This document shows positions 1 through 52,686 of a stretch of DNA of 52,686 nucleotides, piece after piece (position 1 is the stretch's first letter; every line of letters starts with the position of its first letter). This DNA comes from a virus (lineage: Duplodnaviria > Caudoviricetes), in the IMG/VR virus record IMGVR_UViG_3300046167_000854, positions 1 to 52,686 of that record; one strand, written 5' to 3'. Below the pieces are notes generated by a model. It was given only the letters and a program-made list of their open reading frames with translations, ran no database searches and was not told the DNA's origin. Position numbers and translations under genes: made by a program.

Positions 1-446
1 ATGAAGATCAGAAGTCCAGATAGTGCAGCAAGCAGAGCCAGCAGGATAACACTGCTAACCATCGTCTCTTTTAATTCTTGCTGGCGATAAACCGTATCCT
101 CTCGCTCTTGAGCAATCTGTTTTCGTACGTCTCTAAATTCTTGTAGCCCATGCGCCCCATAAACCATATTAATCATTGAGATGAGGTCGCGCTGCTGGCT
201 TTCGGCTTTCTTGCGTGCCGCAAAAGCCTGTATAGCCTCTTGTTGAACACTTTTTCTGAAAACTATTTTCTTAAAAGGGCTTACATTCTTCGCCCGCTTG
301 TCCGCATAGAGTATGTCTGATGCATGTCCGTACCAAACCCCCACCTGCATCATCGTGTCTTCAGCGGACTTCCCCACCTCAACCATGGCTTTTACGAGAT
401 TGTACGCCTTTGTGGCTCCGGCTATGGCTGTCAATGGGTCAATCAT
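1..446 (-). CDS. Hypothetical protein with C-terminal hydrophobic helix (runs off the window start)
   Basis: Read manually: ATG at 446, MIDPLTAIAGATKAYNLVKAMVEVGKS...QQELKETMVSSVILLALLAALSGLLIF; open to position 1; ATGA overlap with the upstream ORF. Confidence 0.8.
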   Translation of the reverse strand, partial: MIDPLTAIAGATKAYNLVKAMVEVGKSAEDTMMQVGVWYGHASDILYADKRAKNVSPFKKIVFRKSVQQEAIQAFAARKKAESQQRDLISMINMVYGAHGLQEFRDVRKQIAQEREDTVYRQQELKETMVSSVILLALLAALSGLLIF

Positions 447-619
447 TTTTTAAACCTCGCATACGGGGGACATGTGTATATCCCTGGGACGTACCACCGG
501 TAGCGCCTGCCTGATTCTGTGTACAACTCCTTGTATTCGCAGACCGTGTGATAGACCACCGTATTACCTATATATGCCGCTGCACCTCCCTGTAATACAA
601 GATATAAAGCAATCGTCAC
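443..619 (-). CDS. Small hypothetical protein (58 aa)
   Basis: Read manually: GTG ACG ATT...TTT AAA AAA TGA (MTIALYLVLQGGAAAYIG...CPPYARFKK); fills the gap between neighbours with an ATGA junction. Confidence 0.6.
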   Translation of the reverse strand: MTIALYLVLQGGAAAYIGNTVVYHTVCEYKELYTESGRRYRWYVPGIYTCPPYARFKK

Positions 620-627
620 TCGACAAA

Positions 628-891
628 TTAAACCTCGTAAACCTCAATTCCTATTGCTTCTTTATATGCATTCGTTTCTTTGATTTTTAAAAAAATCTCA
701 TCCACTGGTTTTGACTGGTCATCAGGCAGAACTGCATAAACAAAGCTTGCAGTCGCGATGACATACTTTTCTCTGTACACATGCTCCTCACGCGAGGCTC
801 GATCATACTGTTTCACGACCACGCCAACAGATACGGTAAGACCGCTTTCAGTTTCAGGGCTTAGTTCTGTGTTGAATATGTCGTGCTTCAT
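628..891 (-). CDS. Hypothetical protein
   Basis: 87-aa ORF tightly packed in the late operon. Confidence 0.7.
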   Translation of the reverse strand: MKHDIFNTELSPETESGLTVSVGVVVKQYDRASREEHVYREKYVIATASFVYAVLPDDQSKPVDEIFLKIKETNAYKEAIGIEVYEV

Positions 892-906
892 ATTTTATCA
901 ACAGCC

Positions 907-2241
907 TTAAGGAATAAAGCCGCCTCCTCCAGACGAGAAAGATTCAACATCAAAGTCATGAGTAGCAATGCTCGAGTTTTCGTTGTACCCAGTAGCGTTG
1001 ACTCCAAGAGCTAATGTTCCAGTTATTCTTCTGTTGCCGTTAGAAAAAGTAGCCGCTTGAATGTAAAGCCCCGCTGATTGACCATTAGTTAGAGTTTGGT
1101 AAACATTATCTTGAAGAGCGTGCGTTGTTGAGTAAAAAGTTGCGCCCGCAACAAAGGCAGATCCAGTGGTTCCTGTTGATGATGAAGTCCGATTTATTTT
1201 AACGTCAACAGTTGAAGGAACCGTAAGTGTCCCCATAGTTGTAAAGGCGCTTGTTAACTGTGTACTGGACCCAGTCGCTGTCCCAGTAGAGCCAGCGTTT
1301 CTCATGGTCGCGTTGCTACCTATTTTTTCTGAACACTCTAAATAAAGAGTTGTCCCAGAAAGCCTGAACCTAACGAAAATTCTACAAGTGTTTCCATTTC
1401 CGTCAGAGGTTGAATAGTACTGCTCTAGTGTTTCGCCGGTTTGAGACTGATTAGTAGAAGAATAAGAGTAGCTACCAAAGTCAGAGTTACTTCCCCCGCC
1501 ACCTCCGCCAGATCCTTGAACATCTAAGTACACGTTCAACGTGCCAATGTTGCCTCCAGATCTGGCTTCTGCGTATTGAAGTGTAGGGCTTGATCCTAAA
1601 GTTACTGTAGGTGATCGAAGTACATAGTTATCGCCCAACGTGCCACTACCACTGGTCTCTGCGTAAACGTAATATGTTCCTGCGTCTGCCGTTGAGAGCC
1701 CTGTGCTACCAGAGGGTGTTCCAAAAGCATCCCTGTTCCATCTGTAAGATGTAGTACCTGTTGCTAGACTTACAAACGATGCGCCACTGTAACTACTAGC
1801 GGGAACATCTGTAGTGGATGTTTGCCAGCTTTCAGTTGAGGTTTCAAATGAGTAAGTCGTACCGTCCAACCTGATGTCATCTAACTGTAAGTCTCCTTGG
1901 TAAGACGTTCCTGATGAGCCGTTGGTATAAATAAAAACTAACTTAACGTCTTCTCCTGCATAAGCAGAGATATCGACGGTACGAGTAGTCCAGCTCGCGT
2001 TACTGCCGGAAATGCTATCTAAAGAACCAGAAAGACCTGCGGACACGCCACCGCCACCACCGCCGGAGCCGCCGCCTGAATCGGCACCGTAAAAATCAGC
2101 AAACTCCATCTCACTTGCTGATGAGGCGCTAATTAAAGCTCGAATATCCGTGTCGTTTACGGTTGCTTCAGTGTCAGTAGTTCCTCCAGCCTCAACGTGG
2201 ATGTCGTCTAAAGTAATTTGTCCTGATGTCTGTAACGGCAT
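907..2241 (-). CDS. Putative tail-fibre tip adhesin with a (permuted) MAM-like domain and Gly linkers
   Basis: N-terminus MPLQTSGQITLDDIHVEAGG...ADFYG is typical of fibre-associated adhesins; MAM motifs GTPSGSTG, YYVYAETS, LRSP, GDLQLDDI; directly downstream of the tail fibre. Confidence 0.7.
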   Translation of the reverse strand: MPLQTSGQITLDDIHVEAGGTTDTEATVNDTDIRALISASSASEMEFADFYGADSGGGSGGGGGGVSAGLSGSLDSISGSNASWTTRTVDISAYAGEDVKLVFIYTNGSSGTSYQGDLQLDDIRLDGTTYSFETSTESWQTSTTDVPASSYSGASFVSLATGTTSYRWNRDAFGTPSGSTGLSTADAGTYYVYAETSGSGTLGDNYVLRSPTVTLGSSPTLQYAEARSGGNIGTLNVYLDVQGSGGGGGGSNSDFGSYSYSSTNQSQTGETLEQYYSTSDGNGNTCRIFVRFRLSGTTLYLECSEKIGSNATMRNAGSTGTATGSSTQLTSAFTTMGTLTVPSTVDVKINRTSSSTGTTGSAFVAGATFYSTTHALQDNVYQTLTNGQSAGLYIQAATFSNGNRRITGTLALGVNATGYNENSSIATHDFDVESFSSGGGGFIP

Positions 2242-5200
2242 TACCTAGACTCCAGAGCCTCAACGCGAGCCTTGAGTTCTTTTATAGCTTCAACAAGCAA
2301 GCCAGTAACCGCGTCATACTCGACCACATAATATTCTTTGTCTTGCTCTCCCGTTTGCAGTGGTAATGCCTGAGACTTAACAGCCTCTGGTAAAACCTCC
2401 ATAATCTCCTGAGCGACAATACCAGCGGCTTTCTCGCCATTCTGATTTCGCACGAAGGTCACGCCGTTAATCTGACCTACCTTGTCGAGTGCGTTAGAAA
2501 TATTAGTAATTTGGCTTTTCAGCCTTCGATCCGAAATCGTAGTCGAATACGCGATGACGTTGCCGTCAAAGTGAGCGTCTTGGCTGTTGTCAATGTACAA
2601 GCCAATGTTGCCGTCGCCGTCCGTAAGTACAACGCGATTGCTTAGCGTGCGAATATCCAAGCCATCTTCATTGCCGCTGTAGGCACCGAGTATCGTGTTC
2701 TTGGACCCGGTTGTAATTGCCGATCCGGCTCCGCTACCTACGCATGTTGATTCGACCGTTGAATATGCCACGCCTAATGCGTTGTGCCCTACGGCTACAT
2801 TTCCATTTTCGGTGTTAATCGCTGATAAAGCGTTATATCCAACTGCTGTATTATCGGCGCCCGAACTAACTGAGTCACCAGCGCCATACCCGATGAGCGT
2901 ATTATCTGACCCACTTGTTACTGAAAGCCCCGATCGCCCTCCAACACAAGTGTTATAGCCACTACCGCTAACAAGGTTTGATGTCAGTGCGTACGCGCCA
3001 ACAGCGGTGTTGTAGCCACCACCCACGGCAGTTCCGTCGCCAGAGTAAGCTCCAACATAAGTATTATTACTGGTTGTCGTGTTCCCCGACCCTGCCTGAT
3101 AGCCAGCCCCAGTATTGTTTTGTCCTATAGTGTTGCTTCTAAATGCTCTATAACCTAGCGCTGTAGCGCGATAAGCGGTTGCCTGTGCGAACATCAGGGA
3201 CTCAAAGCCAAGTGCTGTCGAAGCAAATGCAGGATCGGTATACCCCGACTTTGATCCCACCAGAGTCTGACTGGTTTGGGTTGAACCGAGTCCAGCTTGA
3301 TTGCCTATCGCTACGCTATTAGTGTGAGTTGTGTAGGCACTTCCTGCGTTAGAGCCTATGCAGGTGTTGTAATCACCCGAAGTTAGTTGATTGCCAGCTA
3401 GGTCACCGATTAGAACGTTATCTTGCGCTCCAGACCCAACTGATGCTCCCGCACCTTCGCCAAGCACTACATTATCTAAACCTAGCGGATAATTGCCGTT
3501 TAACTTGATCGTGCCGCTAGCGTCAATCGAGCCTATGTTATGAAGATTATTTCCCCCGTCCATGAAACGGGATCCGTTCATGTAAAGTCCGTTTGAACTT
3601 CTAAAATGTATTTGATTCCAATCTAAATCATCAGTTGAGCCGCCTACATAAAGCGTCTGCGTTCCGTCGTTTACTGGGCGAACATATGAGGCAGTGCGTT
3701 CAAAAGTTAAGCCGAAGCCTTGAAGCCTCAGTCTGGAGCCATCACTGTAGTGCGCTATTACTTCTGCGGCAGTTGAGGCATCTCCTGCTGTTATATTGCC
3801 ACTACTAGTAACAGTAGCTGTTGTAACGTTGCCTGACAGGTGAAGGTCTTTGAAGCGTCCTGATGCATAGCCTAAGTCCACACCACCGTCTACTGCTGAA
3901 CCGCCCGATTCAGGGATTAAAAATATTTGTACCAAACTGAATACCTGCGTGGTCAGCGACTGTTCCTCCGATTCTCAGATTGTTGGTATTAACAACACCA
4001 ATACTACCGACTGGGTCGCCGTCTTTTTGGAAGTCTGCAATCATTCCATCAGAAGTTTTACGATTGAGACGCAATGGATTAATACCATCGCCTGTGCCGA
4101 ATATGTAGCCTTGCGGACGTAACTCTACACCAACATTACTTGTACCTGCGGAACCCTTACCAACAAGCAAGTTGCCGCTAGCATCGAGGAGCATGCGTTG
4201 GTTATAGGAGCCCGCAGAGGTATTTGTGGCAAACGCCATGCCACCAGAGCTTCCAGCGCCTTGATTAGCAATAAGTACAGTTTTCACCACCACCAGATGA
4301 TTTGTTCCAACCAACAGCCAAACCTTGTTTCGTTGTCTAAGGTTGCTGAACCTACGTTTGAAGAAAAATAAGAGTAATCAAAACCGTCTACGTGTAATAA
4401 ACCTTTTGGATCTGCCTCGGCAATTCCAACATTTCCGTTAGAGTCCACTCTGAAGGCTTCTAATGGGTTAGAGCCGTTTGCTCGTGTACTAAACAACAAA
4501 GCCCCAGAAGTATTACCGCTAGTTCCGTTTTCTTTTTCTGCGTGGATAGCCGCAAACATAGTGTTGGAGTCAGACTGTCCAGTGGTTGCTTTACCTGTAA
4601 ATGAAACGCCACCGCCTACACCAGCGACCATAGATGTATCGTCAGAAAGCTGAAGAACAGATTGTGTGTCGCCAAATGTAGACTTAGTGCCTTCTACATG
4701 AAGCACTCTGTTTGGACTGCTAGCAGTACCGATACTTACTAAACCAGTAAACACAGAATTTCCAGCACTATTAATTTCAAGCCTATCCGCTAAAGCCCCA
4801 TTTATAAGCGTTTGGAAGTGAATAGAGCCGTCTTCAGCGCCATTGTCTGTTTGGTCTGCTACGCCATAAATAGTTGCAAACGTATTTGTAGAGCCAACTG
4901 TGTCTTCACCTGTAAACGTAATTTGACCAATCAAGTCACCGTTTGTCCCAGTGCCTGAGTTTCTCCAAAGATTAAGTTGTGGCCCTACTAAGGCATCTGT
5001 ATCTGTAGAGATAAGCGTGACTTGTGCGCTGTTGTTCGCAGTTGTAAAGGTACTTGTGCCAGTACTAGTAATAGCCCCACTCGAGATAGTGCCTGTAACG
5101 TCAATACCTGAGCTACTCGTCGCGAGTCTGACTAAGTTGTTGTGGTATAGAGTTACAGCGCCATCTGCTGCACCTAAAATCATGCTTTCAGTGCCAGCGG

Positions 5201-5930
5201 CATTTTTAACACTGAAGCCATTGGTTTGAATAAACAAAGTACCAGTGTCGTTGTCTAAAAAAGCATTATTGCCATTATGAAATAACGACATATCGCTACC
5301 AGTGCCGAAGCTAGCTTTGCCATTGTCAGCAAAATTAGCATTACCGGTTATGTCAATGCCTGATGAGCTTGTGGCTAGTTTCTCACCACCTGCATAAAAT
5401 AAAGAAACCTCTGCTCCATCTGTTCCTTTTAAGTAGTTAGCAGTGGCTCCAGCATTTTGTAAACGAACGTCAGTACCTTGTATCAACAGGTTTCCAGTTC
5501 CTGAGTCAGTAATGTATGAAGCAGAGCCTGAGTGGTAGATTTGTAAGTCGTTGTCGCCAAAAGTAGCTTTGACGTTATCTCCGAATGACAAATTGCCCGT
5601 CATCGTATCCCCGGAGATGGAGACCGATTCGTCAGCTGAGCTAATGTCGTCGAGAGCTGCGGCTACCACTCGCAAGGCGATAGAAGTTCCAGAGTCGTGA
5701 CTCCGAGCTGTAGTACTGTCCTGTCCGCGAACGGCAGTAAAGGTATTCGACGAGACCGCCGTGACCTTAACAATCTCCGAGAGAGATCCGTCCCCAATAG
5801 AAGCGTAGAAGTAATCACCCGCTGCGAGAGCAGGAAAACTACTAGCGTCGGTTACCGAGACCGCAGTAGCGGAGTTCGTCAGACTGCCGGCTAACGTGGT
5901 GCTAGCCAGGTTAGCGAATTTAACAGCCAT
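2241..5930 (-). CDS. Long tail fibre with NTxxG beta-roll repeats and a C-terminal intramolecular chaperone (Peptidase_S74-type); split by three apparent +1 errors (~1228 aa when corrected)
   Basis: ORFs 4284-5930, 3910-4314 and 2241-3935 join after removing one base each in runs at 4328-4330, 4281-4284 and 3919-3923. C-terminus ISDRRLK...GIVAQE...LLVEAIKELKARVEALE; repeated NTAVGYxAL units. Confidence 0.85.
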
Positions 5931-5942
5931 GGCTTAACCCTT

Positions 5943-6401
5943 TTAAGAGGCGGAAACGACCCACGAAATCGAAAGCGAATCCGAAGTGCCCTTGTTAATC
6001 TGGGCAAAAACAGTTCTGCAAAGCATGGTTCCACCGGAACTGGCGTTCAGAATTGCTGCTTCTGTGATTGCCGCCGAGCTTGCGGGTGTACCTGCAGAAA
6101 AGGTCGCAACATAAACTACGTCATTGTCTGTGGCGGTAGTGCTTGTCAAAGCAACTCGCGCAGACTCAGAGCCTAGTGTGGTGTCACCAGTTGCTGCGGC
6201 AACAGAGCCCGTACCGATAGCCATGTGAGACATGACGCTCGCTGAGGTGCCAGCCATACGAGAAGCAACAAAATTCTTGCCGGCTGTGACCACAAGGTTC
6301 TTGACGGATTCTCGCTGCTTTACTGTTCCGTCTTGAGCGGTGACGACAATATCAAGTCGTCCTTTGAGGGTTAGATCGTCTTTGATCATTGGTTTCTCCA
6401 C
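5943..6401 (-). CDS. Virion structural protein (tail-associated)
   Basis: 152 aa; KNLVV...HMAIGTG...ITEAAILNASSGGTMLCRTVF pattern is common in phage tail/collar proteins; late-operon position. Confidence 0.7.
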   Translation of the reverse strand: MEKPMIKDDLTLKGRLDIVVTAQDGTVKQRESVKNLVVTAGKNFVASRMAGTSASVMSHMAIGTGSVAAATGDTTLGSESARVALTSTTATDNDVVYVATFSAGTPASSAAITEAAILNASSGGTMLCRTVFAQINKGTSDSLSISWVVSAS

Positions 6402-7571
6402 TTAATCAGCATTTAGCAAAACAAACCCCAAGATGCCCTTGTTGAGCTGGGAGCTTGCCACTAATGGTTGGACGTTGATTACTTCGCCCATGCTTACGCT
6501 GTCAGAAATGCCTTTCCGTGGAGACAGCAAAGATGTGTCCGTTACAACAAAAGAATCGGTCTCAGGCTTGGACACGTTAAGAGCCGGAGATTCCTGCACA
6601 ATTATCGCATCGGAGCGCGATGAATTAAAGTTAAAAGCTTGTGTGTCCTGCATCACATAAACATTGGATTTCGCAGCTCCAGCCTCTTTGTCTATCTGGC
6701 TGAAATCATCCAAGGTAAAGAAGTCTTGCAACGCTTTTGAAAGAGTTAAAGCGTGTGACTCTGTGATGCTAGTCGAGTGCGCCGGAGACGCTGATACGTT
6801 TGTTGCTCCGGGCTGAAAATCGAAAACGAAAGAAAACGGGTTTCGCGTGATTGATATGGTTTGATCCAGCGTGATGGAGTCACCCTGTGCCTTATCAAAA
6901 CTGGCTGCCGGGCTGTCCGACATGGCATAGGAGTCAGTCTGCGCTGCCGATGCGGAGAATGTTGGGGCATCAGCCATCGGAATCGAATCAGTCGGCGATT
7001 TAGTGACTGATAGTTCGGGCGTGTCATCGAAGCTGAAGGCATCGTCGAACGCTCTTTGATACGTCAGGTGTAGACTAATGCTTTCCGTAACGCCAAATTC
7101 ATCCTCGCGCTCTGTAGAAACGTCAAATGACGCCACTTCAGACACAGACAAAGAATCAACCAGCGGGCGACCTAGCTCTATATCAACCGCATCAGAGAAG
7201 AACAGGGAATTGACGATTCCTTTGCCCGCTTCAAAGGTAGGGGTATCAGCAAAGCCAATCGCATCTGCAAAAGACGGCGCTATCTCAAACGTCTGGCTAT
7301 CACCAAAGCCGAAGCTGTCGGTGAAGGAGTAAATCGAGCGCTCTGCACTAACGCGAACGTCATGCAGAAAAAGATTGCGCCAGTAAGGTGTCGCATAAAG
7401 TCTTTGATAATTTACGGATGTGGTAAGACTTCTATGACCGACTTGCGCCACAAGATCCCGATCGACAATTATCGCGGAAAATTTATGCCGCTGACTCGCG
7501 GTTACATGAAGCCTTCGAACTGAAGCGCTTACGAGCAGCCGTCGGACTTTGACCTCGGCAAAGATCGCCAT
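6402..7571 (-). CDS. Putative virion protein, acidic/Ser-rich with short D-x repeats
   Basis: 389-aa ORF between tail genes. Confidence 0.7.
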   Translation of the reverse strand: MAIFAEVKVRRLLVSASVRRLHVTASQRHKFSAIIVDRDLVAQVGHRSLTTSVNYQRLYATPYWRNLFLHDVRVSAERSIYSFTDSFGFGDSQTFEIAPSFADAIGFADTPTFEAGKGIVNSLFFSDAVDIELGRPLVDSLSVSEVASFDVSTEREDEFGVTESISLHLTYQRAFDDAFSFDDTPELSVTKSPTDSIPMADAPTFSASAAQTDSYAMSDSPAASFDKAQGDSITLDQTISITRNPFSFVFDFQPGATNVSASPAHSTSITESHALTLSKALQDFFTLDDFSQIDKEAGAAKSNVYVMQDTQAFNFNSSRSDAIIVQESPALNVSKPETDSFVVTDTSLLSPRKGISDSVSMGEVINVQPLVASSQLNKGILGFVLLNAD

Positions 7572-7575
7572 CTAC

Positions 7576-7950
7576 TTAACCGAACTGACTGCGGACTTTA
7601 AACTTGATCAGATCAACCACTGTCTGTGTGCGGGAGTTTGAATCAGTAAACTCGATCTCTCCCTCTAGCACGCCTGTCGTATCAAGTGTGTCGCTGTCAA
7701 ATATAAACGTTACCTTACCCCCACTGGAGTCAGTGATTGTCCCCAGAATGGTGTCTATTAGTGCTGTCTGTCCGACCTGACGCACTCGCATACGAACACT
7801 GCCGCCAGTGATGTCTAGCGGCGCAAAGGTTGCTGGGTCACCCGGATCTAACGCAACGCCGTCAGCGGGTGTATTGGAGTCTTTGAGAGTAATCTCAATT
7901 TCAGGTAGCTGGTCACCTTGGACCAAATCTATCGTGGTTATGTAAGCCAT
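7576..7950 (-). CDS. BppU-N-like / fibre-anchoring tail protein
   Basis: QGD.LP...TLKD...LDITGGSV...DTTGVLEGEIEFT pattern. Confidence 0.6.
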   Translation of the reverse strand: MAYITTIDLVQGDQLPEIEITLKDSNTPADGVALDPGDPATFAPLDITGGSVRMRVRQVGQTALIDTILGTITDSSGGKVTFIFDSDTLDTTGVLEGEIEFTDSNSRTQTVVDLIKFKVRSQFG

Positions 7951-8573
7951 TAGATAAACGCCCTCGGTTTGCAGGTTAGCGTACCGCCACTGAAGCCGTA
8001 CTTAACCTGTCTTACTGTTCTGCCCAGCTCTCTCTCGTATAGGGATCGGTTTGATGATGCCGCACCCATGTCTGCGAACGGCTGACCCGACATCATCTGC
8101 AATCGATACAAGGCGCCATGAACGATGGTCTCGCGATATTCCTTGCCAATTGTGTCGGGTATTGAGGTGCTGGTAGATGTTGGCTTAACGCTGTATACCG
8201 CACGGAACGAGCTGTTTTTGTTTGGAATGGGCGCTAGATAAAAGTCGGTATTATCGCGCTGGGCATAATACCTAGCCGTGCCTCTCTCGGTTTCGTTGCC
8301 AAGCCGGCGAACCAGCTCGTTATAACTAACAGGGCGCAGTGCCGTTTTATCATCAAAGATATCAACGATGTGGTTGAGCTCCGTACCCGTAGGGATGGTC
8401 ACGGCGTACTCGTTTACACCTTCGATGATCGTGATGAATTCCGGCTCCGGGATATACACGTCAGTACGCTGGCAGAAATCAATGGCGGTATCCCTTACCG
8501 CTCGCTCAATCAAGAAGTCGGGGGCGCCACCTACCTCCGGCTTCACGAACATGGTGAAGTCAGAGTATTTCAT
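7950..8573 (-). CDS. Head-tail adaptor / tail tubular protein
   Basis: 207 aa; AIDFCQRT, LAPIP, IVHGALYRL motifs; downstream of MCP. Confidence 0.7.
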   Translation of the reverse strand: MKYSDFTMFVKPEVGGAPDFLIERAVRDTAIDFCQRTDVYIPEPEFITIIEGVNEYAVTIPTGTELNHIVDIFDDKTALRPVSYNELVRRLGNETERGTARYYAQRDNTDFYLAPIPNKNSSFRAVYSVKPTSTSTSIPDTIGKEYRETIVHGALYRLQMMSGQPFADMGAASSNRSLYERELGRTVRQVKYGFSGGTLTCKPRAFI

Positions 8574-9250
8574 TACATTCTCCCGGCGTTACGGTCTGGA
8601 GTATTTGGCATCGGTGTTGATGCAGCGTCTGCGTTTGTCTTAATACCCAGTGCGTTAGCGAACGACGAGTAATGCATCATGCTGCGCTCTGCGTTGCCGG
8701 CGTATTCAGAGTCCTTCTGATATGCGCGATACAGCACGTAATCCAGTATGCAGTTTGCATATACGTCATCCAGAGAAATGGTCGTGGTATCAGTAATAAA
8801 GTTGCTGATCGACACATCTGAAGGGGCTGAGCTATACACAATCTCGATAGAGTGTGTGCCCGAAACCGCCTTTGGATAAACATAAAAGCGCTTAGGATCT
8901 GCCGGGTCGTAGATGAAGTGCTCTATCTTGTTTCCTCCCGCGGCAGTTTCGTGCCAGTTAGGAAGCGTCTCATCAAGAATCTTGCGATCCACCTGGGTTA
9001 CTGCTCGACCACCAACATTACGCACGATCTCGATCAAGCGCAGGGCTGCCGCCGGAAGCTCCTGTTTACTGCCGTCCGAGCACGAGAATGATTCATTGAC
9101 CATCTTTGCGTCGGGGCGGTGGAGCACTACTTCTTTTTGCGCGTCGTTGAAGAACTTCAGAAGCTCATCGTTTGGGAAACGAACGTTCGTATTGTCCTGC
9201 AGTATGATCGAAGCGCGGTCTAGGATGTCTACTACCTTAGTCGTTGCCAT
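8573..9250 (-). CDS. Head-tail adaptor (DUF6682-like)
   Basis: LQDNTNVRFPNDELLKFFNDAQKEV...FYVYP...LDYVLYRAYQKDSEYA; likely start is ATG at 9250. Confidence 0.7.
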   Translation of the reverse strand: MATTKVVDILDRASIILQDNTNVRFPNDELLKFFNDAQKEVVLHRPDAKMVNESFSCSDGSKQELPAAALRLIEIVRNVGGRAVTQVDRKILDETLPNWHETAAGGNKIEHFIYDPADPKRFYVYPKAVSGTHSIEIVYSSAPSDVSISNFITDTTTISLDDVYANCILDYVLYRAYQKDSEYAGNAERSMMHYSSFANALGIKTNADAASTPMPNTPDRNAGRM

Positions 9251-9516
9251 CACTGATTCTCCCACTCGATAACTTCAAAATTAGGGTTGTTTTCCCAGCC
9301 GGGAAGCGGACCAAACATATTGCCGGTCTTTTTGTTGCGGATAGTGCGAGCTACCTTCACAACATCCTTCTTCTCGGGCTCGGGGTGTTCTGCTTTCTTC
9401 GTGAGACGGTCGAGCTTGTCCTCGAGCACTTCCAACGGAGACCGTCGGTCAAGCTTGACGCCGTACTTCTCTTTTGCCTCTTCGAAGATTTCGTCTTTGC
9501 GAGTCTTGTCAGCCAT
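9250..9516 (-). CDS. Hypothetical protein
   Basis: 88 aa with AGGA RBS, directly after the MCP terminator. Confidence 0.75.
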   Translation of the reverse strand: MADKTRKDEIFEEAKEKYGVKLDRRSPLEVLEDKLDRLTKKAEHPEPEKKDVVKVARTIRNKKTGNMFGPLPGWENNPNFEVIEWENQ

Positions 9517-9528
9517 CTCTTAATCCTT

Positions 9529-9555
9529 AAAAACAGGGGGGCTTGCGCCCCCCGG
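9529..9555 (-). terminator. Rho-independent terminator after the major capsid gene
   Basis: Minus strand GGGGGGC-GCAA-GCCCCCC-TGTTTTT. Confidence 0.85.
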
Positions 9556-9561
9556 ACGGTC

Positions 9562-10422
9562 TTAGACCTTCCACTTGCCGACAGCGAGGCAATCTGGTGT
9601 GACTACGGACGAGCCATATACTTTGAGCCCCCTGACAGCATCACCGAAGGTAGTCTCGAGGCGCACAGTTTCAGTGTTAGTGAACTGTGACGCGAACGTG
9701 ATTGCCTTTGGGTGACCCGCAAGAATGTGGCTGTAAGTAGCATCGTCGCCAGCAGCTGGAACATGGAGGAGGTTTGACTGATACATAGTGAAACGATCCA
9801 CCATACCTACCTGACCGTTACGGAGAGGCGAAGTGCTATCTCCGGTCAAGTACGCCTGACGCAAGTCAGACTGCTTTAACATGTTGATCATCGATGGAGG
9901 CAGGACCATGTAGCGACCTTCCTCTGGGATGTTCAACCCATCAAGAGCTTCAGAGATCTCGAGGATTTTGCTCAAGATGTTTGCAGCCGTGATAGTTGTT
10001 CGTGCAGTGGTTGTAGTTGCATCTCCGATGACAGAGCTGAGCACGTCGGTTTCTACCGCAATCCTCATTCCCTCGGCAGCATCAGCAGATGCAGCTTCGA
10101 GCATGTTGATGTCAGCTTGCGCTGCCAACACATCGTCAATCTTAAAGCTGTAGTACTTGGCTTTGTCAATTGCAAGCTCGACAGTTCCAGTGCCCAACTC
10201 TTGAGTTGATACTGTTCCTGCGTAGTCGTTGATTGTTACAGCGGGTACTGTACGAATCGTGACCTTGTCGCCTTGCCCAGAGATTTCGCCCTCGTACGCA
10301 GTGTTTGAGATTGCGGGCATAACAGACTGAGCATAAAACTTAGCCTGCAACAATTTGGAGAATACCTCTGGAATAAAGTTTACTTCAGAAGTAGCTCCGG
10401 TACTAAAAAATGAAAATGCCAT
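9562..10422 (-). CDS. Major capsid protein (P22 gp5-like HK97 fold)
   Basis: FIPEVFS...YEGEISGQGDKVTIR...IDKAKYYSFKIDD...IPEEGRY...FGDAVRGLKVYG; follows the scaffold and is followed by a terminator. Confidence 0.9.
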   Translation of the reverse strand: MAFSFFSTGATSEVNFIPEVFSKLLQAKFYAQSVMPAISNTAYEGEISGQGDKVTIRTVPAVTINDYAGTVSTQELGTGTVELAIDKAKYYSFKIDDVLAAQADINMLEAASADAAEGMRIAVETDVLSSVIGDATTTTARTTITAANILSKILEISEALDGLNIPEEGRYMVLPPSMINMLKQSDLRQAYLTGDSTSPLRNGQVGMVDRFTMYQSNLLHVPAAGDDATYSHILAGHPKAITFASQFTNTETVRLETTFGDAVRGLKVYGSSVVTPDCLAVGKWKV

Positions 10423-10443
10423 GATTAATTCCTCACAAGAGAA

Positions 10444-11355
10444 TTAACGGCGAATCGCTCCCTGTTCCATTGCTGAAAGAATGTCTTTTTGGTGCTTCAC
10501 AAAATCTTTGTTCGGCATCCTCATAATTTCTTCAACAGTCCAAGTACGCTTTCCACCAGTAACGTTTTGGCTTCTGGCTTTCGGCATTTTGGGTTCTGCA
10601 ACCGCTCGTGCCTTTTCCAGAGACCGCTCTTGCGGCGTCGGAGGTCTTAGCCCCATTTCTTCTTTGAATCTACTCAGTACAGCATTCACATCATTTGATG
10701 AGCCTTGTTCCACCCAGTTATGGGTAGATGCATTCTGCGCCTCCAGCCAGTTCATCCAGTCAGAAGTTGCAATAAGCTCGTCCAGATCTGGGTGTGCCGC
10801 ACGGATGCGATTGAAATGCTCTTCAGCCGCAAGGGCTTGCTGCTCTTCAACTCTGCGTTGCTCCTGAGCGCTCAAAGCTTCCTTGGCGCTTTGAACCTCT
10901 GCCTGCGTTCGACTGAGCTCGTCTAGCAAGGGACCAGCGATGTCGGGATATTCCTCCCGGATTTGCGCTAGCTTTGCTGTGTCTTGCTCATTCGCTGCAA
11001 GCTGACCTTTAAGCTCTGCAAGATTCTTAAACATCTCTTCGTTTTGACGACGAAGGTCTGCTGTTTCCTGCGTTGCTTTGGTCATTCGACTCTGTGCGCC
11101 TTTCATTGCCTTCTCAGCTTTTTCCAAAGCTGACCTCAAAGTTTCCACTTCGCCGCTTTCAAGTGGTTCCTCTGGTGCCTCTTCCGCAAAGGGTTGTTCA
11201 GCCGTGTCCTCGGGCTCGGGGGCTGCTTGCAGCGTCTCTACTTCCGCTTCTACTTCCGGTTGTTCCTCTTCAGGAGTCGGGTTCGCCGCGTTCTGATATT
11301 GCTCCATTAACTCTTTTGCTTCGGCTTCTAATCGCGCCGGGTCATTTCTGCTCAT
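10444..11355 (-). CDS. Capsid scaffolding protein
   Basis: Acidic N-terminus and coiled coil; lies between portal and MCP. Confidence 0.8.
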   Translation of the reverse strand: MSRNDPARLEAEAKELMEQYQNAANPTPEEEQPEVEAEVETLQAAPEPEDTAEQPFAEEAPEEPLESGEVETLRSALEKAEKAMKGAQSRMTKATQETADLRRQNEEMFKNLAELKGQLAANEQDTAKLAQIREEYPDIAGPLLDELSRTQAEVQSAKEALSAQEQRRVEEQQALAAEEHFNRIRAAHPDLDELIATSDWMNWLEAQNASTHNWVEQGSSNDVNAVLSRFKEEMGLRPPTPQERSLEKARAVAEPKMPKARSQNVTGGKRTWTVEEIMRMPNKDFVKHQKDILSAMEQGAIRR

Positions 11356-11383
11356 CTTTCGGGTCCTCTAAGGATGTCCGTAG

Positions 11384-11671
11384 CTATGTGAAATCGGATG
11401 TCCGTTTCCGGGTCCGTTCACGTTCTAAAGTGGCTTTCGCCGTTTCTTCCAGCTCAAGCATGAAACGCAACTCAAGGATGCGCCCTTGCTCATACCGAAA
11501 ATCTTTCTCACCTGCCGCTTCTAGTAGCTCTCGGGCGCTATCCAATCGGGACGCCAGGAGCTGCTGGACCTGCTGCCATTCCGGCTTCAGGGTTAGCGCC
11601 AGCACCGCCTTGCTGCATTCCAGCGAGCATTTGATTTTGGAGTGCTTGCTCAGCTTGTAACCTCTCTTCAC
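11384..11671 (-). CDS. Small helical protein downstream of the portal (overlaps the portal 3' end); start uncertain
   Basis: EWQQVQQLL...FRYEQGRILEL motif typical of the small post-portal gene in podoviruses. Confidence 0.6.
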   Translation of the reverse strand: MKRGYKLSKHSKIKCSLECSKAVLALTLKPEWQQVQQLLASRLDSARELLEAAGEKDFRYEQGRILELRFMLELEETAKATLERERTRKRTSDFT

Positions 11672-13502
11672 TTTTGATCACGTCATCGGGATCAATATCT
11701 AACGTCTGCGCGATTTCACGCAGAAGCTTATTGCGATCTACTTGAGGGGCATCCATGGGGTTTGATACCAGCGAGAGGAACTGGAGCAGTCGCTGGCTTT
11801 GCACTTCTTTCTGCACGAGTGCGGTGCTTCCGCGGGCTACGATACGCAAGTCGCCTTTTATATCTTCGCGGGGGTTGTACTCCATGTTCCAGTGGAACAG
11901 TGCCTCGATCATTGGCTCGAGGAGGAAGTCATCGATGTTCTTGATCGTAGACTTCAGCGCGACGTTAGCCGCACCCATCAACATAGAGATACCGGTAGCC
12001 GTCTTGTTCAGTGACTTGCCTGACTCGCCGTGCGTGTAGCTCGGTAGTGATGTTGTTTCATCGGCAAAACGCCGGAACAGCTCAACGATCTGGTTGAGTC
12101 CGTTCGCATTCGCCACGGGCTGATACCAGCGTACCGCCGGCATGGAGCCGTCCCCACCTTCGCGCAGAAATACGCGCCACGGATGGATGTCTGTAGGATC
12201 TTCCCCAGCAGCCAAGAGGTCGGTGTTTACTTCCAGCATCGGACCCGAGGACAGGGCGAGGTTGTCGAGCCAAATACGCACGGCGGCGTTCATAGTGCTC
12301 TGAGAATCGCGCATCATGCGGGGGACGCCGATGCCCCAGAACTGATGAGGACTGCGTTCGTAGGGAAAGATATGGTACGGAATCTTGTAACCAGCTATTG
12401 GATTCAAGATGATCTTCAAGATTTTCGAGTCGCACATCCACACGCAAGCAGAGAAGTCCGCTGAGAGGTCGGCGCCTTCCGGCACTTCAATGCCGTGGTC
12501 TTTTAGCTCATAACCATCGATAGTGCCCCAGTACTCAAAAACCTCGAATCTATTGGGCTCAGAATGATCATGAATACCAGCAAGCCGACGGCGGTCTCGC
12601 TCGTGATCAGCTTCGACATAGTTGCCTTTCCTGTTGTTTTTAAGCAGATAGCGGACCATATCCCCGTCAAATCCGGGCAGGTCAACAAGGGCCCTAAACT
12701 GGGTGCGCGTCAAAACATGGCGGCGGAATAACCCATCGCAATCGTCTAGCGTCGTGCAGTATGGGTCGGGGTATAGATCAAAGACCGATACCGACTCTAG
12801 CTCAGGCACTGCCTCTTCGACCATTGCCATGACGTAGGTTTGATTACCCATTTCATCCATGGCTTTCTGGTAGCTCTGCTTGCGATCGATGCGGACCGTG
12901 CCAGCTTTCACCGCGCCAGAACCAAAGATGCAAGCCTCAAGCATGGACTGCTTCAGCTTTTGGTCTGAGTCGCTTTCGATTAGCTGGTCAGAAATGACAA
13001 CCGTCATAGCCTCAGCTGCATCGTCTGCAATGCTTTGCTCAGCTTTGAGAAACTCGGGCTCGAGTTCCTTGATCCGCGCCATGATCAGATCCTGATTCAT
13101 GTTGGGATCCATGCCGGACGCAGCGACAATCTCTTGTGTCGCCTGAGCACGAAGCTCCATTGCCTTCATCGGATCCAGCTGCGCGATCGGCGTGGGGCTC
13201 ACAGAGAAAAATAGGTCGCCCTGCTGGAACAGCAGATCCACGATACGACTGTAGGCAGCCATAACCTTTGTTCGAGTAAGACCCACAAAAACTTTTGATC
13301 GGGCGCCCGCATCGCTTAATGCCGCAAGTACGCTGGGCTCGTATACACCGTTGTACTGGCGCAGATCTTTCAGCCACTCATTCTCTGTTTCTTTACGAGC
13401 GTCTTTGTATTCCTGAAAAGTTTTAGATAAGCGACCACCCAGCGAATTGAGCTCTTGCTCTTGCTGTCCGTCTAGATTGTCGTCGTCGTATTCTTCTAGC
13501 AT
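11538..13502 (-). CDS. Portal protein
   Basis: 654 aa between TerL and scaffold; ACIFGSGAVK, FDLYPDPY, FWGIGVP, KTATGISML motifs; Q/M/G-rich tail. Confidence 0.9.
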   Translation of the reverse strand: MLEEYDDDNLDGQQEQELNSLGGRLSKTFQEYKDARKETENEWLKDLRQYNGVYEPSVLAALSDAGARSKVFVGLTRTKVMAAYSRIVDLLFQQGDLFFSVSPTPIAQLDPMKAMELRAQATQEIVAASGMDPNMNQDLIMARIKELEPEFLKAEQSIADDAAEAMTVVISDQLIESDSDQKLKQSMLEACIFGSGAVKAGTVRIDRKQSYQKAMDEMGNQTYVMAMVEEAVPELESVSVFDLYPDPYCTTLDDCDGLFRRHVLTRTQFRALVDLPGFDGDMVRYLLKNNRKGNYVEADHERDRRRLAGIHDHSEPNRFEVFEYWGTIDGYELKDHGIEVPEGADLSADFSACVWMCDSKILKIILNPIAGYKIPYHIFPYERSPHQFWGIGVPRMMRDSQSTMNAAVRIWLDNLALSSGPMLEVNTDLLAAGEDPTDIHPWRVFLREGGDGSMPAVRWYQPVANANGLNQIVELFRRFADETTSLPSYTHGESGKSLNKTATGISMLMGAANVALKSTIKNIDDFLLEPMIEALFHWNMEYNPREDIKGDLRIVARGSTALVQKEVQSQRLLQFLSLVSNPMDAPQVDRNKLLREIAQTLDIDPDDVIKSEERLQAEQALQNQMLAGMQQGGAGANPEAGMAAGPAAPGVPIG

Positions 13503-13504
13503 GT

Positions 13505-15091
13505 TTAGTAACCCGTCGTTGAGTCAACCGTTCGGAAACGGCGTTTGACTTCATGCCTCCGAGGTCGGGGCATCGATGCGAGTCCATGCAGAGCTATGGC
13601 GTATGCCATAACGCGGTCGTCGTGACAACCGCTTTGAGCATTATACGCGCCTTTTTCATCAATTACATAGGTTCGTAGCTCGTTTACCAGCTCTTTGTCA
13701 GCAATTCCCGATTCTCGTTGGCGAAGTAGCGCCGCAAGGTTGTCGATGATTAGAGGTTTTGTTTTGGATGTGGTTAAAAAACCACCGCGTTTTGTGAGCT
13801 TGTCGCCGTATGCACCGTCCACAGAGCTCTCGATAAACATGTTCGGGTACTGCAATTCCTGCATGCGGCGCAGCGTAGTCAGACCGTGGTTGTTTCTTTC
13901 CACAATCATGTAGGCATTCCGATAGCGCTTCCCCAGGTTGCAGAGCAGGTCCGCATAGGCATAAGGATCTATGTGCCCGTGCCAGCACGCGACCTGACGA
14001 CCACGCCCGTCCAGCACTTGAGCAACGCTGTAGTCGCCATAGGCAAGTCCCTCAGCAACGTCCACACCGATGACGTAGTTATCTTCTTCGGGCGGGTGCC
14101 ACTCTCTATATGGACCATATGACCCCTCGTGCAGCTCTCCACTCTGCAGCTCTCCACGAAAGTCCGGGGTGTATATCTCAGTCTCTGCATCACGCAGACA
14201 AGCGTCCTCCACGAAGCACCGTCCTGAGGTCAAGAATGCTTCTAGAGGTGTTGATGGATACTCCTGCCGGAATAGATCGGTAGAACCAAGCTCGTCTAAT
14301 TTTGAGCGGCGGAACATCATCTGCTGATCATCTAGCCCGAACTGCCGCGCTAATTTTTCTTCTTCGGGAGTTTTTTCAAAATAAGCGTTTGGCTTGCGGC
14401 GGTACTCCGGCATCCAGAACCACGGGATAAAGCACACCTGCCATTCGGTCTCGCCACGCAGGGACTTCATAACCTGATCATAGAACCACCCGCCAGCACC
14501 ATTCGCCGTGGATTCTAGGATTACTTCAGAGCCTGTTCCTCCAACCGTCTGCAAGAGACCTGCAACGATGTCTGAGCCCTGTGGGTAGAAGGCTACCTCA
14601 GACCCATGGACAAATCGGTTTGTTTGACCACGACCCGTCTGCGTGCTCCTAGCAGTACCTACCCGGAACCTTGAGTTGATGCCGTCGAAAACTAAAGTCG
14701 AACTAGATTGGGAAGCAAGAGGAGGAGCAAAAGCAGGGTGAGGGACATTATCGTAGAAATATCTGACCATGTTAAATATTGAGTTCGTACTTTCCGCCAG
14801 ATGCGAGAGTACAAACGCATTCGCGTTTTTATTCTGAGTGACCTTCCAAAACATCCTGCCTTCAACATACGTCGATATCCCCGTCTGCCGCGCCTTCAAA
14901 ACGAGAGCGCGTACGTTTCCTTGTTCTTCCAATTGCTTTTCAAATTGAGAGTGGACCCATTTCTGACCGGTGTTGAGACGGAACGGAATGGATGCCCCCT
15001 CCTTGTTTACAATCCGAAGGACGTTCTTTGAGTACAGCGGGAAGTTGTATTTAAGTTTCCGCGCGACTTCTTCTATACTTTTTTGCGTCAT
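13505..15091 (-). CDS. terL: Terminase large subunit
   Basis: Walker A LKARQTGIST, HGSEVAF, ILESTANG coupling motif, nuclease motifs IGVDVAEG and HDDRVMA. Confidence 0.95.
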   Translation of the reverse strand: MTQKSIEEVARKLKYNFPLYSKNVLRIVNKEGASIPFRLNTGQKWVHSQFEKQLEEQGNVRALVLKARQTGISTYVEGRMFWKVTQNKNANAFVLSHLAESTNSIFNMVRYFYDNVPHPAFAPPLASQSSSTLVFDGINSRFRVGTARSTQTGRGQTNRFVHGSEVAFYPQGSDIVAGLLQTVGGTGSEVILESTANGAGGWFYDQVMKSLRGETEWQVCFIPWFWMPEYRRKPNAYFEKTPEEEKLARQFGLDDQQMMFRRSKLDELGSTDLFRQEYPSTPLEAFLTSGRCFVEDACLRDAETEIYTPDFRGELQSGELHEGSYGPYREWHPPEEDNYVIGVDVAEGLAYGDYSVAQVLDGRGRQVACWHGHIDPYAYADLLCNLGKRYRNAYMIVERNNHGLTTLRRMQELQYPNMFIESSVDGAYGDKLTKRGGFLTTSKTKPLIIDNLAALLRQRESGIADKELVNELRTYVIDEKGAYNAQSGCHDDRVMAYAIALHGLASMPRPRRHEVKRRFRTVDSTTGY

Positions 15092-15530
15092 TCGCCACCA
15101 ATGCCCGTACCCACCACAGAAGCTGCAGGTAGCTCAGGTCATTTTTCAATAGATTGATTCGCCAACACACCAGCTGAATATTTTCGATCACGTACCCCAA
15201 CTCACTATCAATTCTGTCGATCGATACGTTCATATCGCCGAATGCAGGGTGATGTTGCATTGGCAGTCCTGACAGAGCACACGCGCCTTGCTGTTCCCAG
15301 TAAAGCCCCTCTATCTGCTCGCCAGTGATATTGAACTCGCGGTCAGTCCTCTTTGCGTTCGCCCTTGCCTGATTGACAATGTAGCTGGACCACGAAGCCG
15401 GAGAACGCCCCTGACGCTCTCTCTGAAGGTCTCTACAGCAAGAGCCACACTGAGTGCCCCTCTTGCCAATAAAGTCCTCTATTGGCTTTTCAGTGCAGCA
15501 GATGCTGCAAAGTCTATGACCAAGCTGCAT
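15051..15530 (-). CDS. HNH-like endonuclease with N-terminal CxxC pairs
   Basis: CALSG...SIDRIDSELGY..ENIQLVCWRINLLK is a DRID variant of the beta-beta-alpha-Me motif. Confidence 0.7.
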   Translation of the reverse strand: MQLGHRLCSICCTEKPIEDFIGKRGTQCGSCCRDLQRERQGRSPASWSSYIVNQARANAKRTDREFNITGEQIEGLYWEQQGACALSGLPMQHHPAFGDMNVSIDRIDSELGYVIENIQLVCWRINLLKNDLSYLQLLWWVRALVANDAKKYRRSRAET

Positions 15531-15886
15531 TCTTTCTCGTGTGTGAGTTCTTCCAGCTCTTTCATTGCGTCCCGGCTACGGGATACGGCAATCCGATCAC
15601 TCATGAGCGCCATGCCCGGAGCGATACATCCCTGAAGCTCATCAGGGAAATTTGCTGAATGGAAAAGTATGTATGTGCGGTTAGGTACGTTTTTAACTTC
15701 CCAGCACCAACCGAACTTCGGTGACTTTCTGCGCTTCATTTCATACTCCCCCTCCGGGATGCACGATATCCGCGGGAGGTTTTCCTCCCACGGGCGCTCC
15801 ACTGTGTAGAACTCAACGCCACCAACAGTCAGTAAGCCCAGAGTTCCTTCAGGGTGATAGCAGAATCGCTCCAGTAATAACTCCAT
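15479..15886 (-). CDS. DUF5675-like protein, candidate lysin
   Basis: Real start MELLLER at 15886; TLG.L...TVERPW...SCIPEGEY...VPNRTYILFHSAN...GCI; adjacent to a holin-like gene. Confidence 0.75.
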   Translation of the reverse strand: MELLLERFCYHPEGTLGLLTVGGVEFYTVERPWEENLPRISCIPEGEYEMKRRKSPKFGWCWEVKNVPNRTYILFHSANFPDELQGCIAPGMALMSDRIAVSRSRDAMKELEELTHEKECSLVIDFAASAALKSQ

Positions 15887-15888
15887 TT

Positions 15889-16083
15889 TTACTTCTCGCT
15901 TACCGGCTGAACCGTCATGAAGCGCAGGACCACGATTCCGCTCGCAATCACGCACCCGAGCATGGCTTGTACTGCCGGATTGGTGGGTAAAAATCCTATG
16001 AATCCCTGCAACACGGACAAGACAGCGATAGAGACGCCGTATTGGACTGTGCGGGACTTTAGGGCTTGTCTTAGTCTCTGCAT
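15889..16083 (-). CDS. Putative holin (two TM helices)
   Basis: 64 aa; two hydrophobic segments; C-terminal LRFMTVQPV. Confidence 0.6.
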   Translation of the reverse strand: MQRLRQALKSRTVQYGVSIAVLSVLQGFIGFLPTNPAVQAMLGCVIASGIVVLRFMTVQPVSEK

Positions 16084-16199
16084 TACTTCTTCCCCTTATT
16101 GGTCTTAGCGCGCATTCCACGCTTCGGTAGCGACTTCTTCTTGCACTTACCGGCTTTCTTACAGGCGGCTTTGGTTTTGCATGCACTGCACGGGGTCAT
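16083..16199 (-). CDS. Tiny Lys/Cys-rich protein (38 aa)
   Basis: Read manually: MTPCSACKTKAACKKAGKCKKKSLPKRGMRAKTNKGKK; TAATG junction with the next gene. Confidence 0.65.
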   Translation of the reverse strand: MTPCSACKTKAACKKAGKCKKKSLPKRGMRAKTNKGKK

Positions 16200-16201
16200 A
16201 T

Positions 16202-16456
16202 CTACTTCCTCGACTTGGCACCGGAACATTTCCAGCGCTTTCTAGATAAATTGTTGGGGGTATTCGGGTCGTTTTGCTTTTCTTTGGACAAACCCTTCTT
16301 GATTCCTAGAGATCTAGCGCAATAGCTATCACCTTTTTTGGTTCCCGCCTTAACGCGAGACCCACCGTCCTTGGCTTTGCCTGCCTGCCCATAGGAAATC
16401 TTCCTACCAGAGGCGGTAACCTTCACTTTTGCTTTGCCTTTTCTAGGTGTTGCCAT
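16202..16456 (-). CDS. Small basic protein (DUF6321-like)
   Basis: SYGQ...SYCARS...DPNTPNNLSRKRWKC; GAGGTA-like RBS (GAGTAGGT). Confidence 0.75.
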   Translation of the reverse strand: MATPRKGKAKVKVTASGRKISYGQAGKAKDGGSRVKAGTKKGDSYCARSLGIKKGLSKEKQNDPNTPNNLSRKRWKCSGAKSRK

Positions 16457-16696
16457 AATTACCTACTCTCATTTTTACCGTGGGTACTCTCATAAGCACC
16501 GCCCCCCCTATATTTTTGCTACCCCCCCCCAAAACGTGAAACAGGGTTTTAGATCTCTGCATACCCTCCATGGAACCAGATGGTCATCGTCGGCATTCGT
16601 GGTCCTCTTACCCCCGGGGGGGGTGGTGCTGCAGGGGGGGGGTGGTACCTATGCCACGTTATGCCCGGGATCCCACCTTTGACAGGTTGGAGTCCG

Positions 16697-17119
16697 TTAG
16701 TGTAAGTCGTTGATATCTGGAGGATTTTCCTCGTCTTCCAAGTCAATCTCTGCCAAAAATGCCCCGTTTAAAGCCACAACCTCCGATTTCTCCGGAGCAA
16801 GCCAGCCTTCAGCCTTGAATAGACCCTCGATTGCGCGCAGCTTGTCAGCATCCTTGTCAGCGCCACTCGCCAGACCCTCGAGAGCGACTATCCATTTCGC
16901 CCGTCTGTCCTCGCTGTCCTCGCTCAATTCACGCCTCCTGCGGTCAATTTCCGCTTTGATGTTAGGTTTAGCTAAGTTCTCGTGTGCCTGAACCCTGAGC
17001 ACTGTTTCGCTGCTCTGACTGTAGCCAGCGCGTCTGCATGCCTCGGTCCCGTTACCACACGCCATGTACTCGTTGATGAACCGGGTCTGACGCTCTGTTA
17101 GTTTCCTCTGGGCACTCAC
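16697..17119 (-). CDS. terS: Terminase small subunit
   Basis: LTERQTRFINEY...NGTEACRRAGYS...AHENLAKPNIKAEI (Terminase_2 pattern); GGAGG RBS. Confidence 0.9.
   Translation of the reverse strand: MSAQRKLTERQTRFINEYMACGNGTEACRRAGYSQSSETVLRVQAHENLAKPNIKAEIDRRRRELSEDSEDRRAKWIVALEGLASGADKDADKLRAIEGLFKAEGWLAPEKSEVVALNGAFLAEIDLEDEENPPDINDLH
16703..16715 (-). promoter_or_regulatory. IHF consensus site
   Basis: Minus strand TATCAACGACTTA matches WATCAANNNNTTR. Confidence 0.45.
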
Positions 17120-17186
17120 TGCACAACCTCCGTTACTCCCCTATATACAAAACGGGACTGGGGTGCGGGTTTTCTTTTTTCCCGCC

Positions 17187-17453
17187 TCAAAAAAATCTGC
17201 CCATCGCACTGAGTACAGCTGCCAATACGATCCATGCAGCGCGCTCCCAGACGTGCCCTTTTCCGATGTGACCGCTCAGCTTCTCAGCCTGATCTCGCTG
17301 GATGCCTTCGATGACGTCCAGCCGGTACTCGTGACGCTGAACCCGTGTATCGATTCCGCTTGCTCGCTCTTCAATTCGACCCAGCTGCCCAAGCATTTCG
17401 GACACTGAGTCGAGCTTTTCTTCGATGCGGTTAAGTCTCTGATCAATATCCAA
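17187..17453 (-). CDS. Coiled-coil protein with C-terminal TM helix (XhlA/holin-like)
   Basis: RLNRIEEKLD...WIVLAAVLSAMGRFF. Confidence 0.7.
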   Translation of the reverse strand: MDIDQRLNRIEEKLDSVSEMLGQLGRIEERASGIDTRVQRHEYRLDVIEGIQRDQAEKLSGHIGKGHVWERAAWIVLAAVLSAMGRFF

Positions 17454-17512
17454 TTTTCACCCCGAAATCACTGGCTAATCACATAAATCCGTATTGTATA
17501 TGAAATTATAGC

Positions 17513-17561
17513 TTGACTCCCGGTAATTCAGCACTCAATCTAGATTGTGTTCATTGAACAC
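17513..17561 (+). promoter_or_regulatory. Probable early promoter with two adjacent palindromes
   Basis: TTGACT -35 at 17513 after an AT-rich tract; CAATCTAGATTG (17536-17547) and GTGTTCATTGAACAC (17547-17561) cover the -10/+1 region. Confidence 0.55.
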
Positions 17562-17589
17562 TTAATTAGTCACTACATGGAGAGTCAAC

Positions 17590-17757
17590 ATGACAAATCA
17601 AACAACCATCAGCCGTTACGACACAGCGCTTTGGGCTGAGCTGGTGCGAATCCAAAACACGATGACCCACATCGACATCCTGACCATCACAGGATTCATG
17701 AACGACGAGCAGCTCGAGCAGCATGTCGCCGGGTATCGAGTGGAGGAGTCAGCATGA
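17590..17757 (+). CDS. First early gene, hypothetical (55 aa)
   Basis: Read manually: MTNQTTISRYDTALWAELVRIQ...EESA; RBS ACATGGAGAG; ATGA junction with the next gene. Confidence 0.75.
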   Translation: MTNQTTISRYDTALWAELVRIQNTMTHIDILTITGFMNDEQLEQHVAGYRVEESA

Positions 17758-18470
17758 AACTCAATCCCGTCAACCGAACCACGAGTGGCAACCGCTACTG
17801 TGGGCCCGCGGTGATCTCATCGGTCACCGGCTGCACTACAAACGAGGCTGCTAAGTTCATTCGCACCCTGTCCGGTCAGAGAGCGGTACGCGGCGCGTTC
17901 ACCTGCCACATCATCGAATCACTCCGCGAGCATTGGGGTGTGCGATCGCACGAGCACTTCCACGTTCGCGGAGGTAAGACCAAGCCGACACTGGCGACGT
18001 GGCTGCGCGAGAACCGGGAGCTGCTCAAGCCCGGTCGGGTTTACCTCATCGTTGCCGGGAATCACTTTCAGCTGGTCTCTGGTCGTCGCTACGTGTGCGG
18101 GCTTACCCGGAAAGTGGTCTCGATCACGCACGACAAGGTAAAGCGCCGGGCTCGTGTCGAGTCGGTGCATGAGCTCATCGGCACACCCAAGATTACGGGT
18201 GCCGGGCTCGCTGCACTCGCATCCAAGCCGGTCCAGTCCGACAAGGTCGTGGCTCTCAAGCTGGCTCGTGAGTACGGCATCAACGTTGAGCTTGACAGCT
18301 ACTACAGCGACAACGACGACCTTTTCGGATATGTCGATGCGCCATTCCTTAGCGACGATGAAGACCCCCTGTACGACGAGGGGCATGGCGGATTCAGCTG
18401 GTGGGAAATCCGGTGCAAGGTCGAGACCCTTGTCGATTACCTGAAGCAGCGAGCGGAGGTGGCGGCATGA
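17754..18470 (+). CDS. Early protein with a papain/C39-like Cys-His domain
   Basis: YCGPAVISSV...YLIVAGNHFQLV; GGAGG RBS. Confidence 0.6.
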   Translation: MKLNPVNRTTSGNRYCGPAVISSVTGCTTNEAAKFIRTLSGQRAVRGAFTCHIIESLREHWGVRSHEHFHVRGGKTKPTLATWLRENRELLKPGRVYLIVAGNHFQLVSGRRYVCGLTRKVVSITHDKVKRRARVESVHELIGTPKITGAGLAALASKPVQSDKVVALKLAREYGINVELDSYYSDNDDLFGYVDAPFLSDDEDPLYDEGHGGFSWWEIRCKVETLVDYLKQRAEVAA

Positions 18471-18655
18471 GCGAGCTAGAGAGACTGATCATCCGCTGGT
18501 CAGCTATGACCGCTGAATTCAAGGAGCCCTGTCGCAGAGCGTGGCAGGTCGCTTCACCGGTAAAAGCGCCATACGACGAGCAGAGCGAGATCGCCTTCCT
18601 GAAGGAGCTGATCAGTATCGCTATGTCTTACGTCAACGAGGACACGCTGGACTGA
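18467..18655 (+). CDS. Hypothetical early protein
   Basis: MSELERLIIRW...; GGAGGT RBS; ATGA overlap. Confidence 0.7.
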   Translation: MSELERLIIRWSAMTAEFKEPCRRAWQVASPVKAPYDEQSEIAFLKELISIAMSYVNEDTLD

Positions 18656-18661
18656 GGAATC

Positions 18662-18708
18662 AGCCGGTCGGGCTCTTTCAAGAGCTCTTCCGGGTGGGGC
18701 TTCCACCG
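18662..18708 (+). repeat. Structured intergenic RNA motif, copy 1
   Basis: AGCCG-GTC-[GGGCTCT TTCA AGAGCTC]-TTC-CG-[GGTGG GGCTT CCACC]; same layout as 19831-19877. Confidence 0.6.
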
Positions 18709-18724
18709 ACACTTGGAGAAAAAC

Positions 18725-19001
18725 ATGTCTTTCATCAATCGCACATTAGCGCCATCAGGTGAGCCGCTGACTCAGGTCTACAGCGCCACTGACTGCGTGT
18801 TCAACGACGTTCGCACTGCAGCGGTATATCGCCGACACCCACTGACTCAGATGGCCTGAGGGCGACGTGTGGGCTGCTGGATGGCGCGTGGTCACCAGCT
18901 ACGACAACGACCCTCGCATTGTGAGCAACAAATGCTTTTTGTTTTACGACGACGCCGAGGCTGCTGCCGACACTTGGGTCTATCACGGAGACATCTCATG
19001 A
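18725..19001 (+). CDS. Hypothetical early protein (~91 aa; one apparent +1 error at ~18853)
   Basis: MSFINRTLAP...PLTQM then PEGDVWAAGWRVV...VYHGDIS* after removing one G; GGAGA RBS; ends in an ATGA junction. Confidence 0.6.
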
Positions 19002-19825
19002 GAAACGAGGAATTTCGACAGCTAATCGAGAACGTCCGGCAGCGCAACCGCGAGTACCGGGCTGCGCGAGCCGCCGCCAGCCGCGCTCATCTCACCCGCG
19101 CACTGACGCATGGCGGTGACCTGAATGACGGCGTCGAGCCGACTGAGAGCGCCCAAGGGCTGCACGCGCCTCATGACCACTATGAGTGGACTTGGGTGGT
19201 TGCCCGGGGTCCCGGTCTGCCCTGCGAGGAGTTCCACAAGACAGCTATGGGCGGTGAGTTCTTGCCCTACGCCGACCCGGAGAAAAAGCAGCGGCGGCGC
19301 TCTAATACAACCCGCGTCAGCGATGTCCCCGCACACCTTGCCGTGCAGATCACTCGGGAGCTTTGCGAAGAAATCACCGTTTACTCAGGTCAGGTCTGGG
19401 ACGGCGAGGATGGCGAGACGTGCCACCTCTACGTGGACAGTCGATGTAAGGATATCGTCGAAATGATCAAGGGCTTTGTTGAGGCGCCACGGCTTGCCCG
19501 GCAGGCGGCGCGTGAAGCCCGAGAGGCTGCAGAGCGTGCGGCATCCGCTGATGTCCCTGAGGGGCGACATGTGGTCACCGGGACCATTTTACGACTACGC
19601 AGCGAAGACAACCCGTTCGCTTACAACCAGAGCGTTACCAAAGTGCTCGTGCAGGACGAGACCGGCTTCAAGGTCTGGGGAACCCTTCCCAGCGCCCTCT
19701 GGGACGCAGAGACAGGTGAGCACATCACCTTTACCGCGTCGCTCACGCCATCTAACGACGACGTCAAATTTGGGTTTTTCAAGCGACCCACTAAAGCCAG
19801 CACGGTCACGGAGGACGCAGCATAG
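18998..19825 (+). CDS. Early protein with a C-terminal OB-fold-like domain
   Basis: Start MRNEEFRQL with a CACGGAGA RBS; C-terminus VTGTIL...KVLVQDETGFKVWGT...ITFTASL...FGFFKRPTKA. Confidence 0.7.
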   Translation: MRNEEFRQLIENVRQRNREYRAARAAASRAHLTRALTHGGDLNDGVEPTESAQGLHAPHDHYEWTWVVARGPGLPCEEFHKTAMGGEFLPYADPEKKQRRRSNTTRVSDVPAHLAVQITRELCEEITVYSGQVWDGEDGETCHLYVDSRCKDIVEMIKGFVEAPRLARQAAREAREAAERAASADVPEGRHVVTGTILRLRSEDNPFAYNQSVTKVLVQDETGFKVWGTLPSALWDAETGEHITFTASLTPSNDDVKFGFFKRPTKASTVTEDAA

Positions 19826-19830
19826 AGTTT

Positions 19831-19877
19831 AGCCGTCTGGGCACCCCGGGTGTCCTTACGGGTGGACTTTGCCGCCG
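19831..19877 (+). repeat. Structured intergenic RNA motif, copy 2
   Basis: AGCCG-TCT-[GGGCACC CCG GGTGTCC]-TTA-CG-[GGTGG ACTTTG CCGCC]. Confidence 0.6.
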
Positions 19878-19897
19878 CAAACACACGGAGAGACAAC

Positions 19898-20221
19898 ATG
19901 AAAAAAGCAATTAAAGAGCTCATCGAGAGCTTGCCTACCATCAAGTATGAGGCTTCCGAGGTCGTCATGGATTTCGGCAGTGAAAAGAGCTTGGTTTGGT
20001 CGCAGCGAGAGCTGAAGGTCAGCGCCTTTTACGATCGCGACGAGCAGTGTCTGATGATTGAGGGCGGCGACTCTACCTATGCCGATTACTACGGTGAGTT
20101 CCGTGGCGGCTACCCGTGGATACACCCGGAGCTGGAGAAGTGGGCTGAAGAGCGCAACCTCGATATCGAGTGGCACGACCCCGGCACGCTGAGCGTCGGC
20201 GTATGGGCGGTGGCGTCATGA
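19898..20221 (+). CDS. Hypothetical early protein
   Basis: Start MKKAIKELIE after ACACGGAGAG RBS; ADYYGEFRGGYPWIHPELEKWAE. Confidence 0.8.
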   Translation: MKKAIKELIESLPTIKYEASEVVMDFGSEKSLVWSQRELKVSAFYDRDEQCLMIEGGDSTYADYYGEFRGGYPWIHPELEKWAEERNLDIEWHDPGTLSVGVWAVAS

Positions 20222-20640
20222 GCCCGCATGAGAAGCTGCGCGAGCGCATCGCGGAAATCGAAGACTCACTGGCTGACCTTAACTTCACCCGGGAAGAGGC
20301 AGCAGTTGGGTATGAGGAATGGGATTCGGTCTGTCTCGAGACTGAGCCCGGCTTGTTCTTTCAGCTGGCTGAACACCTCCAAGCTGAGATCGGCGCCCAC
20401 GAAATGTACCAGCAGCTCGATCAGCTCCGGGAGTCTCTGGATCTGGAGCTAGCAACCGTCTCTACGCGTTATCTAGTCACTGACGGCGCGCTGATTTCAC
20501 CCGCTGGTTTCGGTATCGGTGAGCCCGTGTACATCAAGAACGATATCTGGGTCGAGACCGACCGGGTGCCTGAATACTGCAACCTAAACGTCTATGACAT
20601 GCATGCCTCGTATCTGAAGTACAGGGAGGCAGCAGCATGA
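20218..20640 (+). CDS. Hypothetical early protein
   Basis: MSPHEKLRER...; ATGA overlaps at both ends. Confidence 0.75.
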   Translation: MSPHEKLRERIAEIEDSLADLNFTREEAAVGYEEWDSVCLETEPGLFFQLAEHLQAEIGAHEMYQQLDQLRESLDLELATVSTRYLVTDGALISPAGFGIGEPVYIKNDIWVETDRVPEYCNLNVYDMHASYLKYREAAA

Positions 20641-20807
20641 GCAAGAACAACCTGCCCGAAGGAATCGAGATGAGCTTCGCCGACATCGGTAAGCAGATCG
20701 GTCTGAGCCGCATGGGCGCGCAGCATGTGTACAACCAAGCCATCAAAAAACTTCATAAAAGCAACCGACTGCGGGAGTTCGCTGACGTTGTCCGGGAGAG
20801 AAAATGA
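20637..20807 (+). CDS. Small sigma-70 region-4-like HTH protein (56 aa)
   Basis: Read manually: MSFADIGKQIGLSRMGAQHVYNQAIKKL; GGAGG RBS. Confidence 0.7.
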   Translation: MSKNNLPEGIEMSFADIGKQIGLSRMGAQHVYNQAIKKLHKSNRLREFADVVRERK

Positions 20808-21088
20808 TGTTCAACCGCCACCCTCATGACGATGCGCTACTCGCGCTGACTGAGCTCACCAACGACATCGCGGCTCAACCTAATAACCCACTGCGAGCAC
20901 TTGCAGGGATTCACCTCACCACAGCTCAGCTGCAATACGACGATGGTCGTTGGCTTGAGTGTATCGAGAGCTGCTCCAAAGGTTATTCCTACCTTACCGG
21001 TGATGCCATCAAACAAGAGCCCTCAGTCAATGGGGTGCTCGAACTTTTTCCCGCACCAAAATTTCTACACACGGAGGTCTGCAAATGA
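20804..21088 (+). CDS. Hypothetical early protein
   Basis: 94 aa; GGAGAG RBS; coupled overlaps. Confidence 0.7.
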   Translation: MMFNRHPHDDALLALTELTNDIAAQPNNPLRALAGIHLTTAQLQYDDGRWLECIESCSKGYSYLTGDAIKQEPSVNGVLELFPAPKFLHTEVCK

Positions 21089-21465
21089 CTATTTCAACTC
21101 TACGGAGCCATGCTCCAGCAACACTGACGCTCACTCGAACCATGGTCGAGAAGTGCATCATCGACGCAAACGTGAGCATTCGCGGCTTTGCAAGGCTTTT
21201 GGGTATTGACTACGCGGACATGGTTCCGGGTCAGAAGGTGCTTGTGAATGCTGAGTTCACCGATGGCACCCCGACAGTCCTCGCGTTTTACCGGACTAAC
21301 AATCGAGGGGATCGACGGTTCTCTATCAAGGGCATCAAGGCTCGCGCTGAGATAGGCGACACCATCGCCCTGACATTCAAGGTAACCAGTTCAGGCGACA
21401 TCGTTCTCGTGGTCAACGGCACGCAGCAACCTGAGTACAGCAACCTACTGGAGGTGCAGTCATGA
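21085..21465 (+). CDS. Stand-alone domain resembling the N-terminal DNA-binding domain of MvaI/BcnI-family restriction proteins
   Basis: LTRTMVEKCIIDA..SIRGF...GIDY..M..GQKV...FYRTNNRGDRRFSIKGIK..AEIGDTIAL. Confidence 0.55.
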   Translation: MTISTLRSHAPATLTLTRTMVEKCIIDANVSIRGFARLLGIDYADMVPGQKVLVNAEFTDGTPTVLAFYRTNNRGDRRFSIKGIKARAEIGDTIALTFKVTSSGDIVLVVNGTQQPEYSNLLEVQS

Positions 21466-21737
21466 AACTGAACAGTTATTCCGACATGGGTCAACTCGCC
21501 AGCCAGCTTTCGAACAACGATCTTAACCACTTGATCAACATCGTCGCAGAGCGGCTCGATGTTTTTGTGGGTTGCGTGGGTAGGCACCAGATTACTTCAC
21601 GAGTTGCGAGCGCTTGCATCAACGGACCATTAGTACAGGTCAATTTGCAGCTCGCCGACCTTGATGAAATCGGTGAAGACCGATTCGTAAGGATGGGTCT
21701 TGAGGCATGGGCTGAGAAGCGGGAGGAGCAGTCATGA
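21462..21737 (+). CDS. Hypothetical early protein
   Basis: 91 aa; GGAGGT RBS. Confidence 0.75.
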   Translation: MKLNSYSDMGQLASQLSNNDLNHLINIVAERLDVFVGCVGRHQITSRVASACINGPLVQVNLQLADLDEIGEDRFVRMGLEAWAEKREEQS

Positions 21738-22039
21738 GCCTCCCCAGCAAACCGAGCGGCAAAAGGGGAACGCCAATGCGTCCGCACATTAAACCTTTCG
21801 ACATCAACGACTACGCGCATCGGAAGGTGCGTCACATCCTTGTTGAGGAAGGTTGCAACCAAGACCTCGTACACACGATACGTGACCACTACTTCGGGCA
21901 CAGTGAGCTCGTCACTTTCCCGGCAACTCAGGCGTTTGTTAAAGACGTAGAAGCCAGCGAATTCACTGTTGGCGAGTTCATTGAATTCGACTGGAACGGA
22001 GGTAGGGCAGCCAATGATTACGGCACTCATTCAAATTAA
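21734..22039 (+). CDS. Hypothetical early protein
   Basis: 101 aa; GGAGGAG RBS. Confidence 0.7.
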   Translation: MSLPSKPSGKRGTPMRPHIKPFDINDYAHRKVRHILVEEGCNQDLVHTIRDHYFGHSELVTFPATQAFVKDVEASEFTVGEFIEFDWNGGRAANDYGTHSN

Positions 22040-22232
22040 TCCCGGGAATATCGAAATCGACAACCTTCAGATCTGGACGGAGTACCCATCGTCCGAGTTC
22101 TGGGGTGCCGGGCTTGTTGAGAGCGAGCGTTATGTGGACTGGAATGAGCTGACATACATGGGCGAGACCATCGAGCTTGATAGCAACAGTCTTGAGAAAT
22201 TTAAAAACTACATTTTGGAGACGTACGAATGA
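22014..22232 (+). CDS. Hypothetical early protein
   Basis: Start MITALIQINP with GGAGGT upstream. Confidence 0.7.
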   Translation: MITALIQINPGNIEIDNLQIWTEYPSSEFWGAGLVESERYVDWNELTYMGETIELDSNSLEKFKNYILETYE

Positions 22233-22438
22233 ACAAACAGCAAGTAATCAACATGCTGCAAGAGAAGCAGCGCAAAACACTCGAGCTCACTTCGCAAGGT
22301 CTGAAAGCGCCTATTGTGCTGACGCCTTTCGAAGCTAACCAGATCATCACTGCGCTGGTACAGCCCGACATCATGAAGATAGCCCGGCAACAGGAGCTGC
22401 TCAGAGAACTGACGCAGATCATTAGTGAGCAGGTATGA
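22229..22438 (+). CDS. Hypothetical early protein
   Basis: 69 aa; GGAG RBS; ATGA overlap. Confidence 0.7.
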   Translation: MNKQQVINMLQEKQRKTLELTSQGLKAPIVLTPFEANQIITALVQPDIMKIARQQELLRELTQIISEQV

Positions 22439-22500
22439 GCTCGGCTGTTTTGCAGCCGTTGTCGCAATGTTCTTGTACGCAAACAACCTGGAGTTCAACG

Positions 22501-22770
22501 ATGTCGAACAACCTGCAATTGATGCAGCTAATGAAAGAGTATCAGCTCACCGCCGCTGATGTGGCAGGGCGTATAGCTGTTAGTCCGTGGACGGTCAAAA
22601 ACTGGATGCGCCCAAGCGTGAGCAAGGGCTTCAGAAAGGTTCCTGACATGGCGCTTATGGCGCTTCGGATGAGTATCGAGCAATCGTCTCCACAGGAACA
22701 AGAAACACCCACTTCGGATGGCGATCTCCCGGACCTCGAATTTTTACCGGGTCGATACCCTCGCCGATAA
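22501..22770 (+). CDS. XRE-type HTH protein
   Basis: LMKEYQLTAADVAGRIAVSPWTVKNWM; GGAG RBS before ATG 22501. Confidence 0.75.
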   Translation: MSNNLQLMQLMKEYQLTAADVAGRIAVSPWTVKNWMRPSVSKGFRKVPDMALMALRMSIEQSSPQEQETPTSDGDLPDLEFLPGRYPRR

Positions 22771-23071
22771 TGCACGAATGTACGGCAGCTCTGGTGAGCC
22801 AGATAAACCTCTCTCCAGTGTCAAACACCCACCAGTCTGCCGTACTGGTATGCAGTCCAGACACCTTGCGGTGGTAGTACTCAACCACAATGTTGCGGGT
22901 TCTTTGAGAGGCTGGATCAAACTTTACCTCCACGGTGAACTGCCCGGGCACCTCCAAGTCATACGCTGAGTGTTCGCCATAGATTTTTCTGGCATCCGGG
23001 TATCGCTGCTGCAGATCACGCAGCACTCTAAGCTCAGCCTCAACACCCAGCGCTAAATCATGAGCCCACAT
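22655..23071 (-). CDS. PD-(D/E)XK nuclease-like protein
   Basis: YDLEV...VEVKFD...TRNIVVEY...SGLHTSTADWW; start MWAHDL. Confidence 0.7.
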   Translation of the reverse strand: MWAHDLALGVEAELRVLRDLQQRYPDARKIYGEHSAYDLEVPGQFTVEVKFDPASQRTRNIVVEYYHRKVSGLHTSTADWWVFDTGERFIWLTRAAVHSCIIGEGIDPVKIRGPGDRHPKWVFLVPVETIARYSSEAP

Positions 23072-23342
23072 TGCGCTTCTTCCACAGCACTCTCGTGCCA
23101 TTGATGATCAGTTGCTTTGCGTGCGCGGGCGAACAATCGTCTGGGATTGAGTCAATAACAGCTTTGCGCTCTTCCGCGCTTGAAAGCTCACAGATTTCAC
23201 CGGGCAGATAGTAGATAACAGTCTCAACCGCTAGGTCATGAAACTGTGGTCCGAACCTGTCTTGTATGTCAGCCAGTACCTGATCCCAATACAGTTTTTT
23301 TGCTGACAGGCTCACTTGATTCCTGAAGTCTCCGGGTCTCAT
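23058..23342 (-). CDS. Hypothetical protein
   Basis: 94 aa in the replication operon. Confidence 0.65.
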   Translation of the reverse strand: MRPGDFRNQVSLSAKKLYWDQVLADIQDRFGPQFHDLAVETVIYYLPGEICELSSAEERKAVIDSIPDDCSPAHAKQLIINGTRVLWKKRNVGS

Positions 23343-23718
23343 TCAATGCCTCTCGAATGATCAGCGCCCCTTCATCAAGCCCGACCGTGCAGGTCATGTC
23401 GTTGTTTGCCGGGTAATCCCCTAAGACGTGAAGGGGAAACACCAGCCGGGTGGGCTGTCGATCGAAGCGATAGATAAGTAACGGGATGCTGTCGTTTTTG
23501 GCTGCACGACAAACCTGCTCCCACCAGACTGGCTTATGCCAGTTGCCCGACCCGTAGCGCTTGCACTCGATTGTGAATGGAGGCATCTCAATGTCGGCTA
23601 AATCGACGACCTGATACTGCTCGAGGTTTCTGCGAACCTTCACTCCAAACTCATCGAAAATCCAAGAGCACACCTCACGCTCAAAGGCGGCTCCTTTGTT
23701 CCTACTGTTGATTGACAT
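23269..23718 (-). CDS. Holliday junction resolvase-like PD-(D/E)XK protein
   Basis: SRNKGAAFEREV...ADI...IECKRY...WWEQ. Confidence 0.8.
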   Translation of the reverse strand: MSINSRNKGAAFEREVCSWIFDEFGVKVRRNLEQYQVVDLADIEMPPFTIECKRYGSGNWHKPVWWEQVCRAAKNDSIPLLIYRFDRQPTRLVFPLHVLGDYPANNDMTCTVGLDEGALIIREALNETRRLQESSEPVSKKTVLGSGTG

Positions 23719-24049
23719 GCGAAATCAGAAAATCAAGAAAAGTCTTTGCCTTCCTTAGATCGTTTAAAGGCTCTCCCTTGTTCTCGTAGCGCCACAGATA
23801 CTTCATGGCTGACCCTTTGAGGTAAGCAGCGAACAGCTCTGGAGGCATAGACGCCTGAATAGCATCAATGCACTCTAGCTCCGGGTACTCGTCGTGATGA
23901 GAGCGATAATGCTGAGGCTTGGACACGCGATCCCACTGATCAGGTGTAACAGAATCCAAGCTCGCCTTGGATGCTTTCGAGTAGCTCTTGCTCTTTTCCA
24001 TATCGTTCTTCAAACCTCTTTTTGAAGGGGTGTCTCGAGGTATAAACAT
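23702..24049 (-). CDS. DUF3310 / T7 gp1.7-like nucleotide kinase family protein (start may be ~24002)
   Basis: VSKPQHY...ECIDAI...YLKGSAMKYLWRY..KG..LNDLRKA. Confidence 0.8.
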   Translation of the reverse strand: MFIPRDTPSKRGLKNDMEKSKSYSKASKASLDSVTPDQWDRVSKPQHYRSHHDEYPELECIDAIQASMPPELFAAYLKGSAMKYLWRYENKGEPLNDLRKAKTFLDFLISHVNQQ

Positions 24050-24248
24050 TGCAGTCTTCTCCTCCTCTGTGATGCCGATAGCACAGGGGGATCGTCTTTA
24101 AATGCGCCCCCGGCTTGGTCTTGCCATCGATATGATGTATCTCCGCTTCCGTGAAAATCCCAAACTCCCTGTGACACACGACGCAGCCGTGCGTTGCTAT
24201 GGCGTTCATCCATTCCCTCTCTGCACGGTTTGGATTCTTTGACTTCAT
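23940..24248 (-). CDS. Ref-family recombination enhancement (HNH-type) nuclease
   Basis: GCVVC...AEIHHIDGKTKPGAH..TIPLCYRHHR...SRHPFKKRFEERYG.EQELL. Confidence 0.8.
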   Translation of the reverse strand: MKSKNPNRAEREWMNAIATHGCVVCHREFGIFTEAEIHHIDGKTKPGAHLKTIPLCYRHHRGGEDCNVYTSRHPFKKRFEERYGKEQELLESIQGELGFCYT

Positions 24249-24250
24249 AC

Positions 24251-24409
24251 TCAGTCATTAGCCCCTCTCTTTTTGCCGTCCGTGGGGTTTTGGGTTTCAG
24301 CTTTTCGTAATTCGATCAGCCGCTCAAAAAAATCAATCTGCCGGCGAATGTCGTAGCGCTGCTGCGCCTCGATCGTGTCACGAGCTAATGCAATCCAGTC
24401 AGGCTCCAT
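24251..24409 (-). CDS. Small hypothetical protein
   Basis: MEPDWIALARDTIE...; AGGAG RBS. Confidence 0.55.
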   Translation of the reverse strand: MEPDWIALARDTIEAQQRYDIRRQIDFFERLIELRKAETQNPTDGKKRGAND

Positions 24410-24734
24410 AAACCCGCTTCTCCTGTCTGATGGTTGCCATCCGGGTTTGCCAAACCTTGAACTCGACTTCAGCCGCAAGAAGGTTTGCTTTTGCTGCTGC
24501 AATTCCCGCCTTGGCTACTCCGCGATTTATTCGCGCCTGATACATTTCCTCGCTTGCGTCTGCGTAGGTAGTTTGAGACGCCACGCTCTTGTATCCCTCG
24601 CTCAGGGCCCGAACTTGTAACAGCGCAAACTGCTTCTTCTCCTCGGCTTCCATCCTGCATGCCGTTTCCTCAGCATCTCTTACTAATCCACCGGCTTTAC
24701 GAATGTTGTGTGCAAACACCTCTGCCTCAACCAT
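24399..24734 (-). CDS. Helical protein, possibly a UvsY-like recombination mediator
   Basis: SVASQTTYADASEEMYQAR...EFKVWQTRMATIRQE; coupled to the primase-helicase. Confidence 0.55.
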   Translation of the reverse strand: MVEAEVFAHNIRKAGGLVRDAEETACRMEAEEKKQFALLQVRALSEGYKSVASQTTYADASEEMYQARINRGVAKAGIAAAKANLLAAEVEFKVWQTRMATIRQEKRVYGA

Positions 24735-26572
24735 CACGCCCCCTTGCTCCACTGCACGTACCGCCGAGGCTTTGCCCCGCGGGAGTCTAAGTACTGGCAG
24801 GTCTCATCGTGAAAATCGAAGCCGATTCGACCCTCATACTGTCCGTTACGGTTTTTCAAAACATTGACCTGAACATCCCACTGCTTTGCGACGTCGGGGT
24901 TGGGCTCATCACCCGTGAGCCGGCAGATCTGCATGTGCTCTGATTTTTTCTTGTTCTTCCAGATCGAGAAGAAGCTGTCGGCAAGGTCTGTGATTGCTCC
25001 GGAACCTTTCACATCGAACTTACCGGGAGCCCGGGACTCGTCTTCCTGTTTGCGGGAATGCGTTACGAGGAACACGGTGCAGTTGAATGCGTTCTTGAAC
25101 TGGACTATCTGCTCGACAATTTCCTGCTGCTTCCGATAGTCCTCGTGAGAGCACATGCAAGTGAGGCTGTCGATAACAAAAACATTCACGCCGTAGCGCC
25201 TATAGGCATACTCAAAGCACTTCAGCAGGTCATGAATCTTGGGGTTTAAGTTGTCGATGAAGAGCCAGAGGTTCTGCGCCATCCACTCCATGATTTTCGT
25301 GCGGTACTCGGAGGTCGGGCTCGACGTTGCACACGCTTGCTGGAACATGCGACCCAGCAGATTCTTGGGGGACATCTCCATCGACGCGACTAAAATCTTT
25401 TGGTCCTGAGCAATCGCATTCAGCGCCAGCTGACCCAAGAACATGGTCTTGCCAGATCCAGAAAAGCCAACGCAACCAATCAGCTCGCTGGGTCTGAATC
25501 GATAGTCGATCTCTTCGGTCTTGCCCCAGCCCATTGAAAATCCAGTGGTGCGGCTGTCTTTGTCCTCGAAGTAATCTGTGATGTCGTCCGAAAACTCGGC
25601 AACAGAGCGCAGGGTTTCGGGGTCCTGCCACTTCGCATCCTCATAGCACTTCTGCAAAACAAACTTGGCTTGCTCGGCACCCTGAGATTGCAGTAATTCG
25701 TTTATGTCTTTGACCGGCAGCTTCACCCTTATGCAGCGATCACCGAGGCGCTGTTCGATTTCCTTTGCAGCGAGCTCACCTTGATCGTCCATATCTGTGG
25801 CGATAACAATCTCTTCGAAGCGAGCTAGGTTTTCATACTCATTCGCAATCCACTTGGTCTGCTTCGCGCCTTTGCCGCCGCCCATGGGTACGCTCAGGGC
25901 GGGGAATCCTAGCTCCGTAGCGGCAACGGCATCCCATTCGCCCTCGGTAAGCCACACTTGGCGACAGCCCGGTGGTAGCGTGTGCCAGCCAAACAAAATC
26001 GGCTTCAGATTGCTCTGACCACACATACCGGGGTGACCGTCATGGTCAAGCGCCTTGTTCTTTACAAACTCTAGCGAGCCTTCAGGGCTGTAATATGGGA
26101 AGACAACGTCGAGACCCCTGCTGGTTTTGACGCTAAGCAGTTTGTGTCTTTCGATAACCGTGGAGCAATTTTGAAACCCTCGGTCGAGCATGACCTTCTC
26201 CAAAACGGAGGAGTCTTCGCTGGGGGGAGGCAGCCGGGCAACGTTATAAGCCTTAGGTTGCGCTGATTTTATTTTGGCGTGATGCTTTTCTCTGATGTTG
26301 CACTCGCGCCGACCCCACTCCATCGCCTCACGCAGATCGACCCGGCGTACATGCATGATCAGAGAAAGGATGTCGCCACCTTCGCTCGTTGCATGGTCAT
26401 ACCACTTGCCCTGATCATCACCAGAAATACAAACCTGCAACGATCTACCAGTCTCTCCTGAGAGAGAGCCGACAGCCCAGTTTTTGCCTTCCACTTTGCC
26501 TTCAGGCAGCAACGTAGAGCAAAGAGACAATGCACGACTGCCCAGCTCAATTTTTAATTCGCGTATATCCAT
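24734..26572 (-). CDS. DNA primase-helicase (T7 gp4/Twinkle-like)
   Basis: TOPRIM motifs LTEGEWDA and ATDMDDQG; Walker A GFSGSGKT; VIDSL; LVTHSRK; KGSGAITDLAD; KNRNG. Confidence 0.95.
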   Translation of the reverse strand: MDIRELKIELGSRALSLCSTLLPEGKVEGKNWAVGSLSGETGRSLQVCISGDDQGKWYDHATSEGGDILSLIMHVRRVDLREAMEWGRRECNIREKHHAKIKSAQPKAYNVARLPPPSEDSSVLEKVMLDRGFQNCSTVIERHKLLSVKTSRGLDVVFPYYSPEGSLEFVKNKALDHDGHPGMCGQSNLKPILFGWHTLPPGCRQVWLTEGEWDAVAATELGFPALSVPMGGGKGAKQTKWIANEYENLARFEEIVIATDMDDQGELAAKEIEQRLGDRCIRVKLPVKDINELLQSQGAEQAKFVLQKCYEDAKWQDPETLRSVAEFSDDITDYFEDKDSRTTGFSMGWGKTEEIDYRFRPSELIGCVGFSGSGKTMFLGQLALNAIAQDQKILVASMEMSPKNLLGRMFQQACATSSPTSEYRTKIMEWMAQNLWLFIDNLNPKIHDLLKCFEYAYRRYGVNVFVIDSLTCMCSHEDYRKQQEIVEQIVQFKNAFNCTVFLVTHSRKQEDESRAPGKFDVKGSGAITDLADSFFSIWKNKKKSEHMQICRLTGDEPNPDVAKQWDVQVNVLKNRNGQYEGRIGFDFHDETCQYLDSRGAKPRRYVQWSKGA

Positions 26573-27216
26573 TAAATTATTAACTGCTCGGCTAGATCTC
26601 GCTTGCAGCGGTCATATGCGCTGTAGCTGTCGTCGCCGATCCCTTTCCAATTTCGGTTGATGGTGACCTCGATAACACCGGAAGTGTCGAAGCCCTTTTT
26701 GTCGAGAGCGATGAGCCGATTCTTCGACATGCTTACGGTGCGCTGTGAGACCGGACGATTCTTATTCTGCTCGATTTTGTAATCGATCCAGCGCTGCCAC
26801 GCCTCAGCTAGAACGCACTCTGGACGATCGGCGTATAGCTTTTCCCGCCAATCCGTTGGAGGCTCTTTAGTATCTTTCTTATTTAGTAAACTATTAGTAC
26901 TTAGTAGTGTTCGATTTACCGCATCCGGTTTTTTCGGACACGGTAATTTAGACACTTTCCACTGACCCCCGGAAAACGATCCAGCCTTTCTGATTCGTTC
27001 GTACTCAACGTACTCAAGATCTTTGAGCCGTTTGAGCTGGCTATAGATCGTTTGCCTGTTGCAGCCAAAGCGATCAGCCAGTTGTATGGGTTGAATTTTC
27101 CACGTCAAGGGAAGGTGGAGGAGATAAGCCAGCAAACCTAAGTCACTCGCGCTTAGTCGATTGTCACGAAGCACTTCGTTGATAATGATCGTGTAATCGG
27201 TTGCTGAATTTTCCAT
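26572..27216 (-). CDS. Replication initiator (winged-HTH, lambda O-like architecture)
   Basis: YTIIINEVLRDNRLSASDLGLLAYLL...L..LKDLEYV; C-terminal W..WIDYK...NWKGI. Confidence 0.75.
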   Translation of the reverse strand: MENSATDYTIIINEVLRDNRLSASDLGLLAYLLHLPLTWKIQPIQLADRFGCNRQTIYSQLKRLKDLEYVEYERIRKAGSFSGGQWKVSKLPCPKKPDAVNRTLLSTNSLLNKKDTKEPPTDWREKLYADRPECVLAEAWQRWIDYKIEQNKNRPVSQRTVSMSKNRLIALDKKGFDTSGVIEVTINRNWKGIGDDSYSAYDRCKRDLAEQLII

Positions 27217-27248
27217 CCAGTGAAGCTTCCAAATCCGTGGTGAGTTGA

Positions 27249-27278
27249 ACTGTACGACTGGCTAAAGTGTATTGTCAA
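27249..27278 (-). promoter_or_regulatory. Sigma-70 promoter for the replication operon
   Basis: Minus strand TTGACA-N18-TACAGT, about 30 nt upstream of the initiator ATG. Confidence 0.7.
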
Positions 27279-27291
27279 GGTTGGACCTTGA
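27275..27291. promoter_or_regulatory. Palindromic operator candidate overlapping the -35
   Basis: TCAAGGT-TGG-ACCTTGA, perfect 7-bp arms. Confidence 0.55.
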
Positions 27292-27310
27292 AAAACTACG
27301 CAGAAAACCA

Positions 27311-27326
27311 CTGTACGAATTAACAG
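27311..27326. promoter_or_regulatory. LexA (SOS) box
   Basis: CTGTACGAATTAACAG = CTGT-N8-ACAG with an AT-rich spacer, located in the divergent switch region. Confidence 0.7.
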
Positions 27327-27396
27327 CTTCCAAATCAGGGTTGAAAATGTAAACTCCAGGGTCCTTAACTAAAATTGGATTGGAAATCACATCGTC

Positions 27397-27840
27397 ATGG
27401 AATGGAGCAAGAGTCAACGCGCAGAATGTTTTGCAAAAAAACTGTCTGAACTTGGATATCCCGGTTGGGGTAGAGCTCAGCGTTTATCGGAGGAGCTTGG
27501 TGTGTCGCACAGTCAAGCATCAAATTGGCTGACCGGTGCAGTGCCCCGGGAGCACGGAGAAATAAAGCGGGTCGCTGACCATCTTGGCATCGACATCATG
27601 GAGTGGGTGTATGGCGCATCATCGTCCAGCATAAACATCAAAAAGCTGGTGAACTCTATTCAGTTCGTCAAGATCCTTGAACACGAAGACGAGCACGTCA
27701 TGAGCCCTGAACTGTTTGCCGAAATTTGTGTTGAGGCTTACGAAGATAAAATACAAGGTGCTGCGGTGCTGGATTCGCTAGCGGTCGTTGCGGATATTAG
27801 AAGTAGAGGTGCAAAAGATAGCGATGCGGAGACACGATAG
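27397..27840 (+). CDS. XRE-family repressor-like protein without an S24 peptidase domain
   Basis: GRAQRLSEELGVSHSQASNWLTGAVP...VADHLGIDIMEWVYG; divergent from the replication operon; short helical C-terminus. Confidence 0.8.
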   Translation: MEWSKSQRAECFAKKLSELGYPGWGRAQRLSEELGVSHSQASNWLTGAVPREHGEIKRVADHLGIDIMEWVYGASSSSINIKKLVNSIQFVKILEHEDEHVMSPELFAEICVEAYEDKIQGAAVLDSLAVVADIRSRGAKDSDAETR

Positions 27841-28345
27841 AGCTTACTGGAAGGATAAAGCAGCTAAATTACTAAAATCGCAAAGAGGCGTCTTGAACGT
27901 CAACATAGGACAGGGACCGGCTAAATCGCCAGAGGTTATGCCTGTGGTTGGAGTGACAGACGGTGTTTATATGGGCATCATGACTCGAGATTTTGGTACG
28001 GTTTACCGGGATCCCGGCGCCGATCAAGCCATGAAAAAATACGGCTTAGACCCGGACCATGCATGCCCGATGGAACAGCTTCGATTTAGACGTCCCGCTA
28101 TGTACAAAGCGATTACGGACTCGTCTACTGCGGTGCTGGCAACAGGGGAAAGCGTGCTCAACTTCTTGACCGAATACACGCCACTCCCTGAAGCTTACTT
28201 GTTGAAAATGGCGCCGCTCGATGAAGATCGGGTTATGTGGGTTTCTATCAACGTCATGATGCTTGCGTCCACGTCGGTTACACACTGGGGCGCACAAGTT
28301 GAAGAGTTCCTCGTTCAAAATAGCTTTTCACTAGAGGTAAATTGA
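27824..28345 (+). CDS. Stand-alone PAS-fold-like protein
   Basis: YMGIMTRDFGTVYRDPGA...G...RPAMYKAI..SSTAVLATGES...YLLKMAPLDEDRVMWVSINV follows PAS_4 spacing; overlaps the repressor stop. Confidence 0.55.
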   Translation: MRRHDRAYWKDKAAKLLKSQRGVLNVNIGQGPAKSPEVMPVVGVTDGVYMGIMTRDFGTVYRDPGADQAMKKYGLDPDHACPMEQLRFRRPAMYKAITDSSTAVLATGESVLNFLTEYTPLPEAYLLKMAPLDEDRVMWVSINVMMLASTSVTHWGAQVEEFLVQNSFSLEVN

Positions 28346-28384
28346 AATAAATCTCAACCCGGCATGTAAATTCTGTAATCAATA

Positions 28385-28413
28385 TTGACATGTCGGGATT
28401 CACAACATAATAT
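28385..28413 (+). promoter_or_regulatory. Sigma-70 promoter for the recombination operon
   Basis: TTGACA-N17-TAATAT; an imperfect inverted repeat CCCGGCATGTAAA/TTGACATGTCGGG overlaps the -35. Confidence 0.65.
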
Positions 28414-28445
28414 CCGTGATGAAAGTTTAATCATGGATTGTAAAC

Positions 28446-29138
28446 ATGGAATTGCCACAAACAGTGCAGACTCATATGTCTGCCGATCTGCAAAACGCTC
28501 TTGTCGAGTTTCACAAAAACGAAATTATTGTCCTCAAAGATTCTAGAGGCGGTTACGGCAAGTACGCTACTTATGAAAAGATTCTCGAGAAGGTGCGTCC
28601 CCGGATGCACGAGCAGAAGATTTTCTTTCAGCATATCTCTCACCCCACCGCAGGTGGCGCAGCAATTGAGACAGTGATCTACGGTCACGGCGGCTGCCTC
28701 TCTTCGGGCGTCGTTAGAATACCCGCAAGCAAACAAGACGAGCACAAGTACGGCGGGGCTATAACCTACGCAAAGCGCTACTCGCTGATGCTTGCGCTCG
28801 GGCTGGGTGGTGATGAGGACGTTATAGAGAGGTCGGCTGCGGAAGACTTACCAACAGCTGTTGAGGCAAAGAAGCAAACTGCGGTCAAGAAGGCGCCGGC
28901 TGGAAGAGCCGCACCAAAGAAAGCGAAACCGAATACGGCTGGTTCTGAAGAAGATGCTCAGCGCAGTGAGCTTTGGGCAGCCTCGGGAATGAAAGACGCA
29001 ACCACGCTCGAGACGGCAAAAAAATGCTATGCGCTCTATGAAAAAGGTTGCCGCAACAGAAAGCTAGACCCTCTGCCTGAGGTTTTCGGTCGCTGGACTG
29101 AAAGAAACTTTGATGCGGAGGGCAAAAAAATTGTCTAA
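28446..29138 (+). CDS. erf: ERF-family single-strand annealing protein
   Basis: KYATYEKIL...ETVIYGHGG...YGGAITYAKRYSL. Confidence 0.9.
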   Translation: MELPQTVQTHMSADLQNALVEFHKNEIIVLKDSRGGYGKYATYEKILEKVRPRMHEQKIFFQHISHPTAGGAAIETVIYGHGGCLSSGVVRIPASKQDEHKYGGAITYAKRYSLMLALGLGGDEDVIERSAAEDLPTAVEAKKQTAVKKAPAGRAAPKKAKPNTAGSEEDAQRSELWAASGMKDATTLETAKKCYALYEKGCRNRKLDPLPEVFGRWTERNFDAEGKKIV

Positions 29139-30150
29139 GCAGCAAGACAGCCAATGGCTTGAAGACCGAAAGCCCTATGTCACCGCAACCGGCTGCGCCG
29201 CCCTTGAGGGTAACAACCCATACGAGACCTCCAAGGACTATCTCCGCAAGAAGGTGAGAGACCTTTGCGGCATGCCCAGTGAGTTCGTTATGAGTCCAGC
29301 GGTACAGCACGGCTCTGATATGGAGGAGCTGGCTCGTGATTATTACGAGTATCACACAGGTCAGAATGTAACTGAGACCGGACTAATTGTTCACCCGACT
29401 TACCCCTTCCTTGCCGCAAGTCCCGATGGACTCGTTGGCTTGGATGGATGCATTGAGATTAAGTGTCCTTATCCTAAGTACAACAAGAAGCCCTACAGCG
29501 TTTTCGATCAAAAGAAAAAAATGTACCTGTGGCAGGTGTACGTGCAGATGGAGTGCCTTGACGTAAATTGGTGCGACTTTTTCTGCTACTTAGCCAAGGA
29601 CGAGGTGACGCCCCCGGATTTTTTGCTCGAGCGAGTGCAGCGCGTTGATGGTTGGCTATATGAGCAGGTTCCCGGCAAGCTGCTACCAGAGCCCTCATCC
29701 GGAACTGTGCAGCGAGTTAGCCTGTACGAAGCATGGTACGACCACATGCACATGATTGCCGGTGACGAGGAGCTCAGGCAGCAATTCCTCGAGCCCGCAC
29801 AGGGTGAGGTAGTTACGGTAAAGCCGACACTAGAGATGGAAGAGCTCAGTCAGTTACAGCAAAGGCTTGCCAGCTTGGAGGAGACCCACCGTGATGACCT
29901 TGATGAAATTGCCTCCATCAAAAAGAAATCTGATTCGCTGAAGAAAACCATAGCCGACCATTACAACTGCTCTGTCACAGACGGGCTGGTCACTGTTCAG
30001 CTTGTTAACCGAACCCCAACAATCGACTACCGAAAAGCCTATGAATACCTTGGCGGCGAACAAGCCGTCCTCGACCGGGGTGGCTCGCCAGAGTCATTCC
30101 GACGGGAAAACAACAACCGTCAAATCAACATTAAATATGGAGTTTTGTAA
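29110..30150 (+). CDS. YqaJ/lambda-exonuclease family protein (start may be TTG at 29131)
   Basis: WLEDRK..VTAT...HGSDMEELAR...LAASPDGLV...IEIKCP...YLWQVYVQM. Confidence 0.9.
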   Translation: MMRRAKKLSKQQDSQWLEDRKPYVTATGCAALEGNNPYETSKDYLRKKVRDLCGMPSEFVMSPAVQHGSDMEELARDYYEYHTGQNVTETGLIVHPTYPFLAASPDGLVGLDGCIEIKCPYPKYNKKPYSVFDQKKKMYLWQVYVQMECLDVNWCDFFCYLAKDEVTPPDFLLERVQRVDGWLYEQVPGKLLPEPSSGTVQRVSLYEAWYDHMHMIAGDEELRQQFLEPAQGEVVTVKPTLEMEELSQLQQRLASLEETHRDDLDEIASIKKKSDSLKKTIADHYNCSVTDGLVTVQLVNRTPTIDYRKAYEYLGGEQAVLDRGGSPESFRRENNNRQINIKYGVL

Positions 30151-30485
30151 TGAGCGAGAATTTTAAATCAAACGAGGGCAAGGCTTGGGCTGCCAAGCCT
30201 GAAGCTAAGCAGAGAGAGATGGAGCGACTCATGCAGTACGACTGGTTCCAAGGCAAGTCTGATCAAGACAAGCAGCAGATGATCCCTATCTACAGCGGGG
30301 TCATCAACAAGGTCAATATTCCGCAAGGGTCTGATGCCTACATCGATATCTGTAAGGAGCTAAGTCAAGCCGGGCAACCGCAGCTTTCTATCAGAATCAA
30401 TGAAAAAAAGGTGGCGACTCTGCAGACACCTGCACCCGCGCCTCAGCAAGAATCAGACCCATTTGGCGATCCGTTCTCAATTTAA
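30150..30485 (+). CDS. Putative ssDNA-binding / recombination accessory protein
   Basis: Follows erf and exo; acidic-aromatic tail QQESDPFGDPFSI. Confidence 0.55.
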   Translation: MSENFKSNEGKAWAAKPEAKQREMERLMQYDWFQGKSDQDKQQMIPIYSGVINKVNIPQGSDAYIDICKELSQAGQPQLSIRINEKKVATLQTPAPAPQQESDPFGDPFSI

Positions 30486-30497
30486 GGACATTAGTGT

Positions 30498-30893
30498 ATG
30501 GGACTGCGAATCACCAGAGCTGTAAACACGGTGGTTTTTGGGGGCTACGATTTGGATGAAACAAATCCAAACGCATCCTTCGACCACCGGATATGGATTC
30601 GCGGCGTCAGAAATTATCGAGACCGCCAAGAGGGGATCATAAACATCAAATCGGAATTGGGCGTTGAAGAGCACGTTATTCAGGTTGGAGATGATCCTCT
30701 GGAGCTTGCTCCCGACTTGGCGATTGAGATGGTTGGCGTCCGCGACAGGAGTGCCCAAGCCGAACCGTACTGCGAGGCTTGCGGCAGAGGTCATTCATTC
30801 ACGGATCGACAAACCCCTCAAGCAGAGCTGTCGCTGATCGCGCCACGCTCGTATCGATTAGTACGCGACAACGCACGGAGAAAGAAACGATGA
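30498..30893 (+). CDS. CsrA/RsmA-like protein, apparently tandem-fused, with a CxxC insert
   Basis: N-terminus GLRITRAVNTVVFGG resembles CsrA MLILTRRVGETLMIG; C-terminal half VGDDPLELAPDLAIEMVGV...QAELSLIAPRSYRLVRD resembles VGETLMIGDEVTVTVLGV..QVRIGVNAPKEVSVHRE. Confidence 0.6.
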   Translation: MGLRITRAVNTVVFGGYDLDETNPNASFDHRIWIRGVRNYRDRQEGIINIKSELGVEEHVIQVGDDPLELAPDLAIEMVGVRDRSAQAEPYCEACGRGHSFTDRQTPQAELSLIAPRSYRLVRDNARRKKR

Positions 30894-31126
30894 GCGAAGA
30901 ACAGCAGATCCAGGTTGGCGGCAATATTTACAACGTCTCCGATCTTAGCCAGCCCTGCAAGGAGCTTTTAGTCAGAGCGCAGAACGGTCAGAACGCACTG
31001 GCTGCTATGAGCACCACACTAGAGCTTGCTCGAATTGGCTTGGAAGTTATCAATCTAGACTTGAAAAAATTACTGCCCACCGAAGACTACGAGACCGGAG
31101 TCGCCGAAGGTGAGTTGATTCAATAA
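30890..31126 (+). CDS. Hypothetical protein (DUF6447-like)
   Basis: MSEEQQIQVGGNIYNVSDLSQPCKELL; CACGGAGA RBS. Confidence 0.7.
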   Translation: MSEEQQIQVGGNIYNVSDLSQPCKELLVRAQNGQNALAAMSTTLELARIGLEVINLDLKKLLPTEDYETGVAEGELIQ

Positions 31127-31280
31127 TCCCATCCTTGGGCTACTGTGGCGGGTTTCCATGTGTTTTCCCAGATCACAGGGAGGTTTGAGGCTCCTCTAGT
31201 AGCAACGCCTCACTAAATTATCGGTTGGCTCACGTTACGAGCTGGACCCTTAGCGCTTGCCCCTCTCGGGGGGCTTTTTT
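31127..31280 (+). ncRNA. Candidate sRNA with anti-GGA (anti-RBS) loops
   Basis: Four hairpins plus a terminator in a non-coding gap; loops TCCT, TTTCCATGTGTTTT and TCCTCTAGTAGCAAC; G-U pairs favour the plus strand. Confidence 0.5.
31259..31280 (+). terminator. Rho-independent terminator
   Basis: GCCCCT-CTCG-GGGGGC-TTTTTT. Confidence 0.85.
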
Positions 31281-31298
31281 AAGTCGGATTAAAAAAGG

Positions 31299-31328
31299 TT
31301 GAAGCATGCAGAAGGAACATCATATTAT
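31299..31328 (+). promoter_or_regulatory. Probable integrase promoter
   Basis: TTGAAG-N18-TATTAT after an A-tract, downstream of the terminator. Confidence 0.5.
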
Positions 31329-31371
31329 CGTTAAAGCTTCGGGCGCATCTCCGCAAACATGGAGAGACAAC

Positions 31372-32262
31372 ATGAAGCAATGGACGTTTAAAGAACTTGC
31401 AGGTGTTTATCTCAAGAGCAAGAGCTCTCGAGGCAAGGAAAGAAACGAAGTCGCGCACAGAGTCATTGGTGAGATGGGAGCCCGGTGGGGTGATCGACCA
31501 ATCGATGAGCTCAAGAAAGCTGAAATCTATATGATGCAGCAGGAGCTAATCGAGGATCGCGGTCTCGCACGAGCAACCGTCAATTGTTACCTGACTTATC
31601 TAAGAGCGATGCTGAATTTCGGGGTGGAGGAACTGGATCTTCAGTTTGTCCCGCCAAAAATCAAGCTGCTCGAGGAGAACAAGCGGACCAACTACTTAGA
31701 GCCAGACCAGATACAACGGCTTCTGAATAACTTGGATCCACTGCGCTCTGACATGGCGAAGTTTGCAGTCCACACCGGGATGCGAAACAACAATGTTAGA
31801 GCTTTGCGCTGGCGGTACGTTTCCCGCGATTTCACCGAGATCGTGATACCGGCACACGAGATGAAGAACAACAAGCCGTTGTGTATTCCTCTCGGTCGAA
31901 CGCTTCAAGCATTACTGAAGCGGCGTCACAATGAGAAGCTGGATATAGAGCATCGATACCCACGGCTGGGTGAAGTTGCTTATGTTTTTTTCCAGCAGTG
32001 CGGTAACCCGCTATCGGTAAAGGCGGTGTGCAACAAGACTTGGAGGAAGGCGGTTAAGAGTGCAGGTCTACCGGAAGGGACAACCTTTCACACCCTTCGC
32101 CACACGTTCGCCAGTCTGCACATAAAGAATGGCACTCAAGCTATTGAGCTAAAGGAGCTTGGTAACTGGAGTAGCTTGAACTCGATTGCCCGGTATACCC
32201 ACTTGGGAACTGAGCATAAGAGGACTGTGGTGAACAGGTTGGAAGGAGTACTCCAACCTTAA
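31372..32262 (+). CDS. int: Tyrosine integrase
   Basis: TGMR, K, FHTLRHTFAS, LGNW, RYTH catalytic motifs; RBS ACATGGAGAG before ATG 31372. Confidence 0.95.
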   Translation: MKQWTFKELAGVYLKSKSSRGKERNEVAHRVIGEMGARWGDRPIDELKKAEIYMMQQELIEDRGLARATVNCYLTYLRAMLNFGVEELDLQFVPPKIKLLEENKRTNYLEPDQIQRLLNNLDPLRSDMAKFAVHTGMRNNNVRALRWRYVSRDFTEIVIPAHEMKNNKPLCIPLGRTLQALLKRRHNEKLDIEHRYPRLGEVAYVFFQQCGNPLSVKAVCNKTWRKAVKSAGLPEGTTFHTLRHTFASLHIKNGTQAIELKELGNWSSLNSIARYTHLGTEHKRTVVNRLEGVLQP

Positions 32263-32305
32263 AAAAAAGAGGGATCCCCTGTTCATTGAACACCTCGGAT
32301 CCCTT
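32261..32305 (-). terminator. Long hairpin with a minus-strand U-tract right after int
   Basis: Plus strand A8-GAGGGATCC-CC-TGTTCATTGAACA-CCTC-GGATCCCTT. Confidence 0.5.
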
Positions 32306-32336
32306 GCGGTTAGGTTGGACCCCACAGGGGCAGACG

Positions 32337-32349
32337 TAACCTATTGATG
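32337..32349 (-). promoter_or_regulatory. IHF-like site, left arm of attP
   Basis: Minus strand CATCAATAGGTTA (one mismatch to WATCAANNNNTTR). Confidence 0.55.
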
Positions 32350-32368
32350 TGGCTGGTGAAACAGAATA

Positions 32369-32416
32369 TGGAGCGGGAAACGAGATTCGAACTCGCGACC
32401 TCAACCTTGGCAAGGT
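32369..32416 (-). other. attP core: 3' part of a host tRNA-Gly(GCC)
   Basis: Minus strand ACCTTGCCAAGGTTGAGGTCGCGAGTTCGAATCTCGTTTCCCGCTCCA: anticodon loop, T-arm, acceptor 3' strand and CCA, with no 5' half; about 100 bp from int. Confidence 0.92.
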
Positions 32417-32449
32417 GGAATCCCTTGTTATTTCTGGCTTAGCCAAGCA

Positions 32450-32462
32450 TATCAATAAGTTA
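32450..32462 (+). promoter_or_regulatory. IHF site, right arm of attP
   Basis: TATCAATAAGTTA matches WATCAANNNNTTR exactly. Confidence 0.65.
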
Positions 32463-32590
32463 CAAAGCACTCATGAGATGCGCTCGAGAGCTGCACTCTG
32501 CCCAGTGGACTACAACCTGTTTTAGGGGTCTCACCCCATCCGACCCGCCTTTGCGGGGGGTGAGATGCCCGTTTTATTTGGAGCAGAGTT

Positions 32591-32875
32591 ATGACCACTT
32601 GGAAAATATATCGAATTGTAGATCACAACGAATGTCCGCCGGTAACGACGTTTTTTGATACGTCCAAGAGTCACCGCAACTGTCTTGATGGCTTGATGGA
32701 ATCAGGTAAAGACCTGAAGCTAGTCGAGATTGAGACTGTTATGGTACGGCGCTCTAAATCAGACGTGGTGAACGTTCTTAACTACGCCTATTCATCGCCG
32801 GAGGTCGGTCATCTAGCTGATGTAGAGCCGGTTGAAGAGAAGCGATGCTATTCACACCTGAGACTGGTTAAGTGA
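32591..32875 (+). CDS. Hypothetical protein
   Basis: 94 aa; GGAG RBS. Confidence 0.7.
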   Translation: MTTWKIYRIVDHNECPPVTTFFDTSKSHRNCLDGLMESGKDLKLVEIETVMVRRSKSDVVNVLNYAYSSPEVGHLADVEPVEEKRCYSHLRLVK

Positions 32876-33144
32876 GCGAGGACGAGGTCAAGCAGGCTAT
32901 GGAGCTGCTCGACAAGGGTAAGACGTACGACGAGGTGTCATACGTTGTTGGGGTTCACTCAAGTACAATCATACGAAAGGTGCGGCAGTATAAGATCTAT
33001 GGGTCTTCGCTTTTCTCTAAGGACCCTAGTCCGATTACTTCGTGCGCTTGTGCTGATACGGAATCTTTTTCGAACCAGTCTTCGCCTTTTTCATCTTGGC
33101 TTTTTCAGCAGCGCTCATTTCAGAAGCAGTCTTCGGGGTCTTAG
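32872..33144 (+). CDS. Small HTH protein
   Basis: AMELLDKGKTYDEVSYVVGVHSSTIIRKVRQY; GTGA overlap; its low-complexity tail overlaps the convergent gene. Confidence 0.65.
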   Translation: MSEDEVKQAMELLDKGKTYDEVSYVVGVHSSTIIRKVRQYKIYGSSLFSKDPSPITSCACADTESFSNQSSPFSSWLFQQRSFQKQSSGS

Positions 33145-33286
33145 CCGAGACACGCTTTGATGGTCGGCAAGCGGGGTATCCTTTACGCTTATCCTTCTTG
33201 CCAGACCTTCCGCACTTCTTCCCAGTCTTGATATCAACCCAGTCCTCTTTGAACCAACGAGTTAATCCGCCATCACTTTTTGCCAC
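33035..33286 (-). CDS. Small basic protein
   Basis: GGLTRWFKEDWVDIKTGKKCGR...YPACRP. Confidence 0.75.
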   Translation of the reverse strand: MAKSDGGLTRWFKEDWVDIKTGKKCGRSGKKDKRKGYPACRPSKRVSAKTPKTASEMSAAEKAKMKKAKTGSKKIPYQHKRTK

Positions 33287-33437
33287 TTTTCTTCACCGTT
33301 TTGTATTTGCCGCCACGTTTTTTGTACTCACGTACTAGCCAGCCGTTCGCATAGGCTGATGGATAGACCTTGAACTTCTTCTTTGCCGCTGCCTTTACGC
33401 GGGCATAGAGAGCTTTATCTGTGGGTTCGTTTGCCAC
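33273..33437 (-). CDS. Small basic protein (DUF5872-like, 54 aa)
   Basis: Read manually: PTDKALYARVKAAAKKKFKVYPSAYANGWLVREYKKRGGKY; AGGAGG RBS. Confidence 0.75.
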   Translation of the reverse strand: MANEPTDKALYARVKAAAKKKFKVYPSAYANGWLVREYKKRGGKYKTVKKSGKK

Positions 33438-33445
33438 TGTGCCTC

Positions 33446-36400
33446 CTACGGTTTGATCTCATTCCAGCGCTTGTTGTACCGGTCATAAATCAACTCTTGT
33501 TGGTCGCTTATCTCATCAAGCCTCCTATAGCGCAGGACGGCTTCTACGTTTTCGGCTTGCTCTACTTTCTTCTTTTGTTGTGAGAGCTTTCTGAGAGCCT
33601 TGTTTGCTTGCTTATGGAAGATCTCAAACTGGTAAAGCTTGGGTCCAAACTCCTCACGGAGAGCTGCCTTGCCGGTGCTATTTGCGTCACTGTACTCATC
33701 CCAGTACTGACCCCACTCATTACGGGCGTCATAGAAAGTGACCCGGTCCTTATATGCACTAGGTCGAGGGAAGAACGAGCGAATGATGGGTATATCATCC
33801 AGCTTTAAATCATCGGGCTTATCGTTTCGCCACTTGTGGGCAGTGTCTGCAGCGTCATTAAAGAAGCGCCCCATGCCACCAAACATAAAGTTTAAAGCGT
33901 GCTGTACGCGATCCGGGTTAATCTCGAGCGTGCCGTCTCGGTAATCGCTACCGCCAAAAACCTGAGCGATAGTCTTTGTCGTTGATTCGATCCAGTCTGC
34001 CGTGCCGCGGCGAGTTTTCTGTGATGCCGGGGTCGGAATGAGGAACGAGTTCTGAGGCACCTCGATGTTTTCACCGAAGTAATTAATGTTCGCAGCCTGT
34101 TCCAGTAGGAAGTCACCAACATCAGGGGACGCCAAGAAGCCGAGTTTCAGTACTGCCGACTCAACTGCATCTCGATCTTCTACCGCATGAATACCCTGAG
34201 GGTTGAAGTGTCGGTCTATCGAGCCAAAGAGATCCACGGCAACCGTATCGGGATCCTTTAGGTTCATCGACAGCTCTGCACCTAAGCGCCCGAGGTCGTC
34301 ATAGAACCCCCAGCCATAAGATTTGGGTATGGCAACGCCTTGCTCGTCGCTCATGCGGAACAGCATGCCGGTCTTCTGAGCGTACTCATTGTAATCGAGG
34401 TAGGTAGACTCACCGTCGTCATCCTCGCCAGACATCCATATATTCATGAGCGTCCGAGCGAAACCAAACATCACCAGACCTGCAATCAATGCGCGCGCCT
34501 TGGTTATCTTTTCTCCATCTCGACCAGACTTGAGAGCCGGTCCAGCTGTATTTATGTTGCCCTGCCAAGCCGCATTAAAGAAGAGGAAGAAGGTATCCAT
34601 GCTTCCACTAAGCTCGCCTTTGCGGTTGAAGTTAACAGTAAGATCTTTAGCAATCGTAGCTGCGGTTGTTCTTTCAACACCGGCTTTACGTGACTCGACA
34701 TAGGTGGAGAATCTGGTCACGTTCTCCATGACTTGGTTAAAGTCTTCGACGTATTTGCCAACGAACTTGAGGGTCTTCATGACGTTACCCTCGTTCATCA
34801 GTCTTTTTATTCTGCGACCCTGCTCGTCAAGGTTCTTGGTGTAAGACAGACCCGTGGGGGCACCATCATCCTTGTAGTCCTGAACATACTGGGCAAGCTC
34901 TCTCGCCTTGTCAGTCTCCGGATCTTTTCCACGAGAATCACGCCACAACGCCTTGTACGCAGATGGGTATCCATAGATAACATTCTTAATTATCTTCTTA
35001 CCCTTGAGCCTTCCCGCCCGAGAGTCCTGCTCTGCTAAGAGGTAGCCCACCCCGGTCTGAACGTCACGTATTGGGTTTACTGCACCCCAGGTTGGGTTGT
35101 AGTTGATGTACATGTTGCGCCGGAAATTCTGAAACATTCGCAGCCCTTGCATTACCTGATTGAGGGACTCGATGTCGGAATTGAATATGCCGATACTGGC
35201 GGACTGCAGCTGCTTGTTAAGCTCTAGGTCTCGTATCTCAATAAAGTGATCCTGACCGTTACGCTTGACCTGTATGTATCGCTTAACACCGGGGGCGTCT
35301 GGGCGCTCCTCGTTAGCCATTACGCTTTGGCTCTTACGCACACTGATGTCGTCGGGTGGGGACTGGAATGGGTATTGCGTTGGTGGGTATACGCTCCATT
35401 GGCTGGACTTGAATTTAGTTACAAGCTTCAACAGGCGTTGAGCGATTACATTTTTTTCCGCCCGGACAATTTTTGTTTCGCCATCGATGAAAGAGTTGAG
35501 CAAGGGGTTCTCAGGCATCGTGATACGACCCTTCGCCTTGAAGGATTCCTTGCCCTTAATGCTAAAGCCCTTTGAGCCATTGCCGGTAACCATGTCACCG
35601 TCTACCTCTGTCGCAGCAAATCCTTTAAGGGGAACATAAAACTCATAACGATCCTGCCAGTCCTCGCGAGTCTCGTCATCAAGCAGACCTTTATCGACCA
35701 TGTTCTGACGCATAGCCGTCAACATCTCGTATGTCTTGTCAGCAATTTCCTCGAGGGCGTCGTACTTGTCTTCAAGCTTGGCTGTAGCAACTACGGATAC
35801 AGATTGCTCATCGGTCATTCCCGAGCCGGTCTCCTGAAACTTTAGGGGCTCATTCTCGAGGCGATCTAGTCGCTCAACGATTGACTCAGACGGGCGATCT
35901 AGTGCCCCCATGGAGTCCTCTAGAGCCTTGTTAAGCTGCTCTATTTGCTGGGCCCGCATCTCTCTCTCGCGCTCTGCGATCACCCGGTTACGTTCCGGGG
36001 CATGCTTTGCCAGCAAGTAGAGACCGACTTGGTTTGTGTCTAGTTCAGCCGCCTTCATCAAAGCCGCTATTGGCTTGATGTAGCTATCTTCAAATTTATC
36101 GATCTGGTTCTGCACCTTAGAGTGCATCAGGTTCTCAGCGTCGTGTGCTGATATTGATGCTGGCAATCGCTCGAGCCCCACCGATGCAGCCATGCGATTC
36201 TCTAACTCCTTCAGCTTCTCTATCCTGTCGCCAAGAGCCTTTCGAAGTGACGCAGGGAATGCCCGGCTTAGGCGCTGATCGAGATCCAAGGTAACGAGGT
36301 ACTCGTCATCAAGGTTAAAGCTAATGTCGTGGGAGTCTGCCTGCTCTTCTCTACGGTGGTAACGGGCTTTGTTTATGTCACCACGTACAGCGTTCTTTGC

Positions 36401-39400
36401 CAGAACGAGAGGACCGACCTGAATCACTTCTTCCGCAGAAATGATGGGGTCCATGGTGCGACGATCATAGAACCCCTCTCGTCGGCGTGGGTCCATGCCA
36501 ACCTGTGTCCACTGAGGATCATTGAGAGCCGCTACTGCGTCGTTGTAGTTCTGTTCTGGAGTCTTGTTAACAAAGCTACCCATGATTCGCGCATAGGTAA
36601 CCTTGCTCATATCGCCTTCCATAATCTTTATGGAGGTGTTCGGAGCAGCCTTGAACAGCGCGCCAGCTACCCGGGCTGTACTGCGATGAGACTTAGTTGT
36701 CTTCTCGTGAATCGTTGGAACCCAGACATTGTGTCGGTCGTATGCAGGTATATCTAAACGCAAACCAACCTCAGCACCCTCGTTGATAGCCACGTCAATC
36801 AGGTCTTTCTGGTTTGCTTGCAGTGCGCCACGCATCTCTTCTACGGACGCAGGATCAGGCACTGAGGTGTACGGCTTAACGGTAGACCCAACCACGCGAA
36901 GATACTCATCGATCTCAATCTCACCGCGACGTAGCTTCTTATATGCGCTAGCGACCTTCGGGATAGTCCTGTTGCTAACTGGAACGATAGGACCGTTCTC
37001 ACCCATGGTGTCGTTGATGTATCGACCGATAGATGACTTGAGACCGGGTGATGGATCGAAGCCGTCAATGTCATCGTCGAACACCGCAAGCATCACGTCA
37101 TCGATGCGATCAAACCCGAGGTAGTCGTCACGCTCAAGCGCCCTTAGCAGGCGACGGAACGTTGGTGGAATGATTAGCTCGTCGATATCGATATCCGCAA
37201 CAGATTCTCCGGGCTCAATACCAGAGCTCTCGAATTCTCTTACGGCTGTTTCTCGTGCGACGGCACGAAGGTCCTCGTCTCGGAATGCTGCCGGCTTAGG
37301 ATTGGTCCGGCGTATGAAGCGAGCTTTGCTTACTTCTGGCTGGGTTTCTGGCTGCTCGTCATAGACTCGGTTGAGTTCGCGGTTTTGCGTCCATCCGTAT
37401 CTTTCGCTGAACTCGTCTTCAACTTGCCGTACTCTCGGCTGAAGTTGAGTGACGAGATCCTTAACCCTTCCTTGTAAATCGGGTCGTCCGCTGAGGCGGT
37501 TTTCCAAATACCCTTCGCCATTGGTGTTCTCCGTCCAATCATTTTCGATGAGACCGTTATCTGAAACGAATCGTTTCGCCGTAAAGCTCTCATCGTTATC
37601 GAATTCTATCTGAGTAAGCGCATTGTTGATAGCTTTCTCGAAGTCCGTTTCGCTTTTCTTCCGGGCATAGTTCACAAGCCCGGAGAACGAATTACCGTCG
37701 GCATCGGAAAAATTAATAAACCGAACGCCCGTCCCGGTTGATATAGGCTCAATGCCATACTCCGACAACAGCCGGCTAATCTCCTGAGTCTCTCTTTTCG
37801 AGAACGGTCTGCCGATATCTACGTCAGCCCCATTCTGGGACGCACGGGTATTGGAGTCTTTGAAGAATGGTCGGTGATATCCGATGGCGTCTTGCTTGAG
37901 CAGGATGCCCTTGACTGCTGAGTAAGCGTGAATCAGATCCTCGGCATCCTTTGAAATGACGCCGTCCTCTTTGACTCTGTACTGCCGAGGGACTACTACT
38001 TCGTTTTGTGAGACCGGATCGTTTCGACCTTCCCATGATCCAAGCCCAACGGATACTCCCATTTGGAGCATTCCAAGCTCCCTGGCAACAATGTCGTATC
38101 CATCATCGTCAAGGAATGCCTTATCCATCTGGTGATGGAATTCAATGATCTCACCTTCGGTGGCGTCAAAGATCTCAGGGAAATGCCCTGACTTGGTTGA
38201 CGGTATTGACTCGACACTAATCTGTGCCAGCTTGTTCAGTGCTGCATCTTTGTAATCGAACTTCGCAGATTCCATCTCAGCTTCAGTCGGTTCATATGCC
38301 AAAGCTTTTTTGACCCAAAGCTGACCATGCGCTTGCTCGGAAGCAAGATCCTTGAACTGCCTAATCTTCTTGCCTTTACTGTCTGAGACAAACTTGAAGT
38401 AGCCCTTCAGCTGAGACAGCGCATCAACAGCCTTCTTCAATGGCTTGGATTCCATTCGAGCTTTGATCTCAACCCAGATGGCAGCCTGTACTTGCTGGGG
38501 CTCCCAGCCGAGCTCATTGGCAATACGCAGAGTTTCGTTCTCTACGAAGTCATAATTTAAATCAGTAGGGTTATCGCTGGGATAGCCAAAGGCTCGCATC
38601 ATCCATATGTCTGTGGTGACGCCTTGCTCCAAGTCGTCGTCGATGACACGCAGCAAATTGTTTTCAAAGTTGCTTGTTTTGCGTCCCGAGAAGCCCTTAT
38701 CGCTGTTGAAAACATCCTCCATCTTCTTGCCCATGGAGGTGGGGAATATGCCGCTTTCAATGGGCTTGCCGTTCTTCCACTGATAGTAAGCCTGAACAGC
38801 AAATTCAAAGTTCGTATCCACCCCTGTCTGAGGTGAGGTGATTGCAATAGCGGCAACGAGTTTACGGGCGTCTTCTTTGTTTCCGCCTGTAATCTCTAGA
38901 ATGTTTTTGCCACTACGCTCATACCAGAAACGACCGTACTCACCTTTCTTCGCTATCTCTTTTACTGCCTGTCGCAGTCGGCGTAGCTTGTCTGGGGTGT
39001 TAATTCCTCGCGGGGCACCAACGTACTTGCCAGACTTTTGTCGTCTAGGAGGGGTGTATTCAGTCGGAACCCGGATAAATCTACTGTTATTAGGGTTGGG
39101 GAAGTAGCGCTCGCCGTCGGGCGTCAGCTCAGACAGGATATCTCCGTCTTCCTCCATCTGATCGAGTAGGTCTCGGAAGTTTCCTTCCTCCTGTCCCACC
39201 TGCTCGGACAGTTGTGCGGCAGATATGCCGTCTTCGGAGATGCTCTGTATTAGGGTGTCACGCAGCTCCTGACGTGGCGCCGGCTCTGCTTCAACAGCGG
39301 GGGCATTACGCTCGAGCTTCTCGTTATGAAGCTGGGTAATTATTGCCTCAGTTTCTTTTCTATTGGAGGCAAGTATTCCATTGGAATATGGATGAGTTGG

Positions 39401-42127
39401 ATCAAGGTTAAACTCGTCATCGTGCTGGGGGTCTAAAACCCAGCCTCTTGCAACCGGATCTCTAGATATTTGATAAACATCACCATCCGCCATGGTGACG
39501 TTCATTGTGCCGTCTAAATCAAAATCCTCCGCACGTTTAACGCTTTGGATTTCTACTGGTAATACTTGTCCTGCAGTGTCCCCAGCTTCAGGTTCGGGCG
39601 TTCCGCCCACGCTTTCACCGGCTTGTTCCTCGACAACGCTAGGTCCGCCAGTTCCTCCAGCTCCCCCTTCGTCTTGAACTTGAATGCTTCCTGACTCGGC
39701 AGGTGCCCGAACGTCTCGTAGTACTCCTGCACCTTCGGAGGTAGCGGCTTCTTGGTTAGCTTCCTGATTCCCATACAAACCTCTTACGTCGTTAGTTACT
39801 AACTGCTCTGCCGGAACAGGGTTAGCGAATATATCCTCGATTATACTATGCCCAAACGGCAAACTCTTTTGTATCGATCCCTCATTAGCCACATAGGACG
39901 CTCCAAGCTGAGCAAACAGCTCTTCTCTCGCGCTATCTAGTACCCGCTGAATCTTCTCCGGGTCACCGTTTTGGTTGGCTATGTTGTCGTAGAGAGAGTC
40001 GAGGGGATACGCGAAGAAGCCAGAGCCCTCTGCATCAGACTCCCATAGGTCAAAGATTTCCTCGATGGCTCTGCCCATGCTGATATCAGGCTGACCGTCA
40101 CCATCAATGTCTTCGACCTTCATCTTAAAGTGGTCGAGGGATTCTGAGTACCCGTTCTTAAAGTCTGCAGCATGCATCACTTCATGCGCGGTGTTAAACC
40201 GGTTTCGGCGGGCTCGCTGCTCGTCATCTGCGCCCTCTAGCAAGTGATCAAACCGCATACCGATAACGCTAGATCGATCTAAAAATGCTGCGTCGGCGTC
40301 GTGAGGAATATCCTCTGTCGAGAGTATATGAGTCCCCTTAATAAGATCACGGAACTCACTGGGCATGCCTCGCATTGCAAGGTCAAGATAGATCGAAGCC
40401 GCTTCCTCAGTGGCTGGATTAGCCGTTGGGTCTGTGCTTCCTACGAAGTCAGTTAAGCCCGGAAGCTGAACGGTTCTGCCGTCCTCTGTGCCCATAAATA
40501 CAGGAGCCTGAGAAGGCGTAATGTTGAAATTTATATCCGCTTCAGTAACGCCATCAGATACGAACTCACCTGCGCCCATCGCTTTAGGGATTGGTCCGCG
40601 GTTAGCAGCATCGTGAAAAGCCTCAATCTTCTGGCTCAGAGTTTCCGGGGTGCTGACCATAAAGATCTCACCGCTGAACTCATCTGTCTGCTGAGTTGCC
40701 TTGGGTACTGCTCGTCGCGTGTTGCGGCTCGTAGATGCATCAATCGCGTTTAATGCGGACGTACGGGCTGAACCTTCTAGCTTCTCCGCCGCCGATCGAA
40801 GGGTATTCTCAGTTGCTAGGTCATCGTCTATGCCGTCAACAATGAGCTGCTTTTGCAGCGGCACGGGCATGTTGCCCCAGTAAAGCTTTGGGTCTGCAGG
40901 GGGCTGATCATATCCCTCGAGCAAGACGTCCATGCTAGAGTCCTGACCGGGCTGTATTGTTGTCTCTTGTGCAGTGAGCGACACCGTACCGGGTGTTGGC
41001 TCCGGGGTCGGGCCCGCTTCTGTGTCGATAGTCATATCGCCCTGAGTCAGAGCGACCACCTTTCGACGAGCCTCGGGCATGCGGTTGATACGTGCCTGCT
41101 CAGCCTCTTCACTGAAAGGCGATCCGCCCTCGGGGTCTGGCTGTTCTGGGCGTTTACCGCCAAACTTTGTGGCTTGGATAGCGCCACCACCAACTAAGCC
41201 AGCTAGGCTTCCTGAAGCAAACGCATTGATGTACATAGACTTGGAGCGCTCGTCCGCAACAATATCCATAAACTCACGTTGCTGCTCTACGGGCAGGCTT
41301 TCTTCCGCCCATGCGACCGCAGCTCTGCCGAGAAACTCTTGAGTAGCCTCTGTAAATCCTTCTACGCCAGCAGCCTTGATCGCCTCACGGCTCACTGCCA
41401 TGACGTAGTCTTTACTCATAAAGACTCGCTCAGCGATATCGTCGTTAAACTGCTCTAACCCGTCTGAGCCAAACATCCGCTTAAACGCACGCTGTGGCAC
41501 ACCAAACTGATCAAGTGCTCCCTGAGCCACGCCGACAGCGAGAGCTTTGCCGGGTGCCTCAATGCCTGTTTCATCATAGATTTCAGCAAAGTTGGAGGCT
41601 GTGTTCTGGGCTCCGCTGTACGCGACAAAACCAGCCGCAGCATCGTAGTTCTTTTGGACAGCCTTTTCTGCAAGTCGCTTGCCGATCGTATCGGCTTCCT
41701 GCTCGAGCTTGCTTTTTAGTAGTTTCTTGGCGCCAGCTTTGGCTGCAAACCCACCAACACCACCGCCGATCACATCAGGCACAAGAGTGCCGAGCGTGTA
41801 ACCAGCCCAATCAGTGAAGTCTCCGAATGAATCTATCTCCTCAACAGAGGTGACATTCGCGCCAACGTTAGCGGCGTCCTGCATTTTCTGACGGTAGTAA
41901 GCAAGACCAGAATCAACCCACTCATCTTTTCCGATGGCGCTGCCGACAGTTGCCTTTAAGGCACCACCAAGACCTTGGGTCTGATCTATCCCCGCATCAA
42001 AGCCCTTCCCAAACTGAGTATCCGACAGCACTCCGCCATCGGTGAGCTTGTCAGCGAGGTCCTCGGTCGGTTGTTCAGGAAGGTTTGGGGAGAATGGGCT
42101 TATGCGCCCTATACTTATACCAGCCAT
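33446..42127 (-). CDS. Giant internal virion / ejection polyvalent protein (zincin HExxH, HhH-glycosylase-like domain, C-terminal LPD38-like region)
   Basis: 2893 aa; AHEVMHA; WY...AITSPQ...GRKTSNF..NL...VTTDIWMMR...QVQAAIW; AKDLTVNFNRKG...FFNAAWQG...IPKSYG. Confidence 0.8.
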   Translation of the reverse strand: MAGISIGRISPFSPNLPEQPTEDLADKLTDGGVLSDTQFGKGFDAGIDQTQGLGGALKATVGSAIGKDEWVDSGLAYYRQKMQDAANVGANVTSVEEIDSFGDFTDWAGYTLGTLVPDVIGGGVGGFAAKAGAKKLLKSKLEQEADTIGKRLAEKAVQKNYDAAAGFVAYSGAQNTASNFAEIYDETGIEAPGKALAVGVAQGALDQFGVPQRAFKRMFGSDGLEQFNDDIAERVFMSKDYVMAVSREAIKAAGVEGFTEATQEFLGRAAVAWAEESLPVEQQREFMDIVADERSKSMYINAFASGSLAGLVGGGAIQATKFGGKRPEQPDPEGGSPFSEEAEQARINRMPEARRKVVALTQGDMTIDTEAGPTPEPTPGTVSLTAQETTIQPGQDSSMDVLLEGYDQPPADPKLYWGNMPVPLQKQLIVDGIDDDLATENTLRSAAEKLEGSARTSALNAIDASTSRNTRRAVPKATQQTDEFSGEIFMVSTPETLSQKIEAFHDAANRGPIPKAMGAGEFVSDGVTEADINFNITPSQAPVFMGTEDGRTVQLPGLTDFVGSTDPTANPATEEAASIYLDLAMRGMPSEFRDLIKGTHILSTEDIPHDADAAFLDRSSVIGMRFDHLLEGADDEQRARRNRFNTAHEVMHAADFKNGYSESLDHFKMKVEDIDGDGQPDISMGRAIEEIFDLWESDAEGSGFFAYPLDSLYDNIANQNGDPEKIQRVLDSAREELFAQLGASYVANEGSIQKSLPFGHSIIEDIFANPVPAEQLVTNDVRGLYGNQEANQEAATSEGAGVLRDVRAPAESGSIQVQDEGGAGGTGGPSVVEEQAGESVGGTPEPEAGDTAGQVLPVEIQSVKRAEDFDLDGTMNVTMADGDVYQISRDPVARGWVLDPQHDDEFNLDPTHPYSNGILASNRKETEAIITQLHNEKLERNAPAVEAEPAPRQELRDTLIQSISEDGISAAQLSEQVGQEEGNFRDLLDQMEEDGDILSELTPDGERYFPNPNNSRFIRVPTEYTPPRRQKSGKYVGAPRGINTPDKLRRLRQAVKEIAKKGEYGRFWYERSGKNILEITGGNKEDARKLVAAIAITSPQTGVDTNFEFAVQAYYQWKNGKPIESGIFPTSMGKKMEDVFNSDKGFSGRKTSNFENNLLRVIDDDLEQGVTTDIWMMRAFGYPSDNPTDLNYDFVENETLRIANELGWEPQQVQAAIWVEIKARMESKPLKKAVDALSQLKGYFKFVSDSKGKKIRQFKDLASEQAHGQLWVKKALAYEPTEAEMESAKFDYKDAALNKLAQISVESIPSTKSGHFPEIFDATEGEIIEFHHQMDKAFLDDDGYDIVARELGMLQMGVSVGLGSWEGRNDPVSQNEVVVPRQYRVKEDGVISKDAEDLIHAYSAVKGILLKQDAIGYHRPFFKDSNTRASQNGADVDIGRPFSKRETQEISRLLSEYGIEPISTGTGVRFINFSDADGNSFSGLVNYARKKSETDFEKAINNALTQIEFDNDESFTAKRFVSDNGLIENDWTENTNGEGYLENRLSGRPDLQGRVKDLVTQLQPRVRQVEDEFSERYGWTQNRELNRVYDEQPETQPEVSKARFIRRTNPKPAAFRDEDLRAVARETAVREFESSGIEPGESVADIDIDELIIPPTFRRLLRALERDDYLGFDRIDDVMLAVFDDDIDGFDPSPGLKSSIGRYINDTMGENGPIVPVSNRTIPKVASAYKKLRRGEIEIDEYLRVVGSTVKPYTSVPDPASVEEMRGALQANQKDLIDVAINEGAEVGLRLDIPAYDRHNVWVPTIHEKTTKSHRSTARVAGALFKAAPNTSIKIMEGDMSKVTYARIMGSFVNKTPEQNYNDAVAALNDPQWTQVGMDPRRREGFYDRRTMDPIISAEEVIQVGPLVLAKNAVRGDINKARYHRREEQADSHDISFNLDDEYLVTLDLDQRLSRAFPASLRKALGDRIEKLKELENRMAASVGLERLPASISAHDAENLMHSKVQNQIDKFEDSYIKPIAALMKAAELDTNQVGLYLLAKHAPERNRVIAEREREMRAQQIEQLNKALEDSMGALDRPSESIVERLDRLENEPLKFQETGSGMTDEQSVSVVATAKLEDKYDALEEIADKTYEMLTAMRQNMVDKGLLDDETREDWQDRYEFYVPLKGFAATEVDGDMVTGNGSKGFSIKGKESFKAKGRITMPENPLLNSFIDGETKIVRAEKNVIAQRLLKLVTKFKSSQWSVYPPTQYPFQSPPDDISVRKSQSVMANEERPDAPGVKRYIQVKRNGQDHFIEIRDLELNKQLQSASIGIFNSDIESLNQVMQGLRMFQNFRRNMYINYNPTWGAVNPIRDVQTGVGYLLAEQDSRAGRLKGKKIIKNVIYGYPSAYKALWRDSRGKDPETDKARELAQYVQDYKDDGAPTGLSYTKNLDEQGRRIKRLMNEGNVMKTLKFVGKYVEDFNQVMENVTRFSTYVESRKAGVERTTAATIAKDLTVNFNRKGELSGSMDTFFLFFNAAWQGNINTAGPALKSGRDGEKITKARALIAGLVMFGFARTLMNIWMSGEDDDGESTYLDYNEYAQKTGMLFRMSDEQGVAIPKSYGWGFYDDLGRLGAELSMNLKDPDTVAVDLFGSIDRHFNPQGIHAVEDRDAVESAVLKLGFLASPDVGDFLLEQAANINYFGENIEVPQNSFLIPTPASQKTRRGTADWIESTTKTIAQVFGGSDYRDGTLEINPDRVQHALNFMFGGMGRFFNDAADTAHKWRNDKPDDLKLDDIPIIRSFFPRPSAYKDRVTFYDARNEWGQYWDEYSDANSTGKAALREEFGPKLYQFEIFHKQANKALRKLSQQKKKVEQAENVEAVLRYRRLDEISDQQELIYDRYNKRWNEIKP

Positions 42128-42137
42128 TCGGTTCCCC

Positions 42138-43655
42138 TTATGGTGTCTTCGCCATTAAGCCTTGGTTTTCCAGATATGCTTGTAACCGATCATACTTTTG
42201 TGCGGGAACTGTTAGACCGTCTTCGCTAGATATCGCGGCATTGATGTACGCCATCTGATTTGGACGCAGCTTCTGAATGTTTTCTTTGCCAATCAGGGCT
42301 TCTAGCGAGACGATTCCACTCCCGCGTACCGTCTGGCGCCCATTAGCCCCTGACGATTTTAGAGACCGATCACCGGTATTGACCATCACTGAAGGCATAA
42401 GATCTTGCAGCTTTGCTGTGAATCCTCGGGCGTCGTCAACCCTGTCCTGAGTAGATGTACCGTACAGAAGGTTTTTCCGAGCTCGATCGTAAATGACGCT
42501 CATGTTGTCGAGCATAGAGTTAATGTCCTCGCCGGGTTTAACCAAATACTGCAGGTCATGATTTTCGATAAATAAAGCGCTAGCAAGTCCCGCTTCTCGG
42601 TTGTCTTCTAGCACCTTCTCTACCGCATCGACACGAGTCTTAACCGCGGCATCAACTTCTTTTTCGCCACCTTTTTTCTCGACCCGCCCATCATCGATGT
42701 ACTTCATGTAAACGGGGTTATTTTTTAGATTGGCGTACATCAACGAGGTGCCACCAAACTTTTTCATTCCGTCATCTGCATCAATTAATAGCTGTGCGGT
42801 ATTGCCGCCTCGATATTCAGTCAGGTCAGGGTAGTAATAGTTCTCTTCGCCCTCAGGGCTCCTGAGTCTCACCGCGAGTTCGCCACGTATTTTGTTGCCC
42901 TCAACAAACGCCGCGTCGTGCCCGGTAATGCTAACAATGGTGTGTCCGTTAAATTCTATAGGCGCAGACGGGAACTCTTCGGGTGTTATCTTTTTGCCTA
43001 TGGACTTGGTGTTGGCGAATCCAATCATATCCGTGATCGCAGCCATCTGAACGTTGTCTACGCTCTGCAGCTCTCCGCTTTGCAAACCTCCCAACATCGA
43101 CATGTATGCCCCGTGATAGGCATCAAGGTCCATCGACGCCAAGGCATTTAGATCGATGTGCGTGCTTCCGTCTAAGGTCTTTAGGGCTGAGTCTGAGATT
43201 GACTTCAGACGCTGTCTTGTTGGCAGATCTGCCTGTGAAAGCGTGTACAGATTATCTGCTGCCGCGAAGTGTTGAGCTGCCTCAAAGTCCAATGCTTTGA
43301 TGCGACCAGCGTCAGCGTCAGTCTGAGCCCGCACAAGAGCGGCTTGGTTGCTTATCTTTCGGTTCGCGGTCTCAAGCAGCCGAATTTCGTCATCGCGTAC
43401 GTCGTTTTCTATATCGCCTGCTAATTTATTGTTTCTATACTCCGAGTCGAGATCGGCGATTTTGTTATTCAGTTTGAGATTCGCGTCTCGATAAGACGCA
43501 AGGTCCTGTCTCTGTTGGTCCTGAATTCCAAGCGTCTGATTTCTGTAGTCTGTAGTAGCGGCTAGCTGGTCTTGTCTAAACTTATTCACCGCGTCGGCTT
43601 CTTTAGTTTGTTGAACTAGACCGTAACCAGTAGCAATACCCGTTGCGAGTGACAT
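42138..43655 (-). CDS. Internal virion protein
   Basis: 505 aa in the ejection-protein cluster; N-terminal SLATGIATGYGL followed by a coiled coil. Confidence 0.7.
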   Translation of the reverse strand: MSLATGIATGYGLVQQTKEADAVNKFRQDQLAATTDYRNQTLGIQDQQRQDLASYRDANLKLNNKIADLDSEYRNNKLAGDIENDVRDDEIRLLETANRKISNQAALVRAQTDADAGRIKALDFEAAQHFAAADNLYTLSQADLPTRQRLKSISDSALKTLDGSTHIDLNALASMDLDAYHGAYMSMLGGLQSGELQSVDNVQMAAITDMIGFANTKSIGKKITPEEFPSAPIEFNGHTIVSITGHDAAFVEGNKIRGELAVRLRSPEGEENYYYPDLTEYRGGNTAQLLIDADDGMKKFGGTSLMYANLKNNPVYMKYIDDGRVEKKGGEKEVDAAVKTRVDAVEKVLEDNREAGLASALFIENHDLQYLVKPGEDINSMLDNMSVIYDRARKNLLYGTSTQDRVDDARGFTAKLQDLMPSVMVNTGDRSLKSSGANGRQTVRGSGIVSLEALIGKENIQKLRPNQMAYINAAISSEDGLTVPAQKYDRLQAYLENQGLMAKTP

Positions 43656-43663
43656 AACTTACC

Positions 43664-44257
43664 TCAACCGAATAGTTTGTTAATCAGGAACGCCGCTCCG
43701 GCGCCGATTAAAAGGGGAGTGGCTATCGTGCCGATGGTCGCCATTGCTCCAGAAGATCCAGCGGCTGCTCCGCCCGCTGCTCCGCCCGCTGCTCCGCCTG
43801 CTGCTCCGCCAGTCCCGCCAGCAGCAGAGCTAGTGCCGAGCGCCTCAGCCACTCCAGCTGATGTTTCGGCTGCAAGCTTTCCGGTCTCAAGAGAACCGCT
43901 GAGCGCCTCAATTGCGCCTGGCGGAGTACCGCCTATAGGACCAAGCGCCTCTAAGCCTCCGGCTGTGTATTGCATTCCTGAAACGCCCTGTGGCGCATTA
44001 GCTGCCGCTGCAGAAGCTGATATGCCTTTAGGCGCTACAGCCGCCGGAGCTGCATTTTTAGCAGCCAGTGCTCTGTTAACGCCGATCGAGCCTCCGATAC
44101 CCATGCCAAGACCGACCAGCTGTTTATCAGCGGCGTCTTTCTGGGCTGCGAGAGCCATGTCCTGTCTGTTTAGGTTTGTTTCATTTTGAACATATTGCGT
44201 CAGAGCCTTTTGAGCTGTTTGACGCATGTTTCTTCCTGCCGCTAATAATCCACTCAT
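43664..44257 (-). CDS. Gly/Ala-rich ejection (pilot-like) protein
   Basis: GxxxG hydrophobic segments and GGAA repeats. Confidence 0.7.
   Translation of the reverse strand: MSGLLAAGRNMRQTAQKALTQYVQNETNLNRQDMALAAQKDAADKQLVGLGMGIGGSIGVNRALAAKNAAPAAVAPKGISASAAAANAPQGVSGMQYTAGGLEALGPIGGTPPGAIEALSGSLETGKLAAETSAGVAEALGTSSAAGGTGGAAGGAAGGAAGGAAAGSSGAMATIGTIATPLLIGAGAAFLINKLFG
43764..43811. repeat. 12-bp tandem repeat x4 (encodes GGAA units)
   Basis: GCTGCTCCGCC(C/C/T/A) four times. Confidence 0.85.
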
Positions 44258-44802
44258 CGCCCTATATTCCTAGAAGCCGCGCTTACCTGAGAAAGACCGC
44301 CCGTTAACAGCTCAAGCCGTCGATCAGAGTCGCGTTGATATGTTGCGTTTATGCCGCCAACCAAGGTCGATGTGGTGGCATTCGGATCCAAGGCGCTTCT
44401 CTCCACACCAAATCGATCTGCAGATCTGTCTGCCATGCCTTGAACATTTCTCGAGGCGCCCATCACCGCACCTCTGGTTCGCCCTAAGTCGGCATCTATT
44501 GCGGTGGTGCCGGTCCTAGTAATAGATCCAAAAAGACGGTCCTCGATGGGGGCATAATTAGCCATGTAGTCTTGAGTCTGAGCTCTAATCAAATCTGCCA
44601 GCAACATGTCGCCGGGACCTTCTCTGCGATCCATGCCGGCATAGGCACCGGGGTTTACACTGGAGTACGGGTTTGACCCAAAGTCTGGCTGCTGTCCGTA
44701 AGCGAACGCGCTACCTTGAACGTTTGGAGCCCGATCAAAAAACCCACCTATATCTTGTTGCTGTTGAGGGTTGAGTAATGCCAAAAAGTCATCAAAATCC
44801 AT
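44254..44802 (-). CDS. Internal virion protein
   Basis: 182 aa; coupled overlaps within the cluster. Confidence 0.7.
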   Translation of the reverse strand: MDFDDFLALLNPQQQQDIGGFFDRAPNVQGSAFAYGQQPDFGSNPYSSVNPGAYAGMDRREGPGDMLLADLIRAQTQDYMANYAPIEDRLFGSITRTGTTAIDADLGRTRGAVMGASRNVQGMADRSADRFGVERSALDPNATTSTLVGGINATYQRDSDRRLELLTGGLSQVSAASRNIGR

Positions 44803-45392
44803 TATGCGTTCCTCTGCTGACCAATCCCGGGCAACACATAACCAGCCCCCACGCCAATGGCGGTGCCGGTCGCGGTCTGTAGCGCCGAGCTTCGGTTGTA
44901 TGCGTCCTGAGCTTCAGCCCCCAGCATGGCTGTCTGACTGGAAGCAAGAGCTGCGTTGCCCTGAAGGGTGTCTGACTGCAAGCCCTGTCCCTCGAGGACG
45001 GAGCCCATCATTCGACCCAAGCCCTTGTCTGTCGTAGCCAGTCCCGCGTCACCCATCGCGCCACCCATACCCCTTGCTTGGGCAGTTCGGATTGCGTTGG
45101 ATTGACCCTGATAGGCGCCCGAGGCGGGGTCTAAGCCCTTGCTAAATGCTGCGCGATTGAAATCTTCCATTCCCTGCTCGTATACCCCCGAGGCGCGGGT
45201 ACTGGCTTCACCCATAGCTGTGGTGAAATTTTGCTCGTTGTCTAAGAAACCCATGGTCTCAGCCATAAACTCATTGCGGACAGGTATGACTATCTCGCCA
45301 TAGCGCCGAGCTGCGTTTGCCGCTTGCTCTGCTAAAGCCCTCTGACTTCGTGGTTCCTTTACTCGGGTATCGCCGCCGCCGCCGAATGACAT
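44802..45392 (-). CDS. Internal virion / ejection protein
   Basis: MSFGGGG N-terminus; GLDPASG; C-terminal GTAIGVGAG. Confidence 0.7.
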   Translation of the reverse strand: MSFGGGGDTRVKEPRSQRALAEQAANAARRYGEIVIPVRNEFMAETMGFLDNEQNFTTAMGEASTRASGVYEQGMEDFNRAAFSKGLDPASGAYQGQSNAIRTAQARGMGGAMGDAGLATTDKGLGRMMGSVLEGQGLQSDTLQGNAALASSQTAMLGAEAQDAYNRSSALQTATGTAIGVGAGYVLPGIGQQRNA

Positions 45393-45805
45393 GTGTCGCC
45401 CTCTAATTTTTTACTCAACATCGCCCATCGCATTTTGTAGCCGGCGCTTTCTGCCGTTTTCCAAAGCCCGCGATGAGGCGTCATAACCTGTATTTCTGAG
45501 TGCCCTGTTTGTCGGGCTAAGGCTTCTAGCTGCGATTGATATTTAGAAACACTGTTTGGGACGGGATCATATGCAATCCAAACCAGCATGATCGTTCTGT
45601 CCCTAAACGGGTGCGACTTTGTCTCAACGACAGTGAAGCCTGAGGCGGTCCGTGCGGTATCCATGAGAAGAAACGACTGTTTGTTTACGCAAGAAGCATA
45701 AACGTCTTCGATTCTCCAATCCGGGTCAGTCTCAGAATGGATAAGTTCTAAGCCCGGTAGTACGACATTCCAAACTTCTCGAATGTCAACGAATTCTAGA
45801 GACAT
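45359..45805 (-). CDS. GNAT-fold-like virion assembly protein
   Basis: MLVWIAY...LEALARQTGHSEI...HRGLW; in the position usually held by T7 gp13-like genes. Confidence 0.55.
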   Translation of the reverse strand: MSLEFVDIREVWNVVLPGLELIHSETDPDWRIEDVYASCVNKQSFLLMDTARTASGFTVVETKSHPFRDRTIMLVWIAYDPVPNSVSKYQSQLEALARQTGHSEIQVMTPHRGLWKTAESAGYKMRWAMLSKKLEGDTCHSAAAAIPE

Positions 45806-45838
45806 AATGATACCGTTTAATCAAGCAAAAATACACGT

Positions 45839-46288
45839 TTAGCTCGCTGGCTCTGCGGGCCAGCTCACGTCATAAACGCTGGTAATTTGACCGGTGTTTC
45901 CCGGCAGATCTCTTAGTGCTTGTCGGTAGGTCGCCCATGCGGCTTTCTCGGTATCGCTTAGGGGGCTGTCTGCAAATTGCGTCCAGTCACAGGCGCTTAA
46001 TATATTGCTTCGCTCAACTCTCAGTACGGCTAGAAACTCGTCCTGATCAAACACCCACGTCCCACCCGATAGTTTATAGGATCCCTCTGGCTTTGCAGAT
46101 AATTCTTGCCAGCCATCGTCCCAATACTTTGTCCTCGTAAACGAGCCGGGGTCGTACTCTCCCGTAATGTCCTTAACAAAAAACCCTTCCATATAATCAG
46201 AGCCATCACTGATATCGGTAGAGTTCATATGCATAGTAGAAACGACTTCACCGTTGGTTTTGTCGATGACTGCCCATATCCTGCTCAT
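45839..46288 (-). CDS. Tail fibre assembly chaperone
   Basis: LRVERSNILSACDWTQFADSPL...WATYRQALRDLP...WP..P. Confidence 0.85.
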   Translation of the reverse strand: MSRIWAVIDKTNGEVVSTMHMNSTDISDGSDYMEGFFVKDITGEYDPGSFTRTKYWDDGWQELSAKPEGSYKLSGGTWVFDQDEFLAVLRVERSNILSACDWTQFADSPLSDTEKAAWATYRQALRDLPGNTGQITSVYDVSWPAEPAS

Positions 46289-47046
46289 TGTCTAATCCTG
46301 CCTATAAAAAATGTAATGGGGCGCGTGCTGATGATGGTGATTGTCCGGGTCTGTCCGTGATAAACCGCCTTAATGGCGAAGCGGACGTTGCCGGGGTTGC
46401 GCTGATAGAAAAAGCTATTGCAGTGGACGTAGTAGTCGAAGACATCCTCGCCCACAGGAGCAGTAAAGGTGGCGGTATATGCGTTGGTATAAGTCTCTCC
46501 ACCTATGGAAAAGCTGGACGAGTATGTTGATGGCGTTATCACCCCCTGCAAGGTTCCAAAGGAATTTAGCTGAGCCGTCGTAAACAACGTCTTGCGAGTC
46601 CCTCCGTCGTAGCCGTAAACCTCGAAACCATAATCGGTAGTCTGCGCAACGGGGGGCGTAAAACCATTATTGTTAGGACCTGCAATTTGAAACCATTTAA
46701 ATTGCGGCGGCTTTGGGCTTGGAGTCGCACCTTGCTGGCTTTCTCTCCGACCCCAGCTCCGAATCAGCCTTTGCAGGACCCCGCCATATCTCCGGGTACA
46801 CTCGAAATGCACGTAATCATCTGAGTCAAAACCTAATGAGCTATAGGGCGCCCCAAATAAAAAATCGCTACCCAAAACCTGTCCGTTACCACCGGGACCA
46901 GTGTTAGGAAGGGTTCCGTCATAACCAATCCCAGCAGTACTACCAAAGTTCGCAGTGCCGGCGCCCCTAACCAAGAACTGAGGGTTTTCCCCGTCGATGA
47001 TGACGTTGTTATCGCCATTCTTAATTTCAATTCCGTAGGTGCTCAT
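46285..47046 (-). CDS. Tail tip accessory / receptor-binding protein
   Basis: MSTYGIEIKN..N.IID and a second YGFEVY repeat, typical of genes downstream of J-like fibres. Confidence 0.65.
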   Translation of the reverse strand: MSTYGIEIKNGDNNVIIDGENPQFLVRGAGTANFGSTAGIGYDGTLPNTGPGGNGQVLGSDFLFGAPYSSLGFDSDDYVHFECTRRYGGVLQRLIRSWGRRESQQGATPSPKPPQFKWFQIAGPNNNGFTPPVAQTTDYGFEVYGYDGGTRKTLFTTAQLNSFGTLQGVITPSTYSSSFSIGGETYTNAYTATFTAPVGEDVFDYYVHCNSFFYQRNPGNVRFAIKAVYHGQTRTITIISTRPITFFIGRIRQ

Positions 47047-47372
47047 GCTGTTTTTACTACCGTGTAAACATATGAGACGGTGCCTGTGGTGACAGCGCTA
47101 CCACTTGATGTTTGTCGCTGGAATGTAAACGATCCGTTGGAAACGGTGGTGGCGCCAATCGCCGGGTTTTCAAAAACGCTCTGTTCATTTTCTAAAACAA
47201 AAACATGGAATAGAGAGCTGTTACTCAATCCGTCAACAGAGATAGAGCTGGATGTTGAGCTGCCATTAGTAATCGTAAACGACCCCTGATCGTAGTAGGT
47301 CATCAAATTGTCTTCAGTTGTGAAGGCAATGTTGCCGCTCGTTGTATAAATTTCGAGACCGTATGAAGACAT
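47043..47372 (-). CDS. Tail tip accessory protein
   Basis: MSSYGLEIYTTSGNIAF. Confidence 0.65.
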   Translation of the reverse strand: MSSYGLEIYTTSGNIAFTTEDNLMTYYDQGSFTITNGSSTSSSISVDGLSNSSLFHVFVLENEQSVFENPAIGATTVSNGSFTFQRQTSSGSAVTTGTVSYVYTVVKTA

Positions 47373-50300
47373 TACAGCAAGCCAATTTTGACCCTGAGAC
47401 CACTAGAGTCGTAGATCTCAATTCCTGTAGAGGTGTATACCGTTCTCGCTCCAGAGGACGCACTTTTGATGTTAAGGAAGTTAGCGCTGGTGCCTTCAAT
47501 GTTTATATTTGCCGCATTGATTGTTCCGGCATTGAGCTTGTCTGCTGATAGGTTTGATACCTTCGCGTTGTCTATCGCTGCGTCACCGATAAAGGCATTT
47601 GTAATCGAGCCATTCTTGATGAACGCGGTATCCATGTAGACACCTGCCGGCACATTCTCGCCGTTAAGAGTTTGCTGAGAAGCAACGACCGTGAACGGTA
47701 CGGTGAGGTTAGCGTTTGATGACGGACTGTTTGATTGCTCGTTGTTCGCCGCTGGGTTGACGATGGCAAACTTGTCAGCCCTGACAATAAACGCTGACGT
47801 GGGCGTCCCGTCATTGTTTGTATTGGATAAACCGAAGCCAGAAATGTAGCCGTTGTTATCTAGCTTCACAGTGTACTGGCTAGAAAGCCCTCCGTTTTCA
47901 TCACCCACTACGTCTTGCAGGGTTTCGATTGAACCGGTGAGTCCGCTGTTTCCGTCTGCGCCGTTCACAGTAACCTGAAGGGTGCTAATGCTAGACGCCG
48001 AAGCGGACCCGTTCGGGAATACCTCGGTATTGATGTCATCGACAACGTTCGCAGAAGCCACAATTAATGCGTTAGCCGGGTCTCCACCGCTCCAAATCGC
48101 ACTTGATAGCTGGTCAAGGCGAGACGCAGAAGTTGTGCCATCCGGAAACACCTCTGCCGTAACGGTGTCTAAGGCAGCAGACGTAGCCAGTTTTACTGTT
48201 CCGTTGGTGTTGCCGTTAACAAACATCGAGGCAGCTATGCTGTCCACCTTGTCAGAGATACCCCCGCTACCACTAACAGCGGTGTTTAGGGTGCTCAGTG
48301 CGCTGGCAGTTGCTAGGCGCGATGTGGTGTCCGGATTAAACACTTCGCTAAACAAACCGTCGATTCGGCTGGCTGAAGCACCGCCGGTCCCAAACACCTC
48401 TGTCTCGAGAGCGCTAACAGCTGCGGATGACGCAAGCTTAATGTCACCATTGGCGTCATAGACCGATGTTTCTAATCCGTCTATGCGGCTAGCGCTGCCC
48501 GTGCCATTTGGAAACACCTCAGAGTTGAGCGTTGAAACCGCGGATGACGTTGCGCTCAAGCCCGTGTTTGGATTAGTGATTGTGTTATTGAGCGTATCAA
48601 TGCGAGACGCCGTGGCTGAGGTTGGGTTGCTTGTGCCATAAACCTCGTTGTTAAGCAGGGTTACAGCCGACGAGCTTGCGAGCTGCACGTTGTTATTGGC
48701 GTCAAATACCGCGCCCTGCAGAGAGGTTATATTGCTCTGTATGCTGCCGACAACAGTATCGGTTTCTCCTGCCTCATAGATAGCCCGGACCTCATTAGTC
48801 AGACCTGTCACCGCAGACCCCGAAGCCAGCTTAACGTTATCGCTAGCATCGAATACAGCACCATCAAGACTGGTTACCTGCGTTTGCAAGCTTTTCACAA
48901 GACTAGAGCTGTTAGGCCCGTCATAGATAGCCTCAACGTCAGAGGTCAGCCCCGACAGGGCTGCTGATGTCGCGAGCTTCACGTTGTTGTTCTCGTCAAA
49001 AACAGCGCCCTGTAAAACGGTAACGCTGGTTTGAACAGACTTTACTACGCTAGGCTCATTGCCATCATATATAGCTTCTACCTCGCCTGTGAGGGTAGAA
49101 AGAGCTGATGTGGTTGCTAGCTTAACGTTATCGTTCGCATCGAAAACAGCACCATTCAGGTTAACGATATCAGTCTGTGCGGTGCCGATATCGCCGCCTT
49201 GATCACTTACAGTGACGCCAAGGGATGCTAAGGCACTGCCCGTCGCCAGCCTCAATCCCTCTTCGTCGAAAACCGCACTATTCAAAGCGGTGATCTGTCC
49301 CTGTGCCGTACTTATGTCCTCACCATTAGCGGTAATGCTGGTGGACAGCCCATCAGTCGTCTCGGTGGTTGCGAGAGCAACAGTGTCATCTGCGTTAAAG
49401 ACAACAGCGTTTAAATCGGTGATGGCGCCTTGCGCTATCCCTATGTTCTGTCCCTGTGAAGTGACTGTTTGCGAGAGCGATGAGACAGAAGAAGCCGTTG
49501 CTAACAGGCTGTTATTGTTAGCATCGAAAACCTCGCTAGTTAAGTCCGTAATGCTGGACTGCATAGTTTTTACAATGCTGGCATTTTCTGTGCCGTCGTA
49601 GATATCCTGGACATCGCTTATCAGACCGTCCAGCGCCGACACGGTAGCCAGCTTCACTTCGTCCTCGGCGTTGAATACGGCTCCATTTAAAGCGGTCACA
49701 GAGCTGGATAGCGAGCTTACCGTGCCGTTGATGACACCCACGGTGACGTTGGTTGCGTCCAGCGCAGTTGATGTGGCGAGGCGAGAGCTGGTGTCGGCGT
49801 TAAAGACCTCGGCGCTAATGTTGCTGATAGCTGATTCGTTGTCACTGATGCGGGGGTCTTCAATGCTAACCCACTCTTTATTTCCGTCACCGTCTCCATC
49901 AAAGTAAATGTGTAAGGTGTTGTTATCTGACGTGTCATACCAACGCGAGTTATCCGCGATTGGATCGTTAGCGGTGCCGACTGGCGCACGTAGCTGATAT
50001 GTAGACGTCTGCCGTATTTGCTGACAGATCTGATAGCGACGACTGCAGATTACTGGTCGCTGTATTTAGAGAGCTGATAGAGGTGTTGATGTCTGAGATG
50101 GAGGTGTTAATTGTGCCCACCGAAGTGTCGATGCCACCTATCCGACTCACTAGGCTGTCACCGGTATAATCGGAGAGGAAGCCAGTATATGTTTCGAGTG
50201 ACGTGGTCAGAGCGTTAATTGTGTCTATTTGCCCAATCGGAGTCGCCAGACTTCAGAGCTAGCTCGCTCGACGTGATCTGCTCCTCAAGAAGATCAAGGA

Positions 50301-50856
50301 TAAGCCCCACATCCGGCTGAGTAACCCCCTGCGTCCCGGTTGAAGAGTTAAACGGACCGATCTCATCGAGGATGTTTACAGCCCGCACCCAATAGTAGAG
50401 CGTCTGGTTAGATCCAGCGGCGTCTGAGTAAATCTTTGTGAATCCAGATACCTGCGCGATCAGCGTGGCATCAGAGATACTGTCGGACGTGTGTCGATGT
50501 ATCTCAAAGTGAGAGTGACCCACATAGCCGCTCATGTCCCACGTAAGAATAATGTTTTGAAAGGCGCCTGATGCATCAAGGTTCGTGGGAGCCGGGGGTG
50601 GCTGCACCTCCGAGCCTACATCGGGAGTCGGCACAAAGTCGTTCCGGGGATCGTCCCCGATAGTACTCCCAGAAACGTTTCTCGCCAGAGACAATACATT
50701 AGTGTCTAGCAAGTCCTGAAACGTTACCGCACGCTCAAGCGGGGACCCTCGATGTCCAATTAGGATATCCAGATTTTCTTTGATAGTTTCGCCGAACCTG
50801 CGCTCGGGCAACTCCCACTTGCTGGGTACGCTAGTATTAGATCGCTTCTTAGCCAT
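47372..50856 (-). CDS. Central tail fibre, host-specificity J-like (FN3-like N-terminal region, coiled-coil repeats, DUF1983-like C-terminus); two apparent +1 errors (~1160 aa corrected)
   Basis: ORFs 50215-50904, 49968-50150 and 47372-49741 join after removing one base at ~50252 and one at ~49990; PPAPTNL...YYWVRAVN...GPFN; YTVKLDNNGYISGFGL...FIVRADKFAI...GVYMDTAFIKNGSITNA. Confidence 0.8.
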
Positions 50857-52503
50857 ATATCTCAGCCGCCGACTCGTAGACGCAGACCTCGTTGATTGGA
50901 TCACTGCCGCTCAACTCAATCTCAAACTCGTTTGCTTTGTATCCTGATGGCAACCTAAACAGGCTATCGCTAGTCGCTGTCTCTGTGTGCTTTAGAGCTC
51001 CGTCTGCATATAACTTGAAGGTGATGCCTGACCCGTAAGAGTCAGCTTGTACCTTGGCAACACCCGGGTTCACCGGTCTTTGGGTGAAAAACTTTTTTGA
51101 TCTCCATGTGTATGAAAGGCTTGATCCAGAAGCGAATTTTTTCACAGGCTCCACCTACCACCAGATAAAGCTCATCTTCTTCTAGCTCGTTGAAACCCGC
51201 CGTGGCGTGAAAGCCCAAATCAACAAATGAATCCTTTCCTCCGCGGGGATCGAAAATAAAGCCTTTCTGCACAGATCCAGTATCATAAAAACCAATATAG
51301 TGCCCCTCCCAGTTGAACCCTACGATTGAGCTCGGCACCAAGTCCTGCCATTGGTCTCGTGTTAGTAGCGGCTCCGTAACCACCTTGAGACCCCCGTTCT
51401 CCGTAGCCATCACCAGCCCATCAGGGACTCGCATACATAACCGCAGAACCCATATCAACCACTGAACGCTTAGAAACACATGCTTGGTTAGAATCGATCT
51501 CAGACAAAGCCAAAGCCGATGGATCTAAACCACTAATTAGAGAGGGCTTTTCCTTGGTAAGAACCAGCAATCCTGACGGCATGGGTGCAATAGCGACAAT
51601 GTCCGACTTGACCGTAAGCTTGTACTCGTCGGGGAATGCATGAGGCTGGAATGCCTCGGAGAAACATACTGTCTGACCGGCGAATCCCGCCAGTATTCCG
51701 TTAGGCAGAGAGACCAGACCCAGCATAGGACCATCAGGGTGGTCAGCGGACACGTCATCCGGTGGGGGGTCAAATCTTGTGGTGGGTACTGCTTCACCGA
51801 GTTCGGACTCCTCTTTGCTGTCGGTATAGGTAGCGCTCGATAAGGTCACATCCGCAACAAACCTAAATGTACCGCCGGTGTCGGTTCGGTAAACTCGCTT
51901 CGTGGTTAGGTTGTGATTGCCCGATGGGTTCGCGGGAAAGGTTAGAACCACGTCCTGATCTGAATAAACCTCGACCACTTGACCCGAAGGCGCATCACAG
52001 CTCTGTCCTTCCTCGCCGTACGCACTAACGTACGTGAAGACGTAAGCCCTTGCTTTTGGAGTCTCCTCATCTTCCTTGGTAGATGTTGCAGGAGATAGTG
52101 CGACAGAAGATAAATCTGCTGGCTTTGGTATGCCGAGGGCATAAAAAGTGCCATTACCCACTATCGAGGCTAGAGTCATCCGAGGATAGCCAGAAGCGCC
52201 CCCAATCCCAGTAGCATATATACGTTCGTGCTGGTCTTCAGCAAGCGGTGAACGAACAAAATCCACGTCCTCATGTCGTCCAATCCATATGGAATCGCTG
52301 TACTTAAAAAGCGTTTTAGTGCTTGCAGAAATTGCATAACTCGCAACAGGAGTGATGGTCGTATCTTCATTGCCTTTCCACGGCTCCAGTCTCCCAGAGT
52401 CGAGCCTTACGTTGGTTGCTGTTTGCGCCATGTCCTCGGGTAGAAGGCGGGCGAATATTTTAGGAGCCTTGCCCCCAAAGGTTTGTAGTTTGAACCCGGT
52501 CAT
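50849..52503 (-). CDS. Tail nozzle / DNA stabilisation protein; two apparent +1 errors (~550 aa corrected)
   Basis: MTGFKLQTFGGKAPKI..RLLP...RAYVFTYVSAYGEEG...CFSEAFQPHAFP...YASPDGLV...YTWRSKKF...FRLPSGY; joins at 51424-51426 and 51147-51148. Confidence 0.8.
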
Positions 52504-52685
52504 TTGCGCCTCCAGATTCTTATTCCATAGATTGCGGCGAATACACACAACGTGAGCCAGCGGTAGTATTCAGGCGTTTTTTCGAGCGCCTCGAACCCTG
52601 CCGAAACATAAGGCTGCATGTTAGGAATGAACGCCATGATGAGGGGGGTGCTGATTACGAGCAAAACAAACTCGTCTTTCCAGCC
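52500..52685 (-). CDS. Holin-like membrane protein, C-terminal part (start lies beyond the window)
   Basis: Read manually: GWKDEFVLLVISTPLIMAFIP...PEYYRWLTLCVFAAIYGIRIWRRK*. Confidence 0.7.
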   Translation of the reverse strand, partial: GWKDEFVLLVISTPLIMAFIPNMQPYVSAGFEALEKTPEYYRWLTLCVFAAIYGIRIWRRK

Positions 52686-52686
52686 C

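Follow-up and report, generated by a model that had tools for sequence, protein, structure and literature searches.

The stretch of DNA analysed here, referred to below as the window, comprises the 52,686 nucleotides of a complete 52.7-kb temperate marine phage and encodes a 131-aa protein that, by profile comparison, is a remote homologue of CsrA with a likeness beyond chance. The reading that we prefer, and to which we assign a probability of about one half, is that this protein belongs to the CsrA superfamily as a phage-specific and strongly diverged member, and that one chain would build the two-sheet sandwich, carry a single putative GGA pocket and tune translation. This reading draws on family alignments and on a structure model, which are presented below together with three alternatives.

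CsrA is a model for a small dimer controlling hundreds of mRNAs, and much of its behaviour is due to its two faces, which permit the bridging of two sites and the soaking up of the protein by decoy RNAs. If the preferred reading is true, a natural chain with one face would separate binding from bridging, would provide an example of an interlocked dimer evolving into a monomer and would add a tool whereby temperate phages may rewire host translation. About 50 protein clusters of marine phages, so far without a name, would gain both a name and a testable function.

THE GENE AND ITS FAMILY

The coordinates of the gene, of its parts and of its neighbours are collected in Table 1. Its dN/dS against seven related phage loci is 0.07-0.16 and the open reading frame is therefore a real, conserved gene under purifying selection; at its 3' end, the sequence ATGA (30890-30893) is shared between its stop codon and the start of the gene that follows. 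An earlier note on this DNA had delimited the same open reading frame, and the strings quoted there are all found in place: LRITR at residues 3-7, EMVGV at residues 77-81, YCEACGRGH at residues 91-99 and QAELSLIAPRSYRLVR at residues 108-123.

Homologues of the protein comprise 20 close ones and 34 representatives at 50% identity. They form a small family without a name, derived from uncultured marine phages and amounting to about 50 protein clusters. The family alignment, A4, contains 40 sequences of 115-143 aa whose isoelectric points span 4.9 to 9.7, a range that we count against the preferred reading. Three sequencing runs, which contained 0.05-0.11 of the sampled words, provided nine short contigs over positions 28400-32300; these cover erf, the exonuclease gene and int, with none over 30498-30893, and are uninformative on the transcription of the CsrA-like gene.

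Table 1. Features of the CsrA-like gene and of the surrounding operon in the window
Feature	Position	Strand	Basis and remarks
Erf-type annealing protein	28446-29138	+	Pfam ERF 7.6e-11; PHROGs agrees
YqeJ/RecE-like (YqaJ) exonuclease	29110-30150	+	Pfam YqaJ 2e-27; PHROGs agrees
111-aa protein, family not recognised	30150-30485	+	Directly upstream of the CsrA-like gene
Shine-Dalgarno-like AAGGA	30484..30488	+	Read from the sequence; 10 nt 5' of the start of the CsrA-like gene, overlaps the stop codon of the preceding gene
CDS of the 131-aa CsrA-like protein	30498..30893	+	ATG start; ORF list and sequence
Residues 2-20, CsrA-like beta1 and beta2-like strand	30501..30557	+	hhalign; model strands 3-7 and 12-16
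Residues 21-61, beta-rich middle	30558..30680	+	AF2 secondary structure, block pLDDT 93-96; without CsrA signal
Residues 62-127, CsrA-like beta2-beta5 and start of C-terminal helix	30681..30878	+	hhalign
Residues 83-106, inserted into the beta3-beta4 turn	30744..30815	+	Gap in the CsrA alignment; YCEACGRGH at 30768-30794
R123 codon	30864..30866	+	Only invariant residue, R in 40/40; aligns to CsrA Arg44
78-aa ORF, family not recognised	30890..31126	+	ORF list; start overlaps the stop of the CsrA-like gene
Terminator-like hairpin and T run	31259..31284	+	Consensus scan; ends the operon before int
Tyrosine integrase	31306..32262	+	Pfam Phage_integrase 1.8e-25; phrog_1 2.9e-50

SEQUENCE HOMOLOGY TO CsrA

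When A4 was compared by hhalign with an alignment of 44 CsrA sequences, residues 62-127 were matched to CsrA 7-48 with a probability of 95.3% (E 2.3e-8, score 46.4). Shuffling the columns of the CsrA alignment 60 times never yielded a score above 16.9, and reversing it gave 16.5; since these controls remain far below the real score, the likeness to CsrA exceeds chance. A second match joins residues 2-20 to CsrA 1-19 (query residues 1-20, probability 83.7%, E 8e-6, score 23.4), and the longer query of residues 1-63 reached a score of 23.6, which none of 150 shuffles attained; the shuffle maxima across the hhalign control sets were 16.9-19.8. CsrA 7-19 is thereby matched twice, by beta2-like segments at residues 8-20 and at residues 62-75. 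The earlier note had placed a CsrA-like beta1 (LRITR) at the N-terminus and beta2-beta5 at the C-terminus; both assignments hold, with the refinement that a beta2-like strand is also present in the N-terminal part.

Searches of general databases are fainter. Sixteen of the 40 family members match the Pfam CsrA family (PF02599) at E <= 10, all of them under the curated threshold: the best reaches 24.7 bits (E 2.4e-5), for a cut-off of 27 bits. The matching stretches fall within the part equivalent to residues 62-127 and, among the 25 families listed of 27, the next one after CsrA reaches only 2/40 members. The window's own protein has no Pfam CsrA match at E <= 1 and zero matches in PHROGs and NCBIfam, while a PDB sequence-profile search returned nothing below E 0.3 and no CsrA match.

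The middle of the protein behaves differently from its two ends. Residues 21-63 align with CsrA at noise level, residues 28-66 score 6.4, a value equalled or beaten by 129 of 150 shuffles, and the N-terminal and C-terminal halves do not match each other in an internal-repeat test (E 0.31). Because residues 21-61 carry no CsrA signal and the halves lack a mutual match, a duplication is not demonstrated. The fused pseudo-dimer proposed in the earlier note is plausible, but the idea of the middle as a degenerate CsrA copy is not borne out by the shuffles.

CONSERVATION OF THE RNA-CONTACT POSITIONS

For CsrA/RsmN, the available part of PMC3791407 attributes roles in RNA contact to Leu4/Leu6, to the beta5 backbone, to Arg62 (the equivalent of Arg44) and to the Arg8-Glu64 pair, and presents Arg44/Arg62 as essential for RNA binding. 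It further describes a sheet order of beta5-beta2-beta3-beta4-beta1 and, in RsmN, one RNA site to which the same chain supplies both beta1 and beta5. The residues Leu2/Leu4/Arg6, Val40/Val42, Arg44 and Glu46 of Escherichia coli CsrA correspond to L3, I5, R7, Y119, L121, R123 and N125 of the phage protein.

In the alignment, the best-conserved positions of the family are those with which CsrA grips the GGA bases. L3 and R7 are each found in 38/38 ungapped rows of A4 and position 5 is I, L or M in 38/38. Toward the C-terminus, A115 is present in 37/40 members and P116 in 39/40, residue 119 is Y in 32/40, position 121 is I or L in 36/40 and position 125 is N, D or E in all 40. The single RNA-binding face suggested earlier finds support here, as the N-terminal beta1 and the C-terminal beta5 would both retain the equivalents of GGA-contact residues, including R123 in 40/40 members. 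A second face of this kind is absent: the chain has no second beta1, and V60 occupies the place expected for another Arg44 equivalent.

The (+) strand of the phage contains 141 motifs of the ANGGA type and the (-) strand 207, for about 206 expected. None of their clusters lies near the CsrA-like gene, where one might have pointed to an evident target or decoy RNA, and we count this against the preferred reading; five small clusters of four motifs each are located elsewhere in the phage genome.

STRUCTURE MODEL AND CHAIN ORGANISATION

The single-chain AF2 model (mean pLDDT 87.9, pTM 0.75) displays nine strands (3-7, 12-16, 30-39, 44-52, 55-62, 68-71, 74-86, 104-114 and 120-123), a short helix at residues 24-27 and a C-terminal helix at residues 124-130. 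The model is confident; among solved structures, the CsrA-family chains score only Z 3.0-4.0 against it (ranks 50 and 43), inside the noise band stated for the structure tool. The best of them, RsmN chain 4kji_A, was placed by VIA-align on model residues 2..127 with 53/64 residues, an rmsd of 2.3, 23% identity and Z 4.0. Foldseek searches of the PDB with two models remained without a match at E <= 0.001; in ESM Atlas the whole protein reached 0.78-0.79 at best, and residues 60-131 retrieved nothing usable.

The comparison with CsrA/RsmA/RsmE (PF02599), the homodimeric GGA-binding translational regulators, reveals both retained and new traits. Profile homology is shared over beta1-beta2 and over beta2-beta5 with the helix, the N-terminal L-x-[IL]-T-R follows directly after the initiator residues as in CsrA, conservation extends to the A-P hinge and to the equivalent of Arg44, and the order of secondary-structure elements is identical in the aligned parts. 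Unlike CsrA, whose monomer is given as 61-100 aa in the accessible part of PMC13443453, the phage protein counts 131 aa, with about 41 extra residues, three more strands and a 23-residue CxxC loop in the beta3-beta4 turn, and it would probably offer one RNA site per chain instead of two per dimer.

According to the preferred reading, one chain would build the whole sandwich that CsrA makes from two interlocked chains, the pairing of strands being presumed. The five strands from 3-7 to 55-62 would act as subunit A, and the four strands from 68-71 to 120-123 together with helix 124-130 as subunit B devoid of its beta1, residues 21-61 standing in for strands of the partner subunit. The presence of two beta2-like segments would make sense because a chain filling both sheets would need exactly that. 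The N-terminal beta1 (L3, I5, R7) would come to lie beside the C-terminal beta5 (Y119, L121, R123) and create the single GGA-binding pocket, the second pocket having presumably been lost. GGA sites would then be bound one per molecule, whether they lie in the ribosome-binding regions of mRNAs, from the phage or from the host, or in host Csr/Rsm decoy RNAs, and translation might be tuned at an early stage of infection or about the time when integration is decided.

The C-terminal domain of the YqeH GTPase (3ec1) offers a precedent for a CsrA-like sandwich made by one chain; it is depicted in the available part of PMC2954204 as a single chain whose two repeats make a beta-sandwich of CsrA-dimer architecture, related to the CsrA dimer by segment swapping. 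The relation between YqeH and CsrA is structural only, as far as that part of PMC2954204 goes, whereas the phage protein has detectable sequence homology to CsrA. The structure 3ec1 does not occur among the 50 matches listed by the structure searches, which does not speak against a likeness. A literature search returned no description of a single-chain or pseudo-dimeric CsrA; the supplementary homologue tables of PMC7366521, which lay outside this search, might include long forms.

An unlikely alternative is a homodimeric CsrA homologue with two RNA sites, comparable to RsmN/RsmF of Pseudomonas aeruginosa, in which the CxxC loop and the beta insert of 50 residues that separates beta2 from beta3 would be surface decorations or a re-routing element and would not substitute for the partner subunit. 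Every characterised CsrA-family protein is a dimer in the available portions of PMC3791407 and PMC13443453. RsmN, the best CsrA-family structural match to the phage model (within the noise band), carries its insertion between beta2 and beta3 (PMC3791407, in excerpt), a position to which the extra residues of the phage protein, between the N-terminal beta2-like strand and the CsrA-like beta3, may correspond; the RsmN insert is a 16-residue helix, a C-terminal helix is missing there, and two folded units nevertheless make up a dimer. The middle part of the phage protein without CsrA-like sequence agrees with this alternative as well, and two chains that each bring one CxxC could well share a site. 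However, the single-chain model is confident across the insert (block pLDDT 93-96, pTM 0.75), the chain holds two beta2-like segments and its nine strands already approach the ten of the CsrA dimer, so that a dimer would presumably call for an 18-strand arrangement without known precedent. Unlike that of RsmN, the phage insert is mostly beta and long enough for the strands of the partner, and helix 124-130 is retained. Complex prediction with two copies of the chain scored 0.01 in both runs, which had no controls, and speaks neither for nor against dimerisation.

GENOMIC NEIGHBOURHOOD AND DISTRIBUTION

The CsrA-like gene belongs to a rightward early recombination operon. The order Erf, exonuclease, small protein, CsrA-like gene and integrase is retained at 82-88%, 42% and 30% protein identity, and the upstream gene order is the same in the related loci L001, L005, L009 and L064. 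L001 and L009 have a homologue of the 78-aa ORF at the equivalent position, and L064 lacks it. In L064 the integrase follows immediately after the CsrA-like gene; in the window and in L009 one small gene separates the two. The 78-aa ORF has no match in Pfam, PHROGs or PDB, and PDB searches with both neighbouring small proteins gave no match.

This location raises an alternative that we regard as improbable, namely that the fold derives from CsrA but has changed its job, to become either a DNA-binding integration/excision factor (recombination directionality factor) or a protein-binding mimic titrating the host partners of CsrA. Excisionase genes are often located next to the integrase, and both the proximity to the integrase and the membership of a DNA-recombination operon would agree with such a role. 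Yet the strongest constraint is exerted on the CsrA RNA-contact positions and not on a new surface, and a terminator-like hairpin stands between the operon and int. Canonical phage csrA genes are also found among early DNA-metabolism genes, and the operon position is therefore no argument for DNA binding; in Vibrio phage VvAW1, for example, a canonical csrA lies among the early genes and adjoins an exonuclease.

A tblastn search of 50,697 phage records with the window protein and two other members of the family (P0050 and P0054) produced zero true relatives; a match in Aeromonas phage ST4 (E 0.5) was rejected, being inside a tail-region hypothetical protein. A search for related loci with P0029 found none, and two loci retrieved with P0054 (L065 and L066) were set aside since they matched in the CxxC stretch only, inside unrelated genes. 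A first scan of genome contigs was empty and a second one detected a 42%-identical copy on one MAG contig. This MAG has two canonical CsrA genes and a Csr system is therefore present in at least one host. Among 400 scored genomes sampled from the class of that MAG, the CsrA-like gene was encountered in the MAG itself only, a second match having been rejected for its three in-frame stops.

LIKENESS TO OTHER BETA-SANDWICHES

It is very improbable that the likeness to CsrA is convergent or fortuitous in an unrelated beta-sandwich, such as an FHA-like or a CcsBA/CcmF periplasmic domain: the best solved-structure matches by Z are indeed unrelated beta-sandwiches (CcsBA, Z 9.1 over 85 residues; class II fusion proteins, up to 7.6; CcmF, Z 6.4), five FHA-domain entries score a middling Z 3.9-5.3 over model residues 1..79-124 and the FHA profile alignment is collinear, if weak, over 81 columns, but hhalign against a 38-row FHA (PF00498) alignment remains at noise (probability 0.8%, E 0.067, score 15.1), FHA does not figure in the Pfam families matched by members (among 25 listed of 27, E <= 10), no Pfam match other than CsrA is member-wide, the CsrA signal arises independently in two segments with the invariant Arg falling on Arg44, and the closest structure in the viral library bears the name carbon storage regulator.

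THE CxxC LOOP

The CxxC motif had been assigned in the earlier note to the beta3-beta4 turn, and hhalign confirms this placement: relative to CsrA, residues 83-84 and 86-106 are inserted between beta3 and beta4. In the AF2 model the insertion has no secondary structure, with pLDDT 73-80 for residues 81-110. The motif is found in 32 of the 40 members and missing from the other 8; because of this partial distribution the loop, judged from the family alignment, is an accessory decoration and not part of the core mechanism.

A metal or redox sensor had also been envisaged, an idea that now appears weak given that the chain has one CxxC, that most members bearing it have two cysteines (exactly two in 21/32) and that eight lack the motif. 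Zinc ribbons and knuckles have four ligands, usually from two CxxC or CxxH knuckles, for a single CxxC here; zinc-ribbon Pfam matches were limited to single members each, at E 0.01-0.5. Among the histidines, H99 is present in 11/40 members, while 7 of the 8 members devoid of CxxC still have H30, which therefore does not co-vary with the motif.

The loop enters a more elaborate proposal, which we hold to be quite improbable. The protein would be a natural monovalent CsrA with one GGA site per chain, forming no mixed dimers with host CsrA and poorly caught by multi-site decoy RNAs, so that the phage could impose CsrA-type repression whatever the state of the host Csr/Rsm system. Two molecules, each with its lone CxxC loop, might moreover share a metal ion or a disulfide through these loops and so provide a switch, governed by redox or metal status, between a one-sited and a two-sited, bridging form.

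CANONICAL AND LONG CsrA-LIKE PROTEINS IN PHAGES

Canonical csrA genes are present in 88 of the 50,697 phage records, and the available part of PMC7366521 mentions 30 csrA-positive phages among 2517. These canonical phage and plasmid genes, of which RsmM-type genes from phages of P. aeruginosa and the csrA of Vibrio phages are examples, also reside among the early genes of temperate or marine phages. Unlike the 131-aa protein, their products are of normal length and share 45-100% identity with E. coli CsrA.

The best BFVD match to the model is A0A6J5RUQ1, a 114-aa protein of an uncultured Caudovirales phage annotated as 'Carbon storage regulator', which aligns over the full length (E 3.9e-4, TM 0.57/0.66, 124 columns) with only 10% identity in the structural alignment. 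It is followed by several phage proteins of 85-118 aa without a name. On account of these matches, long CsrA-like proteins exist in other phages, and the 114-aa protein hints that they may be commoner there than annotation suggests.

The gene and its family

The CsrA-like ORF is a real gene. It lies on an IMG/VR record of 52,686 bases with a completeness rating of 100%, an AAGGA stands 10 nt 5' of its start, its stop codon overlaps the start of the downstream ORF and its dN/dS against seven related phage loci is 0.07-0.16. Its close homologues (n=20) are almost all exactly 131 aa long; the family comprises 34 representatives at 50% clustering, and a profile search retrieved 31 proteins. The source records are all unnamed or labelled "hypothetical protein", and several derive from ocean surveys. 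Two database proteins matched as homologues, P0019 (101 aa) and P0020 (112 aa), begin in an overlapping alternative frame before joining the CsrA-like frame; both resemble calls with a frameshift or disrupted copies of the gene and were excluded from the family alignments A2-A4.

Features of the phage and of related loci
Feature	Coordinates	Strand	Remarks
CsrA-like CDS	30498..30893	+	ATG start, 131 aa
Leftward early operon			replication initiator, primase/helicase
Rightward early operon			in order: Erf, YqaJ-type exonuclease, 111-aa protein, CsrA-like gene, 78-aa protein, hairpin (31259-31274), tyrosine integrase
111-aa protein	30150-30485	+	no family match; acidic tail ...DPFGDPFSI
Terminator-like hairpin	31259-31284	+	GCCCCTCTCGGGGGGC then T6; strong; between early operon and int
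tmRNA-end match	32379-32426	-	just downstream of integrase; weak (Rfam RF00023, 12.6 bits, E 0.023)
2893-aa ORF	33446-42127	-	only PHROGs of unknown function matched (phrog_14770, 2.2e-117)
+1-frame ORF, related locus L001	4059-4364		grouped with P0019 and P0020
Counterpart of 111-aa protein, related locus L009	3885-4211		31% identity; ends in DDDIPF
Canonical csrA, L067 (Vibrio phage VvAW1)	3403-4213		70 aa; early region; overlaps end of DEDD exonuclease gene

Homology to CsrA

Direct scans of Pfam, PHROGs and NCBIfam with the phage's own protein returned zero matches, and the family profile yielded no match below E 0.3 among PDB sequences. When the 40 members of A4, a diverse family alignment, were scanned singly against Pfam, 16 matched CsrA (PF02599; best E 2.4e-5), chiefly through C-terminal stretches at profile positions 29-50, and any other Pfam family was matched by at most two; the curated cut-off of 27 bits was reached by none, the top score being 24.7.

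An independent CsrA profile was assembled from the E. coli csrA region and from CsrA genes that 57 of the 81 genomes sampled from one phylum proved to contain (44 non-identical sequences aligned). Profile-profile comparison related the CsrA-like family to CsrA with a probability of 95.3%, an E value of 2.3e-8 and a score of 46.4, residues 62-127 aligning with CsrA 7-48; the highest score among 60 CsrA alignments with shuffled columns was 16.9, and a reversed alignment reached 16.5. Residues 2-20 aligned separately with CsrA 1-19 (83.7%, E 8e-6), and the score of residues 1-63 against CsrA (23.6) was equalled by none of 150 shuffles. These two separate alignments define two distinct CsrA-like pieces in one protein. 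The likeness at both ends proposed in the earlier note is thus borne out by scores above the shuffle and reversal controls, and the strings it quoted are present: LRITR (residues 3-7), EMVGV (77-81), YCEACGRGH (91-99) and QAELSLIAPRSYRLVR (108-123). Judged from the profiles, the C-terminal piece is beta2-beta5 plus the helix and the N-terminal piece is beta1-beta2, which refines the earlier assignment of beta1 by adding a beta2-like strand; the chain therefore carries a beta2-like segment at two places, residues 8-20 and residues 62-75.

FHA domains align collinearly with residues 1-88 (30498-30750) at a score of 15.1, which is the noise level, with R7 opposite the 'GR' arginine, [ST]27-x-x-H30 opposite 'SxxH' and N49 opposite the asparagine of 'NG'; in several family members, positions 16-17 are G-R. 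Among the 57 CsrA-positive sampled genomes, 24 have two or three CsrA-family matches, some of them adjacent (e.g. G010 C1 at 2124369 and 2125084).

Conserved positions and the predicted RNA pocket

Conservation was counted in A4 and the CsrA equivalents were read from the profile alignments.

Best-conserved positions of the CsrA-like family
Residue	Conservation	CsrA equivalent
L3	38/38 ungapped rows	Leu2
I5	I/L/M in 38/38	Leu4
R7	38/38	Arg6
A115-P116	37/40 and 39/40	Ala36-Pro37 hinge
Y119	32/40	Val40
L121	I/L in 36/40	Val42
R123	40/40, sole invariant residue	Arg44
N125	N/D/E in 40/40	Glu46

In the RsmN structure, as described in PMC3791407, Leu4 and Leu6 stack on two guanines whose Watson-Crick edges are read by the beta5 backbone, and a conserved salt bridge joins Arg8 to Glu64. 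Because the best-kept positions of the phage family are equivalents of CsrA RNA contacts, selection acts on the CsrA RNA pocket, and it is mainly for this reason that GGA-type RNA binding is expected.

Predicted fold and the proposed one-chain arrangement

With close homologues only, AlphaFold produced a poor model (pLDDT 66); with the diverse alignment, the mean pLDDT rose to 87.9 and the pTM was 0.75. This model has nine strands, a short helix at 24-27 and a helix at the C-terminus (124-130). A Foldseek search of the PDB gave no significant match. The top VIA-align matches are generic beta-sandwiches, namely the periplasmic domain of CcsBA (Z 9.1 and 7.4), fusion proteins of class II (with Z as high as 7.6), an S-layer domain (Z 6.8) and FHA domains (Z 3.9-5.3). 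CsrA-family chains have half the size and low scores: RsmN (4kji_A) aligned with Z 4.0 over 53/64 residues (2.3 A, 23% identity, model residues 2..127) and RsmA (1vpz_A), on the poorer model, with Z 3.0. Judged by Z alone, both fall within the noise band of the tool. In a viral structure library, the best full-length match was a 114-aa uncultured-phage "Carbon storage regulator" (E 3.9e-4, TM 0.57/0.66), followed by unnamed phage proteins of 85-118 aa.

The CsrA dimer sheet order is given in PMC3791407 as beta5A-beta2B-beta3B-beta4B-beta1A, twice, and the model's nine strands can follow this order with all connections intact. "Subunit A" would comprise strands 3-7 (beta1), 12-16 (beta2), 30-39, 44-52 and 55-62; "subunit B", devoid of beta1, would comprise strands 68-71, 74-86, 104-114 and 120-123 and the C-terminal helix (124-130). 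Strands 55-62 and 68-71 would form a simple hairpin at the beta5A/beta2B junction, and the N-terminal beta1 would adjoin the C-terminal beta5, creating one pocket. The second pocket would be lost, since the chain has a single beta1 and V60 occupies the place of that pocket's arginine.

A fused pseudo-dimer, as the earlier note had proposed, is our preferred reading at roughly even odds, the strand pairing being inferred. It is favoured by the two beta2-like segments, the confident single-chain model, the RsmN chain aligned across both model ends and the precedent of a one-chain CsrA-like sandwich in the YqeH GTPase C-terminal domain. Against it, residues 21-61 lack any CsrA signal, their score being matched by 129 of 150 shuffles, and the N and C halves of the protein do not match each other.

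The CxxC loop

Relative to the CsrA alignment, residues 83-84 and 86-106 are inserted in the beta3-beta4 turn, where the CxxC insert had been placed. The loop has no secondary structure and lower confidence in the AlphaFold model. CxxC occurs in 32 of the 40 A4 members, the other eight having a short turn instead or a mutated motif; within the fold, the loop is an accessory element. The number of cysteines is exactly two in most members, H99 is found in 11/40, and H30, present in 7/8 CxxC-less members, is for that reason not a partner ligand. One chain therefore cannot make a classical four-ligand zinc site; the loop may form a site that two chains share, hold a redox-active cysteine pair or be a turn of purely structural importance.

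Predicted function and known CsrA systems

The protein is homologous to CsrA by sequence and predicted to work like it: most likely, it would bind GGA-containing RNA through the single beta1/beta5 pocket and, in the early phase of infection, tune the translation of phage or host mRNAs. ANGGA motifs form no standout cluster near the gene; five small clusters lie at other places in the phage. Unlike the Pfam CsrA family, the protein falls below the score threshold and differs in subunit size; compared with RsmN, its insert is of a different nature.

CsrA genes in phages are already known: canonical csrA occurs in 88 of 50,697 phage records, PMC7366521 reports 30 positive phages of 2517, and marine Vibrio phages carry it among early genes. 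The exonuclease-csrA overlap of VvAW1 echoes the exonuclease-then-CsrA-like order seen here. For a single-chain or CxxC-bearing CsrA, no paper was found in the literature searched.

Genomic context

The early operons of the phage diverge, running leftward and rightward. The hairpin parts the rightward one from int, so expression of the integrase probably depends on read-through or on a separate promoter. Loci L001 and L005 are close relatives with the same gene order and 82-88% protein identity. The order also holds at 42% identity in L009, a contig from a MAG with the title "uncultured Gammaproteobacteria bacterium", and at 30% in the viral contig L064, where the CsrA-like gene directly precedes the integrase. 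The MAG, which also contains two canonical CsrA genes, is the only one of 400 scored species-genomes in its class with the CsrA-like family, and this family is rare in genomes.

Acidic tips such as that of the 111-aa protein are found on single-strand DNA-binding proteins; its gene follows those for Erf and the exonuclease, and the protein may act as a small SSB-like partner. ARAGORN detected no whole tRNA or tmRNA within the window; the tmRNA-end match probably marks the attP core and suggests that the phage integrates into the host's ssrA gene. The 2893-aa ORF adjoins tail and internal-virion-protein genes and thus probably encodes a giant virion protein.
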